From an uncultured archaeon (GTDB lineage Archaea > Asgardarchaeota > Heimdallarchaeia > Heimdallarchaeales > Kariarchaeaceae): a stretch of DNA of 12,389 nt. Location: contig CAZYCQ010000079.1 of the NCBI GenBank assembly GCA_964645535.1, positions 1 through 12,389 of the forward strand, given 5' to 3'. The notes under the pieces were generated by a model. It saw only the letters and a list, made by a program, of their open reading frames with translations, was not told where the DNA came from and made no database searches. A program made the translations under genes and the position numbers. This document shows positions 1 to 12,389 of this stretch, piece after piece (within the stretch, counting starts at the first letter, position 1; every line of letters starts with the position of its first letter).

Positions 1-87
1 ACATCACAAACGGAGGCATCATTGTCGATGTTCGGCATTATCTTGGGAATTCTTGTTCTTCGAAGAAAAAGTCTAATGATGCCGTAG
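1..87 (+). CDS. 3' end of a gene entering from the left; possible C-terminal membrane anchor/sorting tail of a surface protein (partial)
   Basis: Frame 1 reads TSQTEASLSMFGIILGILVLRRKSLMMP* (TAG 85-87): a Ser/Thr stretch, a hydrophobic segment, then RRK. It would overlap the convergent trxB end by 15 nt. Only 28 codons are visible. Confidence 0.4.
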   Translation, partial: TSQTEASLSMFGIILGILVLRRKSLMMP

Positions 88-1254
88 ATATTCCCTCATA
101 CTCAAGGCTGCTGCAGCCCCCTCTCCCATGGCGGAAACTGCCTGCTTGGTTGAGCCCGATCTGACATCACCAGCAGCAAATAGTCCGGGAGTTTTTGTCA
201 TGAGAGTGCCATCCGTCTTGATAAAGCCTCCTTCATCAAGATCAACAAGATCTTTCACCATTTCCACGTTTGGAGTCAGACCGATGAAGAGGAAAACACC
301 ATCCGGATGAATGGTTTCCAATTCACCAGTCTTGCGATGTTCAATGACAACCCCTTCAAGTGTTTTCTTCGGACCGACCTTGAATTCCTTCACCACTACA
401 CCTTCTTTCACTTCTATGTTTTCTGTGGCATTTACCTTTTCTTGAAGGATGGGGGAGGCACGGGGCTTGGAACGAACTAGAATCGTCACTTTCTTCAGGT
501 GGCGAGCAAGGAAGAGGGATTCTTCGTAGGCAGAATTTCCACCACCGACAACAATAACTTCCTTGCCCTTATACCAGATAAAGTCACATGTGGCACAGAA
601 ATGGATCTTATAGCCGATCAATTCGGATTCACCGGGTACATCAAGCCTCTTGTAGCGTGAACCGGTTGCAATGAGCATGGCCCATCCAGAAGTCTCCCTT
701 CCATCAGTAGAACGAGCCACCAAGACCCCGTTGTCAACAAATACCTTCTCCACTTCGGTTGCTTTGAGGAATTCGACACCATATTGCTCCGTCTGTTTTA
801 CAATACGTTCAGCAAGTTCAGAGCCAGCAATACCTTCAGGAAAGCCAGGGTAGTTGTCCAATCGTTCGGTAAAACCAGCCTGTCCACCCAAGGAGCCCCG
901 TTCCACGACAACCACATCATAACCATCCCTAGCATTGTACAAAGCGGCAGTAAGCCCTGCCGGCCCTCCTCCAACAATAACAATGTCGTGGAAATCATGA
1001 CCCAAGTCGGCGACCAATCCTAGTTTTTCAGCCAATTCAGCATTGCTGGGTTCAACTAGCACACTGCCGTCACTGAAGACAATGGTGGGAACCTTCCGTT
1101 TACCGTTATTAATCTGCATGACGAATTCTGCAGCCTCTGGATCTTGTTCAATATCAACCCAGTCATATGAAATTCTGTGCTCTCCAAGAAATTGTTTGGC
1201 TCGTTTGCAATCACTGCACCACGATGTACCATAGAACTTATCTATTGTTACCAT
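73..1254 (-). CDS. trxB: Thioredoxin-disulfide reductase fused to an N-terminal glutaredoxin/NrdH/mycoredoxin-like domain
   Basis: N-terminal WCSDC and VPT (thioredoxin fold). Then FAD-binding GGGPAG, NYPGF, IATGS, redox CATCD, NAD(P)H-binding GGGNSA and C-terminal GLFAAGD..KQA. Confidence 0.92.
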   Translation of the reverse strand: MVTIDKFYGTSWCSDCKRAKQFLGEHRISYDWVDIEQDPEAAEFVMQINNGKRKVPTIVFSDGSVLVEPSNAELAEKLGLVADLGHDFHDIVIVGGGPAGLTAALYNARDGYDVVVVERGSLGGQAGFTERLDNYPGFPEGIAGSELAERIVKQTEQYGVEFLKATEVEKVFVDNGVLVARSTDGRETSGWAMLIATGSRYKRLDVPGESELIGYKIHFCATCDFIWYKGKEVIVVGGGNSAYEESLFLARHLKKVTILVRSKPRASPILQEKVNATENIEVKEGVVVKEFKVGPKKTLEGVVIEHRKTGELETIHPDGVFLFIGLTPNVEMVKDLVDLDEGGFIKTDGTLMTKTPGLFAAGDVRSGSTKQAVSAMGEGAAAALSMREYLRHH

Positions 1255-1314
1255 TAATCAAATGTAGACAGTCTTTCCATTTAACGATTTCCTACACATT
1301 TAGCAAAGGCAGTT

Positions 1315-4300
1315 TCATATTTCTTCACGTTTCAGGACAAAAGCAACACCGGGTGCACCGTTTGAGGAGACCGCCTGCCAATCACTTGGACCATCAGTGT
1401 CGACTGTAAGGTCGATTCGTGCCAAGCTCTGCCCAGTGGATGCACTGATGCTCCATCCTGCAACATAGTTCTCCCATGCAACAAAATCGATCTCTGTTCC
1501 AGATGCATCCTTGAGACTCAGCATATCACCACTATTGCCCAAGGCAAGATTTAGGTCACCAAAATCAGGATTGAACCCGTAAAGGGCGAAGAAACCAGAT
1601 GTGGAACGGGCAATTACAAGAAAGCCCCCTGCAGGGATCACAGTGCCGGATGCGATAGAGTACGTACGAGAATTATCAGAGATTGTCCATCCAGTGAGAT
1701 CCACTGAAGAGCCAGTAGGATTGTACAGTTCAATCCATTCCTCAACGCTGTCCTTTCCGGGGGTGTCATAGAATACCTCAGAGATGATAATATGATCCAA
1801 GCCAGCGGCAGGTGTAGTTGCATTTGTGGCGATTGAACGAAGTCCTTCATTTCCGGACATGTCCACTGCACTTACCTCATAGCTGTAGGAAGTGCCTGCA
1901 CTCAGACCGACATCACTGTAGGAGGAAGTCGAAACTGATGCCACAAGGACACCGTCACGATATACGTTGTAATGATCCAAGTCAGGTTCAGTATTTGCAG
2001 TCCATGTGAGATCAATCTGTGAAGAGGAAACTGCGTTTGCCGTCAAACCCTGTACCTGCCCAGGAGGAGTGGTATCGGTTGGTGCCCATGCACTCAGATC
2101 AAAGATTCCATCGACAGAATAGTGATCAGATGCACCGGTTGCAGAAGGAGTATCCCCAACAGTGGATGAAAGCATTTGTCCTGCAAGGTATCCATTGACC
2201 ACCATGAAATCAATTCTTGATTCATAGGGAGATGTATAGTAGGTATAACCGGGATCTGTCGGGTTAAGTGTTCTGAAAACGTCGGTAAAGGTATGGACGG
2301 TGGAGGAATATTGACCATAGGTAGCATTTGCAGGATCCACAAGCATTGTCATCGGGCCATATCCCAAATTTCCGTTGGGAGCCAAGGCACCTGTATCTTG
2401 AGGTGAGAATGAATTAAGATCCCCTGCATAAATGATGTTAGCGGAGGAACCCAATGAATCCATGTAATTGATGATGCCTTCCTGTGCCCGTTCCCTCTTG
2501 TTCTCATTGGTTGTACCACTGGAAGCCTTCAAGTGAGCCCCGATGAAATGGACCGTACCGGTGCCGATGGCAAGCTTGACATCTATGAAGTCATGGGAAA
2601 CGTCATAGAGTGAACCGCTATCCAGTGTGACCAACGGGATGAGCTTGGCAGAGAGAATTGGGACACGGCTAAGCACTGCAAGACCTGTATACATACTTCC
2701 CTGACCAAGAGTCATGGCCTGAAGATAAGGAAGTTCATTTGAGAAATAAGTGTTCAGATCAACCAGCAATCGGTTTATGGTTGCGTTGCCACGATCATCC
2801 ATATCACCAGTCTCAACTAACAGCAGGACGTCGGGATTTTCCTCCTTGATCACATCAATGTAACCTGGATTCTGTCCCGATGCCTCGATGTTGTATGTCA
2901 TGAATTTGACGGCGGAATAATCCAAGGGAGCGACTCCTCCAAAAGCGGAGTTGTCAACATTAACTGTGACGGAAGTTGTGATTGAGTTGCCGAACATGTC
3001 AGTAGCAATTGCGGCAATAGTGTGTGATCCTGCACTTGCAGATCGGGAATCCCATACATAGAAGCTTGAGTAGGACACAGCAACTCCATCAATGCGTATT
3101 TCCCAATCTTTGATCAGGCTTCTGTCATTACCGTCAAGTCCAATCGAAACAAATCCGGAAACTGTCTGACCATCCACCAATCCGATGAAGGAGAGTGAAG
3201 GAGCTTCCAGCTCGGTTCCCCAAGCCGAAAGATGACCAGTAGCGGGATACAGCACCGGTTGCGTGTTACTGCCATCGGCGTTCTGCCTCTCCGCAAATTC
3301 GGCAGAACAGCCAGAGGTTTGTCCGTCCCAAGTGACTGCACTCACACAGTAATAGTAGGTGGTTCCTGTGACTACATTGCTGTCAGTGGCATAGCCCACA
3401 GCCCAATTGACCTCCTGCATGAGATCCCAAGTGGATGCGGTATCGTTCCACTTCCAGACGAGATAGCTCTTAACGAGATCCGAAGGGGTGTTGCCGTTGA
3501 GATGAGGTCGCCAAGTAATGAAATTCTCACCAGGATACCCGCTGTAATGCCGAGTGACGATTCGCGGTGCAGCCAAGGGATCTGAATCATAGTTGTCCGC
3601 ATCCTGTTTATAGGCATTGACCCTCGCAATGTAATGGGCTGCAATCGTTGGGCTGTGAATCACCAAGGCATTCTCGTCGTTGCTGTTGAAGCCAGAACCA
3701 CTCCAATTAGTACTTCCCGTCCAGACGATACTACCGTCAAACACTCCGAATTTGTGGTGATAGACACCCGGATTGGCATCGACGACGCCACCACCCCATG
3801 AAATGACATCATCAGCCTCACTGTAGGCATTCCTCCAACCACGATAGTCAAAAACACCCACAATAGCCACACCTCGATCACGGGCGCGTACAATTGCATC
3901 ATAAATTGAGTTCTCAGTAAGATAGAAGAGGGAAAGATAGATTGAACTGTTTGATGAATCAATCAGCTCAATCAGTCGCGTGAGACCCGTGTCTTTCGGA
4001 GAGAAGTAAGCTTCGACCTGTATCGATCCTGCCATCGCAATTTCCGCATTATTGTCCACCTTGGACGTTCCATAGGTATTCGCAAACAATTGGTCGAATT
4101 CTGCCTGATAGATGCCAGCCAACTCAGTACTCTTGATCCGAACCGCATCATTGGCATTGAAGAGCGTCCCCGTATCTGTCGGGTTCCAAGAGCCCGTAAA
4201 AACATATTCCCCATCAACAATGAAGAATTTGTTGTGCATGATGTTGGTTGTGGTGACCGCAGTCACAGAGATCCCTGCGTCGATCAAGGGTTGGAATTCG

Positions 4301-5361
4301 CCGATATTGTCACCATGTGCTGCTACACGCACCTGTACACCCCGAAGATGGGCATTGATAAGGGCGTCAATAGCAGGTTGCCAGCTCAGATGGTAGAGAG
4401 CGGCATCCACACTGACATTGGCACTGTCAAGCAAGCTCACCAGCCCATCAGAAATATTGCCAGGGTAAAGGTTCTCCATTGTGGGAACTGCTGCCAAGGG
4501 ATCTGTGAAATATACCTTGATCAGATCGGATACAGGACTGTTGTCTACTGTGACGTCTTTTGAAGTGGTTCCCACATTACCTGCGGCATCAAATGCATCA
4601 CATGTGATTGTATGCAGTCCCGAAGATTCCAACGTAGTATCCCAAAGATAGGAAGAACTCTGTGTACGTTCAACACCATCTATTTTTATGGAATAACCCG
4701 TCACACCAACGTTATCAGTAGCTGAACAGGTAACCTGTACCTGTCCTGCAACCACACTGCTGGTAGGGCTGTCAATGGAGACAACTGGAGCAGTAATGTC
4801 ACCCACACCATAACCGGAGCCTGGGGTGCCCAAAGAACCACTATCCGCCCAGTCACTGCCGGTATCGGTATCAATGGGCATCTGCGAAGAATCACTGAGA
4901 CGGTGGATCGTGCCATCAACCGCTGAAGCAGACCAACCGGTAACATAGGATTCCCAAGCCACAAAGTCAACAACCGTACCGGCATCATCCTTCAGGGTGA
5001 GCTGGTCACCACTATTCCCCAAAGCAAGGGTGATCAATCCATCAGGAAGAAAACCATACAGGGACTGGAAACCGGCATTGTCACGGGCAAGCACAAGATA
5101 GCCGCCAGAAGGAATGGTCACCAAAGGAAGGGCATTGCCCTTAGTATTGTCTTCAAGTGTCCACCCCGCAACTGAAATCGATGTCGAGGTGGGATTGAAA
5201 ATCTCAACCCATTCACAGGTCGAATCACAACCGGGAGTGTCATACAGCACTTCCGTAATGATCAGATTCGTCCCCGATGGATTGGAAACCGTGCCATGGT
5301 TGGCAAAACTTAGCCCCATGGCAACAATGAGCAGGAGTGAAAAAAGCTTGCGGGCACTCAT
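1315..5361 (-). CDS. Large secreted multidomain nuclease-like protein (~1348 aa): signal peptide, lamin-tail domain, Ig-like, two PLD (HKD) domains, FN3-like, Ig-like, EEP domain, FN3, lamin-tail domain
   Basis: Likely start MSARKLFSLLLIVAMGLSFA at ATG 5361 (signal peptide); the extension to 5541 looks non-coding. LTD motifs IITEVLYDTPG..EWVEIFNPT and IISEVFYDTPG..EWIELYNPT. HKD motifs HNKFFIVD-x6-GSWN (~4183-4236) and HHKFGVFD-x6-GSTN (~3706-3759). EEP motifs MTYNI, AGDLNS, SRIDF, SDH. FN3 motif LTWTAN..YSYEVSAVD. Confidence 0.88.
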   Translation of the reverse strand: MSARKLFSLLLIVAMGLSFANHGTVSNPSGTNLIITEVLYDTPGCDSTCEWVEIFNPTSTSISVAGWTLEDNTKGNALPLVTIPSGGYLVLARDNAGFQSLYGFLPDGLITLALGNSGDQLTLKDDAGTVVDFVAWESYVTGWSASAVDGTIHRLSDSSQMPIDTDTGSDWADSGSLGTPGSGYGVGDITAPVVSIDSPTSSVVAGQVQVTCSATDNVGVTGYSIKIDGVERTQSSSYLWDTTLESSGLHTITCDAFDAAGNVGTTSKDVTVDNSPVSDLIKVYFTDPLAAVPTMENLYPGNISDGLVSLLDSANVSVDAALYHLSWQPAIDALINAHLRGVQVRVAAHGDNIGEFQPLIDAGISVTAVTTTNIMHNKFFIVDGEYVFTGSWNPTDTGTLFNANDAVRIKSTELAGIYQAEFDQLFANTYGTSKVDNNAEIAMAGSIQVEAYFSPKDTGLTRLIELIDSSNSSIYLSLFYLTENSIYDAIVRARDRGVAIVGVFDYRGWRNAYSEADDVISWGGGVVDANPGVYHHKFGVFDGSIVWTGSTNWSGSGFNSNDENALVIHSPTIAAHYIARVNAYKQDADNYDSDPLAAPRIVTRHYSGYPGENFITWRPHLNGNTPSDLVKSYLVWKWNDTASTWDLMQEVNWAVGYATDSNVVTGTTYYYCVSAVTWDGQTSGCSAEFAERQNADGSNTQPVLYPATGHLSAWGTELEAPSLSFIGLVDGQTVSGFVSIGLDGNDRSLIKDWEIRIDGVAVSYSSFYVWDSRSASAGSHTIAAIATDMFGNSITTSVTVNVDNSAFGGVAPLDYSAVKFMTYNIEASGQNPGYIDVIKEENPDVLLLVETGDMDDRGNATINRLLVDLNTYFSNELPYLQAMTLGQGSMYTGLAVLSRVPILSAKLIPLVTLDSGSLYDVSHDFIDVKLAIGTGTVHFIGAHLKASSGTTNENKRERAQEGIINYMDSLGSSANIIYAGDLNSFSPQDTGALAPNGNLGYGPMTMLVDPANATYGQYSSTVHTFTDVFRTLNPTDPGYTYYTSPYESRIDFMVVNGYLAGQMLSSTVGDTPSATGASDHYSVDGIFDLSAWAPTDTTPPGQVQGLTANAVSSSQIDLTWTANTEPDLDHYNVYRDGVLVASVSTSSYSDVGLSAGTSYSYEVSAVDMSGNEGLRSIATNATTPAAGLDHIIISEVFYDTPGKDSVEEWIELYNPTGSSVDLTGWTISDNSRTYSIASGTVIPAGGFLVIARSTSGFFALYGFNPDFGDLNLALGNSGDMLSLKDASGTEIDFVAWENYVAGWSISASTGQSLARIDLTVDTDGPSDWQAVSSNGAPGVAFVLKREEI

Positions 5362-5680
5362 TACGCAAAATCTCCGGAATTTTTGGGAAATTATCTGAAT
5401 CCCCTTCCAAATGACTTTCTTTAAACCTTGTGGCAATTGACTTGCAAATATTTGAATGCGCCGCACAGGAAACGGATACACCACAAAATTGCTAGATCCA
5501 GCTCTCAGAAGACAATTCAAACCCAAACACAAACGGCGCACTTTTACGATTTTCGAGATAATTTTTCTCCATACGCATGGGATTTTACGATTTTTTTACC
5601 AACAGCTGCAAATTTTTGTAACAAGTCACTTTCAGACACCAGTCCACAACCTTAAACTGCCCGCAATCCCTACAAAGACT

Positions 5681-6049
5681 ATGATCCATCAATTCGCGCA
5701 ATTCACGGTAAAGAAGGGAAACCTAGAAGAGGCAATCAAGGCCATTCAGACATTCACCCTAAAGGTAAACGAAAATGAACCGAACACTCTGCTTTACAGA
5801 CCCCTGCAGCATGCTGAAAATCCCAATGCATTCACCCACTACATGGTGTTCAGGAACGAAGAAGCCCGTACGCACCATCAGAAGACTGAGTGGGTCAAGG
5901 AGTTCGTGGAAAGGCTCTACCCCCTGCTTGTCGAAAGACCTAGGTTTGTCCAGCTTAATAGCATTGAAGAACTAATCATCAACATTAATGCCGGCTGCAT
6001 CAGCGACATTGTTCATCTTCGGACCCGTCTGTGCAATCGACGGATATAA
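5681..6049 (+). CDS. Antibiotic biosynthesis monooxygenase (ABM) / putative quinol monooxygenase family protein
   Basis: MIHQFAQFTVKKG..EE..NEPNTLLYR..NPNAFTHYMVFRNEEARTHHQKTEWVKEFV matches the ABM dimeric alpha/beta pattern (EPG-like motif, E-A-x-x-x-H). Start placed at ATG 5681 with TTAAA at 5652-5656. Confidence 0.8.
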   Translation: MIHQFAQFTVKKGNLEEAIKAIQTFTLKVNENEPNTLLYRPLQHAENPNAFTHYMVFRNEEARTHHQKTEWVKEFVERLYPLLVERPRFVQLNSIEELIININAGCISDIVHLRTRLCNRRI

Positions 6050-6094
6050 GGACATCGCAAAGAATTACCCGCAAACCTAAGACCACCGGATCCA

Positions 6095-6496
6095 CTAGGT
6101 ATCGAAATTCTTCAGTCGATCGTCAAAAGTAAGGATACCTTTGCAAGCCGTCTGACGGGACGAAACGTATACTATCGCGTCCGTTAAGGTAAGTGGCTTC
6201 CTCTCCCCGAGCTCTGATCGAAAAATCTTCAGGGCATCACTGAAAATAGATTCATTACAATACAGAACATTACAGAAACCATTTTCCAAAAGAACATAAC
6301 TCCACTCTATTGCAGTCTGTATCCCTGCAACTTTCGTCATTATCAGAAAGAACTCATCTAGCACATAATCTGAAGTGAGAAGTTGCAAAAAATGATCCTG
6401 CTTGAAATTTGTTAATTGGGAAACTGCTTCATCATGATACTTGTCTGCCTTGTTTGCCAAAGCCACAAAAAAAGATGTGTCAAGAAAATACCGCAT
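6095..6496 (-). CDS. vapC: PIN-domain ribonuclease toxin (VapC family)
   Basis: MRYFLDTSFFVAL..D-x-x-H..TSDYVLDE..LTLTDA..ILTFD gives the acidic PIN tetrad. ATG 6496 lies 1 nt after the antitoxin stop and is preceded by GGAGG. Confidence 0.9.
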   Translation of the reverse strand: MRYFLDTSFFVALANKADKYHDEAVSQLTNFKQDHFLQLLTSDYVLDEFFLIMTKVAGIQTAIEWSYVLLENGFCNVLYCNESIFSDALKIFRSELGERKPLTLTDAIVYVSSRQTACKGILTFDDRLKNFDT

Positions 6497-6497
6497 T

Positions 6498-6761
6498 TCA
6501 ACCCTCCGCAACAAGATCATCCAACATTTCAGGATCTGTACGTATCTTCCACTCCGATGAAAGCGACAGAACCTTGTCAATCGAGGAGGAGGTGGTGAAA
6601 TTGAAATCAAGAAGCTGCTGGAAATCACGGGAACCCAACTTCACAAGCATATCCAAAAGATCCTGCTGAGAAATCTTTCGACCTAACTTCAAAGTCAGTC
6701 TAGCCTGCAGTCGATCCAGTTCAGCTTTTGTCTCATCCCGAATCTTGATTGAAGAAGCCAT
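6498..6761 (-). CDS. Antitoxin (VapB-like, ribbon-helix-helix type N-terminus)
   Basis: MASSIKIRDETKAELDRLQARL..KISQQDLLDMLV (beta strand plus two helices) with an acidic C-terminal DPEMLDDLV; directly upstream of vapC. Confidence 0.8.
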   Translation of the reverse strand: MASSIKIRDETKAELDRLQARLTLKLGRKISQQDLLDMLVKLGSRDFQQLLDFNFTTSSSIDKVLSLSSEWKIRTDPEMLDDLVAEG

Positions 6762-6780
6762 ATGTGAATAAGGAAGCCAC

Positions 6781-6816
6781 AATTAATATACATTTCTACA
6801 AATAATACTTTTCTAC
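6781..6816 (-). promoter_or_regulatory. Putative archaeal promoter of the vapBC operon with an adjacent direct repeat
   Basis: Minus strand GAAATGTATATTAATT (BRE/TATA-like) lies about 20-35 nt upstream of ATG 6761. Direct repeat ATACATTTCTAC (6788-6799) / ATACTTTTCTAC (6805-6816). Confidence 0.45.
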
Positions 6817-7100
6817 CCCTGATGCGAATTACCTCCAACACTTCAGACCCACAACTCCAGAAACTTTAAACGGCAATCATCAGCATAAAGAGAAAAAACG
6901 ATCAAGCCCTCCGCCAAAAGGAATAGGTGCAAACCCACACCAGACACCCAAAAGATATCCTACATCTCCACAACGCCCACACCAGAAATAACCACACCAA
7001 ATAAAGATCAAGAAATTAACAAAACGTTTCCTACCGAAAAAAACGCACCCAAATGCCTTTCCAAGATATGTTTTAATAGTCATGCACAGATACTATCTAG

Positions 7101-7466
7101 ATGTTCAGAGCCGAAGAGGTGGAAAAGGAAGCAAAGGATTTCAGCAAACTGGAGATCCATCCAAAACATAGGCAAATGATTGAACAGGTGGCACAGGTTA
7201 TGGAGAAATATATCGACATCAGCCACCTGGCACTCATGGGATTCGCATGGAAATCAATCAAAGATTGGCAGATCGAACACAAAATGACTGCACTTGAAGT
7301 CAGCCTTAGATCCAGACCAGAAAGGGACAAAGCAACATGGGAAATGTTCCAGATTTGCAGGGGATACCTCGAAAGAATTCTTAGAGACCCAGAAGACAAA
7401 GGAAAACTGAAAACAGCAATAGATGAAGCCTACCAATATTATCTCGACCACCTCTCAAAACCCTGA
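7101..7466 (+). CDS. Hypothetical all-alpha-helical protein (121 aa)
   Basis: Clean ORF with protein-like charged/amphipathic composition; TTTTAATA at 7071-7078, about 25 nt upstream of the ATG. No motif recognised. Confidence 0.75.
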   Translation: MFRAEEVEKEAKDFSKLEIHPKHRQMIEQVAQVMEKYIDISHLALMGFAWKSIKDWQIEHKMTALEVSLRSRPERDKATWEMFQICRGYLERILRDPEDKGKLKTAIDEAYQYYLDHLSKP

Positions 7467-7623
7467 AAAATTCACCTACAACACCTCCCTGCCAAATATG
7501 GTTGAATAGCTCTAACACCTCAGACCACAATCCGGCAATTTCAGAATCATGTAGATCCGATGAATGAAGTAACGGAAAGAACGGCATGACAATTCTGCAC
7601 ACATAATTCCTCTAATAATTGAA

Positions 7624-9675
7624 CTAAACACACCAAATGAAATGAGTCGGGTCTTTCGGAAAGGCACCCTGTTTTGCCTTCTTGTTCGCTTTCTTTGCAA
7701 ATTCAATGTTCGAAGGAAATTTTGTAATCTCCAGTGCTGACCCAATATGGAGCCGACATAGTTTTGCAATGTCTTCCATCAGAGACTCACAATTTGAACC
7801 TTCAACATGGATGGGTTGAGGGGTCTGATGTTTGACACCTTTACTTTCATAATACCTGTAAATGATCGAGCTTGTTTGAATATAGCCATTGTTGTTGTCA
7901 AGGATAAAGTAAGCAATGTCAAAGGGCATGTGCGTATCACGAAATCGGTCAAAAATCCGCGTGGCGCGTGGTTCAGTGATCCGATAGATTGGTTTAGAAG
8001 TTTTAACCAACAGGTTAATTTCTTTTTTTGAAAAGGTAATTCCAGAATAAAGAATAATATCGAATGGAGGAAAACAAGAAAGCAATTTTTTTAAGGCAAC
8101 GGAGCCATTCTTTTCTTCGACGGTGAATATTTGCGTGTGTCGCCCACTTTTTTCGGTTAAAACAGCAGAATAGAGAAAATTATTTCCTTTTTTGTCCTTG
8201 TGGATACCTAGGTAGCTTGCAGTCATTGCACGTTCCAATTCCCAATTTGGCAAGCCCCCATTTGCACCGATACCGAGAACAACATTGTTTATCTTTTTTC
8301 GAAAATCTTTCGGGTTCATTGTCTGAACCGGAATGCCTCGATTTGTCAAATTACGAATTATTGGCTCATCGTACCCAATTTGGAGAACACAACCATTCCC
8401 ATTCAGCTTGATTGCATCAATATTTTCTACCATCTTAACGACGATTTTCTTGCCTAGTTTATTCGACAGGAAACCTTTCGAAGTTTTGACTGATTCGCCC
8501 CTAAGCAAGGTTTCAACAACATCTTTTGAAAAGAGGAAATTTAAAATGGCTTTCAATTCCTTTGTGGTAATTCCGTGATGATGAATAAACAATTCAAAGC
8601 TTTCTCTCTTTTTCCGAGTATTGTGCTTTAGTCGGTCGGAAACTGAACCGAATACCTTACCGTCAAATTTTATATTTGGCAGGTCAATTGTACCCCTATT
8701 CTTGGGCACAAACAAGGCAGGGGTTAATCGTTTTCCAAAGATTTCTAGATTGGACAGTTCCCTGGCAAAATGACTCTCAATTTCAAAATATTTCTTTTCA
8801 GGACTTAGCGCAATATGTGTTGACAATTCCTGTCTTTCTGGAAATTTCAGATGTTTCATTTCTATTAATGGTTTCAAACGTTCAAGGGGATAGGTATAAC
8901 CATTGTCAAGAACAGCCAAGAAGTCAGTACGGTTGATGCCTTTAACAATATAGCCATTGTTTTCACATCTGTCATTTGCAAAGTCTACCAAAGTTTTTCC
9001 ATTTAAATTGTATGTAAAGGGATTACCCTTGACTATTTTTTCAACATTCCATTTCCGTGATGCCATCAAAGGCGAAAGAGGACAGTTTAACAGGAATTTT
9101 GAACAATCAGACTGTGGACAAATATCGTAAACAGTTTTATTATTGAGCTGCAAGTCCCCATCTTTTGAAACCCAATCTGCAAGTGTTTTTTTCGTAAAGA
9201 GCCTGTAACAGGTATCCAGAAAGAATCCCCATCCACCATCGAAAACAACAACTTGAATGCGATAACCCATGTACGCTAAAACTTCCGATTGAATTACTGG
9301 ATGTTTTTCAAAAAATTCCAAAAATTCTTGTTGATCATATCGATAGTATTCTGGCATGTGGGTAACGGCGTAAGCATTGCGAACCTTTTCCTTTATGATC
9401 TGATAGATCAGCTGTTTCCAATCCTCGGAATCCGGTCTGATTTTTTCTGCATCAAGACCATGATCTCTAAGTTTTTGAACGGATTTGCCAAGCATTCTCT
9501 GAACTACAATAATGGATTTGCCAATGGAATAGTGGATTGCGTCTGTGTCTTGAAAAATATCTGCAACGACACCTTCAACATCTTTCTCTGGATCATTGGC
9601 TATTTTCAAAAATGTGATGTCAAGTTCTGAAAAATGAACTTTGAATTTGAAGAAATTTGGAACGACATCTGTCAT
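7624..9675 (-). CDS. Divergent long prokaryotic Argonaute-like protein (N-L1-PAZ-L2-MID-PIWI), predicted catalytically inactive (Ago-1)
   Basis: 683 aa. L1-like YMGYRIQVVVFDGGWGFFLDTCYRL; PAZ-end YTYPLERL; L2 LSPEKKYFEI; MID GIPVQTM..NNVVLGIGANGGLPNWEL (cf. GIPxQ..NxxLxxxAKxGGxPW); PIWI YLGIH (cf. IGID), IILYSG (cf. IIHRDG), TPQPIHV, IAKLCRL..TKFPSNIEFAKK (cf. LPxTIxYADK). Confidence 0.78.
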   Translation of the reverse strand: MTDVVPNFFKFKVHFSELDITFLKIANDPEKDVEGVVADIFQDTDAIHYSIGKSIIVVQRMLGKSVQKLRDHGLDAEKIRPDSEDWKQLIYQIIKEKVRNAYAVTHMPEYYRYDQQEFLEFFEKHPVIQSEVLAYMGYRIQVVVFDGGWGFFLDTCYRLFTKKTLADWVSKDGDLQLNNKTVYDICPQSDCSKFLLNCPLSPLMASRKWNVEKIVKGNPFTYNLNGKTLVDFANDRCENNGYIVKGINRTDFLAVLDNGYTYPLERLKPLIEMKHLKFPERQELSTHIALSPEKKYFEIESHFARELSNLEIFGKRLTPALFVPKNRGTIDLPNIKFDGKVFGSVSDRLKHNTRKKRESFELFIHHHGITTKELKAILNFLFSKDVVETLLRGESVKTSKGFLSNKLGKKIVVKMVENIDAIKLNGNGCVLQIGYDEPIIRNLTNRGIPVQTMNPKDFRKKINNVVLGIGANGGLPNWELERAMTASYLGIHKDKKGNNFLYSAVLTEKSGRHTQIFTVEEKNGSVALKKLLSCFPPFDIILYSGITFSKKEINLLVKTSKPIYRITEPRATRIFDRFRDTHMPFDIAYFILDNNNGYIQTSSIIYRYYESKGVKHQTPQPIHVEGSNCESLMEDIAKLCRLHIGSALEITKFPSNIEFAKKANKKAKQGAFPKDPTHFIWCV

Positions 9676-10457
9676 GGAAGCACCCTCGAAATGGCTTTTG
9701 GATTTATGTGAACCAGAAATGCAATTAAATCAGTAAAGCTTTCCAAGTTTTTCAACCTTTCACCCAGCAAAGGAATTATTTGGTAAATGACCTGTTGAAA
9801 TGCCATTTTTACCTGTTCCTTGTAAGAGAGCCACTGATTGAGAACATTCGGTTTTGTTGCATCACAAATGATTTCAAAGTAGAGTGAATCACCAATGAAT
9901 TTGCCGATTAGAACAAAATTTTCCAAACCCAATTCATGGAATGAAACATCAGGAATCCGCAACAGCAAAGCAGATCCATCACCTGCACCTTCAATTGAAA
10001 AGAAGTCACCATCATCCTCTTTCTCAAATGCTTTTCGAAGACCTTCTGCGAAACAGACCCCTACTTTAAATGGAGTATCCACAATCAACTTCACGCGAGG
10101 AACATTGCCTTTAGATAAGGCATCCCTTAGATTTGACAACTGATTGAAAACCGAAAGACCCTTTTCCGTCAACTCATATTTTCTGGTATCTTTTCTTATC
10201 GATGTCACTAAGTTAAACTGCCTCAACCCCTTCATTGCATAATGAATTTTTTGCCGATAGATTGCAGGCTCTGACGCGTCTTCAGTCCCATCCGCCTCAA
10301 CAGCAGATACGAGAGCCCTTAGCTCGGATTCCAATTCCGATACCGATAGAGGGCCATTACGAAGGATGTAGAGAATTTCCAAAGCATATGGACGGAAAAG
10401 TGCCTTGAGAATTTGCCGAAGATCAACAAACATATTATGAAAATTAATTTTTGACAT
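9672..10457 (-). CDS. Winged helix-turn-helix (ArsR/HxlR-like) transcriptional regulator with an uncharacterised C-terminal domain
   Basis: ILKALFRPYALEILYILRNGPLSVSELESEL..RQKIHYAMKGLRQFNLV..RKYELTEKG is a classic wHTH. The stop overlaps the Ago-1 start (ATGA, 9672-9675). The true start may be the second Met at 10433. Confidence 0.85.
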   Translation of the reverse strand: MSKINFHNMFVDLRQILKALFRPYALEILYILRNGPLSVSELESELRALVSAVEADGTEDASEPAIYRQKIHYAMKGLRQFNLVTSIRKDTRKYELTEKGLSVFNQLSNLRDALSKGNVPRVKLIVDTPFKVGVCFAEGLRKAFEKEDDGDFFSIEGAGDGSALLLRIPDVSFHELGLENFVLIGKFIGDSLYFEIICDATKPNVLNQWLSYKEQVKMAFQQVIYQIIPLLGERLKNLESFTDLIAFLVHINPKAISRVLP

Positions 10458-10498
10458 TTAAACATATTTATTGAGTTTTATCCAAAATTAATTTTCAT
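10437..10498. promoter_or_regulatory. 18-bp inverted repeat (17/18) with palindromic core AAAATTAATTTT in the divergent promoter; candidate operator
   Basis: ATGAAAATTAATTTTTGA (10437-10454) versus TCCAAAATTAATTTTCAT (10481-10498); cores at 10440-10451 and 10484-10495. Confidence 0.6.
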
Positions 10499-10533
10499 CA
10501 AAATTTATCAGTTGTTTGGTCAACATATCAGAT

Positions 10534-12389
10534 ATGGTTACAACAAACCTTATCGCTACAAAACAACCAATAATGCAAGAGATCAACGTGACAATCGTTG
10601 ATTGCGACCAACTTGACTACAAGGAAAAGGCAAGAATGGCCACAAAATTCCAAAATGAACTGAAAACCATCACCACATTCGGAGAATCTGTCATTCTAGT
10701 TGGATCATTCAACAAAAACAAATTGAGCAGGATATTGCAAGGAAAGAAATACAAGATCAGCCACAGAACCCTTAAATCCAAAAACAACCAAGACATAAAC
10801 CTCCTCCAAAAAATAGCTAGACAAGCAGTCAAAAAACTGTTTCACAATATGGGATATACAATACAGGAAGGAGGCAAGTTGTTCAAGCCTAAGCCCCATA
10901 ATATTCAATCAGGAATTCAAGTTCATGAAGCCGTCGATTTTAATGTAATTGTAACAAAACAAGGTTACCTGATTGTAGCAATCGACCCATGCTATAGAAA
11001 CACCAAATTTCTTACTTCAAAAGAAATAAAGAACGGCATGACCATCAGAGTCCCATACGGAACAACATGGATCGATGCAACCATCATCGAAATAATCAAT
11101 GGAGGGCTAATGGAAAAGGGACGCCATCCAACTAACCCAAACAAAACACTCATCGAATACTGGACACAAGAAAAATCCTGGTTCCTCAAAAAATATGCAA
11201 TTGGATCCATTACTGATTTTGATGCAGTCCTAGTTGAAATTCATAATGAAGAGAGATTGCAACTCACATATCCAATTGCAGTCTGCAGAAAATTGCTTGA
11301 TCCAAAGAAAATGAAACTTCCAAAACTTACTGCGAAGAAAACAACAATACTTTCAATCATCAATAGCCTTAGCCACCACGAATTGCAGATTGGGGACAAA
11401 AAAACCTCATTTACATCCTCTCCGCTTACTAACCAACAGTTGACCAAATACGGCTTCAGCTTCGGAAAATTTGACATACCCGTCCTGAAATTCAAATCAA
11501 CAACATTCCAACCAAAAAATGGAAAAGGACATGAGATCAGAAAACAATTAAAAAAAGACGGACCACACGCCAAACCAAAACAACTGATCGTAAATATCAT
11601 CTCCACATTAAAGCAACAGCAAAATGAAATTATCGCCAGACAGATAATCAGTGATGCAGCAAATATGAATTTGGGAACATGGAAAATTGGAAAGTTCATC
11701 GACTTAAAAAAAGGACACTCAGAACTCAACAAAGCAATACAAAACATATCAGCCAATGAGGTCTTCGCAATAATCCCAGGAAAAACAACTAACAACTCTT
11801 ATGACACACTAAACCATAAATTGGCAAAAAAAGGAATCGTCTGCAAGAACTTACGCATGAAAAACGCAACTGAAATCATAAAAAAAAAAAAAAAAGGAAT
11901 AAAAACAAGTGAAACCATTGCAATCAGCCTATTCGCAAGAAGCCTCAAAAACGGTGAAAACATCGTCCTGCTGAAAAATGGACTTGAATCAAACGCAAAA
12001 TTCCCAATTTTCCTCACCCTTGACATTAGCAGAGATCCAAAATCCGCAAAATCATATTCCGCAACCATAACCGCAATCGATCAACAAGGAATAATCATCA
12101 AATGTCCACAAACCATCACGTTTACTGAAGGATACTTCGATCCAAATGATATCGCACAATGGATTAAGACAACAATAAATTACGTCAATCAAATCACCAA
12201 CAAACAACCGGATACATTCATTTACGTACATGATGGAAGACTGAACAGAAACCAAGTCAACGCACTCCAAAAAGGAATAGAAAAAATAACCGCAAATAAT
12301 TACCTCATAGTTGAAGCTACAAAAAGAGTCAACGAAAGATTCAGCGACAACAATATTGATGGAACATGGATGAAAGCACAGGACAAAAC
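10534..12389 (+). CDS. Second divergent long Argonaute-like protein (Ago-2), partial at the 3' end (>618 aa), with catalytic-type PIWI residues
   Basis: Absent from the ORF track. By hand translation it is open from ATG 10534 (MVTTNLIATK..) to the window end. L1-like GIQVHEAVDFNVIVTKQGYLIVAIDPCYR; PAZ-like KTLIEYW..LTYPIAVC; L2 PVLKF..KDGPH; MID VFAIIPG..SYDTLNHKLAKKGIVCKNL; PIWI IFLTLDISR (D497), TEG (E532), FIYVHDGR (D567), YLIVEATKR..ERF..GTW. Confidence 0.85.
   Translation, partial: MVTTNLIATKQPIMQEINVTIVDCDQLDYKEKARMATKFQNELKTITTFGESVILVGSFNKNKLSRILQGKKYKISHRTLKSKNNQDINLLQKIARQAVKKLFHNMGYTIQEGGKLFKPKPHNIQSGIQVHEAVDFNVIVTKQGYLIVAIDPCYRNTKFLTSKEIKNGMTIRVPYGTTWIDATIIEIINGGLMEKGRHPTNPNKTLIEYWTQEKSWFLKKYAIGSITDFDAVLVEIHNEERLQLTYPIAVCRKLLDPKKMKLPKLTAKKTTILSIINSLSHHELQIGDKKTSFTSSPLTNQQLTKYGFSFGKFDIPVLKFKSTTFQPKNGKGHEIRKQLKKDGPHAKPKQLIVNIISTLKQQQNEIIARQIISDAANMNLGTWKIGKFIDLKKGHSELNKAIQNISANEVFAIIPGKTTNNSYDTLNHKLAKKGIVCKNLRMKNATEIIKKKKKGIKTSETIAISLFARSLKNGENIVLLKNGLESNAKFPIFLTLDISRDPKSAKSYSATITAIDQQGIIIKCPQTITFTEGYFDPNDIAQWIKTTINYVNQITNKQPDTFIYVHDGRLNRNQVNALQKGIEKITANNYLIVEATKRVNERFSDNNIDGTWMKAQDK
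11880..11895 (+). repeat. A16 homopolymer tract, in frame within Ago-2 (encodes a Lys5 run)
   Basis: ATA AAA AAA AAA AAA AAA GGA at 11878-11898. Confidence 0.9.

Follow-up and report, generated by a model that had tools for sequence, protein, structure and literature searches.

We lean toward reading the Argonaute locus in this 12,389-nucleotide stretch of DNA (the window) as one instance of a two-Argonaute module that is conserved in archaea, mostly Asgard archaea, and directed against foreign nucleic acid, in which a long Argonaute predicted to be catalytically dead (Ago-1) and a wHTH regulator form the core and the second Argonaute is co-regulated and exchangeable. In the window that second protein is Ago-2, a putative slicer encoded on the opposite strand (Table 1). 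The pairing recurs: at 18 of 18 core Ago-1 loci with readable context, a second Ago gene lies within one to three genes of Ago-1.

Table 1. Features of the locus, in window coordinates
Feature	Position	Strand	Basis
Gene beyond the Ago-1 3' end, convergent with Ago-1	7101-7466	+	paralogues elsewhere in genome
Ago-1, full-length N-L1-PAZ-L2-MID-PIWI, predicted catalytically dead long Argonaute, 683 aa	7624..9675	-	open ORF; structure model; tetrad positions
K661, fourth catalytic position of Ago-1	7693..7695	-	tetrad alignment
S544, third catalytic (RDG) position of Ago-1	8044..8046	-	tetrad alignment
H492, first catalytic Asp position of Ago-1	8200..8202	-	tetrad alignment
Four-cysteine cluster C186, C191, C198, C237, PAZ region of Ago-1	8965..9120	-	conservation
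wHTH regulator, 261 aa	9672-10457	-	Pfam HTH_5 E=3e-5; HxlR-family 3df8 E=6e-6
Operator candidate 1, 18-nt arm holding 12-bp palindrome AAAATTAATTTT (10440-10451)	10437..10454	.	palindrome scan
Operator candidate 2, identical palindrome (10484-10495), putative function	10481..10498	.	
Ago-2, predicted long Argonaute with PAZ, 618 codons present, ~80 aa missing	10534..12389	+	ATG 10534; model; profile match
Ago-2 catalytic residues D497, E532, D567	12022, 12127, 12232	+	alignment

The two Argonautes

Ago-1 is modelled as a long Argonaute across its whole chain. The predicted structure (pLDDT 87) covers residues 1-683 and matches CpAgo with Z 27.0 and an rmsd of 5.2 over 606 aligned residues, and profile searching likewise places CpAgo (6e-42) and CbAgo first. 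Judged by its residues at the tetrad positions, Ago-1 is catalytically dead, and the DEDX tetrad is kept by no core member of its family. The four cysteines of the PAZ region, on the other hand, are invariant (25/25 and 36/36 aligned family rows), and outside the family just 4 of 143 Agos have the motif, each of them close to the Ago-1 clade. Such a cluster is probably a metal site, presumably for Zn or Fe-S; a complex prediction combining Ago-1, the wHTH protein and Zn scored 0.00, a value that counts neither for nor against binding.

Ago-2 is likewise predicted to adopt the N-L1-PAZ-L2-MID-PIWI fold of a long Argonaute (pLDDT 90), with KmAgo (E 3.6e-27) and CpAgo as its best matches in both structure and profile. 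Only 7 residues remain from the W612 column, as opposed to 86-91 in orthologues, the C-terminal ~80 residues lying outside the contig. They were not found elsewhere in the assembly by blastn of the contig end or by six-frame profile search, nor was an extension past the contig end obtained from Logan contigs (which stop at 12203) or from a metagenome scan with the related locus L072 (GCA_015522385.1, WAMJ01000139.1). Because the contig ends before the fourth catalytic position, the description of Ago-2 as active rests on three residues and on its orthologues, in which that position is H in the three closest (L072, L014, L069) and D or Q in others; on this basis it is probably a cutter. Guide binding is not assured for either protein because both MID pockets are non-canonical, that of Ago-2 presenting Y423, N427, K438 and R469 rather than the Y-K-Q-K 5'-phosphate pocket. 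MID* variants are known among long-A pAgos (PMC6299218).

The original prediction of two full-length genes of opposite catalytic status thus holds in part. The Ago-1 ORF is entire while that of Ago-2 is truncated, and the catalytic residues do differ as claimed, up to a fourth Ago-2 position that falls past the contig end. The ORFs of Ago-1 and the wHTH gene do share 4 bp, in line with the proposed coupling, which we take to be translational, and an Ago-2 start on the opposite strand, 76 bp from that of the wHTH gene, was also borne out.

Ago-1 and Ago-2 are 17% identical and a joint clade is rejected (p-AU 0.019), which rules against their being local duplicates and leaves the suggested likeness to the division of labour among eukaryotic Ago/PIWI paralogues weak. 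In the tree, the Ago-1 proteins of the window and of L072 are sisters (support 97), and their Ago-2 proteins fall in one clade (99). Since both proteins score under the Pfam Piwi thresholds, surveys may have missed both families. Word-index homologue searches with the locus proteins returned the query itself only, and the PADLOC model that best fits Ago-1, and also Ago-2 orthologues, is "PprPIWI", a word for which we found no literature.

The wHTH gene and the shared control region

The wHTH protein, for which an alternative start is possible at 10433, consists of an ArsR/HxlR/DUF7347-like N-terminal domain followed by a ~140-residue C-terminal domain of no known family, without a match in Pfam or PDB sequences. 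Ago-1 family genes usually lie directly 3' of a wHTH-type gene; a related one sits directly upstream of Ago-1 in 7/7 divergent loci, and also in outer relatives. In the operon form described below, the small gene upstream shows only weak similarity to the window wHTH (hhalign E=0.014, probability 3%).

The palindrome AAAATTAATTTT has four copies genome-wide, two of them 44 bp apart in the wHTH/Ago-2 control region, and the second operator candidate lies immediately upstream of a TATA-like TTTAT at 10504. An 18-nt arm was reached in 0/200 shuffles and in 4/300 AT-matched genome windows. The palindrome sequence is not common to the other Ago-1 loci compared. A sigma-70 promoter scan of the locus was uninformative for an archaeal host.

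Recurrence and genomic setting

The Ago-1 family was delimited by sequence search before gene context was read, and its 18 core loci include near relatives, not all independent. The partner is full-length with catalytic residues in four divergent loci (the window, L072, L069, L015), PAZ-less in four (L011, L065, L051, L068) and dead in ten (L013, L045-L050, L067, L071, L116), mostly accompanied by a Cas4-like nuclease, the L046 contig ending before any Cas4 gene. A PD-(D/E)XK/Cas4-like gene adjoins the partner Ago in 13 related loci; none is present in the window, where the region downstream of Ago-2 lies beyond the contig, nor at the complete same-layout loci L072 and L069. The four loci with a full-length partner share order, orientation and short spacing, with proteins 20-32% identical and drawn from two orders. 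In the operon form, both Ago genes overlap or abut behind an exchangeable gene for a Cap4 nuclease or a metallophosphoesterase. Methylases, HerA/NurA, RmuC and a Cap4-type nuclease are found among the neighbours of related loci.

The association is looser at its edges. The outer Ago-1 relatives at L115 (Nitrososphaera viennensis), L128 and L052 have no second Ago, and Ago-2-type genes occur without an adjacent Ago-1 at no fewer than five loci (L014, L104, L101-L103). L014 belongs to the same genus as the window, and Ago-1 was not found in that 89%-complete genome. A 265-aa gene that adjoins Ago-2 where it stands alone was considered as a wHTH relative and proved unrelated on comparison.

Because a MID-PIWI Argonaute fold is predicted for both proteins, and because the Ago-wHTH-Ago arrangement is conserved at L072, L069 and L015, the idea of a co-regulated two-Ago module gains support. 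It needs amending in one respect, in that the constant part is the dead Ago-1 with its wHTH gene and not a pairing of inactive with active.

The window is contig C79 in full, its ends being the contig ends. A separately assembled Logan contig, possibly from the same sample, runs across 9339-12203 without gaps, and the adjacency of Ago-1, wHTH and Ago-2 is therefore not an assembly chimera. GC content is 0.37 at the Argonaute locus versus 0.47-0.50 on the left part of the contig. The source genome has a third Ago, on a different contig.

How the module may operate

In the reading that we favour, the wHTH protein would occupy both palindromes in the control region that the divergent genes share. 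It would thereby hold down the transcript that carries its own gene and Ago-1, and determine how strongly Ago-2 is expressed. Ago-1, acting as sensor or adaptor, would bind guides or targets but not cut, and Ago-2 would serve as the executor, a guide-directed slicer also able to work alone, whose target is most likely DNA because it resembles the long-A pAgos. Sensing by Ago-1 would then make the executor more active or license it to act, the simplest route being the C-terminal domain of the wHTH protein. At other loci the executor would be a PAZ-less or dead Ago together with a Cas4-like nuclease, the operon form adding an upstream toxic enzyme. A more far-reaching reading, which we put forward as possible but doubtful, treats the dead Ago-1, with its four-cysteine PAZ, and the coupled wHTH as a guide-programmed signalling switch: recognition of foreign nucleic acid would be passed to the transcription factor or to the second Ago, turning the executor Ago on.

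A rather unlikely alternative is that the Argonautes cooperate directly, as a heterodimer of Ago-1 and its partner or by guide/target hand-off, with the wHTH protein an ordinary autorepressor. Partners in 14 of the 18 loci lack ~100 residues of PAZ, a loss that looks complementary to the elaborated PAZ that Ago-1 retains, and the abutting or overlapping Ago genes of the operon form point the same way, as do the heterodimer precedents of AfAgo with its N-L1-L2 protein (PMC10954474) and of APACE1 (PMC12094033). The window partner, however, has its own PAZ, is transcribed in the opposite direction and comes from a clade also found alone. A fixed Ago-Ago interface is moreover hard to envisage because at least two or three lineages are represented among the partners, although a single origin is compatible with the tree (p-AU 0.48).

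Less likely still are two independent arms under one regulator, sharing induction alone, with Ago-1 a dead long-B- or short-type sensor whose effector has been lost or lies elsewhere and Ago-2 a captured stand-alone slicer. The solo Ago-2 orthologues are consistent with this, as are the exchangeable enzyme gene heading the operon form and the grouping of Ago-1 with an HrAgo2-like short inactive Ago. Yet the window has no nuclease, Sir2 or membrane effector gene downstream of Ago-1 in its operon, an effector gene is likewise missing after Ago-1 at L072, L069 and L011, the Ago-1 ORF is nevertheless intact with its cysteines invariant, and the second Ago is there regardless of effector content. 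That the genes came together by chance within a defence island, for which one might cite the low GC, the third Ago and the frequency of Agos in Asgard genomes (21.5% of MAGs, PMC11217426), is highly improbable and already largely refuted, because the layout recurs across divergent proteins and every core locus has its second Ago.

Comparison with known systems

A two-Ago module built on a catalytically dead long Ago that has its own regulator and a four-cysteine, probably metal-binding site would be an architecture new among pAgo systems, and one from the archaeal lineage nearest to eukaryotes. To our knowledge, characterised pAgo systems contain a single Argonaute, which works by itself or with a partner that is not an Ago; in eukaryotes, Argonautes as a rule divide the labour between them. 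Here four short genes (wHTH, Ago-1, Ago-2 and, optionally, Cas4) would be enough to test for such a division, and the guide-programmed switch, if true, would make the two Argonautes a prokaryotic relay from sensor to slicer, again in the closest relatives of eukaryotes. The Ago-2 clade, with its unusual guide pocket and hot-spring sample, is a possible source of programmable nucleases. A literature search for paired pAgos, wHTH-linked pAgos and Cys/zinc PAZ domains, with most subscription papers outside its reach, found no description.

TtAgo, CbAgo, CpAgo and KmAgo are stand-alone long-A pAgos. Ago-2 resembles them in its six-domain fold, D-E-D residues and KmAgo/CpAgo matches, and Ago-1 in its CpAgo/CbAgo profile matches; the locus departs from them in having two Agos, one of them dead, non-canonical MID pockets, a four-Cys PAZ and a dedicated wHTH. 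The long-B systems BPAN, BPAS and BPAM, including RsAgo and EcAgo and in some cases adjoined by HTH genes (PMC10620215), share with Ago-1 a full-length chain and an inactive PIWI. Ago-1 nevertheless matches EcAgo (3e-14) and RsAgo (4e-4) far more weakly than CpAgo, a ranking by profile scores, the tree being one without a verified long-B reference. In the window, moreover, no toxic effector stands behind Ago-1, and its constant neighbour is a second Ago.

APACE1 and APACE2 pair a long-A pAgo with a Cas4-family ACE (PMC12094033), which recalls the Cas4-like genes beside partner Agos, but they have a single active Ago, no dead Ago and no wHTH. The HrAgo2 subclade mixes long and short asAgos, HrAgo2 itself being short and not adjacent to HrAgo1, and the accessible text of PMC11217426 describes no paired-Ago or four-Cys form for it. 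A quickly computed tree, in which branches are long, joins the Ago-1 family to the short inactive Ago of L055 (SH-aLRT 95), which is taken as HrAgo2-like by locus content only, namely PCNA and TniQ, as for HrAgo2 in that same text. Ago-1 and Ago-2 are both long and so fall outside SPARTA, SPARSA and SPARDA, which combine a short pAgo with APAZ. The AfAgo/AfAgo-N heterodimer is, like the proposed module, a case of two cooperating Ago-derived genes in an archaeon; there, however, one Argonaute is split, whereas in the window each gene has its own MID-PIWI.

Locus layout and genome setting

The three-gene arrangement originally predicted, in which a long Argonaute (Ago-1) and its overlapping wHTH gene lie divergent from a second long Argonaute (Ago-2), matches the ORF coordinates tabulated here, and a separately assembled Logan contig spans 9339-12203 without gaps. 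Both Argonaute genes had been called full-length; because the contig end cuts Ago-2, with ~80 residues absent as judged from orthologues, full length holds for Ago-1 only. The absent C-terminus was looked for elsewhere in the assembly and not found; an Ago-2 orthologue lies on a 4,859-bp contig of a same-genus genome (G002). Within Ago-2, an A16 tract (11880-11895), one of seven A/T tracts of at least 14 in the genome, encodes a lysine run and keeps the reading frame; the Logan contig has no gap there, and the orthologues lack the tract.

Genes of the window
Feature	Position	Strand	Description or basis
Glutaredoxin-thioredoxin reductase fusion	73-1254	-	domain content
Large protein with lamin-tail, Ig, two PLD, EEP nuclease and Fn3 domains	1315-5541	-	domain content
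PIN-domain gene and small upstream gene	6095-6782	-	domain content
Ago-1 ORF	7624-9675	-	683 aa
wHTH ORF	9672-10457	-	261 aa; 4-bp overlap with Ago-1
Ago-2 ORF	10534 onward	+	start 76 bp from wHTH start; 618 codons to contig end

The window spans an entire contig (C79) of the source MAG, which is 3.6 Mb and 89% complete; a hot-spring metagenome is the recorded source of the best sequencing run containing the locus. GC falls from 0.47-0.50 at the contig's left side to 0.37 across the Argonaute locus (genome mean 0.41). The large multidomain protein is probably secreted, and the PIN gene pair is probably a VapBC-type toxin-antitoxin; a PIN gene also adjoins the module at L072 (L-numbers denote Argonaute loci in other genomes). 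Elsewhere in the genome, a 3.4-kb contig of GC 0.38 carries a third Argonaute-like ORF (G000:C139:1550-3280, +), up to 576 aa with MID-PIWI, without a recognisable RDG motif and preceded by a 227-aa ORF.

Argonaute identity and active sites

A Pfam scan recognised neither protein as an Argonaute; a language-model search leads to Piwi clusters, and PADLOC pAgo models also match, "PprPIWI" being the top model for Ago-1 (E 6e-31) as well as at L072 and L015. In a sequence comparison Ago-1 finds A. aeolicus Ago (E 1.6e-4). AlphaFold models are confident for Ago-1 (pLDDT 87.4, pTM 0.88) and for the part of Ago-2 present (89.5, 0.86); residues 1-683 of the former superpose on CpAgo (Z 27.0, rmsd 5.2, 606 residues aligned) and also align with TtAgo, and the best match of Ago-2 is KmAgo (E 3.6e-27), so that each protein models as an Argonaute, as predicted. 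Profile matches of Ago-1 are best to long-A proteins (CpAgo 6e-42) and poor to long-B (EcAgo 3e-14; structure entries that we take to be RsAgo, 4e-4).

The proposed pairing of an inactive with an active Argonaute stands for Ago-1, whose catalytic positions hold H492, S544 and K661, and for three residues of Ago-2 (D497, E532, D567), the fourth lying beyond the contig end. No core member of the Ago-1 family keeps the catalytic set. At the fourth position, Ago-2-type genes have H in L072, L014 and L069; L104 has D, and L015 and L101-103 have Q. Ago-2 is probably a slicer. Neither MID pocket has the Y-K-Q-K set: that of Ago-2 is Y423/N427/K438/R469, and Ago-1 retains Q451 alone. The four PAZ-region cysteines of Ago-1 (C186, C191, C198, C237) are invariant in aligned rows (25/25 and 36/36) and occur in 4 of 143 other Agos, every one near the Ago-1 clade; they may form a Zn or Fe-S site.

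Recurrence of the pair

Sequence searches of 400 genomes from the phylum and of 1.8 billion representatives supplied the Ago-1 homologues, whose neighbourhoods were read only afterwards. Core loci fall into three layouts. In type I (the window, L072 [GCA_015522385.1], L069, L015), a full-length PAZ-bearing Ago is divergent from wHTH-Ago-1, the Ago-wHTH-Ago order of the window recurring at three other loci; no Cas4 gene was seen in these loci, the window contig stopping inside Ago-2. In type II, the partner lacks ~100 PAZ residues, has D-E-D-E and is followed by a Cas4-like PD-(D/E)XK gene, with divergent (L011, L065, L051) or shared (L068) orientation. Type III operons (L013, L045-L050, L067, L071, L116), of which some are truncated at contig ends, run from an exchangeable enzyme, where recognised a Cap4-type nuclease or metallophosphoesterase, through a ~230-aa weakly wHTH-like gene, Ago-1 and a dead Ago without PAZ to a Cas4-like gene.

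At the family edge, wHTH-Ago occurs without a second Ago in N. viennensis (L115) and L128, L052 has neither wHTH nor second Ago, and the partner at L117 is an unrelated Ago. The cultured Nitrososphaera viennensis (L115:7189-10319) has a wHTH and a four-cysteine Ago with the first Asp kept, preceding an SMC-like gene, and offers a tractable model for the wHTH-Ago-1 core.

HerA genes converge on Ago-1 at L011, L065 and L069, the last adding NurA, and RmuC or DEDD exonuclease genes lie 3' of the partner in L011, L015 and L065; possibly these neighbours are guide-supply machinery. At L101 (6855-11217), L102 and L103, D-E-D-Q Ago-2-type genes are divergent from a conserved 374-aa P-loop protein, wHTH-like at its C-terminus, and a 265-aa unknown, near Mre11-like and HerA-like genes (called from N-terminal sequence only), possibly another pAgo module.

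Ancestry

In a quick IQ-TREE analysis of MID-PIWI (66 rows, 382 columns), Ago-1s with type I/II partners form one subclade (92) and those with type III partners another (89). The window and L072 have sister Ago-1s (SH-aLRT 97), and the Ago-2s of both fall in one clade with that of L014 (SH-aLRT 99). Type II and III partners cluster (86), separate from type I. A clade uniting type I/II Ago-1s with Ago-2s is rejected (p-AU 0.019); a common origin of all partner Agos is not (p-AU 0.48). The Ago-1 family sits together with short inactive Agos, L055 among them, in one clade (SH-aLRT 95), the family's deep placement being unsure because of long branches. These trees are consistent with an older pair of Ago-1 and a PAZ-less Ago with Cas4, the window's lineage later having taken a self-sufficient slicer instead.

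Shared control region and proposed mechanism

The regulator joins an ArsR/HxlR/DUF7347-type wHTH to a C-terminal domain matching no known family. Two copies of the palindrome AAAATTAATTTT (four genome-wide) lie 44 bp apart in the control region, inside 18-nt inverted arms, a length reached by 0 of 200 shuffles and 4 of 300 AT-matched windows. The annotated start of wHTH overlaps one copy, which is directly upstream of a possible alternative start at 10433; the other is directly upstream of a TATA-like element 26-30 nt ahead of the Ago-2 ATG. Judged by archaeal promoter layout, this placement would suit wHTH autorepression and control of Ago-2. The same region at other loci has inverted repeats of differing sequence.

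We lean modestly towards a core, made of a dead sensing or adaptor Ago and its regulator, by which a second, executor Ago directed at foreign DNA would be co-regulated. Ago-1 would sense or adapt without cutting, and the executor at the window locus would be Ago-2; slicing is not an invariant output, because ten loci carry two dead Agos. That Ago-1 and its partner cooperate directly seems to us unlikely. Somewhat more doubtful still is one regulator serving two independent arms, a reading favoured by Ago-2-type genes that stand without Ago-1 (L014, of the same genus, L104 and L101-103). Chance juxtaposition is highly improbable beside a second Ago at 18 of 18 readable core loci (L129, too short in sequence, is outside the count), several of them near relatives and hence fewer independent cases.

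Comparison with known systems

A literature search found no published description of a dead-Ago/wHTH/second-Ago module. The accessible text of Ryazansky et al. lists genomes with several pAgos and describes no paired operon (PMC6299218), and HrAgo1 and HrAgo2 are in separate clusters (PMC11217426). L055, a short inactive Ago, resembles HrAgo2 in that its PCNA/TniQ locus fits the description of the latter. Each of the characterised systems relies on one Ago, whether a long-A protein by itself, a long-B protein with an effector (PMC10620215), a long-A protein with Cas4 (PMC12094033) or the split AfAgo (PMC10954474); the window module has two and would be a variant form of pAgo immunity.

Follow-up and report, generated by a model that had tools for sequence, protein, structure and literature searches.

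A very divergent long Argonaute, probably of the slicer type, encoded opposite a second Argonaute predicted to be catalytically dead in a hot-spring Heimdallarchaeon

The window analyzed here, 12,389 nucleotides long, is the entire contig G000:C79 of a hot-spring MAG from the Heimdallarchaeia (176 contigs, 89% complete), whose host family is probably Kariarchaeaceae. Its right-hand end raises the question of whether a long reading frame that never meets a stop codon encodes a working Argonaute and, if so, of what kind. The initial annotation had described a stop-free Argonaute ORF from 10534 to the window end, overlain by antisense shadows, and its extent proved exact on retranslation: 618 codons without a stop on the plus strand (10534-12389), still open where the contig ends. 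The ORF list gives the frame as 10516..12387 on the plus strand, with a TTG start, 624 aa, and an open 3' end, and places antisense ORFs over it on the minus strand at 11241-11795, 11799-12068, and 12052-12387. By our own arithmetic, the chance of 618 stop-free codons at 37% GC, where stops make up ~6.8% of random codons, is approximately 1e-19. We refer to this gene as AgoA, and to a neighboring Argonaute gene described below as AgoB.

Since the contig end is also the window end, the AgoA frame is broken by the assembly and not by a stop codon. What is left (10534..12389, plus strand) is the 5' ~85% of a long Argonaute gene, and comparison with relatives of 693-831 aa indicates that ~110 codons are missing, the fourth residue of the catalytic tetrad among them. 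The initial annotation proposed retrieving the downstream sequence, but no 3' end was found in the genome, in metagenome contigs, or in contigs of the sample: the AgoA-side end shared no k-mer overlap with the ends of other contigs, a six-frame search of the 176 host contigs found no C-terminal fragment (best E 0.84), and neither a protein-pattern scan nor an exact 40-mer scan of metagenome contigs found a continuation. The absence of a C-terminal fragment from these 176 contigs would fit AgoA being a pseudogene that is cut short or degenerating in the host itself, as would a further Ago module of the same genome (C139) that appears frameshifted and a remnant of an AgoB C-terminus in genome G007. 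Yet the frame is open through the final base, and the MAG is just 89% complete. Among the study's three hot-spring metagenome runs, the stretch is present only in X1, whose own contig ends at 12203, earlier than the window, with six SNPs around the break; 4 of the 6 strain SNPs in AgoA are synonymous. That an independent contig from the same sample breaks amid six SNPs points to an assembly break caused by strain variation. Decay is thus a very improbable explanation, and the gene would be intact in the organism, ~730 aa in full and severed only by the contig end.

AgoA has no Piwi or PAZ match in Pfam, no match in NCBIfam, and no match in a phmmer search of the PDB, and a word-index homologue search returned only the query itself. 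Its fold is considerably more informative. A Foldseek search with the AlphaFold model (pLDDT 81.4, pTM 0.72) found KmAgo, AaAgo, PliAgo, hAgo2, and TtAgo over their full length with E values from 1e-24 to 1e-20, KmAgo being the best match (E 1e-24). VIA placed residues 1-612 of the 618 on KmAgo 2-672 (Z 17.9) and, in the structural comparison with TtAgo that had been suggested at the outset, aligned 536 residues with TtAgo 8-628 at 5.4 A. PADLOC pAgo models also match AgoA, with E values of 1.2e-9, 5.1e-8, and 6.1e-6; the first of these models, PDLC02388, also gives matches in the Synechococcus elongatus and Thermus thermophilus genomes. A profile of the AgoA family matches TtAgo at E 5e-6, a second family profile matches PDB 9iad_A at E 1.4e-5, and the AgoA relative P0011 matches Pfam Piwi at E 4.7e-9. 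Identity to solved Argonautes is 11-17%, and an exhaustive search of 1.84 billion representatives recovered only ~8 AgoA relatives, all belonging to this family. The fold searches (Foldseek, VIA) and PADLOC models bear out the original identification as an Argonaute, and the missing Pfam match, low identities, and few relatives agree with its description as highly divergent. By its fold and the PADLOC models, AgoA is a very divergent long Argonaute.

The model contains the long-Argonaute architecture N-L1-PAZ-L2-MID-PIWI, with the last third of PIWI lying beyond the contig. Comparison of model secondary structure with KmAgo and TtAgo assigns an N-L1-PAZ-L2 lobe to 10534..11565 on the plus strand (approximately residues 1-344), within which the PAZ motif Y246-P247...R252 is invariant in the family alignment. 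MID follows at 11566..11898 (plus strand, residues ~345-455), with a Rossmann-like beta/alpha pattern at 349-450 of the model, and the first part of PIWI occupies 11899..12389 (plus strand, residues ~456-618) and carries D497, E532, and D567. The canonical Y/H-K-Q-K 5'-phosphate pocket is not found in AgoA, where Y423 is retained but N427 takes the place of K, and K438 that of Q. These two substitutions make the MID pocket a variant one. A distant subgroup of the family retains Y-x3-K, and Q is present in 2 of the 4 Loki/Gerd members of that subgroup. The catalytically active long-A pAgos (TtAgo, KmAgo, CbAgo, PfAgo, and MjAgo) give AgoA its best structural matches and have in common with its family the six-part architecture and an RNase H-type PIWI with a DEDX tetrad. 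AgoA differs from them in being only 11-17% identical with no Pfam Piwi match, in having T-L-D and H-D-G where they have G-x-D and R-D-G, and in having a pocket without their canonical MID K and Q.

We then asked whether the active site is retained. Three tetrad candidates had been proposed from the letters alone, and all three are conserved family residues that profile alignments match to the D1, E, and D2 positions in Argonautes of solved structure. D497 (12022-12024, in LTLDIS) is invariant in all 14 family members, lies in strand 491-500 (beta1) of the model, and pairs with the Asp in the GLDIS motif of 9iad_A. D567 (12232-12234, in YVHDG), likewise invariant in 14 of 14, lies at the end of beta4 and aligns to TtAgo D546 and to the RDG motif of 9iad. 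E532 (12127-12129, in FTEGYF) sits within a conserved F-x-E-G-Y-F that has Glu in all 14 members, with a one-column shift in five; its counterpart in 9iad_A is also an E, and the model places it between beta3 and helix 537-555. Since only a short loop is aligned around it, E532 is the weakest of the three assignments, an assessment that we share with the initial annotation, and the atypical flanking residues that it had pointed out (T for G two residues before D1, H for R before D2) are present in the translation. A single alignment with 9iad_A (E 1.4e-5) sets D1, E, D2, and position 4 of the family against GLDIS, E, RDG, and GSD, and the TtAgo profile alignment puts the C-terminal His of the family opposite TtAgo D660.

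At the fourth tetrad position, six full-length relatives have H, two have D, and five have Q, the AgoA from the twin cassette of G060 described below being one of the five. H or D is found in the eight full-length sequences nearest to AgoA, and Q in the distant subgroup. The presence of Q in the distant subgroup indicates that the tetrad is not kept throughout the family. This leaves room for a reading in which AgoA binds a guide without cutting, silencing or sensing by binding while another protein carries out cleavage. Position 4 is Q in 5 of 14 family members, the residue of AgoA itself is beyond the contig end, the MID pocket and the motifs surrounding D1 and D2 are noncanonical, and DED is retained in only ~20% of Asgard Agos (PMC11291487). 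We regard this reading as unlikely: strict retention of D1, E, and D2 across 17-33% identity would be difficult to account for in a protein that does not cut, H or D is present in all eight of the closest full-length sequences, and AgoB, the neighbor that does look truly dead, has lost all four positions. Judging from its nearest relatives, the fourth residue of AgoA would be His.

The family to which AgoA belongs is not new, since it is found in the 2024 catalogue of Asgard Argonautes (PMC11217426). AgoA is 32-33% identical to P0004 (731 aa), with which it groups at an SH-aLRT of 96, and is at most 33% identical to any sequence compared. In our own quick tree, the AgoA clade has a support of 99 and the group of AgoA with L013 and L014 has 96. 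In the printed alignment stretches, P0004 and P0005 are the same as ASG340_01986 and ASG341_00360 bar one P0004 residue, and the length of P0004 is equal. These asAgos form a clade with ASG414_00098, ASG073_03135, and ASG134_00173 in Supplementary Dataset 1 and the trees of Bastiaanssen et al. 2024 (PMC11217426), with 100% support in the published trees. The clade appears there in the supplementary tables and trees only, its tetrad, neighbors, and pairing are not described, and "Kari" and "Gerd" are absent from the main text. As near-identical copies of its closest relatives were catalogued in 2024, AgoA adds a new sequence to a clade already catalogued but uncharacterized, one that would be Asgard-specific and related to the long-A pAgos.

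AgoB is encoded on the minus strand at 7624..9675 as a full-length long Argonaute of 683 aa, and matches the PADLOC model PprPIWI (6.1e-31) together with pAgo models; a literature search for "PprPIWI" found no paper. In its tetrad columns, D1 is replaced by H, D2 lacks the Asp, and position 4 is K, and from the loss of all four tetrad positions AgoB is predicted to be catalytically dead. It has a conserved Cys-rich insert (C186, C191, C198) and a match to the PAZ region of AaAgo. Orthologues are found in L013 (27% identity, E 5e-72) and G060 (E 9e-18), and a word-index homologue search returned only AgoB itself. A recent origin of AgoA and AgoB as paralogues was ruled out (BLAST E 0.08).

The start of AgoB overlaps by 4 nt (ATGA) with the stop of a gene for a 261-aa winged helix-turn-helix (wHTH) protein, P0003, at 9672..10457 on the minus strand; the two genes make up a translationally coupled operon that AgoA faces. 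This protein matches Pfam HTH_5 (3.1e-5) and Csa3-type wHTH proteins, its C-terminal half matches no known family, and its structure model is poor (pLDDT 55). An atlas search gave ArnR1-like wHTH proteins as a lead (0.87). L013 (E 3e-4) has a counterpart at the equivalent place, as do L011 and L049 (HTH_45/Csa3). A complex prediction for AgoB with the wHTH protein scored 0.00, which is evidence neither way. Between the wHTH gene and AgoA is a divergent control region (10437..10498) with an 18-nt inverted repeat, each arm of which holds the 12-nt palindrome AAAATTAATTTT (10440-10451 and 10484-10495, 44 nt apart). AAAATTAATTTT occurs twice in the window, both times in this region, where 0.16 occurrences are expected; 2 were reached in 1 of 200 shuffles. 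Rfam and tRNA scans of the window gave no match. The paired palindromes may be operators bound by the wHTH protein, which would control the promoter region shared with AgoA.

The initial annotation was right that AgoA is an Argonaute but overlooked the cassette of two Argonautes of which the gene forms one half. We defined this cassette as a gene of the strict AgoB clade, an overlapping small wHTH gene before it, and a DED-bearing long Ago no more than 3 genes away. AgoB-wHTH faces a DED Ago in four loci (the window, L013, G060/L011, and G056/L049), and in each of the 4 loci examined from the strict AgoB clade a long Ago with DED lies at a distance of 1-3 genes, the partners being drawn from three Ago lineages. 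The same adjacent Argonaute pairs are visible in published gene lists, and no report of paired long pAgos was found in the literature searched. The neighbors in locus L020 were considered as AgoB and wHTH homologues and rejected on comparison. This recurrence of the layout in four loci suggests that AgoA, the wHTH protein, and AgoB are probably a single defense module.

The sister clade of AgoB, also composed of dead Agos, has an operon of a Cap4 nuclease, a small protein, the dead Ago, and a ~600-aa protein, with the Cap4 nuclease in place of a second Argonaute. Long-B pAgo systems (BPAN/BPAS/BPAM; PMC10620215) follow a logic of dead sensor Ago plus effector that resembles AgoB beside a partner, a likeness that extends to the Cap4-type nuclease in the sister-clade operon; AgoB itself lies elsewhere in published trees than the RsAgo-type long-B proteins, within a clade of Asgard sequences that neighbors the HrAgo2 group. 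A term search of the PMC10620215 text found no dead Ago beside another Argonaute. Taken together with the pairing in 4 of 4 strict loci, the three partner lineages, and the published adjacent pairs, these operons make it conceivable, though less likely than not, that AgoA does not slice on its own but supplies the nuclease for a machine of two Argonautes, in which AgoB and the wHTH protein would recognize the invader and AgoA would substitute for the Cap4-type nuclease of AgoB's cousins. AgoB, its coupled wHTH protein, and AgoA might then constitute an undescribed immune module in which a slicing Ago replaces the sister-clade nuclease, a proposal to which we give rather less than even odds. 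However, there is no AgoB near the AgoA-family gene in 10 of 13 loci, which indicates that AgoA can exist alone, and in the window AgoA and AgoB are divergently transcribed and share no operon.

The reading that we prefer, at a probability of roughly two in three, is that AgoA is a slicer-type long Argonaute with three of its four tetrad residues seen, intact in the host, likely directed against DNA, and part of one module with AgoB and the wHTH protein. Its MID and PAZ pockets would load a short single-stranded guide, the guide-loaded protein would cut complementary nucleic acid, and the target would most likely be invading DNA. Some other AgoA-family genes are flanked by small PD-(D/E)XK or NurA-like nucleases. 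A comparable layout is known from APACE1, a long-A pAgo with the Cas4-family nuclease ACE1 (Bobadilla Ugarte et al. 2025, PMC12094033), where the nuclease of the pAgo-ACE pair trims DNA guides (PMC12094033). In the AgoA family, L045, L017, and L021 have a small PD-(D/E)XK gene directly upstream, the matches being weak for L045 and L017 (E 0.002-0.01). The visible part of the AgoA locus, in contrast, has no such nuclease, and the APACE1 Agos and the AgoA family belong to unrelated subclades. By analogy with APACE1, the nucleases beside other AgoA genes offer a lead toward DNA interference for AgoA.

These same neighbors bear on whether AgoA might instead be a eukaryote-like, RNA-guided and RNA-targeting Argonaute acting in gene regulation or defense against RNA viruses. 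The host is an Asgard archaeon, RNA-guided RNA silencing has been shown in Asgard archaea for HrAgo1 (PMC11217426), the AgoA clade is placed in the "Long-A + eAgo" trees beside the PfAgo/MjAgo group (PMC11217426), and human Ago2 and PIWI proteins rank near pAgos in the fold search. Fold scores, however, fail to tell eAgo and pAgo apart, neither an RNase III nor a Dicer-like helicase was found among the neighboring genes, and the nucleases beside relatives of AgoA (PD-(D/E)XK, NurA) are DNA nucleases. PfAgo and MjAgo, the characterized near neighbors in the tree, are moreover DNA-guided. An RNA-directed role for AgoA is accordingly quite improbable, more so than binding without cutting, and DNA-directed slicing is the reading we retain.

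Among known organisms, eukaryotes have their nearest relatives in the Asgard archaea, which show an unusual expansion of Argonautes. Of these Asgard Argonautes, HrAgo1 is, to our knowledge, the only one characterized. The AgoA clade combines a slicer-type active site with a very divergent scaffold and an altered 5'-end pocket and, for this reason, could show new guide or target preferences. The hot-spring origin of AgoA makes it attractive for thermostable programmable nucleases, and the full-length orthologues P0004, P0005, and P0006 are more useful for practical work than the truncated gene. If AgoA and AgoB cooperate, their pairing would represent a new way to build Argonaute immunity, and it bears on the origin of multi-Argonaute pathways.

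The AgoA frame, the long Argonaute gene on the plus strand, opens at 10516 (TTG) or 10534 (ATG) and remains open through the last base of contig C79, which the window covers in full (12,389 bases). As the initial annotation had described, translation from the ATG at 10534 gives 618 residues with no stop, and the minus-strand ORFs over this stretch are shadows. By our own arithmetic, the chance of 618 stop-free codons at 37% GC is about 1e-19. This copy is short of ~110 C-terminal residues, and the fourth position of the catalytic tetrad falls in the missing part. No contig overlapping the end was found among the other contigs of the source MAG (3.6 Mb, 89% complete), no C-terminal fragment was found in any frame of the genome, and two metagenome scans for the missing 3' end were both empty. 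The one public run holding the AgoA stretch is a hot-spring metagenome whose own contig ends earlier, at 12203, and differs from ours by six SNPs across the last 650 bases, 4 of them synonymous and 2 conservative. Strain variation that broke the assembly is the simplest reading of the 3' end, and it is unlikely that the gene is a true pseudogene.

The AgoA sequence has no matches in Pfam, in NCBIfam, or by phmmer against all PDB sequences. PADLOC pAgo models do match it (E 1.2e-9 to 6e-6), and the best of these also picks up genomes carrying SeAgo and TtAgo. Searched exhaustively with HMMER, 1.84 billion representatives yielded only ~8 true relatives; their lengths range from 693 to 831 aa, their identity to AgoA does not exceed 33%, and Pfam Piwi recognises none but the most distant one. 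With the sequences of these eight relatives as input, AlphaFold gave a confident model (pLDDT 81.4, pTM 0.72), and with it Foldseek recovered full-length long Argonautes, KmAgo first (E 1e-24) and then AaAgo, PliAgo, hAgo2, and TtAgo. VIA-align gave Z 17.9 to KmAgo, and the structural alignment to TtAgo, which had been named as a check, covered 536 residues at 5.4 Å. Sequence identity to these fold-matched Argonautes is 11-17%. AgoA is thus a very divergent Argonaute, as had been claimed.

The clade to which AgoA belongs was already catalogued in 2024, among the 138 Asgard Argonautes in 15 clades of Bastiaanssen et al. (PMC11217426). Supplementary Dataset 1 of that study includes two Kari entries, ASG340_01986 (731 aa) and ASG341_00360 (741 aa), and the AgoA relatives P0004 and P0005 agree with the printed alignment stretches of these entries, with one residue off in P0004. 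AgoA itself is thus a new, ~32%-identical member of a clade that is catalogued but uncharacterised. In the published trees this clade has 100% support, lies beside the PfAgo/MjAgo group, and is retained in the "Long-A + eAgo" trees; it is nowhere discussed in the main text (PMC11217426). The host is probably a member of the Kariarchaeaceae; a genome of its genus is WAKA01, "Candidatus Heimdallarchaeota archaeon".

The three tetrad residues reported initially, D497 in LTLDIS, E532 in FTEGYF, and D567 in YVHDG, are exact in identity and position. The first and second Asp are invariant in 14/14 AgoA-family sequences, and the Glu is present in all 14 as well; in five distant members it stands one column further on. 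At the fourth position, the eight full-length sequences nearest AgoA carry His (6/8) or Asp (2/8), and Gln is found in a distant Loki/Gerd-type subgroup and in the relative P0011. In the AgoA-family profile alignment the Asp of H-D-G corresponds to TtAgo D546 and the C-terminal His to TtAgo D660, and a PIWI-centred profile places the four tetrad positions on GLDIS, E, RDG, and GSD of the solved Argonaute 9iad_A in a single alignment (E 1.4e-5). In the model, D497 lies within strand 491-500, E532 directly follows strand 528-531 ahead of helix 537-555, and D567 closes strand 561-567, which is the RNase H order beta1-beta2-beta3-alpha1-beta4. The initial interpretation of AgoA as a potentially active nuclease is supported overall, with slicer activity and the fourth tetrad residue being what we infer. 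The MID pocket departs from the canonical Y-K-Q-K, with Y423 retained, N427 for Lys, and K438 for Gln, and guide chemistry therefore cannot be deduced from it. The distant subgroup retains Y-x3-K, and 2/4 of its Loki/Gerd members also retain the Gln.

Across a 76-bp AT-rich spacer, AgoA faces two minus-strand genes, one for a 261-aa wHTH protein (9672-10457) and one for AgoB, a second long Argonaute of 683 aa (7624-9675); the wHTH stop overlaps the AgoB start by 4 nt. AgoB matches PIWI/pAgo models (E 6e-31) and the PAZ region of AaAgo, and its tetrad is lost, with His at the first position, no Asp at D2, and Lys at position 4, a loss common to all orthologues. The N-terminal lobe of AgoB has an insert (C-P-x-x-D/E-C...C-P-L-S-P) in which C186, C191, and C198 are invariant, orthologues included; this may be a metal-binding site, atypical of Argonautes. 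An 18-nt inverted repeat lies within the spacer and the first wHTH codons, with the palindrome AAAATTAATTTT in each arm. Both of its occurrences in the window are in this repeat, with 0.16 expected and two reached in 1/200 shuffles, a statistic weakened by the local AT-richness. The repeat sequence is not shared by the spacers of relatives, and the palindromes are plausible candidate wHTH operators.

Along the contig, GC drops from ~0.48 to ~0.37 near 5.5 kb, and the cassette, at 0.37-0.40, is below the genome mean of 0.41. The cassette adjoins a minus-strand PIN-domain gene (6095-6782, E 1e-12), a setting consistent with a defence island. The true start of the PIN gene is likely an internal Met ahead of FLDTS. 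A 94-aa ORF (6498-6782) overlapping it upstream has no Pfam matches and reads as a ribbon-helix-helix antitoxin, so the two are probably a VapBC pair; the contig of P0004 also has a PIN gene close to AgoA. A putative plus-strand ORF convergent with AgoB (7101-7466) lies where the sequence is strongly enriched in A (AT skew 0.30) and encodes 121 helical-looking residues of no Pfam family. Where the contig has its higher GC, the minus strand encodes a 1408-aa protein (1315-5541) that combines two PLD-like domains and an endonuclease/exonuclease/phosphatase domain with Big_7, fn3, and a pair of lamin-tail domains. It is probably a phosphodiesterase/nuclease that is secreted or held at the surface, and it is probably unrelated to the cassette. 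A 393-aa protein (73-1254, minus strand) joins a glutaredoxin domain to a flavoprotein of the thioredoxin-reductase type. Elsewhere in the genome, contig C139 (locus L005, 337-3280) encodes a third Argonaute, which PADLOC places among the class I short pAgos (pAgo_I, E 3e-119). The ORF ahead of it is a PD-(D/E)XK "Aga_REase_Archaea" (E 6e-15); it spans only the first 156/416 model positions and is followed by a 161-aa ORF in a different frame, so a frameshift or a misassembly may affect this partner gene.

Comparable pairs occur in other genomes. On the contig of P0004 (L013), an AgoB-type gene (27% identical, E 5e-72) and a wHTH gene (E 3e-4) face AgoA; in G060 (L011), an AgoB-type gene (E 9e-18) faces AgoA with a small gene at the same position; and in G056 (L049), an AgoB-like gene and a wHTH gene (HTH_45 / Csa3) face a 709-aa Piwi-domain protein with tetrad D, E, D, E from a clade other than AgoA. 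In a sister genus, an isolated 112-aa frame (G007:C459:5828-6052) aligns to the AgoB profile over just the last 75 positions (E 1e-29) and is probably the remnant of a decayed AgoB gene. The published gene list also contains these adjacent pairs, namely ASG340_01986/01988, ASG134_00171/00173, ASG131_04275/04279, ASG347_02881/02885, and ASG413_01332/01333 (PMC11217426). No description of paired Argonautes was found in the literature searched.

In a quick, provisional tree, rooted at the midpoint and with SH-aLRT support values, the AgoB proteins of the pairs group in a single clade (83). Their live partners are polyphyletic, comprising two AgoA subclades and the 709-aa type. The sister of the AgoB clade (98) consists of dead Argonautes in another conserved operon, found in L051 (host's genus, G003), L050 (G006), L052 (G160), and L054 (G175), which encodes a Cap4-type dsDNA nuclease (E 1e-9), a small protein of ~230 aa (228-234), a dead long Argonaute (733-745 aa), and a ~600-aa protein without family (592-632 aa). 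This looks like an uncharacterised dead-Argonaute effector system of Asgard archaea.

The majority of AgoA genes lack AgoB and are flanked by small PD-(D/E)XK genes (L045, L017, L021) or NurA-like genes (L020, L047, L048). These neighbourhoods resemble the characterised pAgo-Cas4 systems of the APACE1 type, whose nuclease trims DNA guides (PMC12094033). AgoA adjoins DNA-end-resection genes in L017 (P0006, 866-kb contig), with a Mre11-Rad50-HerA-NurA operon and the small PD-(D/E)XK gene directly upstream of AgoA, and in L020 (P0009), with the NurA-like gene directly downstream. In L046, L047, and L048, all of one Asgard family, AgoA has Gln as the fourth tetrad residue. Opposite it lies a conserved, divergently oriented gene pair whose products, of 374 aa and 265-272 aa, match no Pfam family, and the gene after AgoA encodes a NurA-like nuclease (E 4e-6).

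Comparing the tree groupings with the gene neighbourhoods, we read AgoA as a putative slicer able to act alone, most likely interfering with DNA, and AgoB with its wHTH protein as a dead-Argonaute module that would need a nuclease partner. We infer that in this lineage the partner is probably a second Argonaute, and this paired context is the most interesting aspect of the AgoA locus.
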